A program made the position numbers and the translations under genes. A DNA stretch of 32,000 nucleotides from Nitrosopumilus sp. Its GTDB lineage: Archaea > Thermoproteota > Nitrososphaeria > Nitrososphaerales > Nitrosopumilaceae. Each line of letters starts with the position of its first letter. Within the stretch, counting starts at the first letter, position 1. The stretch spans positions 506,251-538,250 of the forward strand of contig OZ240211.1 of assembly GCA_965197525.1 (NCBI GenBank), given 5' to 3'. Positions 1 to 32,000 of the stretch are shown here, piece after piece. The notes below the pieces were generated by a model that saw nothing but the letters and a program-made list of their open reading frames with translations, did no database searches and had not been told where the DNA came from.

Positions 1-2000
1 AAGAGAGAGGAATTACAATTTATCAGGCAAATGTAACATTACACTTTACTAGCAAAGATAAAGAGTACGTCATCAATATGATAGATACCCCAGGACATGT
101 AGATTTCAGCGGAAGGGTGATTCGCAGCCTTCGAGCAATTGATGGGGCAGTTGTAGTATGCGATGCAGTGGAAGGCATCATGACACAGACTGAGACGGTA
201 ACTAGAATGGCACTAGAAGAACGCGTAAAACCGGTATTATTCATCAACAAAGTTGACAGGCTCATAAAAGAACTGAGATTGACACCAGAAAAGATGCAGG
301 CACAACTAGTAGAGGTAGTATCAAACTTTAATCAATTAATTGACACGTATGCAGAACCGCAATACAGGGAAGCATGGAAAGTATCAATCCAAGATGCAAG
401 TGTGACATTTGGTTCTGCAAAGGACAGATGGGCAATCAACATCGATCTGATGAAAGAACGAGGTATCACATTCAAGGATGTAATTGACTCGTATAACAAT
501 GAGACAGTATCAGACCTAGTTGAAAAAGCACCACTGGCAGACGCAGTACTAGGAATGGTGGTAAAACACCATCCAGCACCACATGAGGCAGTAAAGTATA
601 GAATTCCGCAGATATGGAAAGGGGATCTAGAATCAGATGTTGGAAAGGCACTACTGGCGTGCGATGATAATGGTCCTACAATAATGATGGTAGTAAACAT
701 GGTACTGGATCCGGCAGCAGGCCCTGTAGCAATCGGACGACTGTTCTCTGGAACCATCAAAGATGGACAGACAATTAACATCATAGACGAAAAACGGGAA
801 GGTCGTGTCCAATCAGTCAACTTTTTCATGGGAAATCAACGTGAGCAAGTAAAAGAGTTAGGAGCAGGAAATATTCCAGCATTACTAGGATTAAGTGAAT
901 GTAGGGCAGGAAATACCCTATCATCAGTTAAAGGAATTCCAATGTTTGAAGGAGTAAAGTATGTCTCAGAGCCAGTAGTTCAGATAGCAATAGAACCAAA
1001 GCATCCCAAAGATCTTCCAAAACTAGTAGATATTCTAAAACAGCTGACAATAGAGGACCCAAACCTGATTGTAAAGATTGATGAGGAGAGCGGTGAGACA
1101 ATAGTTGCAGGAATGGGTGTATTGCACTTGGACGTTGCAACACACAGAATACAAGACGCAAAATGTGAGATTGTAACATCAGAACCATTAATCAACTACA
1201 GAGAGACAGTAAAGGGAACCTGTGAGCCAGTCATGGCAAAGTCACCTAACCGACACAATAAGATATTCATGACAGTCGAGCCATTAGAACCCCAGATTGC
1301 ACATATGCTAAGAACAGGGGAGATAAGCGACATGAAAGACAAGAAATTTATCTCAGATGTACTCAAAAAAATGGGATGGGATACTGATACCATCAAACGC
1401 GTCTTAAAATTCGATTCACGCGGCAATGTGTTGATTAACGGAACCAAAGGTGTACAATTTGTCCAAGAGTCAACTGACTCTATAAACTCTGGATTCGAAG
1501 AGGTCATGAAAGAAGGACCCCTATGCAAAGAGCAGATGAGAAACTGTAAATTTATCTTTACACATTTTGTACCACACGAGGATACTGCACACAGGGGCCT
1601 ATCACAGTTAGGACCAGCATCACGCCGTGCCTGCATGGGCGCACTGTTGACAGCTGGAACTGCAGTTTTAGAGCCAACGCTAGCAATAGAGGTTCGTGTT
1701 CCAACTGACCTAGTAGGAAACGTTGCAACCATTATCTCAGGCAAACGCGGCAAAGTACTTGACATGTCACAAAAGGGCGCATCAAGTATTGTTATCGGCG
1801 AGATTCCAGCATCAGAGACCTTTAACCTATCAGAGGCTATGAGAGGTCAGACTGCAGGACGTGCAACTTGGAATACATCATTTAAAGAGTGGACCGAAGT
1901 CCCAAAATCGATGTTAGATACTGCAGTAGCTGAAATACGAAAGAGAAAAGGTCTGGCACCAAATCCGCCAACTGCTAATGAATTCATAGACAAGGAATAA
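1..2000 (+). CDS. fusA: Translation elongation factor 2 (aEF-2), 5' end cut by window edge
   Basis: The frame is open from nt 3 (ERGITIYQANV...), upstream of the ORF-track Met at 78. It has the G3 motif DTPGHVDF, the G4 motif NKVD and the diphthamide-loop-like HEDTAHRG. Stop at 1998-2000. Confidence 0.95.
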   Translation, partial: ERGITIYQANVTLHFTSKDKEYVINMIDTPGHVDFSGRVIRSLRAIDGAVVVCDAVEGIMTQTETVTRMALEERVKPVLFINKVDRLIKELRLTPEKMQAQLVEVVSNFNQLIDTYAEPQYREAWKVSIQDASVTFGSAKDRWAINIDLMKERGITFKDVIDSYNNETVSDLVEKAPLADAVLGMVVKHHPAPHEAVKYRIPQIWKGDLESDVGKALLACDDNGPTIMMVVNMVLDPAAGPVAIGRLFSGTIKDGQTINIIDEKREGRVQSVNFFMGNQREQVKELGAGNIPALLGLSECRAGNTLSSVKGIPMFEGVKYVSEPVVQIAIEPKHPKDLPKLVDILKQLTIEDPNLIVKIDEESGETIVAGMGVLHLDVATHRIQDAKCEIVTSEPLINYRETVKGTCEPVMAKSPNRHNKIFMTVEPLEPQIAHMLRTGEISDMKDKKFISDVLKKMGWDTDTIKRVLKFDSRGNVLINGTKGVQFVQESTDSINSGFEEVMKEGPLCKEQMRNCKFIFTHFVPHEDTAHRGLSQLGPASRRACMGALLTAGTAVLEPTLAIEVRVPTDLVGNVATIISGKRGKVLDMSQKGASSIVIGEIPASETFNLSEAMRGQTAGRATWNTSFKEWTEVPKSMLDTAVAEIRKRKGLAPNPPTANEFIDKE

Positions 2001-2078
2001 CACACACAAAGATTTGTGTCTTATGGGCGGGTTCATAAATTATTCACTGTGTGTTTTGTTTATTACAAGATATACAAA

Positions 2079-3743
2079 TCAAGACGATGTATCGGTTTTT
2101 TGTGTCACTAGTTTTGTTGCCAATGCAATCATTTTATCAAACTCTGTTTTATCTACTGGGGATTTGGCAAATTCAACCAAGCTAGAACGCTTGAAGCATT
2201 CTGCTATCTGCTCAACAGGATTTGTTGCACCATCAAGGTGTGATAAGATATCTTCGTTTGTAATCTCTTTTTTAAGACCCAACTCGTAACTCAGATACAG
2301 TCTAATTGATTGAGCAATCTTACTGTAAGCGTCTTTGTACTGTTGGTTATCAAAATCTATCTTTGCTTGTGTTATGAGGTTACTTGATGCTGTGATATAA
2401 TCAAACTCTTTGTGGTCTTTGTAGGATACCGCATCTGGTGGTGATGATGTTGTTGTTGTTGTTTTATTTGTATAAAATCGCCTATACAGCATATAACCTA
2501 CAACACCACACAGTATCACAGCAAAGACAACAAACAGACTCAGATAGTCAAACGGTCTCTCTAATTCTATACCTACAAGGTTGTCACCCTCATCAAATAT
2601 TGCAGTAATTGTAGCGTCGTCTTGATTTTTGTTATTATACTGTAGAGACAGAGTGGTTGTACCATCACCATCATTCGGATAGCTAAATTCTACTCCCTCT
2701 CTTACAAAACCGTCCAGAGTCAGACTTTCCTCATACTCTTGAAAACGCTTGTCAGATTCAAGTCTTTCTAGTAATAGGTCATTTTGTAGTTGAGAGGTCT
2801 GTTTTATATCAGTCAGAGTTCCATTGACCATGCTGCCCTGAAATTTAGTCCATTGTTGTTGCTGTTGATCTTGATAATTGACCTCAAAAGTGCCAGTATG
2901 TTCTGATGTCGGGTTTAAAGTGGCGTTTGTAACACCGTTCCCTTGGGCCAAAATACTGTTATGTATCTCTTGAAAATCTTCGTTTGATACTAGCGCTCCT
3001 TCGAACTGTTCGCGTAAGTGATTTTCTTCTTGCACATGTTGTTGTAACTCTTGTTTTAACGCACTGGTATCCTGAGGCAGTTGACTGTTTTGAAGTCGTT
3101 GCTGAGTATCAGAAGGATTGTTTGCTTCTTCTTGATTGATTTGGTTCTGCTGCATCTGTTGTTGAGCGGATTGTTGGGATGATTGACTGCCGGCTTGATT
3201 GTTATTAGACTGAGATGATGAGCTCTGCGTCGGGTTTTGTGTGTTGTTTTGCTCAGATTCGTCTGAAACAAAATTAACGACGATTGAATCCAAGGATACG
3301 TGTATGTCATCAGTGGTATATCCTAAATCCAACACAAAAGATGACGGAGTATCGCTAGTACCAAAATCCAGAGATATCGTTTGTGTTCCATTGACAAGTG
3401 TCAATGAAGATGACTGTGTACGAGTAGTTGAAAATTGCCCAATTGTTTGAGTAACGGTAGATTGTAAGAGCCCATTTACAGAATATCCGTAACTGTTTTC
3501 AATATCTAATGAGATTATTGCGTTTTGGTCCACTAGAAAATAATATTCAGATTGTGGAACAATCATCACTATGTTGTCTTCATTGTCTTCTGCTGCATCT
3601 GTTTGATTATCGTCATGACTGGTAGCATAAGCATCCTCATTACCAACAACAACAACAACAAGAACATCAACAACAGTAACAACCCCAACAGACATAGACA
3701 CGCATAGAATAAACAGCAAACCCAAAGATGTCAATCCATTCAT
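2079..3743 (-). CDS. BatD-like membrane protein, last gene of the MoxR operon, with a Q/S/N-rich low-complexity core
   Basis: 554 aa with an N-terminal hydrophobic signal/TM (LGLLFILCVSMSVGVVTVV) and a second TM near aa 400 (LSLFVVFAVILCGVVGYMLY). The C-terminal helical tail (YKDAYSKIAQSIRLYLSYELG...ITNEDILSHL...CFKRSSLVEFAKSP) resembles BatD C-termini from memory. Its start overlaps the upstream VWA stop in an ATGA 4-nt overlap. Confidence 0.5.
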   Translation of the reverse strand: MNGLTSLGLLFILCVSMSVGVVTVVDVLVVVVVGNEDAYATSHDDNQTDAAEDNEDNIVMIVPQSEYYFLVDQNAIISLDIENSYGYSVNGLLQSTVTQTIGQFSTTRTQSSSLTLVNGTQTISLDFGTSDTPSSFVLDLGYTTDDIHVSLDSIVVNFVSDESEQNNTQNPTQSSSSQSNNNQAGSQSSQQSAQQQMQQNQINQEEANNPSDTQQRLQNSQLPQDTSALKQELQQHVQEENHLREQFEGALVSNEDFQEIHNSILAQGNGVTNATLNPTSEHTGTFEVNYQDQQQQQWTKFQGSMVNGTLTDIKQTSQLQNDLLLERLESDKRFQEYEESLTLDGFVREGVEFSYPNDGDGTTTLSLQYNNKNQDDATITAIFDEGDNLVGIELERPFDYLSLFVVFAVILCGVVGYMLYRRFYTNKTTTTTSSPPDAVSYKDHKEFDYITASSNLITQAKIDFDNQQYKDAYSKIAQSIRLYLSYELGLKKEITNEDILSHLDGATNPVEQIAECFKRSSLVEFAKSPVDKTEFDKMIALATKLVTQKTDTSS

Positions 3744-4690
3744 TGAATAACTCTTCCCCGTCCATATCTTGCGTAAATTTGTACAAACAACAATCCTAGA
3801 GCAGCAACAAAGAACCAGTCTTTTATATAAGTCTCCTCTTGTTCGCGTTGGATATCCTGACTAATATTTTCATAGATACCGTCAAGCGTCTGAGAATCTA
3901 CGGATTTAAAGTACTTGCCGCCGGTATTCTCTGCAATTGCCTGTAATGTGGCCTCGTCTAACTCTGCATATTGAGGCCTGCCAAAAACATCATATCCGAA
4001 CACAACTCGTTCTGCTGAACCAAGACCAATTGTATAAACCTGGATGTCATTTGATTGGGCAAATGCAACTGCCTCTCTGGGCGTTATCACCCCTGCATTA
4101 TTAACCCCATCACTGAGGAGTATGACTACTTTTTGTTTATTTGGAACTGAGACTGCCATATCAATTCCGAGACTGAGCCCGTCACCTATTGCGGTTCTTC
4201 CATCTCGCGGCAAGATATCGTATAGTTTCTCTATAACCCGGTCTTTGTATGGACTAAGATACGCAGCAGTAGTGGCGCCTGTCTCAAATACCACAATACC
4301 TGCATTGTCTTTTGGTTGCAACGAGTTTAGCAATATCTCAGCAGAATTTTTAGCAGATTCCAGCCTATTTGGAGGATAATCCTGCGCTTGCATACTGCCA
4401 GAAATATCAATTACCAGTACAACGTTGACTCCTTCTTTGGTCTGCTCTAACGGAATGTGTGGATCTGCAAATCCTATAATCATTAATGCGATAACACTAA
4501 TTGAGAGATAAAACAAGAGCGAGTCACGCCTGGTCTTTTTCTTACCCCCTATGGCAGATTTGACATAAGACAAATTGCTAAATCGTATTGCAGCTTTTTT
4601 CTTTCTTTTTAGAATTTTATTATACACATAAAATAAAATAGGTATTACAAGCAAAAAGAGTAGATAAAGTTCGTTATCAAATCCCGCCAT
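3740..4690 (-). CDS. von Willebrand factor A (VWA) domain membrane protein, BatA-like
   Basis: 316 aa with N- and C-terminal TM segments. It has the MIDAS motif DISGSM and the later LLSDGVNN motif. It sits between DUF58 and BatD-like genes. Confidence 0.85.
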   Translation of the reverse strand: MAGFDNELYLLFLLVIPILFYVYNKILKRKKKAAIRFSNLSYVKSAIGGKKKTRRDSLLFYLSISVIALMIIGFADPHIPLEQTKEGVNVVLVIDISGSMQAQDYPPNRLESAKNSAEILLNSLQPKDNAGIVVFETGATTAAYLSPYKDRVIEKLYDILPRDGRTAIGDGLSLGIDMAVSVPNKQKVVILLSDGVNNAGVITPREAVAFAQSNDIQVYTIGLGSAERVVFGYDVFGRPQYAELDEATLQAIAENTGGKYFKSVDSQTLDGIYENISQDIQREQEETYIKDWFFVAALGLLFVQIYARYGRGRVIQ

Positions 4691-4693
4691 CTC

Positions 4694-5569
4694 TTATCTC
4701 CTCTTAAACAGGTGTTTTAGTGGCAGGATGTAATCCTGATCAGTTAACAATGTTACAGCATCAATCTTGCTATTCATCATACTAGTCTTGAATTGAGAGT
4801 TGTTTTTATTGACCAGTTCAGAGTATGCGTCTCTGAATATCTCATCAGATGTATCCACAAGAATCTGTTCCCCTGTCTCCTCATCTTCTAGCTCTATAAG
4901 ACCCACATCAGGAATTTCAATCTCCCTTTTATCGACTATACGTAACGCAATGACATCATGATACTGTCCGAGTATCTTCAGAGACATGGTAAATTGAGTG
5001 TCATCCAAAAAATCGGATATAACAAAAACAAGACTCTTTCTTTTGATGATTTTAAATATGTGTTTGAGGGATCGCTGCAGATCAGTATTGACAGAATTTG
5101 GTGTAAATGCAGAGATAATACTCAGAGATTGGAGTATGTGCCGTTTACCTTTTCTTAAGGGAATAAACTTTTCAATGTCATCAGATACCAAAAATACCCC
5201 AACTCCGTTATTATCCCTGAGTGCGGCAAACATGAGGGTTGCAATTATCTCAAGGGAACGGTCCCTCTTTGAGATGTTTGAGCCAAAACTGTTAGAGCCA
5301 GACACGTCAATTACAAAGTAGATTTGTAAATCTCGCTCCTCGATAAACTCCTTTATGTAAGGACGGTTAAACCTAGCAGTAACATTCCAGTCTATTGCTC
5401 GCACGTCATCGCCTGGTCCATACTCCCTAAGATCTGAGAATTCTAACCCCTGTCCCTTGAATACGGAATGATGCTTGCCGACTACTAAACCCTCAACTAG
5501 ATGTTTTGTTGTAATATCCACTCTATGCAACTTTTTTAAGATTTGAGTTATTGGAGACATAATGCACAC
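4694..5569 (-). CDS. DUF58 family protein (MoxR-associated)
   Basis: 291 aa with YGPGDDVRAIDWNVTARFNRPYIKEFIEERD, typical of DUF58. It lies directly downstream of the MoxR ATPase. The start may be Met4 (5560). Confidence 0.85.
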   Translation of the reverse strand: MCIMSPITQILKKLHRVDITTKHLVEGLVVGKHHSVFKGQGLEFSDLREYGPGDDVRAIDWNVTARFNRPYIKEFIEERDLQIYFVIDVSGSNSFGSNISKRDRSLEIIATLMFAALRDNNGVGVFLVSDDIEKFIPLRKGKRHILQSLSIISAFTPNSVNTDLQRSLKHIFKIIKRKSLVFVISDFLDDTQFTMSLKILGQYHDVIALRIVDKREIEIPDVGLIELEDEETGEQILVDTSDEIFRDAYSELVNKNNSQFKTSMMNSKIDAVTLLTDQDYILPLKHLFKRR

Positions 5570-5593
5570 ATATTAAATATTTGAAATATGCCA

Positions 5594-6580
5594 CTATGGC
5601 ACTTTGATCTTCTCTAAGATTTTTTGTATAATGTCGTCAGGTGTGATCCGTTCTGCTTCGGCTTCATATGTTAGAATGATTCGATGACGAAGGACATCGT
5701 AGGCTATATTTTGTACATCTTGCGGAGTTACGTATCCTCTTCCTTGCAGTAAAGCGTTAGATTTAGCTGAGATGGTAATCCATATGGACGCTCGAGGTGA
5801 TGCACCATATTCAATATAATTAGATATGTCAAGGTCATATTTGGCAGGGAATCGTGTTGCATCTACGATCTCTGTAATGTAATTGTAAATAGTATCATCA
5901 ACGTAAATCTCTCCTACAAAATCTTGTATTGAGATCATCTCATCAGTTGATAAAATTTTTGCAGGGTGAGGGGTCATACCAGTTGTGAATCGTTGGATAA
6001 TCTCGGATTCCTGCTCCCTGTTTGGATATGAGATTAATAATTTGAACATGAAACGATCTAATTGTGCTTCAGGAAGTCGGTACGTTCCTTCAGACTCTAT
6101 CGGGTTTTGGGTGGCCATTACAAAGAACGGTTTTTCTAGGATGTGTGTCTCTCCTTGGATACTTACTTGGTTCTCCTGCATTGCCTCAAGCAATGCTGAT
6201 TGTACCTTTGGAGGGGCACGATTAATCTCGTCAGCTAGTATAAAGTTTGAAAATATTGGGCCTTGTAGCGTGTTAAATGACGCTGTGGTATGATCATAAA
6301 TTTTGGTTCCGGTAATGTCTGCAGGTAGCAGATCAGGAGTGAATTGTAGTCGTACAAACTCGGCACTTGTGCAATCAGATAATGTCTGAACAAGTAACGT
6401 CTTGGCCAGTCCTGGAACGCCTTCAAGCAGAACGTGACCATTAGATAGCAAGGCAATGATTAATTTTTCAATTACTTTGTCTTGGCCTACAATAACCTTT
6501 GAGATCTCATCGTGAAGTTCTTTGATTTTGACAGACAATTCCCGAGATTTGGTAGTTAATGCTTGAATTTCTTGACTCAT
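5594..6580 (-). CDS. MoxR-family AAA+ ATPase
   Basis: 328 aa with Walker A GVPGLAKT and Walker B ILADEINR. The length and C-terminal lid are typical of MoxR. It is the first gene of a four-gene operon. Confidence 0.92.
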   Translation of the reverse strand: MSQEIQALTTKSRELSVKIKELHDEISKVIVGQDKVIEKLIIALLSNGHVLLEGVPGLAKTLLVQTLSDCTSAEFVRLQFTPDLLPADITGTKIYDHTTASFNTLQGPIFSNFILADEINRAPPKVQSALLEAMQENQVSIQGETHILEKPFFVMATQNPIESEGTYRLPEAQLDRFMFKLLISYPNREQESEIIQRFTTGMTPHPAKILSTDEMISIQDFVGEIYVDDTIYNYITEIVDATRFPAKYDLDISNYIEYGASPRASIWITISAKSNALLQGRGYVTPQDVQNIAYDVLRHRIILTYEAEAERITPDDIIQKILEKIKVP

Positions 6581-6649
6581 ATCTCTTGACCACGTAATAT
6601 TGAATATAATAAAATTGGGAAAGGTTATCTTATATAAATTGCGTTTTTT

Positions 6650-6908
6650 GGTTCTGTAACATCTTCGAGACCCTTAGTGATGTTATCGCTGGCCTAAATA
6701 TACCATTCAAACTATCCTCTAGGTTTAGGGATAGTCGAGATGACATAGATGAAGCGAAGTCTGGCATTTTTGAGCCAGCGATGTTGGAATCTTGCAGATC
6801 AGTAATCTAGATAGTCGATATGTCAAAGTCGAGTGATAGAGAGAAAACAATTTGTTAATAATACAACAAAATTTCTTTGTTGATAGGTGTCTATAACCAG
6901 ACAGAACC
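6650..6908 (+). mobile_element. Miniature (MITE-like) TnpB-element derivative with no protein coding, retaining the left terminus and the right-end RNA block
   Basis: The left terminus is GGTTCTGTAACATCTTCGAGA (6650-6670) and the right terminus is ...CTATAACCAGACAGAACC (ends 6908). The interior 6716-6908 aligns to the 3' end and right end of the tnpB copies at 23255-23410 and 30529-30731. Confidence 0.6.
6716..6908 (+). ncRNA. Putative omega-RNA (right-end RNA) scaffold, orphan copy
   Basis: It starts at the conserved CCTCTAGGTTTAGGGATAGT block and ends at CAGAACC. It contains the hairpins CTGGC-N8-GCCAG and TTTGTTAATAATACAACAAA. There is no intact ORF on the + strand. Confidence 0.4.
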
Positions 6909-7019
6909 GTCATCCCAGTTTTGAAGACTATTTTGCGTTAGTTGATCCACATCGTTTTCTGCTTTATCTAGCGTTTTGTTATCATCAGGTAGTCGCTGTG
7001 ATTCTGTAAATAAGAGATG

Positions 7020-8018
7020 CTATTCTTTGGAATCAGGCCACATCATTTTACGCATGGCTTTACCAACTTTTTCAATCTGATGTGCATCATAATCTTGCAT
7101 ATATTTGTCAAAGGAGGCCTTGCCATTCTTTTGATACTCAGATATCCATTCTTTGTTAAATGTGCCGTCCTGAATCATATCAAGGACTTTTTTCATCTTT
7201 TCTTTATTTGCAGAGTCCATAACCATTGGTCCTCTAGTGAGTCCGCCATATCTTGCAGTCTCACTTACACGTCTCCACATTCCGTTGATGCCATACTTTT
7301 GAATTAGATCTACAATGAGTTTCAGCTCGTGTAACACCTCAAAATATGCAATCTCAGGTTGATAACCTGCCTCAACAAGTGTTTCAAACGCATTTGTAAC
7401 CATGGATGCAGCACCACCACACAGATCAGCTTGTTCTCCAAACCAGTCAGTCTCTACCTCTTCTTTGAAACTAGTCTTGATCAATCCGGCCCTTGCACTA
7501 CCTATACCTTTTGCAATGCCTAACGTTCTATCCCAAGCCTTTCCTGTAAAATCTTGTTCTACTGCAACAATTGACGGAGTCCCAAAATTATCAAGATATG
7601 TCTCTCTTACTTTGGAACCCGGTCCCTTTGGTGCAACCATGATTATATCAACATCAGATGGCGCCTCTATCCATTTCCAATAGATTGCAGCAGCATGTGA
7701 GAATGACAGTGATTTACCAGTTGAAAGATTTGGCTGTATCTCATCTTTGTATACCTGACCTTGAATCATGTCAGGGATTAGTATATGAATAATGTCTGCC
7801 TGTTTTGTCGCATCTGCAACTGTTAATACTTTATGGCCATCGGATTCTGCCTTTCTCCAAGTGTTGCTACCTTTTTTGAGTCCAACTATCACGTTAAGAC
7901 CGGAATCGCGCATGTTGTTGGCTTGTGCATCGCCTTGAATACCGTAGCCAATCACAGCAATGACCTCGTCTTTGATAGAGTCAAGACTGATGTCATTATC
8001 TTTCCATACTTGTGCCAT
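7020..8018 (-). CDS. ilvC: Ketol-acid reductoisomerase (class I)
   Basis: 332 aa with the N-terminal Rossmann motif VIGYGIQGDAQANNMRDSG. The full-length similarity pattern matches IlvC. Confidence 0.95.
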   Translation of the reverse strand: MAQVWKDNDISLDSIKDEVIAVIGYGIQGDAQANNMRDSGLNVIVGLKKGSNTWRKAESDGHKVLTVADATKQADIIHILIPDMIQGQVYKDEIQPNLSTGKSLSFSHAAAIYWKWIEAPSDVDIIMVAPKGPGSKVRETYLDNFGTPSIVAVEQDFTGKAWDRTLGIAKGIGSARAGLIKTSFKEEVETDWFGEQADLCGGAASMVTNAFETLVEAGYQPEIAYFEVLHELKLIVDLIQKYGINGMWRRVSETARYGGLTRGPMVMDSANKEKMKKVLDMIQDGTFNKEWISEYQKNGKASFDKYMQDYDAHQIEKVGKAMRKMMWPDSKE

Positions 8019-8054
8019 AATGATACCAAAAATACTGCAAATATTAACTATGAT

Positions 8055-8192
8055 TTAGATTTGAATGATTTTGCCACATGAACGGCACTTTACAGTGACT
8101 ATTTTTTCTGCTAGTCTTATAAACCGATTTGAGCCACATTCAGGACATATGGGGCATGCGCGAATTTTATCCATGGTGCATGTATGAGCCAT
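8055..8192 (-). CDS. Small zinc-ribbon protein (45 aa), absent from the supplied ORF track
   Basis: My own translation is MAHTCTMDKIRACPICPECGSNRFIRLAEKIVTVKCRSCGKIIQI*. It has two CxxC pairs (CPICPEC, CRSC). It ends 36 nt upstream of the ilvC start on the same strand. Confidence 0.4.
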   Translation of the reverse strand: MAHTCTMDKIRACPICPECGSNRFIRLAEKIVTVKCRSCGKIIQI

Positions 8193-8884
8193 ACCAAATT
8201 AAAGATTACACTAAACTGATACTCAAAGTGTGATTTTGACAATGGTATCAGATGATACAGCATATAACCACGTTGGTCTAATAGTAGTTTGCTAGTACCA
8301 TTTTCAGCCAAGATCAAAAATTGGATAGTATGGTCTGGGATTATGATGACCAAGAATCACGTATCAACACGCTAGGACAAAATACAGGTTTTTGCATTAG
8401 AGGATTTACAATAATCGAATCAGATATTCATATAAAATAAAATTTGCAGGAATCAGATTCATAACTGTTTGGCGATACACGAGATATAACCACGTCTGCC
8501 AGTTTGAGAAAGTTGATGCGATATAATTGATTTTGACAACATTGAAATTAATTTTACTAACGATTAAAACATTCATCAACATCATAAGATCATTCCAACA
8601 TGATAAAGATGTTTTATTGATAGTGTATATAGATGATTTGCGATTTTTGTAACTGATAAAAGTTTTGTAAATATGTCAAAGAATGCGTATTTAGTGTGAC
8701 AGTTCTAAAATAAAGTTATGTTTTTGATATACATACAAGCATATATGACGTGGCATGTATTAGCAGATCAATCTTTAGTATCACATTATAATAATAGATT
8801 GTGTAATGTGACACATCGCACTCATTTAATATTGGATGGATGATAATTTCAGGTGTATGGGTAAAGATAAATCAAGCTATAACA

Positions 8885-9805
8885 CTATGTAATAATACCG
8901 CTTCCAAGTATTCTAATAGTAGGGGATTCGGGTTTTAGAACCACGGCAATCTGGTTCTTTTTACACACAATTGGTTTTTCAAACTCTAGTATTAACGGAG
9001 ATATTGATAAAAATTTGGCAGATCTAACTTGCAAGCCAATACCAACCAGACATCCTTGATTTACAGATATGTCATGTTTATAGAATGGGCTTTTTTTAAA
9101 ATCTAATTGGATGGTTGAGACTATATCAACTAATCCCTCTTCGGTTATGATATCGCCGCGCCCTACATCATCAGGTTTAGCGCCCTTTAATGCCAACCCC
9201 ACACGTGCGGGTGCAGATGATACAGTGACTGGGTCATCATGCATTTGGATAGATTTTATCATGACATCAACGCCTGCAGGGTACAGTTTGAGGTTATCAT
9301 ACTGGTTTACCTTACCATGTGTTACCTTGCCTAAAACAACTGTCCCGACACCCTTGACGTCAAAACAGTGATCAACTACTATCTCAGCAGGCTCATCGTT
9401 TTGGACAGGCTCAAATTTATTTATCTCCTCTTTGATTTTATCATAATCAACTTTGATGTACCCGTCTAGAACGGTATCTTTTATCATAGCGTCTAATCGG
9501 GACTCATCTACATCAAATGCGTGTGATAATATACCACGCTCCTTTTTTAAACAGTCCAATGCAACGATCTGCTCTCCGGTAAATTTATCGAGCTTATCAA
9601 CGTGAAAAATCACATACTCTGCTAAACTTATTGCCTGTAGCAGAGGTTGAATTTTGTCAGGAAAACCACTAGGGGCAACCCAAGTTTTTATGATATCAGA
9701 CTCTTTTCTGTCATAAAGTGTAATATCAGTCCGTGTTCCTACTTTTCCGAGATCAGATGCAATATTTTGATCACCCAAAACTACGAAATTGACAGATTTG
9801 ACCAT
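8885..9805 (-). CDS. EF-Tu/EF-1alpha-like protein with degenerate GTPase motifs (EF-Tu domain 2 present)
   Basis: 306 aa. The central VVDHCFDVKGVGTVVLGKVTHGKV...GDIIT is a clear EF-Tu domain-2 beta-barrel signature. The N-terminal region lacks GxxxxGK[ST], DxxG and NKxD. Confidence 0.6.
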   Translation of the reverse strand: MVKSVNFVVLGDQNIASDLGKVGTRTDITLYDRKESDIIKTWVAPSGFPDKIQPLLQAISLAEYVIFHVDKLDKFTGEQIVALDCLKKERGILSHAFDVDESRLDAMIKDTVLDGYIKVDYDKIKEEINKFEPVQNDEPAEIVVDHCFDVKGVGTVVLGKVTHGKVNQYDNLKLYPAGVDVMIKSIQMHDDPVTVSSAPARVGLALKGAKPDDVGRGDIITEEGLVDIVSTIQLDFKKSPFYKHDISVNQGCLVGIGLQVRSAKFLSISPLILEFEKPIVCKKNQIAVVLKPESPTIRILGSGIIT

Positions 9806-10233
9806 ACGATCAAGATAACAGTTGTATCTTATGAAGTTTTGAATTTAGTAGGCAAACTATACGTAGAGTAATTAACTGATACATTGAGGTACTCGATAAT
9901 GAACAGGTTTAAAATATGACACCATATCAACACGGATACTCAGAGAGATCATCTTCGTTGTCCTGTTGCTCGTCTAAAATTCGAAGATGGTATAGTATCG
10001 ATTTGTTGCCAGATGCCATAGCAAATTATGATAGAGAGGGTATAAAAACATGTTGTATGTAGCCATACCCTCCCCCACTTACATTATTAGATATAGATAC
10101 CCCCTCCCCCTCCCCTCCAAATACCCGCCCATTTATCTGTGCATCTATCCATATTCCAGTACATCATCGGGTTCTGTTGGGTTATCGAGATCTAAAACAT
10201 AGAAATAAATACTTTTAATCATTACCATAATCA

Positions 10234-10488
10234 TTGAACAGCACGAACACGCAATATCCAGGATGCGGAAAGAAACTCCAAGAGGATATTATGCAACAAC
10301 ATCATAAATTATCGTGTACTAATTGTGGATTGTTCATTGATATGAACGCATCTCACAAGCTGTCCCCTAGGTTTAGGGATAGTAGAGATGACATACATGA
10401 AGCGCAGTCTGGCACTTTTGAGTCAGCAATGTCGGAACCCAGCACACCGTCGGTAATCCGAATAGTCGATATGTCAAAGTCAGGTTAT
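10234..10488 (+). pseudogene. tnpB: TnpB C-terminal remnant (zinc ribbon and RuvC-III decayed)
   Basis: NSTNTQYPGCGKKLQED...SCTNCGLFIDMNASHKLSPRFRDSR aligns to PRNTSTQCPQCGKRLQED...CNNCGLFMDRDIIAAMNISRKLPPRFRGSR of the intact copy. The first Cys is changed to Tyr and the RDIIAA segment is deleted. Confidence 0.75.
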
Positions 10489-10547
10489 ATGGAGAGGAAC
10501 TTTGTTAATACACAACAAATTTCAGGTCTCGATAACCCAACAGAACC
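10364..10547 (+). ncRNA. Putative omega-RNA scaffold, orphan copy
   Basis: There is high nucleotide identity to 23255-23410, starting at CCCCTAGGTTTAGGGATAGTAGAG. It has the hairpins CTGGC-N8-GTCAG and TTTGTTAATACACAACAAA and ends at CAGAACC. Confidence 0.45.
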
Positions 10548-10550
10548 CTA

Positions 10551-11306
10551 CTATGGAAAAGAGTTCAGGGCAGATACATAGCTTGCAAATCGGTGATTTT
10601 TTGGCTTGACCTTTTTGTCATGGTATTTAACGGCGGATTTTTTGTTTACTGCACCATAAAGACCAAGTGGCGTATATCTAGGCAAGTTGTCGTGCGCCCA
10701 GCCAAGAACTTCATCATTTGGTGCATAATAGTTTACAGTTTTTGTTTTGATGATTGATTTGAATATTTTAGAGTATTGCAGGGATGAGGGTACATCATGG
10801 GTAATTGATGCACCAAAAAAATATACGCTGTTAATAATTCCAGTGTTTGTTTTCTTTCTTGCAAGATACGACAAAGTACTGAGGATTACCTGGGATCCAA
10901 GAGAGTGACCAAGCAGACGAATTCTAGTGCCAGGACTTGCGAGTTTAAAATCTTCAATGAATGCTCCAAGATTTTTACCGTTTTTCTTGGCAATAACTTG
11001 ACCTACTGCCAAAGCATGTTTTTGGTGTTTTGTGCTGTACGCACCTACGGTGTTTGAGTCGTAGCTGAATCCGATGACTGGGTGCATATAGCCTAATCTA
11101 CGTAGTCGAGTTTTGGCCAAGAGAGCTTTGGCAATGGCGCCTGCATTGTTGTTTCTAAAACCATGAATCATTATTACGAGTTCTTTTGAGCCGACTAATC
11201 CCTTAAAACCATTTTTTGGGTAAATACGATACAAGTCATTACGTAGGGCAGTGCCGTCAGATAGGTCATAGCATCCTCTGGTTGTGACTCGTAAAATGGG
11301 TTTCAT
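10551..11306 (-). CDS. Alpha/beta-fold serine hydrolase (DUF900/PGAP1-like)
   Basis: 251 aa with IMIHGF early in the sequence and the nucleophile elbow GHSLGSQV. It has a 4-nt ATGA overlap with the upstream metG stop. Confidence 0.7.
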   Translation of the reverse strand: MKPILRVTTRGCYDLSDGTALRNDLYRIYPKNGFKGLVGSKELVIMIHGFRNNNAGAIAKALLAKTRLRRLGYMHPVIGFSYDSNTVGAYSTKHQKHALAVGQVIAKKNGKNLGAFIEDFKLASPGTRIRLLGHSLGSQVILSTLSYLARKKTNTGIINSVYFFGASITHDVPSSLQYSKIFKSIIKTKTVNYYAPNDEVLGWAHDNLPRYTPLGLYGAVNKKSAVKYHDKKVKPKNHRFASYVSALNSFP

Positions 11307-13069
11307 GATATGTCAGATGTTGTTGATGTTGATTGGGGTGACGATGGTCCTAGGCGTTTTTTATGCTCTTCAATATCAGATGGGTCAACCTTGGTAAAGA
11401 GTGGAGAAGACTCGCCTATAGTATGTGAAGATGTTACACCAAACGCAGAGATATCACCCCATGAAGAATCTGAAACTGTTCCATCAAATCCAAGCTGAGA
11501 CCACATCTTTTGCGCAGATTCGGGTATAAACGGAGACAATGCGATTGCTAGACTCTTGACGGCATTTACGGAAAAATACACACAGTTTGCAGTACCGGTA
11601 CCTCTCTTCCATGGTTCCTTGTGTTGAAAATATTGATTAAAAAACGATGAGAATTCTAAGATCTTCTTCAAGGCCCTATCAAGATGATTCTGTTCTAGCA
11701 GGATACGCGTCTCAGAAGCGACATTCTGAATTCTAGTCTTTGCTTGTATGTCGTGTTCATCAAGGGAGTCAGCATCAGGAACGATACCGTTGTATGTCTT
11801 TTTAGTAAATCCTAATGCGCGATTAACAAAGTTGCCAATATTGCCAATCAATTCAGAGTTTATCCGTAGAGTAAAATCATCCCAGTCAAAGTTCAGATCA
11901 TCTTGAGAGTACGGATTAATTGAAACAAGATAAAACCTTAGATAGTCAGCAGGATAGTATCCCAGAAACTCTTTTAGACCGATATACCAATTTCTGCTTT
12001 TGGAGATCTTTTTGGCTTGTAGTGTCAAATGTCCACGGGTAGGAATGTAATCAGGAAGTTTGTACTCGCTGTCTATACCCAATCGCATTGCAGGTAAAAA
12101 TAGATAATGGTGATACACGATATCCTTTCCGATGAAATGATAAATATCAGCAGAATTCCAAAACTCTTTGCCATTGATTCCTTTTTCGTTTAAGAACTTT
12201 AGTGCAGTAGAGATGTATGCAAGATGATTATCAAACCATCCGTAAAAGACTTTGTTTGATGGAGTGGTAATAGATGTATTGCCATTATCATGATGGCCGT
12301 CAGCATTATGATCGTCGTGCTGGGAATCATCATCATCGGAGGTAATTGATGGAACAGGAACCCCCCAAGGGATATCCCTAGTGATATCCCAATCAATCAA
12401 TCCGGATTTGATCCAGTTTTGAACATATTTTTTAACATCCTTTTGAAGCAAGTCATTATTATCAAGCCATTGAGATATAGAATCAGAAAAGTTTGTAAGT
12501 TTGAAAAAGTAATGCCGGGTCTTTTCTTTGGTTGGAGGTTTACTACACAAAGAACATTTTGGGTTAACTATCTCATCAGGTACACGGCTACAACTCTCGC
12601 ACAGATCAGAGTACTGGTCATCAGCATGACAGTAAGGACAGGTACCCTTTACATATCTGTCAGGTAAAAATTTCTTGTCGTAATTACAGTAAAACTGGAT
12701 GATATCTTGTTCGTATATGTGACCTGCAGCATTTAATTTTTTAAAGACGTCTTGTACAAACGCTATATTTTCAGACGAGCTGGTCTTGTAAAAATAGTCA
12801 AACTGTATATTACACGCCTTAAAGTCATCCAAATCTTGTTTGTTCCAGTACGCAACATACTGGGCAGGAGTCTTGCCTTCCTTTTCTGATTGGATTAGAA
12901 TAGGAGTGCCAAAGTCATCAGATGCACAGAAATAGTATGCATCAACGCCGTTTAGTCTCAAAAACCTAGTTGTAACATCGGCAGGAAGATAGGTTGATGC
13001 AATATGCCCCAAATGGATATCGCCATTAGAGTAGGGTAATGCACTTGTAATGATAGCTCTTTTATTCAT
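11303..13069 (-). CDS. metG: Methionyl-tRNA synthetase
   Basis: 588 aa with the HIGH motif (HLGH), the KMSKS motif (KISKS), and zinc knuckles CPYC...CESC and CSLC. It carries a 30-aa Asp/His-rich insertion. Confidence 0.95.
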   Translation of the reverse strand: MNKRAIITSALPYSNGDIHLGHIASTYLPADVTTRFLRLNGVDAYYFCASDDFGTPILIQSEKEGKTPAQYVAYWNKQDLDDFKACNIQFDYFYKTSSSENIAFVQDVFKKLNAAGHIYEQDIIQFYCNYDKKFLPDRYVKGTCPYCHADDQYSDLCESCSRVPDEIVNPKCSLCSKPPTKEKTRHYFFKLTNFSDSISQWLDNNDLLQKDVKKYVQNWIKSGLIDWDITRDIPWGVPVPSITSDDDDSQHDDHNADGHHDNGNTSITTPSNKVFYGWFDNHLAYISTALKFLNEKGINGKEFWNSADIYHFIGKDIVYHHYLFLPAMRLGIDSEYKLPDYIPTRGHLTLQAKKISKSRNWYIGLKEFLGYYPADYLRFYLVSINPYSQDDLNFDWDDFTLRINSELIGNIGNFVNRALGFTKKTYNGIVPDADSLDEHDIQAKTRIQNVASETRILLEQNHLDRALKKILEFSSFFNQYFQHKEPWKRGTGTANCVYFSVNAVKSLAIALSPFIPESAQKMWSQLGFDGTVSDSSWGDISAFGVTSSHTIGESSPLFTKVDPSDIEEHKKRLGPSSPQSTSTTSDIS

Positions 13070-13107
13070 CAGATATATAGTGTGGCAAAGTTGGTGTTAT
13101 TGAATTT

Positions 13108-14358
13108 TTACCAGCTAGAGGCATACTTGAGCTGCTCAGAGTTGAGTTTATCTATTTTGACATGCATTGCTTGTAGAGCATCAGCTGCTACCTGTCTATC
13201 GATCTCTTCGGGGACATTAATAATCTTGTTTTCCATATTTGCGTGGTTTTTGAGGATATATAGAATAGACAGGATCTGGTTTGAGAATGATTGTGCCATG
13301 ACTTCAGGAGGATGCCCTTCTGCTGCAACTAAATTCGCAAGACGGCCTTGTCCTATCAGATATACCACTTTGCCATTCGTTAATGTACACTCATCCAGGT
13401 TTTCTCTCACTGTTCTGACAGATTTTGATGACTCTAACAAGAATTTACTGTCTATCTCTACATCAAAGTGCCCCACATTGCCCATTATAGCCCCATCTCT
13501 CATCTGTAAGATGTGTTCTTTTCGAACTACACTAGTCATGCCAGTACATGTAACGAAGAGATCACCAATCTTTGCAGCTTGGGACATGGGCATGACATCA
13601 AACCCGTCCATGTGTGCCTCTAGTGCCTTTACGGGATCAATTTCGGTGACTATAACTTTTGAACCCATGCCATGAAATCGCGCGGCAACTCCACGTCCTA
13701 CCCAACCATATCCTGCAACTACAACACGCTTTGATGCCATGAGAAGATTCATCGCACGCAGATAGCCATCAATGGTACTCTGACCGGTACCATACCTATT
13801 ATCAAACATGTGTTTGGTGTATGCCTCATTGACTAAGATTACAGGATATCTAAGTTTGCCCTGATTCTCAACTGCACGAATTCTAGTAACACCTGCTGTT
13901 GTCTCTTCAGTAGCTCCTAGAATTTTCATAGATGAGAATCGTTTGTCAAAGTGAGCCTTGATATTCATATCAGCGCCATCATCAGTAAGAATGACAGGAC
14001 TGTGTTTTAGTACCTGGTCAATACACCAATCATACTCTTTTACTGATTGATCATTCCAAGAGTAAACATGAATGCCTTGAGATGCTAAAAATGCAGCAAT
14101 ATCATTTTGTGTAGTCAATGGATTTCCACCACAGCATGCAACAGTTGCACCTAGTTCTTTGGCACCCATGAGCAGTACTGATGTCTCCTTGGTAATATGC
14201 AGGCAAAAGCCCAATGTGACACCTTTGAGAGGTTGGGATTTTTTATAGCGATTAATGGTATTGGACAGAATCGGCATATGGGACTTTGCCCATTGGTAGG
14301 ACAAACTACCTTTATTGATCAGTTTTGCACTAGTCTTTACTTTACTCAATGATTTCAC
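13108..14358 (-). CDS. ahcY: S-adenosyl-L-homocysteine hydrolase
   Basis: 416 aa with the NAD-binding motif VVVAGYGWVGRGVA and the conserved blocks CNIFSTQ-like GGNPLTTQND and HFDVEID. Confidence 0.95.
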   Translation of the reverse strand: MKSLSKVKTSAKLINKGSLSYQWAKSHMPILSNTINRYKKSQPLKGVTLGFCLHITKETSVLLMGAKELGATVACCGGNPLTTQNDIAAFLASQGIHVYSWNDQSVKEYDWCIDQVLKHSPVILTDDGADMNIKAHFDKRFSSMKILGATEETTAGVTRIRAVENQGKLRYPVILVNEAYTKHMFDNRYGTGQSTIDGYLRAMNLLMASKRVVVAGYGWVGRGVAARFHGMGSKVIVTEIDPVKALEAHMDGFDVMPMSQAAKIGDLFVTCTGMTSVVRKEHILQMRDGAIMGNVGHFDVEIDSKFLLESSKSVRTVRENLDECTLTNGKVVYLIGQGRLANLVAAEGHPPEVMAQSFSNQILSILYILKNHANMENKIINVPEEIDRQVAADALQAMHVKIDKLNSEQLKYASSW

Positions 14359-14529
14359 GCAAGAGTTAGACTATAAAATTCTATAGAGAATGTAGGATTA
14401 CAAAAAACCGGTTGCGGTAATATCGTAGTAGAGTAACAGAATTTTAGGCGATACTAACATGTCATACATTACTAAAAATACTTTCAGATTACACCGCCAT
14501 CACGCAGAACCTAAATAAACAGCGATGAT

Positions 14530-14850
14530 ATGGCAAATATATTGACCTGGAAGAAGATTGCAGAAAAAGGAGCAGTATCGGCAGGAAAAGGAAAAGCATT
14601 CAAGATTGACGGAAAGCAGATTGCGATATTTAATCAGGGTAATCAGCACCATGCAATAGACGACCTCTGCGTTCATCAGGACGGCTCAATTGCACCAGGC
14701 AAGTTAGACGGAGATATTGTAGAGTGTCCATTGCACTTTTGGCACTATAATATAAAGACAGGTCAACTAGTCGATTATCTCAAAGATGTAAAGTTAGAGA
14801 CATACCCAGTAGAGATAAGAGACGATGGAATATACGTCGATATAGAATGA
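14530..14850 (+). CDS. Rieske [2Fe-2S] domain protein, NirD-like small subunit
   Basis: 106 aa with CVH (Cys-x-His) and CPLH (Cys-x-x-His) spaced about 17 aa apart, as in Rieske/NirD proteins. Confidence 0.75.
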   Translation: MANILTWKKIAEKGAVSAGKGKAFKIDGKQIAIFNQGNQHHAIDDLCVHQDGSIAPGKLDGDIVECPLHFWHYNIKTGQLVDYLKDVKLETYPVEIRDDGIYVDIE

Positions 14851-15095
14851 TTGCGTCTTGACAAACCATCAAGAGTCACCAATCTTGGCAGGCATGAACA
14901 GAATACGGTACAGATACGACAACTAACATAAATGTATACAGTCGTGATAATACAATTAAATTCATCAAAAAATGTAAATCAAAATACAAGAGTGCAACAA
15001 TCTTGTTTAGCATTCATAATACAATCTGGAATCATACCATATCTACAAAAAAAGAGAGACAAAAGGTTTATTCTCATATATTATAAAGAGAATTA

Positions 15096-15893
15096 TTGAA
15101 TCAAGATATCATAAATGAGATCATAAATCAAGATTACAAGGCCATTGCAGACAAAATTGAAAAGTTTGTACTAGATGCAGTAAATAATAGTCATGCAAGA
15201 GGAGTCGTTTTAGGGTTAAGTGGGGGCATAGATTCGGCAGTTTTAGCATATATCTGTAAAAACAAATTGCAAAAGGAGACGCTTGTACTGGTAATGCCAG
15301 ACACTGACATCACACCACAAACAGAGACACAGGATGCGTTAAAGATGGTCTCACTGACTGGTATACAATCCAAACTAGTTGACATTAAACCGATCATAGA
15401 AGAGTATTCGAAATATTTGGAACCAGATGAAACCTCCAAAGGCAATCTTCGTGCAAGGGTCAGAACCAACATACTATACTACTATGCCAATGCAAAAAAC
15501 TATCTGGTTTTAGGTTCAAGCGACAAGAGTGAGTACATGATAGGATACTTTACAAAATTCGGAGATGGTGCATCAGATATAGCACCGATTGCGTCACTGT
15601 ACAAACTTCAGATAAGAGAGATTGCAAAGTATTTAGGCGTACCAAAAGAGATCATCGCAAAAAAGAGCAGTCCGCACCTATGGAAGGAGCATCAGGCAGA
15701 AAAAGAGATCGGGTTATCATACGAGGAGATCGACTCGATACTTTACTGCCTCATTGAGAAAAAGTTATCACTCAAAGAGACGGAGACTGCCACTCAGATA
15801 GACGAGGCGTCCATCAAAAAGATAAATCAATTACAGACAGACAGCGAACATAAACGATCAACTATACATAAACTAGATGTGAGACAAGCATGA
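15096..15893 (+). CDS. nadE: NH3-dependent NAD+ synthetase
   Basis: 265 aa with the PP-loop GLSGGIDSAV. It has an apparent TTG start and a 4-nt ATGA overlap with cysS. Confidence 0.9.
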   Translation: MNQDIINEIINQDYKAIADKIEKFVLDAVNNSHARGVVLGLSGGIDSAVLAYICKNKLQKETLVLVMPDTDITPQTETQDALKMVSLTGIQSKLVDIKPIIEEYSKYLEPDETSKGNLRARVRTNILYYYANAKNYLVLGSSDKSEYMIGYFTKFGDGASDIAPIASLYKLQIREIAKYLGVPKEIIAKKSSPHLWKEHQAEKEIGLSYEEIDSILYCLIEKKLSLKETETATQIDEASIKKINQLQTDSEHKRSTIHKLDVRQA

Positions 15894-17308
15894 GGATACG
15901 GGATACACTATCAAAGTTGCATCAAGAGTTGGATGTTTCAAAGAACGTTAGAATTTACTTGTGTGGAGTTACAGTTTATGATGAATCACACATAGGACAT
16001 GCAAGAACGATCATAGTTTTTGATGTTCTTCGAAGATATTTGGAGAGTAAAGATGTAAAGATAGAGTTTGTTCAAAACTTTACAGATGTTGATGACAAAA
16101 TCATACAACGCGCACGACAAGAAAACACAACTGCTGATAATATCAGCACCAGATACATAAACAACTACTTTAGGGACTTTGACGGACTGAATGTAAAACG
16201 TGCTACAATGTATCCAAAGGCGACGCAGCATATTGATGACATCATCAGAGTCATACAAAAGCTAGTCGATGAAGACGCAGCATATACTACAGGCAACGGA
16301 GTGTATTTTGCAGTATCAAAATTTCCAGAATACGGCAAATTATCAAAAAAGAAGATAGAAGAGCTGCAGTCAGGGGCAAGAATAGAGATAGACGAGCAAA
16401 AACGAGATCCGCTTGATTTTGCGCTGTGGAAGAAGTCCTCAGACGTAGCACCGACATGGCCTAGTCCATGGGGGACAGGAAGGCCCGGATGGCATATCGA
16501 ATGCTCTGCAATGAGTATAAAGTATCTAGGAGAGAATTTTGAGATTCATGGCGGTGGACGAGACCTGATATTCCCACACCACGAAAATGAGATTGCACAG
16601 TCTGAGTCATATACCTGTGTGCCGTTTGCAAAAATTTGGATGCACGTTGGAATGGTAACAATAAACGGGGAGAAGATGTCCAAATCCATAGGAAACGTAA
16701 AGTCGATTAGAACAGTCTCTGATAGATGGGGTCCTAACATAGTTAGACTGTTCTGTCTGTCAGGGCATTACTCTAAGCCAATCGACTATTCTGAAGAGCT
16801 GTTAATGGAGAACTTGACAAAATGGAGGCAGGCAGAGGCGTGTTATTACGAATTGATTCATGCTTCTTCTTCTTCTAATGAGGAGGATGTAACAATCAAT
16901 CTTGACATACAGAAAATAGTAGCAAGATTTGATGATGCGCTAGATGATGATTTAAACACACATCTTGCGTTAACAGCGTTTTTTGAGGTGGCAAAAGAGA
17001 CTAACAGGATAGTAGCTGCAAACCAAAGAATTGGAATAAGTGATGCAAAGATGATCAAAATAGAATTTGAACGGATGCAAAAAATTTTAGGGCTAAGAGT
17101 TCAACAAATAACTACTGACGAAAAACAAGAGATCGACGAATTGCTTGCAAAAAGAGAACTACACAGAGAGAGAAAAGAGTTTGAAGAAGCTGATACAATT
17201 CGTAGACGACTAAACGAGATGAATATAGAGCTAGTTGATCATAAAGATAAAACGATTTGGATACGAAAAGAGATTATCAAAGCAGAGACTGAAAAAAACG
17301 AGATTTAG
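15890..17308 (+). CDS. cysS: Cysteinyl-tRNA synthetase
   Basis: 472 aa with HIGH (HIGHAR), KMSKS and the WPSPWGTGRPGWHIEC block. Confidence 0.95.
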   Translation: MRIRDTLSKLHQELDVSKNVRIYLCGVTVYDESHIGHARTIIVFDVLRRYLESKDVKIEFVQNFTDVDDKIIQRARQENTTADNISTRYINNYFRDFDGLNVKRATMYPKATQHIDDIIRVIQKLVDEDAAYTTGNGVYFAVSKFPEYGKLSKKKIEELQSGARIEIDEQKRDPLDFALWKKSSDVAPTWPSPWGTGRPGWHIECSAMSIKYLGENFEIHGGGRDLIFPHHENEIAQSESYTCVPFAKIWMHVGMVTINGEKMSKSIGNVKSIRTVSDRWGPNIVRLFCLSGHYSKPIDYSEELLMENLTKWRQAEACYYELIHASSSSNEEDVTINLDIQKIVARFDDALDDDLNTHLALTAFFEVAKETNRIVAANQRIGISDAKMIKIEFERMQKILGLRVQQITTDEKQEIDELLAKRELHRERKEFEEADTIRRRLNEMNIELVDHKDKTIWIRKEIIKAETEKNEI

Positions 17309-17486
17309 AATTGTGCATAATTTCTAGTAGTTTTATTCTGTAGGAAACTAAATTGCATGCTAGTTGCATTAACGCTCTTGAATCGCATCATTAAGAACTT
17401 GGATATAATTACTTGACATAGAAAACAATGACTACAAAATAAATATAGAGATTTACAAGATGGCAGTACTGTAGTTATAGTTAATC

Positions 17487-19004
17487 CTATATCAGAAACA
17501 AAAATACCGAGGCAGGTATAATTACGTAATCAGTTTTAGATTCCAAATCGAGTTTTGACAAAACAATCCCGGTTTTTTTCACATCATTACGAAAGCTTGT
17601 TAATCCAGATAATTCCTTGGCGTTAATTTTTTGTCTAAACTTTACTTCGATTGGAATTTCAATATCTCCAACTGAAAGCACGAAATCTACTTCCTTGTTG
17701 TTTTTACTCTTCCAGTAAAAGACATGGTTATGGTATTGAAAAATATGCTTTTTTGTACTCAGAGCAAAAGCTAATCTGATTAGGTGGTCGGCTACTATGC
17801 CTTCCACCATCTTTCCCTTATTTGCCTCGTCTTGTACGTACTGTAAGCTAAGATCAAAACTGTTCATTTGATCTGCCCATCCATTAAAAATATGGAGTAA
17901 AAATGGATCTCGGAAATAAAACTTCCGATCATTTTGGATTCTAGGCATCTTGTTTTTGGTACCGTATAGATACACGATTGATAAGACAAATAGATCATCT
18001 AATGTGTATGCATAGTCTGCCACAGTGTTTGGACTACCTATTGCAGATTCACGGGAGAGATTGGTCCAAGAGGTATGGCTAGTCAAACCATTAATTATTG
18101 TTCTTCCAAATTGCCCAAGTAATGTTTCATTTTTAGATTGGCGACTCCATTCGCCGGTAATGCCATTAAGATATTCATAGTAGATATTTTCGTCTAATAT
18201 GCCGGTCGTGATCTTTTTATTAATTATGTAAGGAGTTCCTCCAGTGAGCATATATTCATTTAACAAATCATTTAATTCATTTTGGTACGCATTAATTTTG
18301 TCAATATTTGAATGTATACTGAGATTAGTAAGATCCAGAAGAATGTTTTTCTTGTTTTGAGTACAATGTAATTTTAGATCTGAATGGAGTGATTTTAGTT
18401 CACTATTTTGCATGCAGACAAACTCAGAAAATTTCATAGGTAGCAAAATCTTATCATAGGTATCTGTTATTGTTCCCCTTCTGTTGGGTAGTCTTTCAGA
18501 TGCATTCTTCAATCCAATTGCTTGTGAACCCGTAGCTACTAGTGTAACATTGGGGATTTTATGCTGATCCACTAACCATTTGATACTTTTCTGCCAATCA
18601 ATTACTGAAGTTGCTTCATCTAAAAAGATATACCGTCTATCGCTTTCTCGCAATTTTGGTGTTAATTTAAAATAAATTTCTATAACATCTACAATATCTT
18701 GTTTTGTATCATCAATGTCCAAAGAGTAATAGCATATCTGCCACGGCGATATTCCTTTGTCTAAAAAATCTTTGATCTGTAACATCAGTAATGTGGTTTT
18801 GCCAATTTGTCTAGGTCCACGTAGCGTATAGACTACGGTGTTAGTTGTACTGAAATCCCACTTGATCTTATCTTTCAGTTCTGGAACATATTTCATCATA
18901 GATTTATGCCACTCGTAGATTTTTTGGTTATCGTTAATCTTGCTTGCATTCTTCCACCAAGGATTCATATCCCTTATTCGGTATTCGCTGACCATACAGG
19001 ACAT
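17487..19004 (-). CDS. AAA+ ATPase of the COG1373 type (AAA domain plus DUF4143-like C-terminus)
   Basis: It has Walker A GPRQIGKTT, Walker B YIFLDEAT and NPWW near the N-terminus. I trimmed the start from the ORF-track GTG (19040, inside the tandem repeat) to the ATG at 19004. The ATG at 18995 is equally possible. Confidence 0.8.
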   Translation of the reverse strand: MSCMVSEYRIRDMNPWWKNASKINDNQKIYEWHKSMMKYVPELKDKIKWDFSTTNTVVYTLRGPRQIGKTTLLMLQIKDFLDKGISPWQICYYSLDIDDTKQDIVDVIEIYFKLTPKLRESDRRYIFLDEATSVIDWQKSIKWLVDQHKIPNVTLVATGSQAIGLKNASERLPNRRGTITDTYDKILLPMKFSEFVCMQNSELKSLHSDLKLHCTQNKKNILLDLTNLSIHSNIDKINAYQNELNDLLNEYMLTGGTPYIINKKITTGILDENIYYEYLNGITGEWSRQSKNETLLGQFGRTIINGLTSHTSWTNLSRESAIGSPNTVADYAYTLDDLFVLSIVYLYGTKNKMPRIQNDRKFYFRDPFLLHIFNGWADQMNSFDLSLQYVQDEANKGKMVEGIVADHLIRLAFALSTKKHIFQYHNHVFYWKSKNNKEVDFVLSVGDIEIPIEVKFRQKINAKELSGLTSFRNDVKKTGIVLSKLDLESKTDYVIIPASVFLFLI

Positions 19005-19180
19005 ACTGAACGGTTCTTTATATATTACAGTCGGATCCACTGAACGGTTCTTTATATATTACAGTCGGATCCACTGAACGGTTCTTTATATATTACAGTC
19101 GGATCCACTGAACGGTTCTTTATATATTACAGTCGGATCCACTGAACGGTTCTTTATATATTACAGTCGGATCCACTGAA
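19005..19180. repeat. Perfect 34-bp tandem repeat, 5 copies plus a 6-nt partial
   Basis: The unit ACTGAACGGTTCTTTATATATTACAGTCGGATCC begins at 19005, 19039, 19073, 19107 and 19141, with a partial at 19175. Each unit contains TTTATATA, which matches the archaeal TATA box. Confidence 0.95.
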
Positions 19181-19324
19181 TTATTTGCCAACTTTATGAT
19201 TTCCAAGGTTTGTGATCAGAGATCATGATATCTACCGTCTCGCTAGCCTGCACAAGTATTTGGCTATTCTGAATTTAATTACTTTGAGGGTAAATTGTAA
19301 TTAGTAAAGAGATTACCAACTAGA

Positions 19325-21346
19325 TTACATCATGTTAGGAACTCGGATTCCAAGAAGAAACAACGCCTTCTCTAGAGTAATCTTAAAAGAGTTTACAAGA
19401 CAGAGACGGGCAGATTCAAGCGAATCATCATCTAAATTCAAAACTTTGACATGCTCATAAAACGAATTAAATGAGACGGCCAAGTCATGAGAGTATCGTG
19501 CAATGACTTTGGGGGATAAATTGTTTGCAGCGTCACGAACTTTGAGATTAAAGAGACCTATATTTTGAATCAAATCTAGTTCAGAGGATTCTTTTAGATG
19601 AGAGAAATCAACGTCTATTGAAGGCGTTCTTTTAGATCTCTCTAAAATTCTCAATGCCCTAACAAAAGTATATTGGATGTACGGAGCAGTGTCACCATCT
19701 AAACTAAGGGATTTTTTCAGATCAAATGTGATTACCTTGTCCAAATCCTGTTTTATCATCTCATATCTCAAAGTACCAACTGAAATAGAATGTGCAATAT
19801 CTTCAATCGCACTGTCAGATATATCAGGATGTCGTCTTTTAGTCTCTTCCATCGACTTTGTTTTTAACATGTCATACATCGAATCGGCACTAACATACAG
19901 ACCTTTTCTACCAGACATCTGAACTTGTTTGCCTCCGGTATCCAAGCCAAGCATCTCTGCAGTATCAGAGCTTAGTATAACTGACTCATAACCGAGATGA
20001 ATGTATGAGTCAGGTGCAGATTTGAATCTATCCATTAACAATGTTATGATCTTTTGCAATCCAGCTTGCCGTGAATCAATTACAGTGATAACGCGTGATG
20101 CAGTAAAATCTTTTTTGATATTATTAGCATCAGAGTTAACAAGACTGGTTTGCCATAAAATACGAGGGGCAGGTTGTTGTTGTTGTTGTGTTACATCATA
20201 TTTGGTATAAGTGAACGGATCATCGACTAGTCCTAGTTTCCAAGCAGCGTACGGAATGTCTTTGGCAATGTATGTTGCAGTGCCGTTACTCCTAATAATC
20301 ACGGTATCAGGATTGCCATCATAAGTATTGTTAGTGTAGCGGACAGCATTGTCATCATCAACAGTATCAACAATTACGCTAGTACCACTAGTATCACCAC
20401 CAGAACTATCGTGTCTCCTACTACCGCTACTGTTGCTATGACCTCGAATAACCCAGCATCCGGTATTATCGCCCTCTGTCTCAAACTCGATTAACTTCAT
20501 GGCCTTGAGCTTTTCAAATATTTGAGCCCATAGCCCCGAACGAATAATCTGAGATTCAAAGTTCAAACAGTCATAAGATACGCCCAGATTCCAGCATGTC
20601 TCAAGCTGCCCTGCCAAAACCCTTCGGGTAATCTTGTCTGCAAACCTTGCAGTATCAGAGGTTCCATCCTCTAACTCTTTGAGTATATCTCGCCTAACAC
20701 TCTCAAGGCTGGGATCTTTTTCTATTTGCAAAGTAGTTTTTACATAGATGTCATCACCACAATAATGATCAAATTTTTTCTCATTAGGAGGTGTCAAATC
20801 ATACTTGAGATGCATGAATCCAAGTAGAATGTCTGCCACTTGAAGTCCCGAATCATCAATGTAATTTAGTATGTTGACTTTGTAATTGGATTTTTTTAGT
20901 ATTCTAGAGACCGTATCACCAATAACAATATTTCTTACATGTCCAATGTGTAATGCTTTGTTTGGGTTTACACTAGTATGTTCGACTGTAATGGTAGAGC
21001 CATTGCCAATATCAACATCGCCAAAAGTGTCAAGGTGTGATTCACAGATGATCAATTCGTTTAGCTTGTCCCAATCAGCAAAAAAGTTGAGATATCCTGA
21101 TCTATGAGCATTACTAGTCTTAACAAGTGTACTCATACAAGAGTCATATTTGTCAGATAGCATCTGGGCAATATCAAAAGGGTTTTGCTTGAGTTTCTTT
21201 GCAAGTAAAAACGCAATATTAGAGGTAACGTCACCAAAACCAGGTTTTGCAGGTTCGACTGAAAAGGAGACACCCGAGATCTCAAGATCGGATAATATCT
21301 TGTTTAGATTGTTTCGAATTTCATCAAGAATTGATTGGAACGTCAT
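19325..21346 (-). CDS. argS: Arginyl-tRNA synthetase
   Basis: 673 aa with HIGH (ALHIGHVRN), a DALR-type anticodon-binding C-terminus and a terminal Met. It contains a 44-aa Ser/Gly/Asp-rich insertion. Confidence 0.95.
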   Translation of the reverse strand: MTFQSILDEIRNNLNKILSDLEISGVSFSVEPAKPGFGDVTSNIAFLLAKKLKQNPFDIAQMLSDKYDSCMSTLVKTSNAHRSGYLNFFADWDKLNELIICESHLDTFGDVDIGNGSTITVEHTSVNPNKALHIGHVRNIVIGDTVSRILKKSNYKVNILNYIDDSGLQVADILLGFMHLKYDLTPPNEKKFDHYCGDDIYVKTTLQIEKDPSLESVRRDILKELEDGTSDTARFADKITRRVLAGQLETCWNLGVSYDCLNFESQIIRSGLWAQIFEKLKAMKLIEFETEGDNTGCWVIRGHSNSSGSRRHDSSGGDTSGTSVIVDTVDDDNAVRYTNNTYDGNPDTVIIRSNGTATYIAKDIPYAAWKLGLVDDPFTYTKYDVTQQQQQPAPRILWQTSLVNSDANNIKKDFTASRVITVIDSRQAGLQKIITLLMDRFKSAPDSYIHLGYESVILSSDTAEMLGLDTGGKQVQMSGRKGLYVSADSMYDMLKTKSMEETKRRHPDISDSAIEDIAHSISVGTLRYEMIKQDLDKVITFDLKKSLSLDGDTAPYIQYTFVRALRILERSKRTPSIDVDFSHLKESSELDLIQNIGLFNLKVRDAANNLSPKVIARYSHDLAVSFNSFYEHVKVLNLDDDSLESARLCLVNSFKITLEKALFLLGIRVPNMM

Positions 21347-21361
21347 AACATATCATCATCG

Positions 21362-22057
21362 TCATAATAACAGCTGCGGCGCTAATTTATCTAATGCCTC
21401 AAGAATACCATCACCTGCATGTCCAGGTACAGTCATTGTAGCATGGGATTTTACCTGTTCTGAAGCATTACCCAATGCAATACTTGTCTTTGCCACTTGG
21501 AATAATGGAACGTCAGTTAGGCTATCGCCTATAGCTATAACGTCATCAAGAGTAATAGACATCCTATTCATAATATTAGTAAATCCAGTACCCTTGTTAA
21601 TACCTAAAGAATTGATATGATACGCATAACGACTGTCAGATAATACAACACCAATGTTACGCTCAGCTAGTATATCTCTTGCAAGGTCTAGATCAAATGT
21701 TCTCTCCAAAATAACTTCAGTCATTCGAGGAAACACAGACATCTGTCGTACGTCATCAAGATTGCTCTGAAGTACCGCAAATGCATTTTTACACGCTGTA
21801 ATATCTCCTAACAGCGTATGGCTGTTAGTGTTATCGGTAATGCATCCGCCATTCTCACCGACTGCAATCTTTGTAGTGCCAGCAGTAACTGCAAGCAGAA
21901 AACCTTCAACGGATGAACGGCCGGTTACAAAGATGACATTGTGGCCCATCTCAGTTAAGCGTCTTAATGCTGCAAGTGCCTCAAGGTTAATTGTCATACT
22001 TTGATTGTCTTCGGTAATTGTACCATCAATATCGACTGCAAATGTCTTGGGCTTCAT
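21362..22057 (-). CDS. HAD-superfamily phosphatase (subfamily IIB, archaeal phosphoglycolate phosphatase-like)
   Basis: 231 aa with motif I FAVDIDGTIT, motif II VTGRS and motif IV GDSLTD. Confidence 0.8.
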   Translation of the reverse strand: MKPKTFAVDIDGTITEDNQSMTINLEALAALRRLTEMGHNVIFVTGRSSVEGFLLAVTAGTTKIAVGENGGCITDNTNSHTLLGDITACKNAFAVLQSNLDDVRQMSVFPRMTEVILERTFDLDLARDILAERNIGVVLSDSRYAYHINSLGINKGTGFTNIMNRMSITLDDVIAIGDSLTDVPLFQVAKTSIALGNASEQVKSHATMTVPGHAGDGILEALDKLAPQLLL

Positions 22058-22194
22058 ACGTATTCTTCAGAGAACCCCGATAATATCTGCTACGCTAGCA
22101 AGTAATACGGTTTTATTTGAAAAGGTTTTGTGAAGTTATCGGGAGTTATATGTCATCCCTAAAATGTATAAACCTCTGAACCGTAAGATATTCG

Positions 22195-23388
22195 TTGAGA
22201 GCGATAAAGTCAATATCACAGAAATATGCGCAAAACTCTGATCTAATGGATATGATGGCTATATTCACAAAGATGGTCAATCATTGCATCAAGATAGGGT
22301 TGAAAGAAGACACTCACAATATGAAGAGGTTGTCCATGTTATGTTATCATGAATTACGTAACTATGGCATTTTATCAACATACAAGATATGTGCAATATC
22401 AAGAGCTGCAGGCATATTATCAAACAGAAAACAATCAATCAAACGAGGTGTCAGAATAAGAGACCCAATAGTCAAAAATCCCTTTATGACAAACTGTTAC
22501 GGCATAAAACACAACGGTGCACTACTAACAATCCCATACAAGAAACATAACCCAATCAGCATTTTACTCAACGATCACACCCAAAAAATCCTATCTGATC
22601 CCGCCTTGACGGTGCGCTCGTTTTCATTGACTGCTCTCAACATCAGTCTTTGTGTTTCAAAAACAGTACAAGAGATAGAGTGCACCAAGAAGGTGGGAAT
22701 AGACAGAAACCTAAGAAATGTGACGTGTGGGGACGAGGAAGAGGTGACAGTCTACAAGACAAACAAACTGTTATCCATAAAGGAGAACACAATACACGCC
22801 AGGGCAGGCTTCCACAGAAATGATCGCAGGAAGAAAAATCAGTTCTACAAGGAAAAACAGAGAAGACTGACTAACAGAGCAAAGCAGTACATCCACAGAA
22901 TCTCAAAGGATATAGTAGACAACGCAGTCAAAAACAAGACTGCAATCGTCATGGAAAACCTGAAAGGAATAAGAAAATTGTACCGAAAAGGAAACACTCA
23001 AGGTAACAAGTACAGACGTAGATTGAACGGGTGGCAATTCTACGAGTTACAACGCCAAATAGAATACAAAGCCCAATGGGTCGGACTACCTCCAGTCGAG
23101 ACAGTAGACCCAAGAAACACGAGCACGCAGTGTCCACAATGCGGAAAGAGACTCCAAGAGGACATGCAACAACATCGTAAATTGTCGTGTAATAATTGCG
23201 GTTTGTTTATGGACAGGGACATCATCGCTGCCATGAACATATCACGCAAACTGCCCCCTAGGTTTAGGGGTAGTAGAGGTGACATAGATGAAGCACAGTC
23301 CGGCACTTTTGAGCAGGCGATGACGGAACCCAGCACACCATTGGTAATCCGAATAGTCGATATGTCAAAGTCGAGTTATAGGGGTTAA
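22195..23388 (+). CDS. tnpB: TnpB (IS605 OrfB-family) RNA-guided endonuclease, apparently intact
   Basis: 397 aa with RuvC-I VGIDRN (Asp ~170), RuvC-II VMENLKG (Glu ~254), zinc ribbon CPQCG...CNNCG and RuvC-III MDRDIIAAMNI. It has a TTG start; the paralog uses ATG at the equivalent codon. Confidence 0.92.
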   Translation: MRAIKSISQKYAQNSDLMDMMAIFTKMVNHCIKIGLKEDTHNMKRLSMLCYHELRNYGILSTYKICAISRAAGILSNRKQSIKRGVRIRDPIVKNPFMTNCYGIKHNGALLTIPYKKHNPISILLNDHTQKILSDPALTVRSFSLTALNISLCVSKTVQEIECTKKVGIDRNLRNVTCGDEEEVTVYKTNKLLSIKENTIHARAGFHRNDRRKKNQFYKEKQRRLTNRAKQYIHRISKDIVDNAVKNKTAIVMENLKGIRKLYRKGNTQGNKYRRRLNGWQFYELQRQIEYKAQWVGLPPVETVDPRNTSTQCPQCGKRLQEDMQQHRKLSCNNCGLFMDRDIIAAMNISRKLPPRFRGSRGDIDEAQSGTFEQAMTEPSTPLVIRIVDMSKSSYRG

Positions 23389-23410
23389 CTCCCGATAACT
23401 TCACAGAACC
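23255..23410 (+). ncRNA. Putative omega-RNA (reRNA) scaffold overlapping the tnpB 3' end and the right end
   Basis: This is the nucleotide block most conserved among all four copies, including the non-coding ones. A terminal hairpin GTTATAGGGGTTAACTCCCGATAAC lies just before TTCACAGAACC. The expected guide is the flank 23411-23430. Confidence 0.55.
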
Positions 23411-23438
23411 AAAAGAATAGTAAAAAAGATGAAGATTA

Positions 23439-24554
23439 TTGGGAATTCCTGAAAAGATCAAAGCCATACAAGATGAAATGGCAAAGACGCAGATCAACAA
23501 GGCAACAGAGCACCACATAGGATTACTCAAAGCAAAGATTGCCAAGCTCAAAAGAGAACAAGAAGCAGATGCTGTCAAAAAATCAGGCATGAAGCAAGAT
23601 GGATTTGATGTAAGGCGTAGCGGAGATGCGACAGTGGTATTCATAGGACTGCCAAGTGTCGGAAAATCTACACTGTTAAACAAGATGACTGGTGCTAACT
23701 CAACCATAGGGGCTTTCCAATTTACAACACTGACTGTTGTTCCGGGGATGATGGAGTACAGGGGCGCAAAGATCCAAGTATTGGATCTGCCAGGGATCAT
23801 AAAAGGTGCATCAACAGGCAAAGGATTAGGAAAGAGAATATTATCAGTTGCAAGATCAGCTGACCTAGTACTGTTGATGTTAGATGTATTTCAACCATAT
23901 CACGAGGACGTGTTAATAAATGAATTAGGCAATATTGGAATAAGATTAAACCGCCTACCACCGAACATCACAATTGAAAAAGCATCAATGGGAGGAATTG
24001 CAGTTGCGCAACAAGTAAAATTAACAAAGATCACAGAGAAACATCTCAAAGACATATTACATCTGTACGGATTGGTTAGCGCACGCGTGGTAATAAGAGA
24101 AGATATAACATCTGAACAATTGGCAGATCATATTGCAGGAAATATTAGTTATTCAAAAGCTATCACGATACTAAACAAGATTGATCTAGTGGATAAAGTA
24201 TTTCTCAATAATTTAAAAACAAAGATAAAATCAGACGTAGTAGAGGTGTCTGCAAATGCAGATATCAACATTGAACTACTCAAAGAAAAGATATATCAGA
24301 AATTAAAATTTATTAGAATATATATGAGACCCAAGGGCGGAGAGACTGATTTTAAAGAACCGTTAATTGCAAGAGAAGGTGACACAGTTGAAGAAATTTG
24401 TAACAAACTTCATCGCAGGTTAAGAAGAGAGTTCAGATACGGTTTAGTTTGGGGCAAGAGTGTAAAGTTTGGAGGACAGCGAGTGGGATTAAGTCACATT
24501 TTAGTCGATGAGGATGTGCTCACCATAATAAAAAAGCGTGGAAGTACTGTATAA
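23439..24554 (+). CDS. DRG-family (Obg-like) GTP-binding protein with C-terminal TGS domain
   Basis: 371 aa with G1 GLPSVGKST, G3 DLPGII and G4 NKID. It has the N-terminal MGIPEKIKAIQDEMAKTQ typical of DRG proteins and a TTG start. Confidence 0.92.
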   Translation: MGIPEKIKAIQDEMAKTQINKATEHHIGLLKAKIAKLKREQEADAVKKSGMKQDGFDVRRSGDATVVFIGLPSVGKSTLLNKMTGANSTIGAFQFTTLTVVPGMMEYRGAKIQVLDLPGIIKGASTGKGLGKRILSVARSADLVLLMLDVFQPYHEDVLINELGNIGIRLNRLPPNITIEKASMGGIAVAQQVKLTKITEKHLKDILHLYGLVSARVVIREDITSEQLADHIAGNISYSKAITILNKIDLVDKVFLNNLKTKIKSDVVEVSANADINIELLKEKIYQKLKFIRIYMRPKGGETDFKEPLIAREGDTVEEICNKLHRRLRREFRYGLVWGKSVKFGGQRVGLSHILVDEDVLTIIKKRGSTV

Positions 24555-24759
24555 CTAGAAAAAATCAAGCGTATGCTGTGCTGCGTGTGCCTGTATGACA
24601 CCATAACGAGAGTCTTATTCATAATTGAAAGCTCCATGTGTAGAAAAATTGTAGAAAAAATACACGATTAAAGGAGAAATTTACTTTATAATTTATAATC
24701 AAATTGTGTAAACTTTTTTAGTGTAGTAATTCAAAAATGGGAAAAAGCTCAACATTGCA

Positions 24760-25320
24760 ATGGCTATAAGAAAAACTTCTACAGCTAAACGTAGAACAGC
24801 TAAGAAAACTACTGCAAGAAAGACATCTACAAAGAAAGCAGCTCCTAGACGAAGTGCAGCAAAGAAAGCAGCTCCTAGACGAAGTGCAGCAAAGAAAGCA
24901 GCTCCTAGACGAAGTGCAGCAAAGAAAGCAGCTCCTAGACGAAGTGCAGCAAAGAAAGCAGCTCCTAGACGAAGTGCAGCAAAGAAAGCAGCTCCTAGAC
25001 GAAGTGCAGCAAAGAAAGCAGCTCCTAGACGAAGTGCAGCAAAGAAAGCAGCTCCTAGACGAAGTGCAGCAAAGAAAGCAGCTCCTAGACGAAGTGCAGC
25101 AAAGAAAGCAGCTCCTAGACGAAGTGCAGCAAAGAAAGCAGCTCCTAGACGAAGTGCAGCAAAGAAAGCAGCTCCTAGACGAAGTGCAGCAAAGAAAGCA
25201 GCTCCTAGACGAAGTGCAGCAAAGAAAGCAGCTCCTAGACGAAGTGCAGCAAAGAAAGCAGCTCCTAGACGAAGTGCAGCAAAGAAAGCAGCTCCTAGAC
25301 GAAGTGCAAAGAGACGATAA
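24760..25320 (+). CDS. Highly basic Ala/Lys/Arg/Pro repeat protein (histone H1-tail-like), 16 x AAPRRSAAKK
   Basis: It starts with ATG, and the non-repeat N-terminus MAIRKTSTAKRRTAKKTTARKTSTKK has the same composition as the repeats. The stop comes directly after a degenerate last repeat. Other frames of the repeat are open only because the unit has no stop codon. Confidence 0.6.
   Translation: MAIRKTSTAKRRTAKKTTARKTSTKKAAPRRSAAKKAAPRRSAAKKAAPRRSAAKKAAPRRSAAKKAAPRRSAAKKAAPRRSAAKKAAPRRSAAKKAAPRRSAAKKAAPRRSAAKKAAPRRSAAKKAAPRRSAAKKAAPRRSAAKKAAPRRSAAKKAAPRRSAAKKAAPRRSAAKKAAPRRSAKRR
24838..25308. repeat. Perfect 30-bp tandem repeat, 15 identical units plus a 21-nt partial
   Basis: The unit GCAGCTCCTAGACGAAGTGCAGCAAAGAAA recurs with no mismatch from 24838 to 25287, and the next unit diverges after 21 nt. 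Confidence 0.98.
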
Positions 25321-25549
25321 ATTCGTTAACACAATTAACAATCATCGGACAAACGACGGATTGTTTTCTATTTTTCTAAATGACTCAGTATTAACTATAA
25401 AGTATTAAACTCGATTTTAGTTTTTTAAGATTTGTAATCATAAAATTTTAAAAAATTATTAATTATCAAACATATGACAGAATCAATAATTATAGAGATA
25501 TTGCATATTGCATATTTTTGATGAATAGTTTATTGTTTGAAGAAGCACG

Positions 25550-27229
25550 TCAATAAAGATAACTCATTAATTTAATCTCTTCTTCAGTGCTAATGATGTT
25601 TTTAGCTGTTAGAACTTCTAACAGATCCTTAAAAAGTGCTTTTTGCTCACTAGACATTCCACCGGTAGGACCCTTATCACCTGGTAATCCCGGAGGACCT
25701 CGTGGGCCTGGAGGACCTAATGGGCCTTGCTCACCTGGAGGACCTTGCTCACCTAGAGGGCCTAATGGGCCTTTTGAACCTCGCTCTCCTTGAGGACCCT
25801 GAATTCCTTGTGGGCCTTGTGGGCCTTTCTCACCTGCAGGACCGGTAGGACCTCGCTCTCCTTGGGAACCTTGTGGGCCTTGTGGGCCTTTGGCGCCTAC
25901 AGGACCTAGTGGGCCGGTAGAGCCTCGCTCTCCAATCTGTCCGACACGTCCCTTCTCACCTCGCTCACCCTGTATTCCTGGAACGCCTGTCATTCCTTTC
26001 TCACCTGGAGGACCTTGTGGGCCTTGTGGACCAGTCTCACCTTGTGGACCATCAACGCCCTTGTTTCCTTTCTCACCGGGGGGACCAGTTGGACCTGCTA
26101 GTCCTTTTGGACCTTTGTCGCCTTGTGGACCCGTAACACCTGTTAATCCTTTTGAGCCTGTGGCGCCCTGCGGGCCTTGTAGACCCTTCTCACCTGGAGA
26201 ACCTTTGTCACCAGTTGGGCCTTTCTCACCCGTAGCACCTTGTGGGCCAAGTAAACCTTGTGGACCTTTGTCGCCTTTGATTCCAACAGGACCTGTTAAT
26301 CCTTTTGAACCCACAGGACCGGGGGAACCTTGCGGACCTTTGTCGCCCGGAGAACCGAGTTGGCCTGTAGGGCCTTTTGAACCCTTATCCCCCATATGAC
26401 CATGAGGACCTTTGTCACCTATAGGGCCTTTGTCACCAGTTGGACCCTTGGTGCCCACAGGACCTGCAGGACCTTGCAGTCCTTTGTCACCCTGAATTCC
26501 AGGAAAGCCAGTTGGGCCCTTTTCACCAGCAGGTCCAGGTGGACCGGTAAGTCCTTTGTCACCAGGCATGCCCTGTGGGCCTTTGTCACCCTTATCGCCA
26601 ATAACCCCGCGTAAACCAAGAGGGCCTTTGTCGCCAAGAGGACCTTTGTCACCTGGAGGACCACGCTCACCTTGCACACCTGAAGGTCCAGATGGACCTT
26701 TGTCACCTTTAGAACCCATACGTCCAGAGGATCCAGTAGAAACGGCAATATCAGATGAGCCTTCAGGCGTGGATGGTTTTTGTCGTCCAGATGAGGGTTT
26801 GGTAATAGTAGAAGAGGAGGAGGAGGAAGAGGAAGATGCAGGAGGAACAATAGACATGCCAGATTTAACATCATGTGTAGCAGAAGCATCTGCATCCTTG
26901 CTGGATTTATCAGTTTTTAGAGCCTTCTTTTTCAAAGAGACCTCAAATACAGTATGTGCAGAAGAGAACGAATCATATGCGACAATCCAAATTTTATCTA
27001 GTGCGTCAATTGACGGAGGCAGTGGATTTAGTGCAGACCCCAGCGTTTCAAAAAACACGCCATCGCGTACGCGTAGATGAAAGTGGTCTTTCCAGAGATA
27101 TTTGAACTGTTTTGACATTATGGAATCATCAGTAGGCTTGGATGTTGTGATAGCAATTTCAGTCTCATAGACTCCAGGCTGGGTTATTGGCGCAGGTCCG
27201 CTTACCTCTAACTTTGATGCAGATGACAC
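25550..27229 (-). CDS. Collagen-like triple-helix repeat protein
   Basis: 559 aa. Residues 169-522 (nt 25664-26725) are about 118 uninterrupted Gly-X-Y triplets (GDKGPQG, GERGPPG and similar). The 168-aa N-terminal non-collagen domain ends in a Ser9 linker, and there is a 37-aa C-terminal helical tail. It has a GTG start and no in-frame upstream ATG. Confidence 0.85.
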
Positions 27230-27345
27230 AATGTTCGTAGGCGCTTCATGTATTTTTGTATTTAGATCGTCTATGTTGATGCCAAATATGGGATATAATT
27301 TCCATTAAGATTGGTATTTAACTAGATAATGTCATAATTTGAGCT

Positions 27346-28467
27346 GTGAAGAAACTATTTGGTAAAAAATCAAAGGAAGAAAAAGAACCAAAAGAGAAGA
27401 TAATTCCAAAAGAGAGAAGTTTGATAGATTCAGACTATAACCGCAAGAGATTGTTCAAAAAGGGAATTAACCTGATGGCAGATGAAAAGTTAGAAGAAGC
27501 AGTAGATGTATTTCAGCAAGCACTACGAATTGAGCCAGACAATATTGAAACACTGATGAAGTTAGGATATGCGAGATTTCATCTAGATGATCATTCAGAG
27601 GCATTGCGGATTTATGATAGAATTTTAGAAATCGATGTGGCCAATCCCGAAGCATGGAATCTAAAAGGACTAGTACATTATGAACAAAAAAAATATGCTA
27701 AAGCATTAGATGCGGTAGAAAAAGCAATAGAGTCAGATCCAACATACGGAATGGCATGGTATAATCATGCATGTTTCTTGTCACTGTTAAATCAGGTTCC
27801 AGAATCACTTGAGTCATTAAAACGTTCTATTGAGATAGATGTAAAAAATGCAAGAAGATCAATACGTGATAAAGATTTTGTAAATGTGCGAATTGAAGAA
27901 GGGTTCAAAAGAATACAAGAAGTGGTGGTTTTGGAATCAATTAAACAAGGATATCACACACTTGGTGCAATTGTATGGCCAACATTTCTTGATAAAGCAG
28001 ACGCAGAAAACGCATTAAAAAAATTATTAGAGAAAGGATTAATTGTACAAAATGAAAAACGTGAGGGTTTAAGCAGGATTCCAGTTTATGATCTTGCAGA
28101 CAACGTAGCAGAAAAAATAGGCAAGGAGAAAAAAGGATTATTTGGAATTACCAGAAAAACATTACCCAAACCAATAAAACACTTAAAAGAACTAGGACAG
28201 GCAATTCAAGCGGTCAAAGAAGCCATAGAAGATGAAGATCTAGAAAAGACCACAAAGTGCTTTGATGTATTCATAGATCCTGCAAAGTCAGGTGAGCAGA
28301 TGATTGAGATTTTCTTTGATGAACACAGAGAGATAAGATTGTGGAAGATTAGGTTAAAGGACAGAGGTGTAGACTATCTAATCGATAACAAAGAAAAGAT
28401 GTTGACTCTATTTGATAACATAGAAGGTACTGTAACTAAAAAACTTCGTAACGAGATATCATCCTAG
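27346..28467 (+). CDS. TPR-repeat protein with an uncharacterised C-terminal domain
   Basis: 373 aa with a Lys/Glu-rich N-terminus and about four TPR units (aa 45-180, e.g. AWNLKGLVHYEQKKYAKALDAVEKAIESDP). It has a GTG start and is divergent from the collagen-like gene. Confidence 0.8.
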   Translation: MKKLFGKKSKEEKEPKEKIIPKERSLIDSDYNRKRLFKKGINLMADEKLEEAVDVFQQALRIEPDNIETLMKLGYARFHLDDHSEALRIYDRILEIDVANPEAWNLKGLVHYEQKKYAKALDAVEKAIESDPTYGMAWYNHACFLSLLNQVPESLESLKRSIEIDVKNARRSIRDKDFVNVRIEEGFKRIQEVVVLESIKQGYHTLGAIVWPTFLDKADAENALKKLLEKGLIVQNEKREGLSRIPVYDLADNVAEKIGKEKKGLFGITRKTLPKPIKHLKELGQAIQAVKEAIEDEDLEKTTKCFDVFIDPAKSGEQMIEIFFDEHREIRLWKIRLKDRGVDYLIDNKEKMLTLFDNIEGTVTKKLRNEISS

Positions 28468-28581
28468 TATTCAGTAAAGAAGCAGAGTCATTGGATAACC
28501 ACAAGATACAGATGATTTAACGTACATTGACTAGGAAAAAAATGAACGTATAATTTTGTAGCAAGAGCGAGATTATTGGTC

Positions 28582-30387
28582 TCAGGCAGCGCATTCGCCT
28601 TTTCCAGTCTTTGTATGGTAGCTAGTGTCATTACCATAATCAAGATAAAAGTCAGGATCATCTTGTTTTGTAGGGGGAATGACTAGGGGTGCTAATATTT
28701 TTTTGATATCAAGAATGGATGTAATCTGGGAGTCTTCATTATCATTTACAACCCTATGAATCCAGGACTTTAGAGTGTCATCGGATTTTTTATTCTCTTT
28801 GAATAACTCGATGATCTTCAGTATAACAGGTATGACTCTTTTTGCCGGAACACGAAGGCATATTTTTCCAAGCATGGTATCACCATCAGAGCGCCCACCC
28901 AATGACATCTGATAGTTTGCATACATGTCCTTCCCAATGCGTCCTCCGCCGCCAAAGAATCCAATAGTTGCAATACCGTGCTGGCCACAAGAGTTAGGAC
29001 AGCCACTTATCTTTATAGAGGAATCATATAGATCCTCGTCTTCGTCGAATTTTAATTCAAGGAGCTTTCTTTGAATCTCTTTTGCTAATCTGTGAGAATT
29101 TGTCAAGGCAAGATTGCACGAGGTAGTACCAGAGCATCCAATAGGTGTAGTCATGGTTAACGCACCAGATTTTGCCAGTCCTACCTGAATCAGGGCAGAG
29201 TACAAACGTGGCAGGTCGTCCTCATGCACAAAGCGTAATGAAATGTTTTGTGAAAAACCACACCTAGCCTTACCTTCAGCAGAAAAGTTACGAATTATAT
29301 CAGCCAGCGAATGTAGCTGACTGGCAGTAATGTCACCTGCCTCCAAAGTTAAAAATGCACTACGATATCCTGGCTGCGATTGTTTTTCAGTATTAGTCTT
29401 TAGCCACCGAGCATATCCTTCTAAAGGTCCGTCGCCGCCGCTCTCGTCTGATATTGTAATTGGTCGCTTTATGTCAGCCGGGGTAGTGTTAATATCCAAT
29501 TGCGTAACTATTGATTGAGTACTCCTTACAAGAGCCCTCTCTTTGAGAACAAGATTCTTGAACTTTTCCCAGCCCATATCGTTGACAAGATAACGCATTC
29601 TATTTCGTGCGAGATTTTTCCTATCGCCTAATCTGTCAAATATTCTCAATACAGAAATAGATGTATACAACAGATCATCTTCAGGTGTAAATTCTTCTAG
29701 TTGATGTCCTACAAATGACTTGTTTCCCAATCCTCCACCTAGAAAAATTTTGAATCCTCTTTGAGATACGCCATCGATTTGACGAATCTGTGGAGCTAAT
29801 CCAACATCAACCATTCTTACCATGCCATGTTTCTCACAACAAGTAAAATTGAACTTGAATTTACGTGGAAGAGATTGTGCCATTGGGTTCCTTAAAAAGA
29901 ATTTTGCAGTTGCAAGCGCATAAGGAGTTGAATCAAATAACTCATCAGGACATACACCAGACAATGGGCTGCACATGACATTTCTTACAGAGTTTCCGCA
30001 TGCCTCTCGAGATGTCAAGCCAACTTCGGCAAGACCCCGAAATATTTCAGAGACATCCTCAAGTACCACCCAGTGAAGCTGAATATTCTCCCGAGTGGAG
30101 AAATGTGCGCTTCCAATAGAGTACTGTTCACTTAGTTGAGATATCTTTTCGAGTTGTTCGGGATACACCTCGCCTGCAGGGAGTTTGATTCTTACCATTG
30201 CATAGTCAGAGGTCATCCTAGTGCCATACGCTCCGTGCTGGAGTCTAAATCGTCTGAAACTATCCTCAGAGTACTTGCCCTGACGGAATAATTTTACTGT
30301 GGCAGCAAAGTTATCGGCCTCTTCAATTCTAGCCCAATTGATAGAGGGTTTTGAAATATGTTGTACTTTGGTATCAGACAAGGTCAA
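28582..30387 (-). CDS. Ferredoxin-dependent sulfite/nitrite reductase (siroheme, 4Fe-4S)
   Basis: 601 aa with a duplicated NIR_SIR fold and the cluster/siroheme Cys motifs CSGTTSC and GCPNSCGQH. It has an apparent TTG start. Confidence 0.9.
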   Translation of the reverse strand: MTLSDTKVQHISKPSINWARIEEADNFAATVKLFRQGKYSEDSFRRFRLQHGAYGTRMTSDYAMVRIKLPAGEVYPEQLEKISQLSEQYSIGSAHFSTRENIQLHWVVLEDVSEIFRGLAEVGLTSREACGNSVRNVMCSPLSGVCPDELFDSTPYALATAKFFLRNPMAQSLPRKFKFNFTCCEKHGMVRMVDVGLAPQIRQIDGVSQRGFKIFLGGGLGNKSFVGHQLEEFTPEDDLLYTSISVLRIFDRLGDRKNLARNRMRYLVNDMGWEKFKNLVLKERALVRSTQSIVTQLDINTTPADIKRPITISDESGGDGPLEGYARWLKTNTEKQSQPGYRSAFLTLEAGDITASQLHSLADIIRNFSAEGKARCGFSQNISLRFVHEDDLPRLYSALIQVGLAKSGALTMTTPIGCSGTTSCNLALTNSHRLAKEIQRKLLELKFDEDEDLYDSSIKISGCPNSCGQHGIATIGFFGGGGRIGKDMYANYQMSLGGRSDGDTMLGKICLRVPAKRVIPVILKIIELFKENKKSDDTLKSWIHRVVNDNEDSQITSILDIKKILAPLVIPPTKQDDPDFYLDYGNDTSYHTKTGKGECAA

Positions 30388-30528
30388 TGTAAAGAAAATC
30401 CATAGAGCGGTTATAAATTTTTAAGAATAGGATATTATTGACTAAAAAATTTGTAAATATACAGAATATTCCTATTTTAACGCATAATACTCAAACATCC
30501 ATATCATATTTTGAAGATATTGTATAGG

Positions 30529-30731
30529 GGTTCTGTCTAATCATAGTGAGATAAAATCTAAACTCCGAAAAAAAGTTTTGTTGTAATATTAACAAAGTGT
30601 CTTTTTCCCATCAGTTGACTTTGACATATCGACTATTTGGATTACCGGTGTACAGGGTTCCAACATCGCTAACTCAAAAACATTAGACTTCGCTTCACTT
30701 ATGCCAACTCTACTATCCCTAAACCTAGGGG
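30529..30731 (-). ncRNA. Putative omega-RNA scaffold of the frameshifted element
   Basis: The reverse complement starts CCCCTAGGTTTAGGGATAGTAGAG and ends GATTAGACAGAACC. It has the compensated hairpin CTAAT-N8-GTTAG and the TTTGTTAATATTACAACAAA hairpin. Confidence 0.45.
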
Positions 30732-31792
30732 ACAGTTTGTGAGGTATATTTATAGCAGCAATAACGTCTCTGTCCATAAACAACCCACAATTATTGCACG
30801 ACTTTTTACGATGGTGTTGCAAGTCCTCTTGGAGTTTCTTTCCGCATCTTGGACATTGCGAGCTCGTGTTTTTTGGGTCTACAAATTTTACTGGAAGCCC
30901 TACCCATTGGGCTTTGTATTGTATTTGTCTTTGAAATTCAAAGAATTGCCATCCGTTTAATCTACGTCTGTACTTGTTACCTTGACCATTGCCTTTCTTG
31001 TATAATTTTCTTATTCCTTTTAGATCTTCTAGAATAATCATGGTTTTGTTTTTGACTGCTCGTTCTACAATATCTTTTGAGATTCTATGTATGTATTGTT
31101 TGGTTCTTTGAGACATTCTTCTCTGCTTTATCTTCCAGAACTGATCTTTCTTTCTACGGTCATTTCTATGAAATCCAGCTCTAGCGTGTATTGTATTTTC
31201 TTTAATTGATAGTAATTTATTTGTCTTGTATACTATAACTTTTTTCTCATTCCCACAAGTGACATTTCTAAGATTTCTGTCTAATTCCTACCGGTACATT
31301 AGTACATTCTATTTCTTCAACTTTTTTTGAAACACAAAAACTGATACTTTTTTCATTCATAATAAATGATCTTATATTTAAATCAGGATTAGATAGTATT
31401 TTTTGAGTGTGATCATTTAATAATATGTTTATGGGGTTTCTATTTTTGTATGGTATTGTCATTAAACTACCATTATGTTTGATACCATAACAATTTGTAA
31501 TAAATAACTTTTTTACAACTAGGTCTCTTACTGTAACACCACGCTTTATTGACTGTTTTCTGTTAGATAGTATGCCAACAGCACGTGATATTGCATTTAT
31601 TTTATATGAACCTAAAACATCATAGTCTCTAAATTCATGATAACAAAGTGGAGACAACTGTTTCAAACTATGTACGTCTTCTCTTAACCCTATTCTAATG
31701 GAACGATTTACCATTTTTATGAATATCTCCATCAACTCTTTTAGATCAGAATTTGGTGTATGTTTCTGTGTTATTGATTTTAATGCCTTCAT
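30589..31792 (-). pseudogene. tnpB: tnpB disrupted by a single-nucleotide insertion just before the RuvC-I Asp codon
   Basis: The N-terminal ORF (31268-31792) and the C-terminal frame (open from 31281 to 30589) both align to the intact copy. GGAATTAGACAG here corresponds to GGAATAGACAG in the intact copy, so there is one extra base at plus-strand 31283/31284. Downstream E, Zn-ribbon and DRD motifs are intact. Confidence 0.85.
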
Positions 31793-32000
31793 ACTACTAG
31801 AACATGTTTTATTTTTTTAATAAAGGTACTTTTTTTGAAATTATTTTTATTCTTTGCCACTTGATAATCCAATAAAACCATTATTTGTTATTGTAAATCT
31901 AGATAAAAATTTATCTCCCTATAAATAGACAGAACACTGTATAGGTAAGTATTAATTGTTTATGCTACAAGAATACAATATGCAAAAGGCGACCATAGCA

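Follow-up and report, generated by a model that had tools for sequence, protein, structure and literature searches.

The window, i.e. the whole stretch of 32,000 nucleotides of Nitrosopumilus sp. contig OZ240211.1 analysed here, contains four homologous copies of one element. The element at 6650-6908 has the length and the ends given to it by the initial annotation, and the limits of the second small copy, put there at 10162-10555, are in fact 10170-10547. The four copies are:

6650-6908, plus strand: gene-less copy of 259 bp, with GGTTCTGT at its start and ACAGAACC at its end
10170-10547, plus strand: second gene-less copy, 378 bp, with 67 bp of left end (10170-10236), tnpB from the zinc-finger codons, a complete putative omega-RNA core (10357-10480) and the right end
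22124-23410, plus strand: full-length element with the only intact tnpB of the window (22195-23388, 397 aa) and a putative omega-RNA core at 23248-23371
30529-31937, minus strand: full-length element with a tnpB broken into two ORFs (31792-31268 and 31116-30589) and a putative omega-RNA core at 30618-30738

The product of 22195-23388 belongs to Pfam PF07282 (Cas12f1-like_TNB, 7e-21), and the solved structures that best match the window's TnpB are those of Cas12f and TnpB. Residues D170, E254 and D342 and the zinc-finger cysteines C313, C316, C332 and C335 are invariant in 18 homologues; the TNB/zinc-ribbon region and an intact split RuvC D-E-D are both found in 22124-23410, and in 30529-31937 the gene is split. 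The two long copies align over the whole ORF (72-80%). The nuclease is intact in one of the four window copies and the RNA core, described below, in all four. Neither the TnpB coding of the long copies nor the omega-RNA identity of the module had been recognised in the initial annotation. The TnpB homologues are named Nitrosopumilus or Thaumarchaeota, which together with the housekeeping genes in the window indicates a cellular genome. A giant-virus or Fanzor origin, suggested by collagen repeats and low GC, was considered and rejected in view of the archaeal housekeeping genes and the Nitrosopumilales homologues.

In the 259-bp copy and its flanks, the following features were placed, all on the plus strand:

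6639-6641: candidate TAM TTG (3 nt), separated from the left end by 8 nt and assigned by position only
6650-6676: left end, TIR GGTTCTGTAACATCTTCGAGACC and a few further bases, with the deletion junction at ~6676/6677
6677-6710: remnant of tnpB codons after the third RuvC aspartate motif, (R)DVIAGLNIPFK, placed by alignment and translations
6711-6735: helix 1, an 8-bp hairpin ACTATCCT / GGGATAGT (arms 6711-6718 and 6728-6735) with the conserved loop CTAGGTTTA (6719-6727)
6741-6825: core domain of helices 2-4, from covariation and the covariance model
6741-6747 with 6819-6825: long-range helix 2, TGACATA / TATGTCA, enclosing helices 3 and 4
6761-6765 / 6774-6778: helix 3, CTGGC / GCCAG, within helix 2
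6784-6788 / 6806-6810: helix 4, TTGGA / TCTAG, within helix 2
6828-6902: terminal helix 5, with its 5' arm directly after helix 2 and its 3' arm formed by the inner right inverted repeat
6883-6908: right end, TIR ...GGTGTCTATAACCAGACAGAACC, the last ~8 nt of which (ACAGAACC) are predicted to be single-stranded
6909-6928: predicted guide segment GTCATCCCAGTTTTGAAGAC, flanking DNA which would form the 3' end of the omega RNA, as deduced from TnpB biology (PMC10055086)

The copy retains ~27 bp of left end, 35 nt of tnpB and the 3' module; it has no start codon, no ORF and an in-frame TAG at 6808-6810, and its translation DVIAGLNIPFKLSSRFRDS aligns with RDVIAAINIPHKLSPRFRDS from the tnpB 3' coding region of the long copies. 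A left end of ~65 bp followed by a jump to 6716 had been proposed, yet the repeat arms (6676-6878 / 30569-30771), the alignment and the translation all place the return of tnpB homology at ~6676-6679. A left end of ~67 bp fits the other small copy (10170-10236). The left TIR of the 259-bp copy matches its own right end only over the first 8 nt and at scattered positions, and its terminal repeat is thus degenerate or chimeric. There is no target duplication (left flank CGTTTTTT, right flank GTCATCCC). Given this and the poorly matching inverted repeats, the copy may no longer be mobilisable; with only 27 bp of left end retained, it also has no element-borne promoter. No orthologous site was recovered, as the KARI relatives (at most 91% identity) have other neighbours, and for the adjoining MoxR gene there is no relative at 90% identity. 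The neighbours in the KARI relatives include a different TnpB family and a polymorphic IS5-like element with unrelated ends. No reconstructible empty site corresponds any longer to the predicted guide of the 259-bp copy.

The 3' module corresponds to a structured RNA of ~160-200 nt, with five helices, that covers the last ~45 tnpB codons and reaches the right terminus. Its structure begins ~135 nt before the tnpB stop and extends to ACAGAACC in the two long copies, as it does in ~80 family loci; it is thus sense-oriented, overlaps the 3' end of tnpB and stops at the right end, as an omega RNA does, and its secondary structure is supported by covariation. In a plain MAFFT alignment of 50 sequences, 15 pairs were 97.3% paired, against 67.8% for shuffled and ~40% for slid partners, and 14 of them showed double changes. 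Helices 3 and 4 were added from the nearer clade, and the model-fitted alignment of 49 distinct sequences has 31 pairs (96% paired, 23 with double, compensatory changes); none of 500 shuffles reached the observed pairing or double-change values, and the slid controls were exceeded as well. At helix 1, compensatory changes occur family-wide at all 8 pairs, every one of which is intact in the 259-bp copy. The abundance of G-U pairs indicates that the strand that folds is the tnpB sense strand.

A covariance model built without the 259-bp copy matches it at full length over 6709-6829 (124.1 bits, E 8e-23), so that the homology to the three other window copies claimed initially lies far beyond chance; the cores of 10170-10547, 22124-23410 and 30529-31937 score 135.6, 132.8 and 129.8 bits, respectively. 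All 31 consensus pairs are intact in the 259-bp copy, with no non-canonical pair, in a core 14-19% diverged from every other copy seen. In helix 4, two substitutions stay paired (G-U and U-G) and create the in-frame TAG; pairs kept at the cost of a stop in the old tnpB frame argue for a constraint on the RNA and not on a peptide. A 20-mer invariant in all four window copies contains the 3' arm of helix 2. The apical loop of helix 5 carries an insertion of ~45 nt (~6841-6886) with a TTTGTT/AACAAA hairpin of its own, common to 6650-6908, 30529-31937 and 10170-10547. MFE folding of 27 family members paired the upstream arm with 8 or more of 14 inverted-repeat bases in 22 of them; moreover, the inverted-repeat sequence differs between clades and the partner arm of helix 5 covaries with the clade-specific repeat. 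T-runs end the helix 5 loop insertion (T7 in 30529-31937) and could terminate archaeal transcription before the guide. The RNA had no match in Rfam at gathering or permissive thresholds, and the search for tRNA genes was likewise empty. In viral contigs, a degenerate core pattern matched 54 times, which is about chance by our estimate, and none of these hits fitted the covariance model. Single-sequence folding z-scores are weak on either strand (-1.1 to -2.3) and were given no evidential use.

Throughout the family, the TIRs are of ~25 bp (GGTTCTGT...ACAGAACC), with 19-26 of 26 positions matching. Perfect 8-bp target duplications flank 20 of ~40 unique copies with pairable ends, namely 19 elements and 30529-31937, whose duplication is CCTATACA. 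On the left side of the duplication in the 19 unique elements, position -2 is T and position -1 is R in all 19 and position -3 is T in 14; no motif was found on its right side in the same elements. On this pattern, TTR directly 5' of the left duplication is a candidate TAM. The empty site of 22124-23410 is present in a related strain, where TTG stands directly 5' of the sequence matching the flank after the right end of the element; comparison with this empty site gives a 4-bp duplication, not 8 bp. The flanks immediately after ACAGAACC are unrelated between copies. The family hence has a variable putative guide 3' of the scaffold and, at an unoccupied site, a TAM-adjacent match to it; for the 259-bp copy, this holds by position only.

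The inverted repeats and target duplications point to double-strand, staggered-cut transposition and not to the single-strand mechanism of IS605. The ends do not agree with those of the tnpB-only IS1341 group of IS200/IS605, which have no TIR, no duplication and subterminal hairpins recognised by Y1, and the family resembles IS200/IS605 at the level of TnpB and RNA, not in its ends. Inverted terminal repeats around tnpB, as in DDE-transposase-associated TnpBs (PMC10691335), are present. No transposase gene with matching ends was found in the window, nor in any locus between pairs of such ends separated by 8 kb or less, and up to 8 kb we found no GGTTCTG-ended element with other cargo. DDE genes do occur in some loci (IS630-like in L011 and L014, DDE_Tnp_1 in L095), with ends of another kind. 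Of these, the nested IS630-like genes were considered as the partner transposase and rejected as unrelated insertions.

The 259-bp element very probably belongs to a TnpB-only transposon family of Nitrosopumilus-like archaea, as a copy that lost its protein gene by internal deletion and kept the omega-RNA module. We infer that the retained 3' module serves TnpB as its omega (guide) RNA, and the 5' end, processing and guide of this RNA are likewise predicted. The last bases of the RNA, read from the DNA next to the right end (from 6909 on), would serve as the guide. TnpB made by an intact copy, e.g. 22195-23388, could load the RNA of the 259-bp copy in trans, and would then cut DNA where a TTR motif is followed by guide-matching sequence. 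An unoccupied insertion site has just this arrangement, so that the element would be put back there by recombinational repair (homing/retention), a process shown experimentally for IS605-type TnpB. Movement would have to be performed in trans by a separate transposase making staggered cuts, and the copy, in need of both proteins from elsewhere, would be a double hitch-hiker. It is an expected kind of by-product of a known system, and the architecture of its parent family is unusual; the kind of system is already known and the family is a modestly new variant of it.

The initial annotation had read the copy as a promoter-plus-RNA unit cut at a recurring deletion boundary at CCTAGGTTTAGGG, and the window as holding two subfamilies, in each of which a long copy is paired with a miniature one. 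As a whole, this reading is unlikely, and its best part is the RNA edge. Indeed, CCTCTAGGTTTAGGGATAGT begins at 6716 as described, and 6716 as the 5' edge of a functional RNA is right to within ~5 nt, since it lies inside the 5' arm of helix 1 (6711-6718), where synonymous constraint starts: family-wide, the identity of 4-fold degenerate sites is 0.25-0.34 before ~23250, the point homologous to helix 1, and 0.49-0.77 from there on. The synonymous-site profile of close paralogues rises from ~23035, but it comes from seven non-independent sequences in which gene conversion is possible, and it was given no weight. As a deletion junction, on the other hand, 6716 fails in every copy, the junction being 35 nt upstream in the 259-bp copy (~6676) and further upstream in 10170-10547, at ~10236, where an 18-nt internal tnpB deletion ends ~21 nt before helix 1. 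Neither does conservation begin at this point in the other three copies, as the long ones align across the ORF and the 378-bp one keeps ~120 nt more upstream; the 6716 boundary is visible only in family-wide synonymous-site constraint and covariation. No conserved promoter was seen just upstream of helix 1, where the stretch consists of protein-constrained ...AAMNIS... codons with baseline synonymous variation. The TATA-like TAAATATA at 6694-6701 was rejected as an RNA promoter, because the start would fall inside the loop of helix 1 and the motif represents conserved Asn-Ile codons. In favour of the proposed pairing, the strings said to be shared with 30529-31937 are present, and the 259-bp copy shares with it an indel state and the helix 5 loop insertion. 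Nevertheless, this insertion is common to three copies, the inverted repeats differ among all four, and the core of the 259-bp copy is not closest to 30529-31937 (82.6% identity) but is similarly near to every copy, with 84.3% to 10170-10547, 81.0% to 22124-23410 and, in another genome, 86.0% to one copy; a long/miniature pairing is contradicted both by this range of 81-86% and by the four distinct inverted repeats.

The most serious alternative, which to our judgement falls a little short of an even chance, sees in the 259-bp copy an inert relic, a decaying deletion product with an RNA that has ceased to be made or used; its intact look would come from youth or from divergence that mostly predates the deletion. 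The missing duplication, the mismatched inverted repeats and the lack of an element-borne promoter all suit a relic, as does the fact that the copy is unique and not amplified, with no other small copy in 472 kb of loci. The other gene-less copy, 10170-10547, lies where the DNA has been rearranged, with 180 nt of the ancestral sequence lost; a related strain has an unrelated 180 nt there. As the RNA module makes up ~13% of the element, a random deletion would spare it ~87% of the time, so its retention by two deletions is weak evidence of selection and not statistically telling. Against the relic stand the 31 of 31 intact consensus pairs at 14-19% core divergence, and the lineage-specific changes at paired positions, all of which keep pairing, including one C-G to U-A (columns 84/108). 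Among these, the two changes that create a stop in the tnpB frame would hardly be tolerable in an intact gene and suggest structure-preserving change after gene loss, on a small sample. That the conserved structure is a DNA feature, made of transposase-recognised hairpins or binding sites at the right end as in IS200/IS605, is very improbable. In helix 5, the right inverted repeat does pair with an internal copy of the left-end repeat, which could be a second transposase binding site, and IS605-type elements do use subterminal DNA hairpins (PMC4810608). However, the structure, with its long-range helix and multi-branch core, extends over ~125 nt outside the repeat, the ends point to staggered double-strand cuts, and G-U is the commonest state at several positions (e.g. 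36 and 38 of 49); such pairs would be C-A mismatches on the complementary strand, so that one strand is specified and wobble is tolerated. It is even harder to credit that the conservation reflects selection on the TnpB C-terminal peptide or on a small ORF. The tail is protein-conserved in distant homologues (...RFxxxRG...IRIVDxSKS), but 4-fold degenerate sites are constrained in the 3' module region only, paired columns change on both sides at the expense of residues (e.g. LSPRFRDS vs GWARFTHP), and the gene-less copies have no start codon, the 259-bp copy keeping every pair around its in-frame stop.

The TnpB-omega RNA (OMEGA) systems of IS200/IS605, e.g. ISDra2 and Geobacillus ISGst, likewise have a ~400-aa nuclease with RuvC D-E-D and a zinc finger, a scaffold overlapping the tnpB 3' end and stopping at the right terminus, with a guide taken from the flank, and a short T-rich motif on the left, where the TAM is expected. 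The present family differs in having ~25-bp TIRs and 8-bp duplications, as IS200/IS605 and IS607 have neither (PMC4810608, PMC13565253), in that the duplicated 8 bp separate the candidate TAM from the left end, in the absence of an associated Y1 or serine TnpA, and in an RNA outside any Rfam family. PATEs are protein-less IS605 derivatives that "often encode omega RNAs", necessarily used in trans (Meers et al., PMC10055086). Like the 259-bp copy, PATEs, including those of Haloquadratum (PMC3119063), are gene-less through internal deletion, retain their termini and in many cases the guide RNA, and must be supplied with TnpB and a transposase in trans. They have subterminal palindromes with no inverted repeats or duplications, whereas the 259-bp copy is of the inverted-repeat (MITE-like) type, and they can be numerous, whereas here only two gene-less copies were seen, each unique and 84% alike, with none in the further 472 kb of related loci.

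With MITEs, the 259-bp copy has in common that it is short, non-coding, bounded by inverted repeats (GGTTCTGT...ACAGAACC) and derived from a longer element. It departs from them in its poorly matching ends, degenerate beyond 8 nt, in the missing duplication, in the lack of many similar copies, no sign of MITE-like amplification being found among the two gene-less copies or in the 472 kb of related loci, and in the large, putatively functional RNA module that it retains. TnpBs flanked by inverted terminal repeats, among them solo TnpBs with such ends, have been reported (Altae-Tran et al. 2023, PMC10691335), and six branches were assigned DDE partners, namely IS630, ISL2 and IS1031. The present family shares with these DDE-associated branches the symmetrical inverted ends and a tnpB that ends less than 250 bp from the right terminus, and with the solo TnpBs of the same study a mobilisation presumed to take place in trans. 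It differs from these branches in that no DDE transposase with matching ends was found in the window or, up to 8 kb, in the related loci. IS630, ISL2 and IS1031 make duplications of 2-3 bp, as against 8 bp in the present family.

Perhaps, and we put this forward tentatively as a doubtful but attractive generalisation, Nitrosopumilales harbour a large and old TnpB/omega-RNA family on a staggered-cut transposon, whose transposase is never in cis, whose right repeat is also the last helix of the guide RNA and whose TTR TAM lies just outside the duplicated target. RNA-guided homing would then serve cut-and-paste-type elements as well, and gene-less or frameshifted copies would persist as guide-only parasites living off the few intact tnpB genes, or would be incipient host guide RNAs. 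If this is true, it would run contrary to the view that ties RNA-guided homing to the scarless excision of IS605 and IS607. An unannotated repeat of 259 bp gains a concrete identity, and a covariation-supported model becomes available for an archaeal omega RNA absent from Rfam. For genome editing, the family provides a small archaeal TnpB (~397 aa) whose scaffold is defined and whose predicted TAM is simple. Moreover, it is well suited to testing whether transposons whose excision is not scarless profit from RNA-guided homing, a question treated as open in a 2026 review (PMC13565253), and the window itself shows clearly, on a small scale, how putative guide RNAs can outlast the gene of their nuclease.

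The mini copy, a gene-less element of 259 bp, is a deletion derivative of a TnpB element. It is one of four copies in the window of a family of TnpB-only transposons with terminal inverted repeats of about 25 bp.

Copies of the family in the window and parts of their RNA
22124-23410, plus strand: copy A, long TnpB element of 1287 bp
30529-31937, minus strand: copy B, long TnpB element of 1409 bp
10170-10547, plus strand: other mini copy, 378 bp
6650-6908, plus strand: mini copy, 259 bp, starting with GGTTCTGT and ending with ACAGAACC
23250 (A), 6711 (mini copy), about 10359 (other mini copy), 30736 (B): start of helix 1 of the RNA
6841-6886 and 10493-10525, plus strand, and 30555-30605, minus strand: helix-5 apical-loop insertion, about 30-60 nt

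The coordinates of the mini copy, its terminal strings GGTTCTGT and ACAGAACC and the motif at 6716 are all correct in the initial annotation. Its left end had been described as jumping to family sequence at 6716, taken as a recurring deletion boundary; instead, homology with the coding part of tnpB in the long copies already resumes at about 6676-6679, as seen in the repeat arms 6676-6878 and 30569-30771 and in the alignment of the copies. The translation DVIAGLNIPFKLSSRFRDS matches RDVIAAINIPHKLSPRFRDS of B, placing a tnpB remnant upstream of 6716. Thus, the left end measures about 27 bp and is followed by 35 nt of gene remnant. Nor does nucleotide conservation start at the motif, as A and B align over the whole ORF at 72-80%. 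The proposal of two subfamilies, each with one long and one miniature member, does not hold either: over the shared core, identity of the mini copy runs from 81.0% with A through 82.6% with B and 84.3% with the other mini copy to 86.0% with a copy from another genome, the four copies carry four different inverted repeats, and the helix-5 loop insertion is common to three of the four, namely B and both mini copies. Within this insertion, T-runs (T7 in B) come after a TTTGTT/AACAAA hairpin, an arrangement that could be an archaeal terminator upstream of the guide.

The ORF of A (22195-23388, 397 aa) encodes an intact TnpB, matching Pfam Cas12f1-like_TNB at 7e-21, with Cas12f and TnpB as best solved-structure matches; among 18 homologues, with identities down to 50%, neither the RuvC D/E/D residues nor the four zinc-finger cysteines vary. 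Since tnpB of B is split at the first RuvC motif into two ORFs, no nuclease gene in the window other than that of A is intact, and B, like the mini copies, would depend on TnpB supplied from elsewhere. B is flanked by a perfect 8-bp duplication, CCTATACA, and has an intact RNA core (129.8 bits).

A 19-mer common to all four window copies occurs 13 times in one other genome, the Nitrosopumilus MAG OZ245003.1, where 11 of the 13 copies are full length at 81-94% identity (nine of about 1291 bp, two with nested insertions) and the remaining 2 run off the locus edge. A protein-profile scan of metagenomes gave 80 more loci at 43-65% amino-acid identity. The termini GGTTCTG...CAGAACC recur across all these loci, with an inner repeat sequence that is clade-specific, and perfect 8-bp direct repeats flank 19 unique elements and B (20 in all). 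In having inverted repeats and 8-bp duplications the family differs from IS200/IS605 and IS607, the usual carriers of tnpB, which have neither (PMC4810608, PMC13565253). Inverted ends around tnpB are known from six rare branches linked to DDE transposases, and also from solo TnpBs with the same ends (PMC10691335). No transposase with the family's ends was found in the window or the examined loci; the DDE genes encountered were rejected as partners, being part of other elements. Two of the OZ245003.1 TnpB elements each have a nested element inserted, 1.1-1.3 kb long (L011:4744-5850 and L014:2882-4150); the encoded proteins of 339 and 369 aa look by eye, from sequence motifs, like IS630/Tc1-type DDE transposases. 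Moreover, two full-length elements of this MAG (L006:5308-6598 and L009:3399-4689) have swapped flanks, the left 8-mer TAGAAACT of one being the right 8-mer of the other, and likewise TTATGTTA, which points to a chromosomal inversion through recombination between copies.

MAFFT alone was used to align 50 3′ regions, each reaching from the third RuvC aspartate as far as the right end. On this alignment RNAalifold returned a hairpin of 8 bp (loop CTAGGTTTA) plus a long-range helix of 7 bp, with compensatory double changes in 14 of 15 pairs and pairing at 97.3%, against 67.8% when shuffled and about 40% with slid partners; the nearer clade has two further inner helices. A covariance model of the RNA core, R1, trained on 18 sequences with the mini copy left out, recovers 52 matches representing 49 distinct sequences. 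In its alignment 31 pairs are 96% paired, 23 of them with double changes, and none of 500 shuffles matches the observed values. Because R1 itself shapes this alignment, the independent evidence comes from the MAFFT-only counts. In several pairs G-U is the most frequent state; the tnpB-sense strand is thus the one that folds, as RNA and not as DNA. In the terminal helix 5, the inner right inverted repeat pairs with the sequence directly after helix 2. This helix is present in 22 of 27 representatives despite clade-to-clade repeat differences, and leaves ACAGAACC unpaired at the RNA 3′ end, directly past which the flank is unrelated from copy to copy. No Rfam family matches the RNA. In the omega RNA, the guide RNA of TnpB, the scaffold overlaps the gene end, stops at the right terminus and is followed by a guide read from the flank; the retained unit shares this anatomy (PMC10055086), and we infer that it is the omega RNA of TnpB.

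Where this RNA begins can be read from 4-fold sites, profiled over 2455 family pairs below 70% amino-acid identity. Identity stays at 0.25-0.40 along most of tnpB and at 0.25-0.34 over the ...CNNCGLFMDRDIIAAMNIS codons, climbs to 0.49-0.58 once windows start at 23236-23251, and reaches 0.70-0.77 near the stop codon. The placing of the edge of the functional RNA near 6716 was right to about 5 nt, the motif falling within the 5′ arm (6711-6718) of helix 1. The suggested promoter-plus-RNA unit is disfavoured, since synonymous variation directly upstream of helix 1 is at baseline, which speaks against a conserved promoter there. The simpler reading would be a 5′ end made by processing of a longer precursor, a route described for TnpBs elsewhere. 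A second, smaller rise (0.43-0.50 against a baseline of about 0.3) covers the zinc-finger codons CPQCGKRLQED (window 23100-23190), well upstream of the RNA, and then falls to baseline; this stretch is kept in the 378-bp mini copy.

The 19 perfectly duplicated elements share a motif immediately before the left duplication: read on the tnpB-sense strand, the last three bases there are T in 14/19, T in 19/19 and R in 19/19, and the calculated probability of T in 19/19 at a background of about 0.31 is about 2e-10. No motif appears in the ten bases past the right duplication of the same elements. Such an asymmetric TTR is not expected as the trace of a transposase acting on symmetrical ends; this candidate TAM sits in the place required of a TAM, provided that the duplicated 8 bp and the right flank together form the guide. 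By position only, the mini copy has TTG at the expected distance (6639-6641). One filled/empty allele pair was found: a Logan contig of a related strain (L104:1-200) has the empty site of A, reading ...TTTG AAAG GAATAGC... against ...TTTG AAAA [A] AAAA GAATAGT... in the window (22100-22135, 23400-23440). A was thus inserted there, with TTG directly before the guide-matching sequence. Its duplication, judged from the empty site, is 4 bp (AAAA/AAAG) rather than the perfect 8 bp of the twenty other elements. At the site of the 378-bp mini copy (window 10150-10560), the same strain (L102, L103) has an unrelated 180 nt between conserved flanks that are about 94% identical. This ties that copy to a flanking rearrangement, accounting for its missing duplication, and associates it with loss of ancestral DNA, either through a deletion alongside it or because two insertions recombined.

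Two deletions sparing the RNA module, which makes up about 13% of the element, carry no significance on their own, and we consider it possible, if somewhat doubtful, that the mini copy is still in use. R1 matches it at 6709-6829 over the full model with 124.1 bits (E 8e-23) and zero non-canonical pairs, next to 132.8 bits for A, 129.8 for B and 135.6 for the other mini copy. All its own changes at paired positions keep pairing, one of them a double change from C-G to U-A. Two others turn TCCAA into TCTAG in helix 4 (3′ arm); they keep G-U and U-G pairs and put an in-frame TAG into the old tnpB frame. As the TAG is hard to square with a working gene, this suggests structure-preserving change after gene loss, in a very small sample. 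Against present activity count the poorly matching inverted repeats and the T-runs in the helix-5 loop insertion. It also counts against activity that the element, with just 27 bp of left end, carries no promoter of its own, lacks a target duplication (flanks CGTTTTTT and GTCATCCC) and shows no amplification, no further gene-less copies having been found in 472 kb of related loci. The mini copy sits upstream of the MoxR-DUF58-VWA operon, which is encoded on the minus strand: 69 nt of AT-rich spacer (6581-6649), containing TTATATAAAT at 6630-6639, separate its left end from the first codon of the operon. Perhaps this spacer might drive transcription into the mini copy, or the element may influence the operon promoter.

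The window is cellular DNA of a Nitrosopumilus-like archaeon: it holds EF-2, three aminoacyl-tRNA synthetases, KARI, SAH hydrolase and the MoxR-DUF58-VWA operon, and protein homologues of the repeat are named as Nitrosopumilus, Nitrosarchaeum or Thaumarchaeota TnpB. There are also two tandem-repeat arrays, at 18971-19214 (six 34-nt units, four identical) and 24695-25398 (30-nt unit, about 700 bp). A collagen triple-helix repeat protein of 559 aa (Pfam Collagen, 1e-59; 25550-27229, minus strand) adjoins a TPR protein (27346-28467, plus strand); eukaryote-like repeat proteins of this kind are a typical feature of symbionts associated with sponges. In contigs L095-L101 from other genomes, KARI (91% identical to that of the window) has on either side members of another TnpB family, which lacks GGTTCTG ends and includes two copies that are 96% alike, and an IS5-like DDE_Tnp_1 element is present in some of these contigs and absent from others.

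Omega RNAs, TnpB elements with flanking inverted repeats and protein-less derivatives keeping omega RNAs (PATEs) have already been described. What is new is their combination in an abundant thaumarchaeal family, which may be one of the six DDE-linked branches (PMC10691335), together with a right inverted repeat that overlaps the last helix of the RNA, the geometry of TTR and duplication, and an RNA model with no Rfam counterpart. We hold the identity of the mini copy and the general mechanism to be highly probable. The TnpB of A would be able to use, in trans, the RNAs of B and of the two mini copies; its complex with them would cut unoccupied sites flanked by TTR, and repair would copy the element back, as homing or retention (PMC10055086), while the elements would be moved by a staggered-cut transposase acting from elsewhere. 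TnpB elements of the window genome (A) and of OZ245003.1 (L001-L014) share 92-94% nucleotide identity, and the window housekeeping proteins have no OZ245003.1 partner at 90% amino-acid identity, which suggests that the element has spread horizontally between Nitrosopumilus lineages.

Follow-up and report, generated by a model that had tools for sequence, protein, structure and literature searches.

A protein-less element derived from a tnpB transposon

Can a tnpB transposon that has lost its gene still specify a guide RNA? The question is raised by a short element, here called element B, that lies beside a hydrolase gene in a stretch of 32,000 nucleotides of Nitrosopumilus DNA (the window). 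An earlier note on this DNA had read the element as a MITE that could serve as a stand-alone guide-RNA gene, possibly serviced in trans by the TnpB encoded at 22195-23388. According to the analysis reported here, element B has probably descended from a Nitrosopumilus tnpB transposon and would, though non-autonomous and protein-less, still specify an ωRNA. The features of the locus are as follows.

10159-10161 (+): TAM-like position of element B, GTA at -11 to -9, in register with the T-T-R motif of the family
10170-10547 (+): element B, 378-bp internal-deletion derivative of a tnpB element, with ends set by comparison with the family
10170-10190 (+): left TIR, GGTTCTGTTGGGTTATCGAGA, whose first 10 nt equal the IS6/IS26 TIR consensus
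10203-10212 (+): putative tnpB promoter, an A/T-rich TATA-like box (AAATAAATAC)
10234-10353 (+): decayed tnpB remnant, the TTG start and two codons in an in-frame fusion to the zinc-finger/RuvC-III part
10354-10480 (+): ωRNA scaffold core, with stem 1, the long-range stem TGACATA/TATGTCA, stem 2 and two inner stems
10481-10540 (+): terminal hairpin, with the right TIR as its 3' arm and an extra apical stem-loop (TTTGTT/AACAAA)
10527-10547 (+): right TIR, ending in the invariant ACAGAACC
10548-10567 (+): putative guide by position, flanking sequence CTACTATGGAAAAGAGTTCA, antisense to the last codons and stop of the hydrolase
10551-11306 (-): DUF726 hydrolase gene, stop codon at 10551-10553

The perfect complementarity of the ends, recognized earlier, was confirmed: 10169-10190 (GGGTTCTGTTGGGTTATCGAGA) is the exact reverse complement of 10527-10548 over 22 bp. 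The inverted repeat continues imperfectly to 36 nt at 86%, and a 19-mer taken from it (TCGATAACCCAACAGAACC) has three matches in the window, compared to 0.01 expected by chance. Comparison with 35 related elements placed the true ends at GGTTCTG...CAGAACC, that is at 10170 and 10547, so the outermost G/C pair of the 22-bp repeat belongs to the flank and the element proper measures 378 bp instead of 380 bp.

Alignment to full-length copies confirmed that element B is a TIR-bounded, protein-less deletion derivative of tnpB. Its left part spans about 66 bp (not the 45 bp or so given at first), includes the TTG start and two further codons, and is fused in frame to tnpB codon ~308. The TATA-like box, located about 26 nt upstream of the start, aligns with TGTATAAAC of the intact copy C described below and is a putative tnpB promoter kept from the parent. 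As had been claimed, the zinc-ribbon and catalytic segments are destroyed: the zinc-finger CPQC has become YPGC, with the first Cys now Tyr, and an 18-nt deletion has taken out DRDIIAA, including the invariant RuvC-III Asp (D342). The translation of 10234-10581 (LNSTNTQYPGCGKKLQEDIMQQHHKLSCTNCGLFIDMNASHKLSPRFRDSRDD...) aligns with the C terminus of the 397-aa protein of copy C (...NTSTQCPQCGKRLQEDMQQHRKLSCNNCGLFMDRDIIAAMNISRKLPPRFRGSRGD...).

Element B resembles a MITE in being shorter than ~600 bp, in carrying a dead coding remnant and in having 21-bp perfect TIRs of the family type. As to the TSD and multiple copies of a MITE, only 3 of 8 positions match between its two flanks, and no second mini element of this type was found in ~660 kb of related loci or, by means of the element B ORF, in the protein database. 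The term is thus not supported in its multicopy, mobile sense, a single copy without a TSD having been found.

Related copies and the encoded TnpB

The RNA block of element B is present four times in the window, in the elements designated A to D; the other three are listed here. Elements A and D are missing from the earlier note, as are the IS6-like TIRs and TSDs and the TAM-like motif treated below.

6650-6908 (+): mini element A, 259 bp, about 27 nt of left end, a RuvC-III remnant (DVIAG...) and a complete RNA block
22124-23410 (+): full-length element C, 1287 bp, with 24-bp TIRs, an intact tnpB (22195-23388) and an ωRNA core at 23245-23371
30529-31937 (-): full-length element D, 1409 bp, with the 8-bp TSD CCTATACA

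The tnpB of copy D is split by a 1-nt insertion at the GIDRN (RuvC-I) codons. Element A has degenerate TIRs (15/24), no TSD and an in-frame TAG in its tnpB remnant region. Elements A and B lost tnpB in independent deletions, so two different breakpoints both spare the same ~190-230 nt.

The statement that the TnpB at 22195-23388 is intact proved accurate. This 397-aa protein matches Pfam PF07282 (Cas12f1-like_TNB) with an E value of 7e-21 and NCBIfam NF040570 (guided_TnpB) with 125 bits at a cutoff of 100, and its nearest solved relatives in the PDB are Cas12f and TnpB structures. The residues D170, E254, D342 and C313/316/332/335 are invariant in an alignment of 34 sequences, and all of them are present in copy C. 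Copy C thus encodes a protein with the RuvC D/E/D triad and C4 zinc finger of the TnpB/OMEGA nucleases, and element B encodes no such protein. The two lie ~12 kb apart; since the source genome carries many TnpB paralogs, the TnpB of copy C is not singled out as the partner of element B. The protein family has 1,641 members at E<1e-10, and every member with a named source comes from Nitrosopumilales or Nitrososphaerota.

The parent family carries IS6/IS26-like ends

The parent family is widespread in ammonia-oxidising archaea (Nitrososphaerota). It was sampled as 13 copies in another Nitrosopumilus MAG (OZ245003.1) and 80 metagenomic relatives with 41-65% protein identity. All 13 copies of the genome scan came from OZ245003.1, those measurable being full-length, and an invariant 20-mer had no matches in the metagenome scan. 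Parent elements are ~1.29 kb long and code only for TnpB and an ωRNA, which starts within the 3' part of tnpB and extends as far as the right end. All elements of the family start with GGTTCTG, GGCTCTG or GGCACTG and end with CAGAACC, and their inverted repeats are 16 to 24 bp in length. At least 19 elements bear perfect 8-bp direct repeats of unrelated sequence at both sides; the recorded carriers are L004, L007, L009-L012, L018, L028, L032, L040, L057, L067, L068, L072, L090, L094, L102 and copy D of the window. The copies L005 and L008 have exchanged flanks, which is the signature of inversion by recombination between copies.

The IS6/IS26 TIR consensus, GGTTCTGTTGCAAA, has conserved G1, G2 and G7 and goes with 8-bp TSDs (PMC6807381). 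Element B matches it at 10 of 14 positions and L035/L042 at 13 of 14; TSDs of 8 bp occur in the family and are absent from elements A and B. Neither the elements, the window nor ~660 kb of related loci contain an IS6-type DDE transposase (H-HTH domain), and we infer that the parent family is mobilised in trans. The candidate mobilisers found inside L010 and L013 are IS630-like insertions and those in L006 and L102 IS4/ISH3-like insertions, all lacking GGTTCTG ends; an apparent TIR pair in L081 encloses no transposase and does not share these ends.

IS200/IS605 and IS607 have neither TIRs nor TSDs (PMC13565253, PMC6188088). Typical of IS200/IS605 are subterminal hairpins at both ends and a Y1 TnpA, and of IS607 a serine recombinase TnpA and insertion at GG. 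The 21- to 24-bp TIRs and 8-bp TSDs of the family therefore exclude membership in either of them, PATEs included; moreover, tnpA was present in no sampled locus and no serine recombinase adjoined any copy. Because the elements have TSDs and no hairpin at the left end, a single-strand mechanism like that of IS200/IS605 was rejected as well.

The retained block specifies a structured RNA that ends at the right transposon end

The ωRNA consensus derived from an alignment of 12 marine copies comprises six helices with 30 base pairs in total, and 16 of these pairs show compensatory double changes. Paired cells amounted to 97.5%, compared to 82% in shuffles (0 of 500 reached the observed value), and the figure fell to 23-42% when partners were slid by 1 to 3 columns. 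Covariation occurs within the tnpB coding sequence itself, as in the change from CTGTCCC/GGGATAG to GCGTGGC/GCCATGC, and it also turned CTGGC/GCCAG into GTTCC/GGAAC and maintained the long-range helix TGACATA/TATGTCA; in all, compensatory changes reach 190 nt inward. The scaffold core of element B was detected by nhmmer with an E value of 1.4e-19 and keeps 29 of the 30 consensus pairs, and the core of element A (6707-6829; E=4e-17) keeps all 30. Folds of single sequences were not significant (z of -0.8 to -1.8), such that the comparative analysis alone is informative. Rfam held no match to the RNA block at gathering thresholds or at E<=10.

Downstream of the conserved ...GATRNNNNNAAG motif, all 33 family members that were folded form a terminal hairpin in which the right TIR supplies the 3' arm. 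It leaves ACAGAACC single-stranded at the boundary, and its arms covary between subfamilies. The additional apical stem-loop carried by elements B, A and D sits at a place that is structure-neutral for insertion. Since the hairpin arm and the right TIR coincide in all 33, the right TIR serves both as transposon end in the DNA and as the last scaffold stem in the RNA. As in OMEGA systems, a structured ωRNA here overlaps the 3' end of tnpB and stops at the right transposon end.

The RNA block appears to be constrained after the loss of tnpB

The RNA block of element B had been described as close to that of the intact copy, and the two are 89% identical: 14 of 126 positions differ, nearly all of them at columns that vary among functional copies. 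As a reference we used columns that show no variation among seven full-length copies, which represent at least three subfamilies, and scored each mini element for differences there. Element B differs at 10 of 78 such columns in the zinc-finger segment and at 14 of 23 RuvC-III columns (11 of them lost in the 18-nt deletion), versus 1 of 92 in the RNA block. For 10/78 versus 1/92, the Fisher test gave p=0.003, and 0.012-0.023 under stricter counting (0.02 with substitutions only), values that come from small counts in one element. In the RNA block of element A, 6 of 92 invariant columns are changed; four of these are paired columns, and all four keep the pairing (one G·U to A-U, two G-C to G·U, and one C-G to U-A double change). 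One change creates the in-frame TAG and, in the RNA, merely turns a G-C into a G·U. The pattern is the one expected if the RNA, not the protein, is being preserved; it comes from small counts in two elements.

The proposal of a stand-alone guide-RNA gene is partly supported by these data, namely by a covariation-supported structured RNA that ends at the element boundary and by a signature of purifying selection after the death of the gene.

Might element B instead be an inert, decaying relic, produced by deletion in place and now eroding, with an RNA block conserved by chance, by differences in mutation rate or through past conversion? We consider this unlikely, albeit deserving of weight. The element is single-copy and lacks a TSD, the evidence for selection (p=0.003-0.02) derives from low counts in a single element, and in element A the TIRs are degenerate and the changes to the RNA block more numerous, all of which suits a relic. 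However, the TIRs of element B are perfect despite its heavily damaged coding remnant, and changes to the RNA block in both B and A are restricted to variable or pair-preserving positions. Conversion in the recent past is also unlikely, because the block of element B is a distinct lineage that has diverged by ~11% from copy C, its nearest copy, at variable columns.

A second alternative holds that the right-hand ~190 bp are kept for DNA-level needs of the mobilising transposase, such as subterminal sites or structure, and not as a guide RNA. Mobilisable derivatives must retain both ends, the right TIR belongs to a conserved hairpin, and both mini elements retain a long right end; yet IS6/IS26-type ends need just a TIR of ~14-18 bp (PMC6807381), and compensatory changes 190 nt inward, within the tnpB coding sequence, fit an ωRNA-like transcript better than protein-binding sites. 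We therefore regard this alternative as improbable. Still less credible is a functional TnpB C-terminal fragment, e.g., a regulator or an ωRNA-binding competitor, encoded by the open 115-codon frame of element B. Neither the deletion nor either of the later indels shifts the frame, ORF 10234-10581 is uninterrupted, and a 79-aa product is annotated in the source genome and on record in a protein collection; however, a zinc ligand and the catalytic segment are gone, the frame has no stop codon of its own and runs through the TIR into the flank, neither Pfam nor NCBIfam yields a match, no homologous short proteins were found elsewhere, and element A has an in-frame stop in the same region.

Flanking motif, putative guide and a model for element B

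We aligned 35 left flanks on the element start. T was found in 32 of 35 at -10, A or G in 34 of 35 at -9, and T in 23 of 35 at -11 (background T, 0.40). This T-T-R motif lies directly 5' of the left 8-bp duplication, and no mirrored signal follows the right duplication. Family insertions are found almost solely in one orientation, 8 bp downstream of the motif. Element A carries TTG, and element B GTA, in register with it. Judged from the flank alignment, the strongly asymmetric motif looks like a TAM. The order of an empty site would be TTR, 8 bp and right flank, which fits a TAM followed by guide-matching sequence; an occupied site would match the guide over only 8 nt beside the TAM, so it would escape cleavage. 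In a DDE element with symmetric ends, one would not expect the target motif to be asymmetric. The asymmetry could reflect the survival of those insertions that TnpB can 'home', or an asymmetry of the transposase itself.

At the right side, the flank was said to overlap the stop of the hydrolase gene from 10548 onward, and this is correct: it begins with CTACTATGGAAAAGAG, and the stop codon occupies 10551-10553. The DUF726 hydrolase gene is unaltered in length relative to its orthologs. Because the retained 3' block ends exactly at the element boundary, any read-through transcript would carry the flank as guide; by analogy with TnpB biology, the sequence from 10548 is thus a putative guide. No TAM-flanked match to it exists within the window, and the only target conceivable for it is an empty allele at the insertion site of element B. 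The element is absent from three related hydrolase loci, whose downstream sequences are unrelated, such that the pre-insertion site and TSD are not reconstructable from them.

The reading we prefer, an ωRNA element derived from a tnpB transposon, may be put as the following series of events. A parent element lost tnpB codons ~4-307 through an internal deletion that preserved the frame, after which the coding remnant decayed. Element B kept the left end with its presumed promoter and start, together with the whole ωRNA scaffold and the 3' hairpin formed from the right TIR. A transcript begun at the left-end promoter would cover the scaffold and continue into the flank, yielding an ωRNA with the guide CTACTATGGAAAAGAG..., and one of the many intact TnpB paralogs of the genome would bind this RNA in trans. 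Here, transcription, processing and trans loading are inferred from work on other TnpBs, and cleavage or homing is putative. If mobilisation is IS6-like, that is, replicative and without excision, 'restorative homing' becomes a weaker reason to retain a guide RNA.

Discussion

Beyond element B itself, we tentatively suggest a wider scenario that may well not hold in this form. In ammonia-oxidising archaea, TnpB and its ωRNA would ride on IS6/IS26-type ends, the persistence of DDE-type insertions would depend on homing, through RNA-guided cutting of empty sites, or even on TnpB-assisted target choice, and selection would maintain RNA-only copies (10170-10547 and 6650-6908 among them) as 'guide-RNA parasites' of the TnpB pool. 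Should the RNA-only copies prove functional, selection in a TnpB system could act on a guide RNA by itself, and archaeal elements could use a common TnpB in trans. With its IS6/IS26-like ends, 8-bp duplications and asymmetric TAM-like motif, the family represents a natural prokaryotic case in which an OMEGA nuclease goes together with a TIR/TSD transposon, presumably of the DDE type, a coupling called rare in a 2026 review (PMC13565253). It makes testable whether TnpB homing works with transposons that lack scarless excision and influences where they insert. The family also supplies a compact archaeal TnpB (397 aa), whose scaffold of ~190 nt is defined and whose TAM is probably short.

Among known elements, ORF-less PATEs whose ωRNAs are used in trans by TnpB have already been proposed (Meers 2023, PMC10055086), trans use of an ωRNA by TnpB has been experimentally demonstrated elsewhere, and PATEs with IStron ends have been noted. 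The PATEs of IS200/IS605 resemble element B in that they are protein-less, keep both ends and an ωRNA-coding right end, and presumably rely on transposase and TnpB in trans (PMC10055086). They are devoid of TIRs and target duplications (PMC3119063), whereas element B has 21-bp perfect TIRs and its parent family 8-bp TSDs.

The parent family shares with the TnpB/ωRNA systems of IS200/IS605 and IS607, e.g., ISDra2, the D/E/D triad, the zinc finger, a 3'-overlapping RNA, a putative guide in the flank and a short conserved motif 5' of the would-be guide-matching site. In contrast to them, it lacks tnpA (Y1 or serine recombinase) in the sampled sequence and has inverted repeats and TSDs in place of asymmetric hairpin ends; its TAM-like motif is set off from the left end by the 8-bp duplication, and its RNA has no Rfam match. 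A further parallel is provided by the DDE-associated and 'solo' TnpBs within inverted terminal repeats (branches DDE-1 to DDE-6) described by Altae-Tran et al. 2023 PNAS (PMC10691335). As in the parent family, tnpB there lies within 250 bp of a symmetric end; the solo elements have ends in common with transposase-bearing elements, and their mobilisation is presumed to occur in trans. In the literature, ISL2, IS630 and IS1031 have been named as DDE partners (PMC13565253), whereas the ends of the parent family are IS6/IS26-like and no transposase partner was found.

The parent family resembles IS6/IS26 elements and their MITEs in its TIRs, which begin with GGTTCTGT and have conserved G1, G2 and G7, and in its 8-bp target duplications; the TIRs of some relatives read GGTTCTGCTGCAAACTCGG, against the consensus GGTTCTGTTGCAAA. 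Unlike IS6/IS26, the parent family carries tnpB and an ωRNA as cargo, with no IS6-type transposase in the ~660 kb sampled, and asymmetry of the kind seen in its target motif has not been reported for IS6/IS26. No paper in the searchable literature deals with both Nitrosopumilus and TnpB, or with TnpB in IS6-type ends. Protein-less ωRNA elements served in trans have already been proposed, and TnpBs within inverted-repeat, DDE-type ends have been described. What appears to be undescribed in the searchable literature is a thaumarchaeal family with IS6/IS26-like ends, 8-bp TSDs and a right TIR built into the ωRNA, as well as, it appears, its asymmetric TTR-N8 insertion context and its TIR-bounded derivatives that retain the RNA alone.

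Degraded copies of the family in the window

Besides element B, the 378-bp protein-less derivative at 10170-10547, the window holds further copies of the tnpB/ωRNA family:

6650-6908, plus strand: mini element A, the second protein-less derivative of the family and a shorter one (259 bp)
30529-31937, minus strand: copy D, fourth member of the family in the window, flanked by a perfect 8-bp TSD (CCTATACA)

Mini element A was absent from the earlier note. Its two TIRs, each from a different subfamily, match at 15 of 24 positions, and its coding remnant contains an in-frame stop; all of the RNA pairs are kept (30/30). A palindromic TATA-like box, TTATATAA, lies at 6630-6637, about 13 nt upstream of the left end. 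As for copy D, a 1-nt indel is present at the left end (GTGTTCTG), and one extra T breaks tnpB exactly where it encodes GIDRN, the catalytic motif of RuvC-I.

Host sequence flanking element B

10057-10135: C-rich low-complexity tract of CCCTCCCCC... repeats, just left of element B

At the closest ortholog locus of the adjoining hydrolase gene (L095), the corresponding intergenic position holds a G-rich tract homologous to this one, and the tract in the window is thus host sequence lying outside element B. Where the window has element B, the ortholog locus has about 740 bp of unrelated sequence (L095 1767-2510). The hydrolase gene seems to be followed by a hotspot of variable insertions.

Two adjoining genes elsewhere in the window were also recorded, both unusual for an archaeon:

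24760-25320, plus strand: lysine-rich ORF resembling the HC2 histone-H1-like protein
25550-27229, minus strand: protein of 559 aa containing collagen triple-helix repeats (Pfam, E = 1e-59)

Genomic settings and rearrangement of related elements

Loci fetched from relatives gave the following features:

L100 419-1916: family element inserted between the genes for urease subunits gamma and beta in a relative
L101 (ERZ25067264 ctg820438), around 10001-11122: family tnpB element
L010 4744-5850, L013 2882-4150 and L102 ~7250-8650: insertion sequences of other kinds lying within tnpB elements
L005 5308-6598 and L008 3399-4689: identical element pair with exchanged flanks in OZ245003.1, a different Nitrosopumilus MAG

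Since the L100 element sits between the two urease genes, the ure operon is interrupted. The L101 element lies in a block of some 30 small ORFs, which share one orientation and have no known function, plus a terminase large subunit; this region is provirus- or virus-like and comes from a Nitrosopumilus relative. The nested insertions in L010 and L013 are IS630-like (DDE_3/HTH) and that in L102 is GC-rich and IS4/ISH3-like; none of the three has the GGTTCTG ends. In OZ245003.1, the left TSD of the L005 element matches the right flank of L008 and vice versa, and such swapped flanks indicate a chromosomal inversion through recombination between the two copies.

An asymmetric motif at the target site

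Left flanks were compared for the window copies and the family elements at loci L001-L094, 35 in all. A T-T-R motif abuts the left 8-bp target duplication on its 5′ side, with T in 32 and R in 34 of the 35 flanks, and no mirror of it was found on the right side of the family elements. This strongly asymmetric motif is TAM-like and would not be expected of a TIR/TSD element.

Follow-up and report, generated by a model that had tools for sequence, protein, structure and literature searches.

Elements of the IS200/IS605 family (IS1341 group) have subterminal hairpins at both ends and are inserted directly 3' of a target of 4-5 nt, which thus adjoins the left end. In IS605, the recognition motif of TnpB (TAM) has co-evolved to match the target preference of TnpA. 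According to reviews, IS200/IS605 elements have neither terminal inverted repeats nor target-site duplications. TnpB is also found in DDE-associated branches, where it lies no more than about 250 bp from an end with inverted terminal repeats and where the ends of solo TnpBs are almost the same as those of elements that carry a transposase (Altae-Tran et al., 2023, PMC10691335). The DDE families named in connection with TnpB in the texts consulted are IS630, ISL2, and IS1031; IS6 and Thaumarchaeota are mentioned in none of them. Elements of the IS6 family are thought to move replicatively without excision, and a review of this family mentions two MITEs, a single member with passenger genes, and no TnpB.

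The window analyzed here, a stretch of 32,000 nucleotides from Nitrosopumilus sp. (contig OZ240211.1), contained a DDE-associated solo TnpB in an element that is at most a non-autonomous IS6 derivative. A preliminary description of this DNA had reported four copies, all of which were located, and had stated that two of them no longer encoded protein; the actual number was three (c2, c3, and c4). The copies were as follows:

22124-23410 (+): copy 1 (c1), with an intact tnpB
30529-31937 (-): c2, a full-length pseudogene copy whose terminal repeats match at 22 of 26 positions
10170-10547 (+): c3, a 378-bp deletion derivative whose terminal repeats match at 24 of 26 positions
6650-6908 (+): c4, a 259-bp deletion derivative in which about 24 nt of the left end are followed directly by the final ~220 nt of the omega-RNA region

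Copy 1 was a 1,287-bp element with tnpB as its sole gene. Its terminal inverted repeats of 25 bp, which were passed over in the preliminary description together with the element type, were complementary at 24 of 25 positions and ran from GGTTCTGT to ACAGAACC. A further 22 nt lay between the tnpB stop codon (TAA, 23386-23388) and position 23410, and 28 nt (23411-23438) separated c1 from the start of a DRG GTPase gene at 23439. A tRNA search returned none. The features of c1 and its flanks are given below:

22112-22115 (+): TTTA, candidate TAM, immediately preceding the left 8-mer of c1
22116-22123 (+): left 8-mer TTTGAAAA, at the site of the left target-site duplication in relatives
22124-22148 (+): left terminal inverted repeat GGTTTTGTGAAGTTATCGGGAGTTA, IS6-type, the first 8-12 nt being the published IS6 inverted repeat ggttctgttgcaaag
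22160-22174 (+): TATA-like A/T-rich box TAAAATGTATAAACC, some 25-30 nt ahead of the tnpB start, as read from the sequence
22195-23388 (+): tnpB, 397 aa, TTG start, with RuvC-I D170, RuvC-II E254, zinc ribbon C313/C316/C332/C335, and RuvC-III D342
23117-23410 (+): predicted omega-RNA scaffold, ~295 nt, from RNAalifold, pair counts, and synonymous constraint
23386-23410 (+): right terminal inverted repeat TAACTCCCGATAACTTCACAGAACC, doubling as the 3' strand of the terminal helix H7
23411-23430 (+): predicted guide-encoding flank AAAAGAATAGTAAAAAAGAT, placed by the register of TTTR relative to the duplication in relatives

The right 8-mer of c1 was AAAAGAAT as opposed to TTTGAAAA on the left; c1 had no target duplication, probably after a rearrangement. 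The TATA-like box is the presumed promoter of a leaderless tnpB transcript, and an AAAT-rich segment occupied the matching position in relatives. One base pair of a clade-specific hairpin was broken in c1 (GAGCAGGC versus GAGCCGGC in relatives). The OMEGA module of c1 looks intact and may be active.

The second full-length copy, c2, was flanked by an 8-bp duplication (CCTATACA, at 30521-30528 and 31938-31945), with CTTA 5' of the left copy of this duplication. A left end for c2 at 31878 was dropped in favor of 31937, where the end pairs with its right counterpart and the duplication is recovered. The ORF of c2 was broken by a frameshift that removes GIDRN, and the remaining ORFs spanned 31792-31268 and 31116-30589. 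In c3, the left end and about 65 nt were joined to sequence that begins about 7 nt ahead of helix H1, and the entire omega-RNA region was kept. The identity between c1 and c2 climbed toward the 3' end, from 72% (22196-22688) and 78% (22695-23090) to 80% (23091-23339) and 88% (23343-23382), and that between c1 and c3 was 86% over 23233-23383. Copies c2-c4 held 45-70 extra nucleotides within the region of 23384-23402, including a TTTGTTAATAnnACAACAAA hairpin. The inner repeat sequence varied among the four copies, which had only the last 8 nt, ACAGAACC, in common.

The preliminary description had taken the product of c1 for a TnpB with its motifs in the order RuvC-I, RuvC-II, zinc ribbon, and RuvC-III, and this assignment was borne out by the ORF, by profile searches, and by comparison of the predicted structure with ISDra2 TnpB. 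The motifs were ordered KVGIDRNLRN, AIVMENLKGIRK, CPQCG...CNNCG, and FMDRDIIAAMNIS in the 397-aa ORF. The residues D170 (GIDRN), E254 (MENL), and D342 (DRD), as well as the four zinc-ribbon cysteines, were invariant in 37 relatives. The homologous start position in relatives was TTG or ATG. The profiles NF040570 (guided_TnpB, 125.4, cutoff 100) and PF07282 (74.5 bits, cutoff 26.3) scored above their cutoffs. PF01385 (OrfB_IS605) scored 20, below its cutoff of 30.5, and the match to IS200_TnpB was also weak. The AF2 model had a pLDDT of 76.9 and matched AsCas12f with a TM of 0.65; Foldseek with this model returned 8J1J (E 1.5e-15, TM 0.65) and 8EXA (TM 0.51/0.58), and the comparison with ISDra2 TnpB (8H1J) gave a TM of 0.60/0.65. 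Cas12f proteins (AsCas12f and Un1Cas12f1) were the best structural matches (TM 0.62-0.66), and the MEDL and NAD motifs in Cas12f chains of solved structure aligned with E254 and D342. Sequence and predicted structure identify the 397-aa protein as a TnpB whose catalytic triad is intact and whose fold is that of TnpB/Cas12f. The relatives of this protein are named 'IS200/IS605 accessory protein' in the source databases. No TnpB relatives were found in viral contigs.

The predicted scaffold comprised the last ~270 nt of tnpB and the 22 nt that lead to the right terminus. RNAalifold and pair counting were run on 34 sequences of relatives, and the following helices were obtained:

23117-22/23185-90 (+): helix H1
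23127-35/23160-67 (+): helix H2
23143-45/23153-55 (+): helix H3
23196-200/23245-49 (+): helix H4
23250-56/23268-74 (+): helix H5
23280-86/23361-67 (+): helix H6
23370-79/23395-23404 (+): helix H7, followed by the 3' tail AGAACC

The two strands of H7, as read from the sequence, were GTCGAGTTAT and ATAACTTCAC. Across the 41 pairs, 95.8% were paired, compared with 82% when shuffled and 33-47% when slid, and compensatory changes were found at 22 pairs. A single-sequence fold reproduced the helices. Moreover, the synonymous-codon identity was 0.67-0.82 over residues 301-397 versus ~0.45 upstream. The scaffold was assigned to the sense strand because many of its G-U pairs would become C-A mismatches on the opposite strand. 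These computations support a structured RNA read from the sense strand of the 3' block, which fits an omega-RNA scaffold. A conserved 3' block had previously been placed at 23255-23410; the block is real, yet it begins near 23117 and is ~295 nt long rather than 156, and the copies differ over 23384-23402. No Rfam family matched the whole window at the gathering threshold or the segment 23000-23460 at E<=10. Pairing between left-end and right-end RNA across the whole mRNA was considered and set aside, since transcription presumably starts from a promoter within the left end, past the repeat. The guide had been proposed to start at 23411, which agreed with the exact register of the flank motif in relatives, and to fall within the 28-bp spacer before the DRG GTPase gene, and this spacer was confirmed. 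A second match to the flank 23411-23430 was sought in the window, and none was found.

Terminal inverted repeats of 20-35 bp occurred family-wide. All members carried GGTTCTGT, and several (L017, L025, and L048) carried GGTTCTGTTGCA. By comparison with published repeats, these repeats were of the IS6 family type (GGTTCTGTTGCAAAG...). A perfect 8-bp target duplication was present in 17 of 35 related insertions and also in c2, and both the published IS6 inverted repeat and the published duplication length agree with the family. The analogy with characterized IS200/IS605 systems drawn earlier thus fails for the transposon, in view of the IS6-type inverted repeats and of the 8-bp duplications in relatives. 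Eight copies in one Nitrosopumilus chromosome were 96-99% identical, indicating recent mobility, and relatives occupied unrelated genomic contexts. Two of the related loci (L002 and L005) had swapped flanks, a pattern compatible with intramolecular replicative transposition or inter-copy recombination and diagnostic of neither.

The element was regarded as non-autonomous because no transposase was present in the window, where neither a PF13610 match, that is, an IS6-family transposase, nor a Y1 or serine TnpA was found. No IS6-family transposase was detected in ~0.5 Mb of Thaumarchaeal loci. A tblastn search with an approximate IS26 transposase sequence had no match in the window or in L001-L080; the same query flagged L106 and L085 in a metagenome scan, and curated profiles confirmed both (NF033587 at 128 bits for L106, with a cutoff of 125; PF13610 at 8e-20). 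Elements with GGTTCTGTCAAGTTATCGG-type repeats, 8-bp duplications, and an IS6 transposase were found at L106, L085, L201, L211, L216, L218, L219/221, L225, and L227. These transposase-bearing elements with matching repeats were archaeal, and none was Thaumarchaeal. When the L106 and L085 transposases were searched against the whole database, no Thaumarchaeal cognate was among the matches listed, which were of Methanoregula, DPANN, and Bathyarchaeia type, none of them on a Nitrosopumilus chromosome. An autonomous partner element would be expected to be bounded by the end sequence GGTTCTGTGAAGTTATCGGGAG. Several candidates were discarded. Most isolated metagenome matches to the 14-base repeat pattern were due to chance, the 2,496-bp 'other' element of L014 was passenger-only, and the nested elements in L010 and L044 were IS630-type insertions.

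The flanks of the related insertions carried a strongly one-sided motif. In the family logo, T occupied position -10 in 32 of 35 insertions and R occupied position -9 in 33. The two occurred together in 32 of the 35 (local background 0.17, p=1e-21) and in all 18 insertions with an intact duplication, where the register was exact to a single base. TTTA (8) and TTTG (6) were the commonest 4-mers 5' of the left duplication. This T-R signal, mostly TTTR, was limited to the left side, and the right flank had no mirror signal. All 10 recent copies in one chromosome already bore the TTTR-type motif. TnpB-less IS6-type elements with the same repeat type had TR at 3 of 23 ends, which is the background level, and were drawn from other archaeal lineages, so that a transposase-encoded asymmetric target preference in Thaumarchaeota may apply. 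The sequence ATAAGG was common to L106 and L201, whose transposases are related, at -14 to -9; it was rejected as a shared flank motif after three further elements did not show it. L225 had TTTG at the position of the flank motif. TTTR is also the PAM of Cas12f. Since T-R lies directly 5' of the left duplication, an empty site would place a Cas12f-like TAM beside guide-matching sequence. Hence TTTR is probably the TnpB recognition motif, as far as genome comparison can tell. A hunt for the empty site by exact look-up of the DRG protein returned no record.

Taken as a whole, the explanation considered fairly probable is that c1 is a non-autonomous element of ammonia-oxidizing archaea (Nitrosopumilales), in which an OMEGA module with a TTTR TAM is enclosed by IS6-type ends, mobilized in trans, and maintained by homing. 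An IS6-family transposase supplied in trans would move the element as double-stranded DNA. The omega RNA would read through ACAGAACC into the right flank, and therefore the guide would consist of the right duplication copy and the next ~8-12 nt. With TTTR as the TAM, an unoccupied site made of TTTR, the duplication unit, and the right flank would be a perfect target. The occupied site would be protected because its left junction matches the guide for 8 nt only and its right junction is preceded by GAACC. TnpB would then cut empty sites, and the element would be copied or retained. Such homing would explain why nearly all insertions seen adjoin a TAM. Given that IS6 elements appear to move without excision, the restorative homing shown for IS605 would have no obvious role. 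For c1 itself, the absence of a target duplication leaves its guide without a known TAM-flanked cognate site. The more specific proposal, in which TnpB and its omega RNA are coupled to an IS6-type DDE transposon, the 8-bp duplication is the TAM-proximal seed of the guide, and homing or TAM-dependent choice decides the insertions, is put forward only tentatively.

Other explanations assign the element or its conserved parts differently. An ordinary IS200/IS605 (IS1341-group) solo TnpB, moved as single-stranded DNA by a Y1 TnpA in trans, would accord with the TnpB profile matches, including the weak ones to IS200_TnpB and OrfB_IS605, and with the accessory-protein tag in the databases. It is exceedingly improbable in view of the 25-bp terminal inverted repeats of c1, the 8-bp duplications of its relatives, the placement of TTTR at -12 to -9 (8 bp from the left end and not abutting it), and the absence of TnpA from the window. 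It is likewise highly improbable that the 3' block reflects a need at the DNA level, in the form of subterminal transposase-binding sites or plain coding constraint, and not RNA. The block does overlap the conserved zinc ribbon and RuvC-III parts of the protein and ends in the terminal repeat that the transposase must bind; however, double compensatory changes preserve 22 pairs, the G-U pairs can form only on the sense strand, and synonymous sites are constrained even at residues 351-397, where amino-acid identity is lowest. Moreover, symmetric transposase binding would be expected to leave an equivalent conserved block of ~270 nt at the left end, which has none. Decay or domestication of TnpB, leaving a neutral relic or, for example, a protein that regulates the adjacent DRG GTPase gene instead of acting as a nuclease, might be suspected in c1, which lacks a target duplication and lies 28 bp from an essential gene, with three of the four window copies dead. 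Exapted TnpB regulators (TldR-type) typically lose the nuclease site, whereas the catalytic triad and zinc ribbon of c1 are intact; c1 is also 92-94% identical to a recently multiplied family, and its relatives lie in unrelated contexts. This explanation is considered very unlikely.

The origin of the flank motif was weighed separately. TTTR might be fixed at insertion, either by an asymmetric transposase preference that TAM co-evolution has matched or by TAM-bound TnpB that guides the transposase. The presence of the motif in every recent copy and in every insertion with an intact duplication speaks for this, as targeting gives such completeness more easily than a filter does, and so do the ATAAGG shared by L106 and L201 and the TTTG of L225. 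Against it stand the background-level T-R at the ends of the TnpB-less elements from other lineages and the lack of a mirrored motif on the right. As a rule, a DDE transposase that acts on symmetric ends has target preferences that are also symmetric, and we know of no precedent for recruitment of a transposase by the TAM only. Fixation at insertion was judged unlikely, and homing onto TTTR-flanked empty sites was retained as the preferred reading.

If this reading is true, the homing logic of TnpB would be extended from scarless HUH/serine transposons to a DDE transposon that makes duplications, and a coupling of the kind proposed would connect an RNA-guided nuclease to DDE transposition in a natural and minimal way, outside the Tn7-like CASTs and IS200/IS605/IS607. 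The near-absolute, one-sided TTTR beside a non-specific duplication raises the question of whether an RNA-guided nuclease filters or directs DDE insertions. The hosts are abundant and ecologically important marine and soil archaea. Genome comparison alone sufficed to predict a TAM (TTTR) for this compact, 397-aa nuclease of a mesophile, and with the scaffold defined (23117-23410), a TAM screen or an editing test can be designed directly. Furthermore, genes for restriction-modification, toxin-antitoxin systems, and TnpB are all found as cargo between archaeal IS6-type ends, a diversity that is scarcely noted in the reference description of the family.

Compared with known systems, c1 resembles the ISDra2-type TnpB/OMEGA of IS200/IS605 in its RuvC nuclease of ~400 aa with a zinc ribbon, in a predicted scaffold that overlaps the 3' end of the gene and reaches the right end of the element, in a guide that would come from the right flank, and in a candidate TAM on the left of the insertion, so that the empty site would be the target. 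Unlike that system, the carrier has terminal inverted repeats, 8-bp target duplications, and no Y1/serine TnpA; the duplication parts the TAM from the left end and would form the first 8 nt of the guide target, and the scaffold is longer (~295 nt). The c1 family shares both of the features described above for DDE-associated TnpB branches (PMC10691335) and differs from them in that no element with both tnpB and a transposase was found here. As in Fanzor/HERMES, the guide RNA would extend through the terminal inverted repeat at the 3' end and reach the target-site duplication, and the nuclease is the passenger of a DDE-type transposon. In Fanzor, a sequence-specific duplication (TA, TTAA) is read within the TAM, whereas the duplications here show no preferred sequence and the motif is found upstream of them; moreover, the c1 family is hosted by archaea and has its catalytic glutamate at the canonical position. 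The inverted repeat starting with GGTTCTGT, the 8-bp duplications, and the abundance in archaea are those of IS6 (IS26), from which the element differs in having no transposase gene, a cargo of tnpB and an RNA gene, and an asymmetric flank motif at its insertion sites. Finally, the catalytic motifs align with those of Cas12f and the inferred TTTR equals the Cas12f PAM; unlike Cas12f, the system has no CRISPR array or tracrRNA and would use a single transposon-derived guide, and its gene is multicopy and mobile.

The best reading of the TnpB element of the window was a non-autonomous IS6-type element with an OMEGA module as cargo, because of its IS6-like repeats, the 8-bp duplications in relatives and the existence of transposase-encoding archaeal elements with similar ends. 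The window held four copies.

Copies of the TnpB element in the window
c1: 22124-23410, + strand, 1,287 bp, intact
c2: 30529-31937, - strand, full length, frameshifted, GIDRN destroyed, ORF split into 31792-31268 and 31116-30589
c3: 10170-10547, + strand, 378 bp
c4: 6650-6908, + strand, 259 bp

The tnpB ORF of c1 (22195-23388, + strand, 397 aa) began with TTG, a start supported by the TTG or ATG that relatives have at the same place, and its stop codon (23386-23388) was followed by 22 nt to the element end. As the preliminary description had stated, the motifs GIDRN, MENLKG, CPQCG...CNNCG and MDRDIIAAMNI occurred in this order, and 28 nt lay between the right end and the DRG GTPase start (23439). 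The profile searches proposed there gave 125.4 for NCBIfam guided_TnpB (cutoff 100) and 74.5 bits for Pfam Cas12f1-like_TNB (cutoff 26.3), whereas the OrfB_IS605 profile scored under its cutoff. The full RuvC triad was confirmed: D170, E254 and D342 were invariant, together with C313/C316/C332/C335, in an alignment of 37 relatives with identity down to 50%, and in Cas12f chains of solved structure E254 and D342 aligned with the motifs MEDL and NAD. The AlphaFold model of c1 TnpB (pLDDT 76.9) matched AsCas12f (TM 0.65, E 1.5e-15) and also ISDra2 TnpB (8H1J; TM 0.60/0.65), the comparison suggested earlier. The database search returned 1,665 relatives (top identity 92%), from Nitrosopumilus, Nitrosarchaeum, Nitrosotenuis, Nitrosotalea and other Thaumarchaeota where the source was named, and many paralogues were present on single chromosomes of 2.2-2.5 Mb. 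Eight copies in one Nitrosopumilus chromosome were 96-99% mutually identical; hence, the family moved recently. The identity of c1 to these copies was 92-94%. In the recently multiplied copies L001-L008 (~2985-3003; protein P0002), CTG stood in place of the TTG start, and the ORF opened at a GTG within the left terminal repeat (product of 420 aa), so that translation would start inside the end of the transposon.

The elements at 80 related loci started with GGTTCTGT and ended with ACAGAACC, and their inverted repeats of 20-35 bp had an inner part that was lineage-specific yet complementary within each element. The terminal inverted repeat of c1, absent from the preliminary description, was 25 bp long (22124-22148/23386-23410) and matched at 24/25 positions. 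A perfect 8-bp flank duplication was found in 17 of the 35 distinct insertions with good ends, one more matched at 7/8, and c2 was flanked on both sides by CCTATACA. Neither inverted repeats nor duplications are present in IS200/IS605 or IS607 elements. The published IS6 inverted repeat is ggttctgttgcaaagtttt..., and this family, which is abundant in archaea, makes 8-bp duplications (IS6 review). A metagenome scan by repeat pattern with look-ups yielded archaeal elements of 2.6-5.7 kb whose repeats (GGTTCTGTCAAGTTATCGGCAGG...) were nearly the same. These elements had perfect 8-bp duplications and passenger genes, and they encoded a transposase scoring above the cutoff of the curated IS6 model (NF033587, 128 bits, cutoff 125; PF13610, 8e-20). 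The cognate transposase was found neither in the window or the related loci L001-L080 nor among the matches listed for two archaeal IS6 transposases, those being Methanoregula- and DPANN-type. L002 and L005, near-identical copies on one chromosome (OZ245003.1, ~1.325 and ~1.452 Mb), lay 126 kb apart in opposite orientation with exchanged flanks (TAGAAACT/TTATGTTA), which points to inter-copy recombination or intramolecular replicative transposition; the implied inversion was ~126 kb.

The passenger-carrying IS6-type transposons of 2.6-5.7 kb lay in methanogen and DPANN contigs. Their cargo included a type IIG restriction-modification enzyme, a methylase with a nuclease, RHH/MazE antitoxins, PycTM and peptidases.

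Passenger-carrying IS6-type transposons (locus: coordinates)
L106: 124-5847
L085: 44-4107
L201: 1005-4356
L211: 4744-8508
L216: 5556-8113
L218: 5441-8179
L221: 1964-5245
L225: 5897-9476
L227: 38-3892

In a Thaumarchaeota MAG, a 2.5-kb element (L014:286-2781) lay within IS6-type repeats (GGTTCCGTTGCGAATTCGTGA...), had neither transposase nor tnpB, encoded nucleotidyltransferase/HEPN-like and HicB-like ORFs, and directly adjoined a TnpB element; its G+C was far above the surroundings. IS630-type (DDE_3) insertion sequences were nested in two TnpB elements (L010:1973-2992 and L044:1737-2846), and the 2,399-bp L010 composite retained its outer 8-bp duplication CAGAAATC.

The 3' region of the element was under constraint beyond its protein. 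Among 49 non-redundant relatives, synonymous-codon identity was 0.41-0.49 at residues 1-300 and 0.67-0.71 at residues 301-340, and it peaked at 0.82 at residues 351-370, where amino-acid identity was lowest. Seven helices were predicted by RNAalifold on 34 sequences.

Predicted omega-RNA helices (all + strand)
H1: 23117-22/23185-90
H2: 23127-35/23160-67
H3: 23143-45/23153-55
H4: 23196-200/23245-49
H5: 23250-56/23268-74
H6: 23280-86/23361-67
H7: 23370-74/23400-04

Paired cells made up 95.8% of the alignment at these helices, versus 82.1% in shuffled alignments (0/500 reached the observed value) and 33-47% with slid partners. The covariation score was 0.425 (shuffled, 0.17; slid, 0.04-0.09), and compensatory changes occurred at 22 of the 41 predicted pairs. 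G-U pairs were frequent, and the structure was thus specific to the tnpB-sense strand. The helices were reproduced by the single-sequence fold of c1, in which H7 reached GTCGAGTTAT/ATAACTTCAC; the right terminal repeat therefore served as the 3' strand of this terminal helix, beyond which lay AGAACC and then the flank. Rfam held no family matching the window or the omega-RNA region.

Identity between c1 and c2 was 72% at the 5' end and increased to 88% over 23343-23382, and that between c1 and c3 was 86% across 23233-23383. The conserved 3' block reported for all four copies was thus confirmed, with refinements: the copies diverged again at 23384-23402, the constrained region began far upstream of the reported start at 23255, and three copies (c2, c3 and c4) rather than two were non-coding. 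In c3, the deletion joined the left end with ~65 nt to sequence starting ~7 nt before H1, so that the omega-RNA region was kept in full. Synonymous constraint, covarying helices and this retention, taken together, fit a predicted omega-RNA scaffold; the RNA scaffold proposed earlier gained covariation-supported helices reaching the right end, and its length was revised to ~295 nt with a start upstream of 23255. In c3, the left end with its presumed promoter stood just upstream of the first helix. This copy may act as an omega-RNA-only element that can draw on TnpB from another copy.

The flanks carried a motif in a single-base register. Counted from the left end, position -10 was T in 32/35 insertions and -9 was A or G in 33/35; both held in 32/35 (local background 0.17, binomial p=1e-21) and in 18/18 of those whose duplication was intact. 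The top 4-mers at -12..-9 were TTTA (8 of 35) and TTTG (6 of 35). T-R at -10/-9 was present in all four window copies (c1 TTTA, c2 CTTA, c3 AGTA, c4 ATTG) and in L139, a miniature element bearing the omega RNA, but at only 3/23 ends of IS6-type elements that share the repeat type and lack TnpB. The right flanks of the 35 insertions had no mirror-image signal. The motif lay exactly 5' of the left duplication copy; hence, in the empty site, it would directly precede the duplication unit and right flank, the sequence to which the guide of an omega RNA reading through ACAGAACC would correspond. We read TTTR as the candidate TAM, since its register abuts this guide-matching sequence and it equals the Cas12f PAM; Cas12f is structurally the nearest relative of c1 TnpB. 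The same register independently supported the proposed guide start at 23411. ATAAGG was seen at -14..-9, immediately 5' of the duplication, in L106 and L201, which have related IS6 transposases and different duplications; it was not in three further elements and may reflect chance or a clade-specific target motif.

The element would be mobilised in trans by an IS6-family transposase, and its omega RNA would read through the right end into the flank. TnpB would cut unoccupied sites flanked by TTTR, and this cutting would help the element to be copied or kept. An occupied site would escape, since its left junction pairs with only 8 nt of the guide and GAACC precedes its right junction. The near-universal motif among insertions was preferably read as a homing filter. 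A serious rival is that it arises from a co-evolved asymmetric preference of the cognate transposase, or from TnpB-assisted target choice. Restorative homing has been shown for IS605; the movement of IS6 elements is considered replicative, with no excision step (IS6 review), so this form would not apply. For the homing filter to operate with an IS6-type carrier, allelic homing would have to replace it.

In c1, TTTA (22112-22115) was followed by TTTGAAAA (22116-22123) on the left, and the right flank was AAAAGAAT; the two thus formed no duplication. Either the duplication was lost via rearrangement, as in L002/L005, or TTTG disappeared from the right junction. On this second option, which is speculative, TTTG would still stand before the present guide in the empty ancestral site (TTTA-TTTG-AAAAGAATAG...). 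The left repeat had one C-to-T change, and one pair of a clade-specific hairpin was broken (GAGCAGGC vs GAGCCGGC). The predicted guide had no second match within the window. Judged from its sequence, the OMEGA module of c1 looks functional.

Other repeats were also observed in the window. A perfect 34-bp tandem repeat (19005-19180, 5.2 copies, ACTGAACGGTTCTTTATATATTACAGTCGGATCC) spanned the 5' end and upstream region of an AAA_14/DUF4143 ATPase gene (17487-19040, - strand) and adjoined the arginyl-tRNA synthetase gene. A 186-aa basic protein (24760-25320) matched Pfam HC2 (histone H1-like nucleoprotein); its (AAKKAAPRRS)n was encoded by 16 copies of a perfect 30-bp repeat (24830-25308), across which all three forward and reverse frames were open. 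A 559-aa protein (25550-27229, - strand) consisted over ~400 residues of G-X-Y repeats of collagen type (Pfam Collagen, 1e-59), and its gene sits in an archaeal core-genome region.

The module would work like ISDra2-type TnpB and its omega RNA, whereas the element differed from IS200/IS605 in the defining features tested. TnpBs with DDE transposases, inverted terminal repeats and solo derivatives with the same ends are described by Altae-Tran et al. 2023 (PMC10691335); the main text of that paper and a 2026 review name the DDE families IS630, ISL2 and IS1031 and do not name IS6. The IS6 review lists a single member with passenger genes, two MITEs and no TnpB. A coupling of TAM and DDE insertion, if mechanistic, would raise the interest of this family. 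In eukaryotic Fanzor/HERMES elements, the guide RNA likewise crosses the 3' repeat into the duplication; there, however, the duplication is sequence-specific and part of the TAM, whereas in the present family it is non-specific and would lie within the guide target.

Follow-up and report, generated by a model that had tools for sequence, protein, structure and literature searches.

The window, a stretch of 32,000 nucleotides from a Nitrosopumilus-type archaeon, contains four copies (A–D) of a small mobile element that has inverted-repeat ends and whose sole cargo is TnpB with a guide RNA. Two of the copies are full-length and two are short derivatives. Their features, in window coordinates, are as follows.

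22124–23410, + strand: copy A, full-length, 1287 bp, intact tnpB; terminal inverted repeat (TIR) match 24/25
22116–22123, + strand: left flank of copy A, TTTG followed by AAAA; its right flank begins AAAAGAAT
22124–22148, + strand: left TIR of copy A, GGTTTTGTGAAGTTATCGGGAGTTA; C at position 5 in the family is T here
22195–23388, + strand: tnpB ORF of copy A, 397 aa, starting with TTG where copy C has ATG
23201–23410, + strand: predicted omega-RNA-like structured 3' region, reaching the element tip
23386–23410, + strand: right TIR of copy A, ...TAACTCCCGATAACTTCACAGAACC, from a repeat search of the window
23411–23430, + strand: putative guide segment of copy A, where right-end read-through would enter the flank, predicted from TnpB biology (PMC13565253)
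30529–31937, − strand: copy C, full-length, tnpB split between window ORFs 31268–31792 and 30589–31116
31938–31945, − strand: left 8-bp duplication of copy C, CCTATACA, with TTA just before it
30521–30528, − strand: right 8-bp duplication of copy C, CCTATACA, an 8/8 match to the left one
10170–10547, + strand: copy B, 378-bp MITE-like derivative; TIR match 24/26; duplication not intact
6650–6908, + strand: copy D, 259-bp MITE-like derivative with left tip, omega-RNA region and right TIR

TnpB is the sole ORF of the full-length elements, which are 1226–1408 bp long, and in lineages that are 36–95% identical the element codes for TnpB alone, together with the omega-RNA-like 3' region. The copy A protein matched Pfam Cas12f1-like_TNB (E = 7e-21; 74.5 bits, cut-off 26.3) and NCBIfam guided_TnpB (125.4 bits, cut-off 100). 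RuvC residues D170 and D342 and the zinc-finger residues C313, C316, C332 and C335, which form both CxxC pairs, are invariant in 15 relatives, down to 37% identity, and RuvC E254 is conserved in ≥90% of them. Judged from the sequence, the catalytic residues (RuvC D-E-D and C4 zinc finger) are intact. Their small size (≈370–400 aa), defined omega-RNA and probable 3-nt TAM make these TnpBs candidate editors.

The predicted omega-RNA overlaps the 3' end of tnpB, whose stop codon lies 22 bp from the right tip of copy A, and extends to the right end of the element. Applied to 12 diverse copies, RNAalifold predicted 24 pairs, compensatory changes being seen at 20, and the 3' arm of the terminal hairpin falls within the right TIR. 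The region matched no Rfam family, and neither Rfam families nor tRNA genes were found in the window. Copy B consists of the left TIR, a 3' fragment of tnpB, the omega-RNA region and the right TIR. Copies B and D resemble MITEs in being short and non-coding and in having kept the family TIRs and the omega-RNA region. The other window ORFs that were scanned are housekeeping genes; a DRG GTPase and a HAD hydrolase are also encoded.

Relatives that bear TIRs occur in Nitrosopumilales, Nitrososphaerales, Bathyarchaeia and one Thermoplasmatota MAG. The element has spread recently and in multiple copies, with at least 16 copies in one 2.5-Mb genome, mostly 95–99% identical to each other. A metagenome scan with the 20-mer GGTTCTGYGAAGTTATCGGG returned five matches, all unrelated. 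In viral contigs, a 15-mer scan gave only single-match stretches, taken as chance, and a TnpB profile scan gave only partial matches to relatives of at most 42% identity; tblastn against plasmids found only TnpBs at or below ≈30% identity. Bacterial matches (24–41% identity) were rejected as members of the clade, being IS607-type with an adjoining MerR/serine-recombinase-like gene.

Terminal inverted repeats and exact ends

A preliminary description of this DNA had reported a TIR pair in each of copies A–C, and the repeat search of the window recovered all three: 22124–22148 with 23386–23410 in copy A (25 nt, 96% complementary), 10162–10197 with 10520–10555 in copy B (36 nt, 86%) and 30530–30564 with 31901–31935 in copy C (35 nt, 80%). 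Complementarity of at least 24/25 at one fixed position pair has a chance of ≈2e-13. The 22/22 core described for copy B is contained in its 36-nt pair; by the family consensus each end of the copy is one base shorter than proposed there, giving the limits 10170–10547. Copy C, which has 72–80% nucleotide identity to copy A in the same search, has the left end GTGTTCTG, with one additional base. The three copies have the common termini GGTTCTG...CAGAACC.

The exact termini are fixed by the copies in OZ245003.1, a Nitrosopumilus MAG, since their identity stops at these same motifs: they are 95–99% identical from GGTTCTG to CAGAACC (1291 bp) and unrelated outside. The limits of copy A agree with this 1291-bp unit, with 91–94% nucleotide identity. 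TIRs of 23–30 bp, GGTTCTGT...ACAGAACC, are present in every subfamily. Among 16 subfamily representatives, the right tip CAGAACC is kept in all except L024, which has CAGAATC, while G2 of the tip is invariant and G7 is kept in 15/16.

The inner TIR positions vary among subfamilies, yet left and right are matched inside each copy. The earlier suggestion that the two ends co-evolve was borne out by the same 16 representatives, in which 90.5% of left/right TIR cells are complementary and 17 of the 25 TIR positions have changed on both sides (71 cells). In 500 shuffles the observed level was never reached, and slid alignments gave only 31–43%. G:U-type cells account for 8/46 (17%) of the non-Watson-Crick TIR cells, which is the share expected by chance; thus, there is no sign of RNA-level selection on the TIRs. 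On direct reading, a consistent hairpin is present at the right end only. A TATA-like TTATAT can be read within the left TIR, which suggests a transcription start downstream of it.

Target-site duplications and the TTG/TTA motif

Perfect 8-bp target-site duplications flank 15 of ≈30 copies, including copy C (13 in the first junction comparison, plus L024 and L275), and the duplication matches at 7/8 in L006 and at one P0340 site. The chance of an 8/8 match is 2e-5 per junction. In copy A the duplication is not intact, since the left flank (TTTG, AAAA) differs from the start of the right flank; a 4-nt loss at the left junction may be one reading of this difference. Copy D, which also lacks an intact duplication, has TTG 8 nt upstream of its left tip. 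The flanks of L002 and L005 are reciprocally exchanged, a pattern compatible with intramolecular replicative transposition and equally with homologous recombination.

The left duplication is abutted on its 5' side by an orientation-specific TTG or TTA (TTR). At the 17 duplication-verified sites, position −2 is always T, position −1 is always G or A, and position −3 is T in 14, while the mirrored motif is absent from the right side (P ≈ 1e-14 to 1e-17). If the guide begins at the right end of the element, this is the position required of a TAM. Because the TAM-like motif lies immediately outside the variable 8-bp duplication, the duplication would constitute the first 8 nt of the guide match. 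We found no earlier description of this arrangement. With TTG strictly oriented relative to the element, it can be tested whether TnpB shapes the survival of insertions or the insertion site. When the P0340 element site was compared with N. okcheonensis, the right flank aligned and the left had ≈230 nt of additional sequence, so that this is not a clean empty site. For copy A, exact look-ups of the window's TnpB, DRG GTPase and HAD hydrolase proteins yielded no empty allele.

Probable mobilization in trans and its alternatives

We consider it probable that the element is a non-autonomous TIR transposon that carries TnpB and the omega-RNA as cargo and is moved in trans by a DDE-type, presumably IS6-like, transposase. 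Mobilization in trans by a TIR-recognizing transposase had been proposed in the preliminary description, and it is now the best-supported reading, strengthened by the 8-bp duplications and the IS6/IS26-like termini; these two features, copy D and the TTG/TTA motif are additions to that account. Insertion would occur by a staggered 8-bp cut-and-join, as performed by DDE (RNase-H-fold) transposases, with an enzyme that recognizes the 23–30 bp inverted ends through their IS6/IS26-matching tips. Since the element encodes no transposase, the enzyme would be supplied in trans. The right TIR would also supply the final ≈25 nt of the omega-RNA scaffold, in which case the guide would consist of the right duplication copy and the adjoining flank. 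As TTG/TTA immediately precedes the duplicated 8 bp, and does so only at the left end, the empty allele would then present a TAM-like motif followed by the guide match. TnpB could cut this empty allele, and homology-directed repair would drive the element back, or into sister copies. Copies B and D, the short derivatives, have kept the ends and the omega-RNA and would rely on TnpB and transposase made elsewhere. Besides the partner search described below, which found no such transposase, two points count against this trans-DDE reading: a symmetric DDE transpososome alone leaves the orientation-specific target motif unexplained, and the subfamily-specific inner TIRs would require tolerant or multiple transposases.

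The published TIR consensus of IS6/IS26 is GGTTCTGTTGCAAA, accompanied by an 8-bp duplication (PMC6807381). The tip GGTTCTGT found here is the tip of that consensus and includes G1, G2 and G7. The longer match GGTTCTGT(TGCA) is specific to the IS6/IS26 consensus, with the cTGTt motif, GG and G7 in common; the L182 element, which reads GGTTCTGTTGCATT, matches the consensus at 12/14 positions. Archaeal IS6 members have GG tips, G7 and 8-bp duplications (PMC6807381; PMC7986276), and Thaumarchaeota contain true IS6-family transposases; N. viennensis, for example, carries six ISNamo12-like copies of 636 bp (Krupovic 2019 Table S3).

The window, ≈40 archaeal loci and the neighbourhoods examined yielded no transposase bounded by GGTTCTG ends. 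Among the window ORFs, scanning of all large ones and of the main smaller candidates revealed no Y1 (HUH), serine-recombinase or DDE transposase, in agreement with the preliminary description as regards Y1 and serine enzymes, and no Y1 HUH TnpA was present in the window or the flanks examined. A DDE gene inside the family ends was absent from the ≈40 archaeal loci and from seven neighbourhood look-ups, the annotated neighbours in which also lacked DDE_Tnp_IS240. An IS26 transposase query gave nothing better than E = 0.76 in tblastn against the window and 54 loci (≈350 kb). The published ISsaga inventory of N. okcheonensis, host of a perfect-duplication copy, has no short IS6 transposase and no serine recombinase, and its 13 IS607-type matches are all TnpB (Krupovic 2019 Table S3). 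Nested or adjoining ISs were rejected as the partner (IS630 in L010 and L016, IS66-like in L180 and DDE_Tnp_1 in L012), their TIRs being unrelated, and the metagenome, viral-contig and plasmid scans described above did not supply it. The missing transposase is a concrete problem for these genomes: either they contain an unrecognized IS6-like partner, or the element moves by an unknown route.

The partner may also be a DDE transposase of a family other than IS6 that makes 8-bp duplications at GG-tipped TIRs, for example, ISL3; we regard this as a real but unlikely alternative. The candidate families, which we take to be ISL3, IS1595/ISH4 and ISH6, gain weight from the confinement of the IS6 agreement to the first 8–12 nt of the TIR. 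Moreover, G2 and G7 are shared with the TIRs of other families (Harmer & Hall), and thaumarchaeal genomes have matches labelled ISL3 and IS1595 (Krupovic 2019 Table S3). However, the extended GGTTCTGT(TGCA) agreement is with IS6/IS26 specifically, and several ISL3 rows of the published table resemble conserved multi-gene blocks rather than ISs.

It is improbable that the element is autonomous, such that TnpB (RuvC, RNase-H fold), or a host activity for which TnpB picks the target by reading the TAM, integrates it immediately 3' of TTG/TTA in a TIR-dependent reaction with an 8-bp duplication. Autonomy would agree with the restriction of the coding content to TnpB and the omega-RNA in divergent lineages, with the TTR that abuts the duplication in one orientation, an asymmetry that a symmetric transposase does not predict, and with the outcome of the partner search, including the N. 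okcheonensis inventory. That search was confined to the window, loci and neighbourhoods, far short of whole genomes, however, and ISDsp3-like “IS6” ORFs occur in the same genomes. The TTR bias could also come from retention by homing. Strand transfer is not known for TnpB or Cas12, and the cuts known from characterized TnpBs lie 15–21 bp from the TAM rather than 0 and 8 bp from it. If true, autonomy would mean transposition by an RNA-guided-nuclease lineage without a conventional transposase, and would explain how tnpB-only elements can be mobile in archaea, which has long been puzzling.

Very little probability attaches to the other role suggested in the preliminary description, in which the left/right complementarity serves RNA or RNA–DNA pairing of the left end with the omega-RNA 3' region and not a transposase. 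The right TIR does belong to the omega-RNA scaffold and contributes, with its inner half, one arm of the covarying hairpin, but the complementarity covers the extreme tips and is bracketed by the duplications, the G:U-type cells are at the chance proportion, and the TTATAT in the left TIR suggests that transcription starts beyond it.

Least tenable of all is an ordinary IS200/IS605 (IS1341-group) or IS607 element with a Y1 or serine TnpA elsewhere and TIRs that are in fact subterminal hairpin or guide elements: TnpB is the usual passenger of these families, one family member (P0317) is labelled IS607 TnpB by ISsaga, the nearest bacterial relatives adjoin MerR-HTH/serine-recombinase-like genes and the right end has a subterminal hairpin, but the variable 8-bp duplications already contradict this reading (15 are perfect), the left end lacks a consistent hairpin, the repeat is inverted and extends to the tips, and, as regards IS607, the right end terminates in CC, not GG, and the window has no serine recombinase. 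Both families insert without duplication and have no TIRs (PMC13565253; PMC4810608; PMC6188088), and the TIRs were rightly called atypical for them. IS200/IS605 elements carry subterminal hairpins at each end, and IS607 has GG at its ends and at its target (PMC13565253). The search for a linked Y1 tnpA, proposed earlier as a refutation, is moot, since duplications are present and Y1 and serine transposition make none.

Comparison with known elements

DDE transposons that have inverted ends and contain TnpB, and solo TnpBs mobilized in trans, have been known since 2023: six DDE-associated branches (DDE-1 to DDE-6) have inverted terminal repeats, and the ends of solo TnpBs, which presumably move in trans, match those of transposase-bearing elements (Altae-Tran et al. 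2023, PMC10691335). The earlier statement that trans-mobilization or left-end pairing would be unusual for prokaryotic TnpB was thus too strong. As in those elements, TnpB and the omega-RNA lie here within an inverted-repeat transposon, with the 3' end of tnpB <250 bp from the end. The present clade, which was compared with the six branches by description only, is archaeal and differs in its IS6-like ends and 8-bp duplications; a transposase-bearing version was not found. IS630, ISL2 and IS1031 make 2–3 bp duplications. These three are the DDE families named as associated with TnpB in PMC13565253 and PMC10691335. A 2026 review describes TnpB elements as lacking TIRs and target duplications (PMC13565253); contrary to textbook accounts, a widespread archaeal clade has both.

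The TnpB-only elements of the IS1341 group and IS607 likewise have a lone tnpB, an omega-RNA at the 3' end, a right-flank guide, a short T-rich left-flank motif and short non-coding derivatives. They differ in having neither TIRs nor a duplication, and their ends are asymmetric hairpins or repeats. With IS6/IS26 the present elements share the tip GGTTCTGT(TGCA) and the 8-bp duplication, and archaeal IS6 TIRs are at least 18 bp. However, IS6 elements are mostly 700–890 bp and encode an H-HTH + DDE transposase (PF13610 type), whereas those described here are ≈1.23–1.41 kb and encode only TnpB, and their asymmetric target motif has no known counterpart in IS6.

ISDsp3 (ISfinder IS6; Dehalococcoides sp. 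BAV1), compared by description and not by protein sequence, is similar in length (1456 bp), TIRs (28/36) and duplication (8 bp). Its “transposase” is an outlier (319 aa) that lacks an intact zinc finger. In ISsaga annotation, the label ISDsp3_aa1-like is given to many thaumarchaeal ORFs (≈1.07–1.47 kb) and to shorter fragments (Krupovic 2019 Table S3). As to whether ISDsp3 is itself a TnpB element of the present type, the one mappable family member, P0317, carries the IS607-TnpB label and not an ISDsp3-like one.

The elements also parallel Fanzor, the eukaryotic TnpB, which is cargo of DDE-type TIR transposons (Bao & Jurka 2013, PMC3627910; PMC13565253). In both cases an RNA-guided nuclease resides in duplication-making TIR transposons, often as non-autonomous copies. 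The archaeal clade supports the view that the OMEGA module can pass from one transposon type to another, and would illustrate how a homing nuclease guided by RNA can be combined with a transposon that makes duplications. In Fanzor, the TAM is taken to include the 5' duplication (PMC13565253), whereas in these prokaryotic hosts the variable 8-bp duplication would lie inside the guide match, with the motif before the duplication.

Copies of the element in the window

The element is a real TnpB/omega-RNA transposon, multicopy and active recently, whose ends are DDE-style. The window (G+C 39%) carries housekeeping genes of archaeal type (EF-2, MetRS, CysRS, ArgRS, a DRG-type GTPase, AdoHcy hydrolase and KARI), and its nearest relatives in a genome-collection search were Nitrosopumilus MAGs. 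No exact match was returned for its TnpB, DRG GTPase or HAD hydrolase proteins. The three pairs of terminal inverted repeats (TIRs) in the preliminary description were recovered at the same places by a repeat search (25 nt, 96%; 36 nt, 86%; 35 nt, 80%); for a given pair of positions, 24/25 or better is expected by chance with P ~2e-13. The window contains four copies rather than three:

Copy A, 22124–23410, + strand: 397-aa ORF intact
Copy B, 10170–10547: short derivative, 378 bp
Copy C, 30529–31937, − strand: tnpB broken into two ORFs
Copy D, 6650–6908: short derivative, 259 bp

Copies B and D both retain the left tip, the final ~200 nt and the right TIR. A simple C-rich run (ccccctccccctcccctcc, 10100–10119) lies ~50 bp upstream of copy B.

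The copy A ORF encodes a TnpB (Pfam Cas12f1-like_TNB; NCBIfam guided_TnpB, 125 bits, cut-off 100). RuvC residues D170 and D342 and both CxxC pairs were invariant over 15 relatives with identity down to 37%, and E254 was conserved in at least 90% across the same set. The family is large: clustering at 90% identity gives 1593 clusters (E up to 1e-20), and at 50% identity there are 112 representatives (E up to 1e-30). The window protein (22195–23385) also scored 99 bits against the NCBIfam CRISPR Cas12f2 model (cut-off 450), above its scores with the IS200-type (63 bits) and IS607-type (52 bits) TnpB models. No gene for a Y1, serine or DDE transposase was found in the window ORFs scanned.

Termini and target-site duplications

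The complete 2.5-Mb Nitrosopumilus MAG chromosome OZ245003.1 contains at least 16 copies of the element, most of them 95–99% identical exactly from GGTTCTG to CAGAACC (1291 bp), with unrelated flanks. These are the true ends, because the identity stops exactly there. The TIRs are 23–30 bp long in every subfamily, and positions 1–8 (GGTTCTGT) are nearly invariant, while positions 9–25 vary among subfamilies yet match inside each copy, as had been claimed. Among 16 representatives, 90.5% of the left/right cells were complementary, with both-side changes at 17 of 25 positions (71 cells); none of 500 shuffles was as high, and slid controls gave 31–43%. An RNA/DNA pairing role had been proposed for the left end. 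However, G:U accounted for 8 of the 46 non-Watson–Crick cells, which is no excess, and the constraint therefore looks like symmetry at the DNA level rather than RNA pairing. Changes in the right tip CAGAACC are very rare, whereas left tips have often decayed (TGTTCTG, ACGTCTG, GGCGCTG, AGCGCTC), a pattern consistent with an additional constraint acting on the right end.

Two relatives from different subfamilies, L009 and L012 (near position 2929), share a left flank (…GAAAAGATTTCGTATA) and have the aberrant left tip ACGTCTG where GGTTCTG is expected, and lack a duplication; a DDE_Tnp_1 element of 1.39 kb (TIR CATGTCAGTAGTTCCCAGATG) lies ~60 bp upstream in L012. Another locus, L003, has a solo remnant resembling the right end at 1021–1081 (GGTCTCGATAACCTAACA, then …TAATCCAACAGAACC), with neither a left end nor an omega-RNA region nearby.

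When the junctions were read, many copies were found to be bracketed by identical 8-bp sequences (for example GGTTTATT, CAATACAG, CTAGTATC, CTACAGGA, CAGAAATC, GAAATAAC, AAACCTAA and TTATAGAT). Such target-site duplications occur at window copy C (CCTATACA), in N. ureiphilus CP026995 (ACTATTCG) and N. okcheonensis LT841358 (GAAAACCG), which are cultured or enriched strains, in Bathyarchaeia (L018, L022) and Nitrososphaerales (L020; L017 with a 2-nt offset), and in a Thermoplasmatota MAG, L024, at 36% protein identity (GGGCGACA). The duplication was 8/8 in 15 of ~30 copies and 7/8 in two more; the chance of 8/8 is 2e-5 per junction. No intact duplication was present at the junctions of window copies A, B and D; copy A is flanked by TTTG-AAAA on the left versus AAAAGAAT on the right. 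Y1 (IS200/IS605) and serine (IS607) transposition is described as proceeding without duplications and without TIRs (PMC13565253, PMC4810608, PMC6188088). The TIRs and duplications thus rule out both mechanisms for this clade.

Two OZ245003.1 copies in opposite orientation ~130 kb apart, L002 and L005 (near 1.32 and 1.45 Mb), have swapped 8-bp flanks (TAGAAACT/TTATGTTA), which would imply either a ~130-kb inversion by recombination between copies or intramolecular replicative transposition. The element of another family member, P0340 (L276–L285; 1348 bp; TIR 26/26 of the 26 nt scored, 30/30 against rc(RE)), was found on ten metagenome contigs with two left and two right flanks in all four combinations, reflecting either a polymorphism produced when two copies recombined or chimeras that the repeat introduced during assembly.

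The putative omega-RNA and guide, and the target motif

The final ~210 nt align clade-wide and share a conserved fold of 24 predicted pairs, 20 of them with compensatory changes. Its terminal hairpin has its 3' arm within the right TIR, and ...ACAGAACC comes next. On the model of TnpBs already characterised, this region would be the omega-RNA scaffold, with a guide read from the first flanking base and hence starting with the right copy of the duplication. Copies B and D both keep the whole omega-RNA-like region, suggesting that the RNA contributes to the persistence of these short derivatives.

Target sites were reconstructed from 17 copies with verified duplications. Position −2 was T in 17/17, −1 was G (11) or A (6), and −3 was T in 14/17 (binomial P = 4e-14 for TTG and 6e-17 for TTR); beyond the right duplication copy, these 17 sites had no comparable motif. 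Since TTR is always at the left-end side, insertion or survival is orientation-specific. The exceptions have GAT: L024, and also L009 and L012, the last two with aberrant left tips. At copy A, TTA lies directly 5' of the left 8 bp, and TTTG 4 nt closer to the element. We infer that the empty site, TTR + 8 bp + right flank, would present a target-adjacent motif (TAM) plus a guide match. The donor would be protected because ACC precedes the guide, and the left junction matches the guide over 8 nt only. The bias could arise from an asymmetric target preference of the transposase, co-evolved with the TAM, for which there are parallels in IS605 and IS607 (PMC13565253); it is also possible that TnpB preferentially retains or drives TAM-flanked insertions.

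IS6-like termini and the search for a mobilising enzyme

Compared with published consensus sequences rather than with the sequence of an archaeal IS6 element, the element tip equals the IS6/IS26 TIR consensus GGTTCTGTTGCAAA (conserved positions G1, G2 and G7; Harmer & Hall 2019, PMC6807381) and fits the family motif 'GG ... cTGTt' (Varani et al. 2021, PMC7986276); the tip at L182 is GGTTCTGTTGCATT. IS6/IS26 elements, archaeal members included, make 8-bp duplications (PMC6807381, PMC7986276). No IS6-type gene was found in the window, in ~350 kb of relatives' sequence probed, or among the annotated neighbours of the family members examined. A metagenome scan with the TIR gave unrelated hits. The mobilising enzyme was not found. 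The observation of TIRs without tnpA was confirmed, and its interpretation was supported in part.

Other insertion sequences of the same MAG were rejected as partners because their ends differ: IS630 (in L010 and L016), IS66-like (L180) and DDE_Tnp_1 (L012). The IS630-family elements (HTH + DDE_3, G+C above host) are nested in TnpB elements (L010, 1894–2999; L016, 1735–2999), disrupting tnpB and leaving the outer TIRs intact; the insertion in L010 has a TA duplication at its borders, and the 8-bp duplication of that copy is intact.

Some Thaumarchaeota have true short IS6 transposases (N. viennensis with six copies that are ISNamo12-like, Nitrocosmicus with ISPfu-like copies), while the ISsaga table for N. 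okcheonensis lists none, and its 13 'IS607' hits are all TnpB (aa2), the recombinase being absent (Krupovic et al. 2019, Table S3). The same tables label many thaumarchaeal ORFs of ~1.07–1.47 kb, and fragments of 219–879 bp, 'IS6, ISDsp3_aa1-like'. Within ISfinder, ISDsp3 is an outlier (1456 bp, TIR 28/36, 8-bp duplication) with a 319-aa protein whose zinc finger is not intact and a reported passenger ORF (Harmer & Hall 2019, Table 4, PMC6807381). Compared by description rather than by sequence, its dimensions resemble those of the window-type elements, and a TnpB cut at ~residue 319 would stop between the first and the second CxxC pair. The one mappable family member, P0317 (1628495–1629691), is labelled IS607-TnpB in the ISsaga table, and the ISDsp3-like genes are accordingly either additional TnpB elements wrongly placed in IS6 or the long IS6-like transposase that is missing. 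For ISDsp3 itself the same choice applies: it may be a TnpB element assigned to IS6, or else the missing transposase.

Reviews describe TnpB elements as lacking TIRs and duplications (PMC13565253, PMC4810608). The principle of TnpB with inverted ends is nevertheless known, since Altae-Tran et al. (2023, PMC10691335) described inverted terminal repeats in all six of their DDE-associated TnpB branches, together with solo TnpBs whose ends are near-identical and which are presumably mobilised in trans; the DDE families named with TnpB are IS630, ISL2 and IS1031 (PMC13565253, PMC10691335). A full-text search on TnpB in Nitrosopumilus or Thaumarchaeota returned nothing relevant. What appears to be new is the combination of IS6-type termini with an 8-bp duplication, the spread over archaeal phyla, among which no autonomous member has so far turned up, and the order TAM, duplication, guide.

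The window also contains two perfect tandem arrays (100% identity). One (19005–19180; 34-nt unit ACTGAACGGTTCTTTATATATTACAGTCGGATCC, 5.2 copies, each unit including the TATA-like TTTATATA) is placed at the 5' end of an AAA_14/DUF4143 ATPase ORF (17487–19040, −) or a short distance upstream of it. The other (24830–25308; 30-nt unit, 16 copies) lies within overlapping ORFs on both strands, the + ORF (24760–25320) matching the histone-H1-like HC2 family. A 559-aa protein (25550–27229, −) consists mostly of G-X-Y repeats of the collagen triple-helix type (Pfam Collagen, E 1e-59). Such a protein is unusual among archaea, and may be in keeping with life in association with a host, as in sponge symbionts.

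Follow-up and report, generated by a model that had tools for sequence, protein, structure and literature searches.

Covariation of a hairpin within the 3' end of an archaeal tnpB gene, probably a stem-loop of its omega-RNA guide scaffold

The tnpB element and its host genome

The window, that is the whole stretch of 32,000 nucleotides that was analysed, comes from a complete 2.21-Mb archaeal genome, assigned to Nitrosopumilus by the names that its closest TnpB homologues and loci bear, and carries a TnpB-only mobile element with the features collected in Table 1. The ORF of this element is identifiable as TnpB from its TNB/zinc-ribbon domain, its RuvC D-E-D residues and its Cas12f/TnpB homology, and its sequence matches in the PDB include Cas12f and ISDra2 TnpB (8bf8/8h1j). 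In a comparison of 24 homologues, D170, D342 and the zinc-finger cysteines C313/C316/C332/C335 show no variation, and conservation of E254 is at least 90%.

The inverted-repeat ends of the element begin GG(T/C)TCTG. Of the window's copy and about 30 others in the genome, most are flanked by perfect 8-bp target-site duplications, and a T-T-G/A motif lies directly 5' of the duplicated target at most datable insertions; around the window's own copy (22124-23410) no clean target duplication was found. Neither a Y1 transposase (PF01797) nor a serine recombinase (PF00239) was found in the genome, which is 99% complete, and eight matches to PF13610 (IS240/IS6-type DDE) lie elsewhere in it. An IS200/IS605 or IS607 element was considered and ruled out by the lack of a cognate TnpA, the 25-bp inverted repeats and the 8-bp duplications. 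Across the genome, the final 300 nt of the element are present at 51 sites, compared with 35 for its first 300 nt and 37 for its middle, an asymmetry which implies about 15 remnants that are truncated at their 5' side and retain the guide-RNA scaffold and the right end, and part of which is possibly detection bias, the 3' part being more conserved. Apart from these, the window has repeat tracts at 24695-25398, 25550-27229 and 18971-19214, which comprise a tandem array of 16 units of 30 bp, a long repeat that encodes collagen-like Gly-X-Y on the minus strand and a second tandem array, of six 34-bp units.

Table 1. Positions of the element, the tnpB gene, the scaffold helices and the hairpin copies in the window
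Feature	Position	Strand	Details
TnpB-only mobile element, 1,287 bp	22124-23410	+	copies alike up to ...ACAGAACC, then diverge
Left terminal inverted repeat, 25 bp	22124-22148	+	GGTTTTGTGAAG...; 24/25 against the reverse complement of 23386-23410
tnpB ORF, 397 aa	22195-23388	+	Pfam Cas12f1-like_TNB PF07282, E 7e-21
Helix P1	23250-23256 with 23268-23274	+	conserved loop CUAGGUUUAG; outer pairs covary
Predicted pseudoknot, 5' strand	23261-23265	+	GGUUU in P1 loop; pairs with 23406-23410
Helix P2, 5' strand	23280-23291	+	UGACAUA and UGA; pairs with 23357-23367
Hairpin P3	23294-23322	+	stem 23300-23304 with 23313-23317; loop 23305-23312 (ACUUUUGA)
P3, extra base pairs	23294/23322, 23295/23321, 23298/23318	+	
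Helix P4	23324-23327 with 23348-23351, 23330-23331 with 23343-23344	+	CGGA..CC with GG..UCCG
Helix P2, 3' strand	23357-23367	+	UCG and UAUGUCA
P2 pairing	23280-23286 with 23361-23367, 23289-23291 with 23357-23359		long-range; six pairs changed on both sides across genomes
Terminal stem P5	23373-23401	+	inner part of the right inverted repeat serves as 3' strand
Right terminal inverted repeat, 25 bp	23386-23410	+	inner edge is the tnpB stop TAA, 23386-23388
Predicted pseudoknot, 3' strand	23406-23410	+	GAACC, last five bases of the element
Putative guide segment	23411-23430	+	flank past the element end; placed from the pseudoknot position and the ISDra2 architecture (PMC10097598)
Same hairpin in another copy	6761-6778	+	CTGGC/GCCAG; inside 5'-truncated remnant, about 6686-6908
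Same hairpin in another copy	10409-10426	+	CTGGC/GTCAG, one G-U; 5'-truncated remnant, about 10337-10547
Same hairpin in another copy	30669-30686	-	CTAAT/GTTAG, closing U-G; broken full-length copy 30529-31937 (-)

Covariation of the hairpin and the coding tail

The first-pass annotation had described a 5-bp stem with an 8-nt loop recurring with different base pairs in four copies within the window, and reading the window sequence directly returns the sites and pairs that it had given, as well as the peptides encoded there in the tnpB frame (SGIFEPA, SGTFESA, SGTFEQA and SNVFELA). The copy at 23300-23317 (CCGGC/GCAGG, with a G.A mismatch in mid-stem) is the only one of the four that lies within an intact tnpB (ORF 22195-23388); the tnpB copy at 30589-31792 (-) is broken. 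Four copies by themselves would be weak evidence. The genome, however, holds about 50 copies of the element's 3' part, which fall into several subfamilies at 78-100% identity, and an alignment of 45 of them (A1; 40 distinct) was used for counting pairs. Over the 40 distinct copies, 93.9% of the stem cells are paired, and each of the five pairs shows changes on both sides (41 cells in total). When columns were shuffled, none of 500 shuffles attained the observed pairing, number of both-side-changed cells, pair types or covariation score, and in 7 of 500 all five pairs came out with both-side changes; with the 3' arm displaced by 1-3 columns, pairing was only 17-50%. RNAalifold run on A1 predicts the hairpin independently, and in a structure-agnostic MAFFT alignment of own copies with 11 sequences from other genomes (A4) pairing stands at 96.1%, with 16 further pair types. 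The stems seen include CCGGC/GCCGG, CUGGC/GCCAG, CCGGU/ACCGG, CUGAC/GUCAG, CUAAC/GUUAG and UUGAU/GUCAA, besides CGUUC/GAAUG, CGGAC/GUCCG, GUUCC/GGAAC, CUGAU/AUCAG, AUUCU/GGAAU and GUGAA/UUCAC.

The kinship of the copies within one genome makes such cell counts overstate the number of independent events. To mitigate this, we computed a tree of 50 copies for which about 630 flanking columns were used and those of the hairpin excluded. On it the five pairs underwent at least 3+5+2+6+3 = 19 switches of Watson-Crick pair type, and the stem haplotype changed at least 20 times. The compensatory changes that had been proposed from four copies are therefore borne out by the pairing in A1 and A4, the failed controls and the switches on the tree, and the covariation signal held when the alignment was enlarged to the 40 distinct own copies and then to foreign sequences. 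Folded as a single sequence, 23246-23410 gains no stability over its shuffles (z = -0.76), so the case rests on comparison and not on thermodynamics. Most of the 5'-truncated remnants retain a paired stem, which is inseparable from recent inheritance.

The copies at 165311 (+) and 2170991 (-) are identical across the about 630 flanking columns and carry three differences within the 18-nt hairpin (CCGGC..GCAGG versus CTGGC..GCCAG), and the youngest clade of copies has six stem haplotypes, for the most part transitions from CCGG to CTGG or to CCAG. Gene conversion between copies could be the cause, or a mutational hot spot such as a methylated CCGG site.

Nucleotide diversity by codon position was compared over 34 intact ORFs. 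The ratio of position 3 to positions 1+2 was 3.0-3.4 for residues 1-280 and 2.5 for residues 281-349, and dropped to 1.04 for residues 350-397, the last 48 codons. In long stretches of this tail none of the three codon positions varies, and the sites that do vary are those that pair. Radical replacements occur among the residues that the stem encodes (SG, SD, SN, FD and SF on one side; EQ, EP, ES, EL and EN on the other) with the pairing kept, and AlphaFold2, run on an alignment of 24 sequences, models residues 353-381 without secondary structure and with pLDDT below 50; sequence homology to the solved TnpB and Cas12f structures in the PDB stops near residue 351. The loss of periodicity in the tail and the radical replacements under kept pairing uphold the proposal of the first-pass annotation that selection here acts on the RNA rather than on the peptide. 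On this comparative evidence, the pairing has been kept by repeated compensatory substitutions and the region evolves as RNA, not as peptide. The loop UUUUGA of P3 is invariant and conserved even at a synonymous site, which suggests a specific contact, and the F-E residues that it encodes are conserved among homologues.

Nearer the stop codon, positions 23343-23372 (GGTAATCCGAATAGTCGATATGTCAAAGTC), which encode V-I-R-I-V-D-M-S-K-S, are essentially invariant at all codon positions in all copies, and AlphaFold places a short strand of moderate confidence at residues 384-389. Both the RNA and the peptide may be under constraint in this segment.

The surrounding helices, the pseudoknot and their distribution

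RNAalifold and pair counting support helices P1, P2 and P4 around the hairpin, and over 35 scaffold pairs 98.4% of cells are paired in the copies of this genome. P4 shows a switch of its outer pair from C-G to U-A along with changes of its inner pairs, and the closing stem P5 folds in each subfamily with differing length and sequence. G-U accounts for about 12% of the paired cells and is nearly fixed at three positions; as these pairs would become A.C mismatches in the antisense strand, the structure belongs to the sense strand. The covarying helices span 23250-23410, over the 3' end of tnpB and on to the right end of the element. The inner three pairs that RNAalifold added to P1 (CUA with UAG) are invariant in the genome and often unpaired in relatives; they were read as part of the loop, which makes the loop of P1 large. 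A tertiary pairing of the P3 loop (UUUG) with the single-stranded CAAAG after P2 found no support, since relatives vary this segment (CCAAG, CUCAG, CGAAG) without matching changes in the loop.

A predicted 5-bp covarying pseudoknot, of the sort found in the guide RNAs of ISDra2 and Cas12, joins the P1 loop to the last bases of the element. Nearly every locus reads ...ACAGAACC just before its flank diverges and has GGUU[U/C] in the P1 loop. In four loci (L111, L123, L140 and L141) a GGCU loop goes with an AGAGCC end (U-A to C-G), the element end of L141, read by eye, being ...ATAGAGCC; in L124 an AGUUC loop goes with an AGAACU end (G-C to A-U). Single changes are compatible with wobble pairing, as GGUUC loops turn U.G into C-G and AGAACU ends give G.U, and a pair is broken in a few loci with GAUUU loops. 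The compensatory events behind the pseudoknot are few and amount to five loci and two pairs. Sequence conservation among the copies ends exactly at ...AGAACC. As the pseudoknot uses the last bases of the element, the scaffold would run to the element end and the guide would be the flank from 23411, so that right-flank DNA is the probable source of the guide. A site without the insertion, reading T-T-G/A motif, 8-bp target and right flank in that order, would match such a guide, which fits the TnpB homing model.

The first-pass annotation had expected an omega-RNA scaffold embedded in the ORF, and the hairpin is indeed nested in covarying helices and a pseudoknot over the tnpB 3' end. No Rfam 15 family matches the window at the gathering threshold, and for 23150-23450 relaxing the cutoff to E 10 brought up no hit either; membership among omega RNAs therefore rests on architecture and not on a curated model.

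Since searching 40 relatives at the DNA level turned up the element in no more than two further genomes, sampling was widened by a protein-guided locus search and a covariance model of the scaffold core (R1). The model was run on 84 loci, 80 of which are tnpB loci taken from a protein alignment with one genome per species and four of which came from the DNA search of relatives. It matches the 3' end of 73 tnpB homologues, among whose hosts are Nitrosopumilus, Nitrosotenuis, Nitrosotalea, Nitrososphaera and MAGs of Bathyarchaeota and Methanomethylicota. The foreign loci show many both-side changes in P1, P2 and P4, with an overall pairing of 91.3% in an alignment that is fitted to the model and favours the structure. 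The P3 stem is carried by 20 of the 67 distinct foreign sequences, and its five pairs are paired in 20/20 (again in the model-fitted alignment). The carriers all belong to the Nitrosopumilus-type clade, with a TnpB identity to the window copy of about 57% or more. In relatives lacking P3, GAAGC runs straight into GAUGA and about 24 nt (8 codons) are missing; such relatives in Nitrosotenuis, Nitrosotalea and Nitrososphaera yet keep the other helices. Judged by this distribution, P3 is a clade-specific peripheral branch, either gained in this clade or lost elsewhere, and not part of a universal omega-RNA core, and its absence from many relatives means that it is not essential to the basic mechanism of the family. 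Within the genus the RNA model is present in 7 of 101 sampled genomes, and large expansions are seen in the window's genome (about 50 copies) and in one other (at least 16).

Interpretation and comparison with known systems

We consider it very probable that the hairpin at 23300-23317 is stem-loop P3 of the TnpB omega-RNA (reRNA) guide scaffold, encoded on the sense strand by the last about 48 codons and the right end of the element. The order of the scaffold would be P1 with GGUUU in its loop, P2 enclosing P3 and P4, then P5, GAACC and the guide from the flank. We infer that this RNA is transcribed, processed and bound by TnpB and that P3 contributes to it: the tnpB transcript would be processed into an RNA reaching from P1 to the flank-derived guide, TnpB would bind a core of P1, the pseudoknot, P2 and P5, and P3 would project from the P2 junction beside P4. 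There it may stabilise the P2/P4 junction or make a clade-specific contact through its UUUUGA loop; a part in catalysis or guide presentation is not expected. A bolder version, which we hold to be rather unlikely, is that P3 is no passive stabiliser but a recently acquired and functionally meaningful expansion segment of the omega RNA, a clade-specific contact which matches co-resident TnpB subfamilies to their own RNAs or which recruits a second protomer or host factor. The guide-RNA pseudoknot of such a system would draw on the tip of an IS6-type inverted repeat, and the same 5 nt would serve a DDE transposase and the nuclease RNA.

Other explanations were weighed against the scaffold reading. 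The hairpin could be an mRNA-level element outside the mature guide RNA, where it would pause ribosomes, mark processing or stabilise the transcript. This would agree with the 5' trimming of the ISDra2 primary transcript, in which the region is dispensable (PMC10097598), and with relatives that keep the core helices and miss the hairpin. We find it very unlikely, however, for the hairpin sits between the covarying P2 strands (23280-23286 and 23361-23367), and P1, which lies further 5', holds the pseudoknot strand whose changes go with those in the element's final bases. With P1 and P2 in the mature RNA, the hairpin is necessarily included.

DNA hairpins near the element ends are used in the IS200/IS605 family, and by analogy with these subterminal hairpins the structure could act at the DNA level, as a single-strand hairpin or cruciform for a transposase or for replication. 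The genome offered neither a Y1 transposase nor a serine recombinase, the element is bounded by inverted repeats and 8-bp target duplications, 93 nt separate the hairpin from the element end, and the frequent G-U intermediates, together with the near-fixed G-U pairs of the neighbouring helices, are strand-specific and RNA-like, all of which makes a DNA structure extremely improbable. We give equally little credence to the pairing being a by-product of selection on the peptide or a matter of chance in a small repeat family. The conserved F-E residues and the shared ancestry of the copies could be cited for this, but codon periodicity is lost in the tail, the replacements at stem positions are radical, AlphaFold models the tail with low confidence, and neither the at least 19 Watson-Crick switches on the tree nor the failure of the slid and shuffled controls is accounted for.

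As part of a guide scaffold, the hairpin offers a clean example of a coding region under selection for RNA structure, in which codon periodicity is gone and five pairs are repeatedly restored. The comparison also yields a usable guide-RNA model (P1-P5 and the pseudoknot) for a thaumarchaeal TnpB clade absent from Rfam, and for compact TnpB editors the natural presence and absence of P3 marks a segment of about 24 nt that is probably trimmable. The known workings of TnpB systems are left unchanged by the finding. In the literature collection searched, no paper names both TnpB and Nitrosopumilus.

The closest comparison is with ISDra2 of Deinococcus radiodurans, for which the omega RNA is known from cryo-EM (PMC10097598). 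This omega RNA and the one predicted here share a sense-strand origin over the tnpB 3' end and the right end of the element, a long-range helix around an internal stem and a terminal stem before the guide. In ISDra2, and by prediction here, the nucleotides next to the guide form a pseudoknot with a loop towards the scaffold's 5' end, which in ISDra2 pairs nucleotides -5 to -3 with -103 to -105 (PMC10097598). The RNA in both overlaps a poorly conserved and disordered C-terminal tail of the protein, and in ISDra2 TnpB this domain is dispensable for cleavage (PMC10097598). Parts of peripheral stems are likewise dispensable, stem 3b being deletable in ISDra2 (PMC10097598) and P3 being missing in relatives here. 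Unlike ISDra2, the present RNA has an archaeal host and is predicted from sequence comparison, shares no detectable RNA sequence similarity with the ISDra2 RNA, encloses two branches (P3 and P4) and not one within its long-range helix, and takes the 3' strand of its pseudoknot from the tip of a terminal inverted repeat and not from an IS200/IS605 right end.

The sense-overlapping transcripts (sotRNAs) of archaeal IS1341-type tnpB genes (Gomes-Filho 2015, PMC4615843) are also non-coding RNAs at the 3' end of archaeal TnpB-only elements that share sequence with the coding region; those are supported by transcript data in haloarchaea, whereas the present RNA belongs to Nitrososphaerota and is described by comparative structure. 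Altae-Tran 2023 (PMC10691335) reported DDE-associated TnpBs with inverted repeats, naming the IS630-linked DDE-6, and solo copies with matching ends. The element described here resembles the former in its inverted terminal repeats and in a TnpB 3' end within 250 bp of the transposon end, and the latter in being presumably mobilised in trans. It differs in that no omega-RNA structure is given in that study for the present clade, and its about 50 copies exceed the '>30 copies' class that TnpB clusters lack according to the same study (PMC10691335). An omega-RNA helix in the tnpB 3' end is an expected feature, which is here documented for an archaeal clade without a described RNA model, the added details being that the helix appears clade-specific and that the predicted scaffold pseudoknot is built from the inverted-repeat tip.
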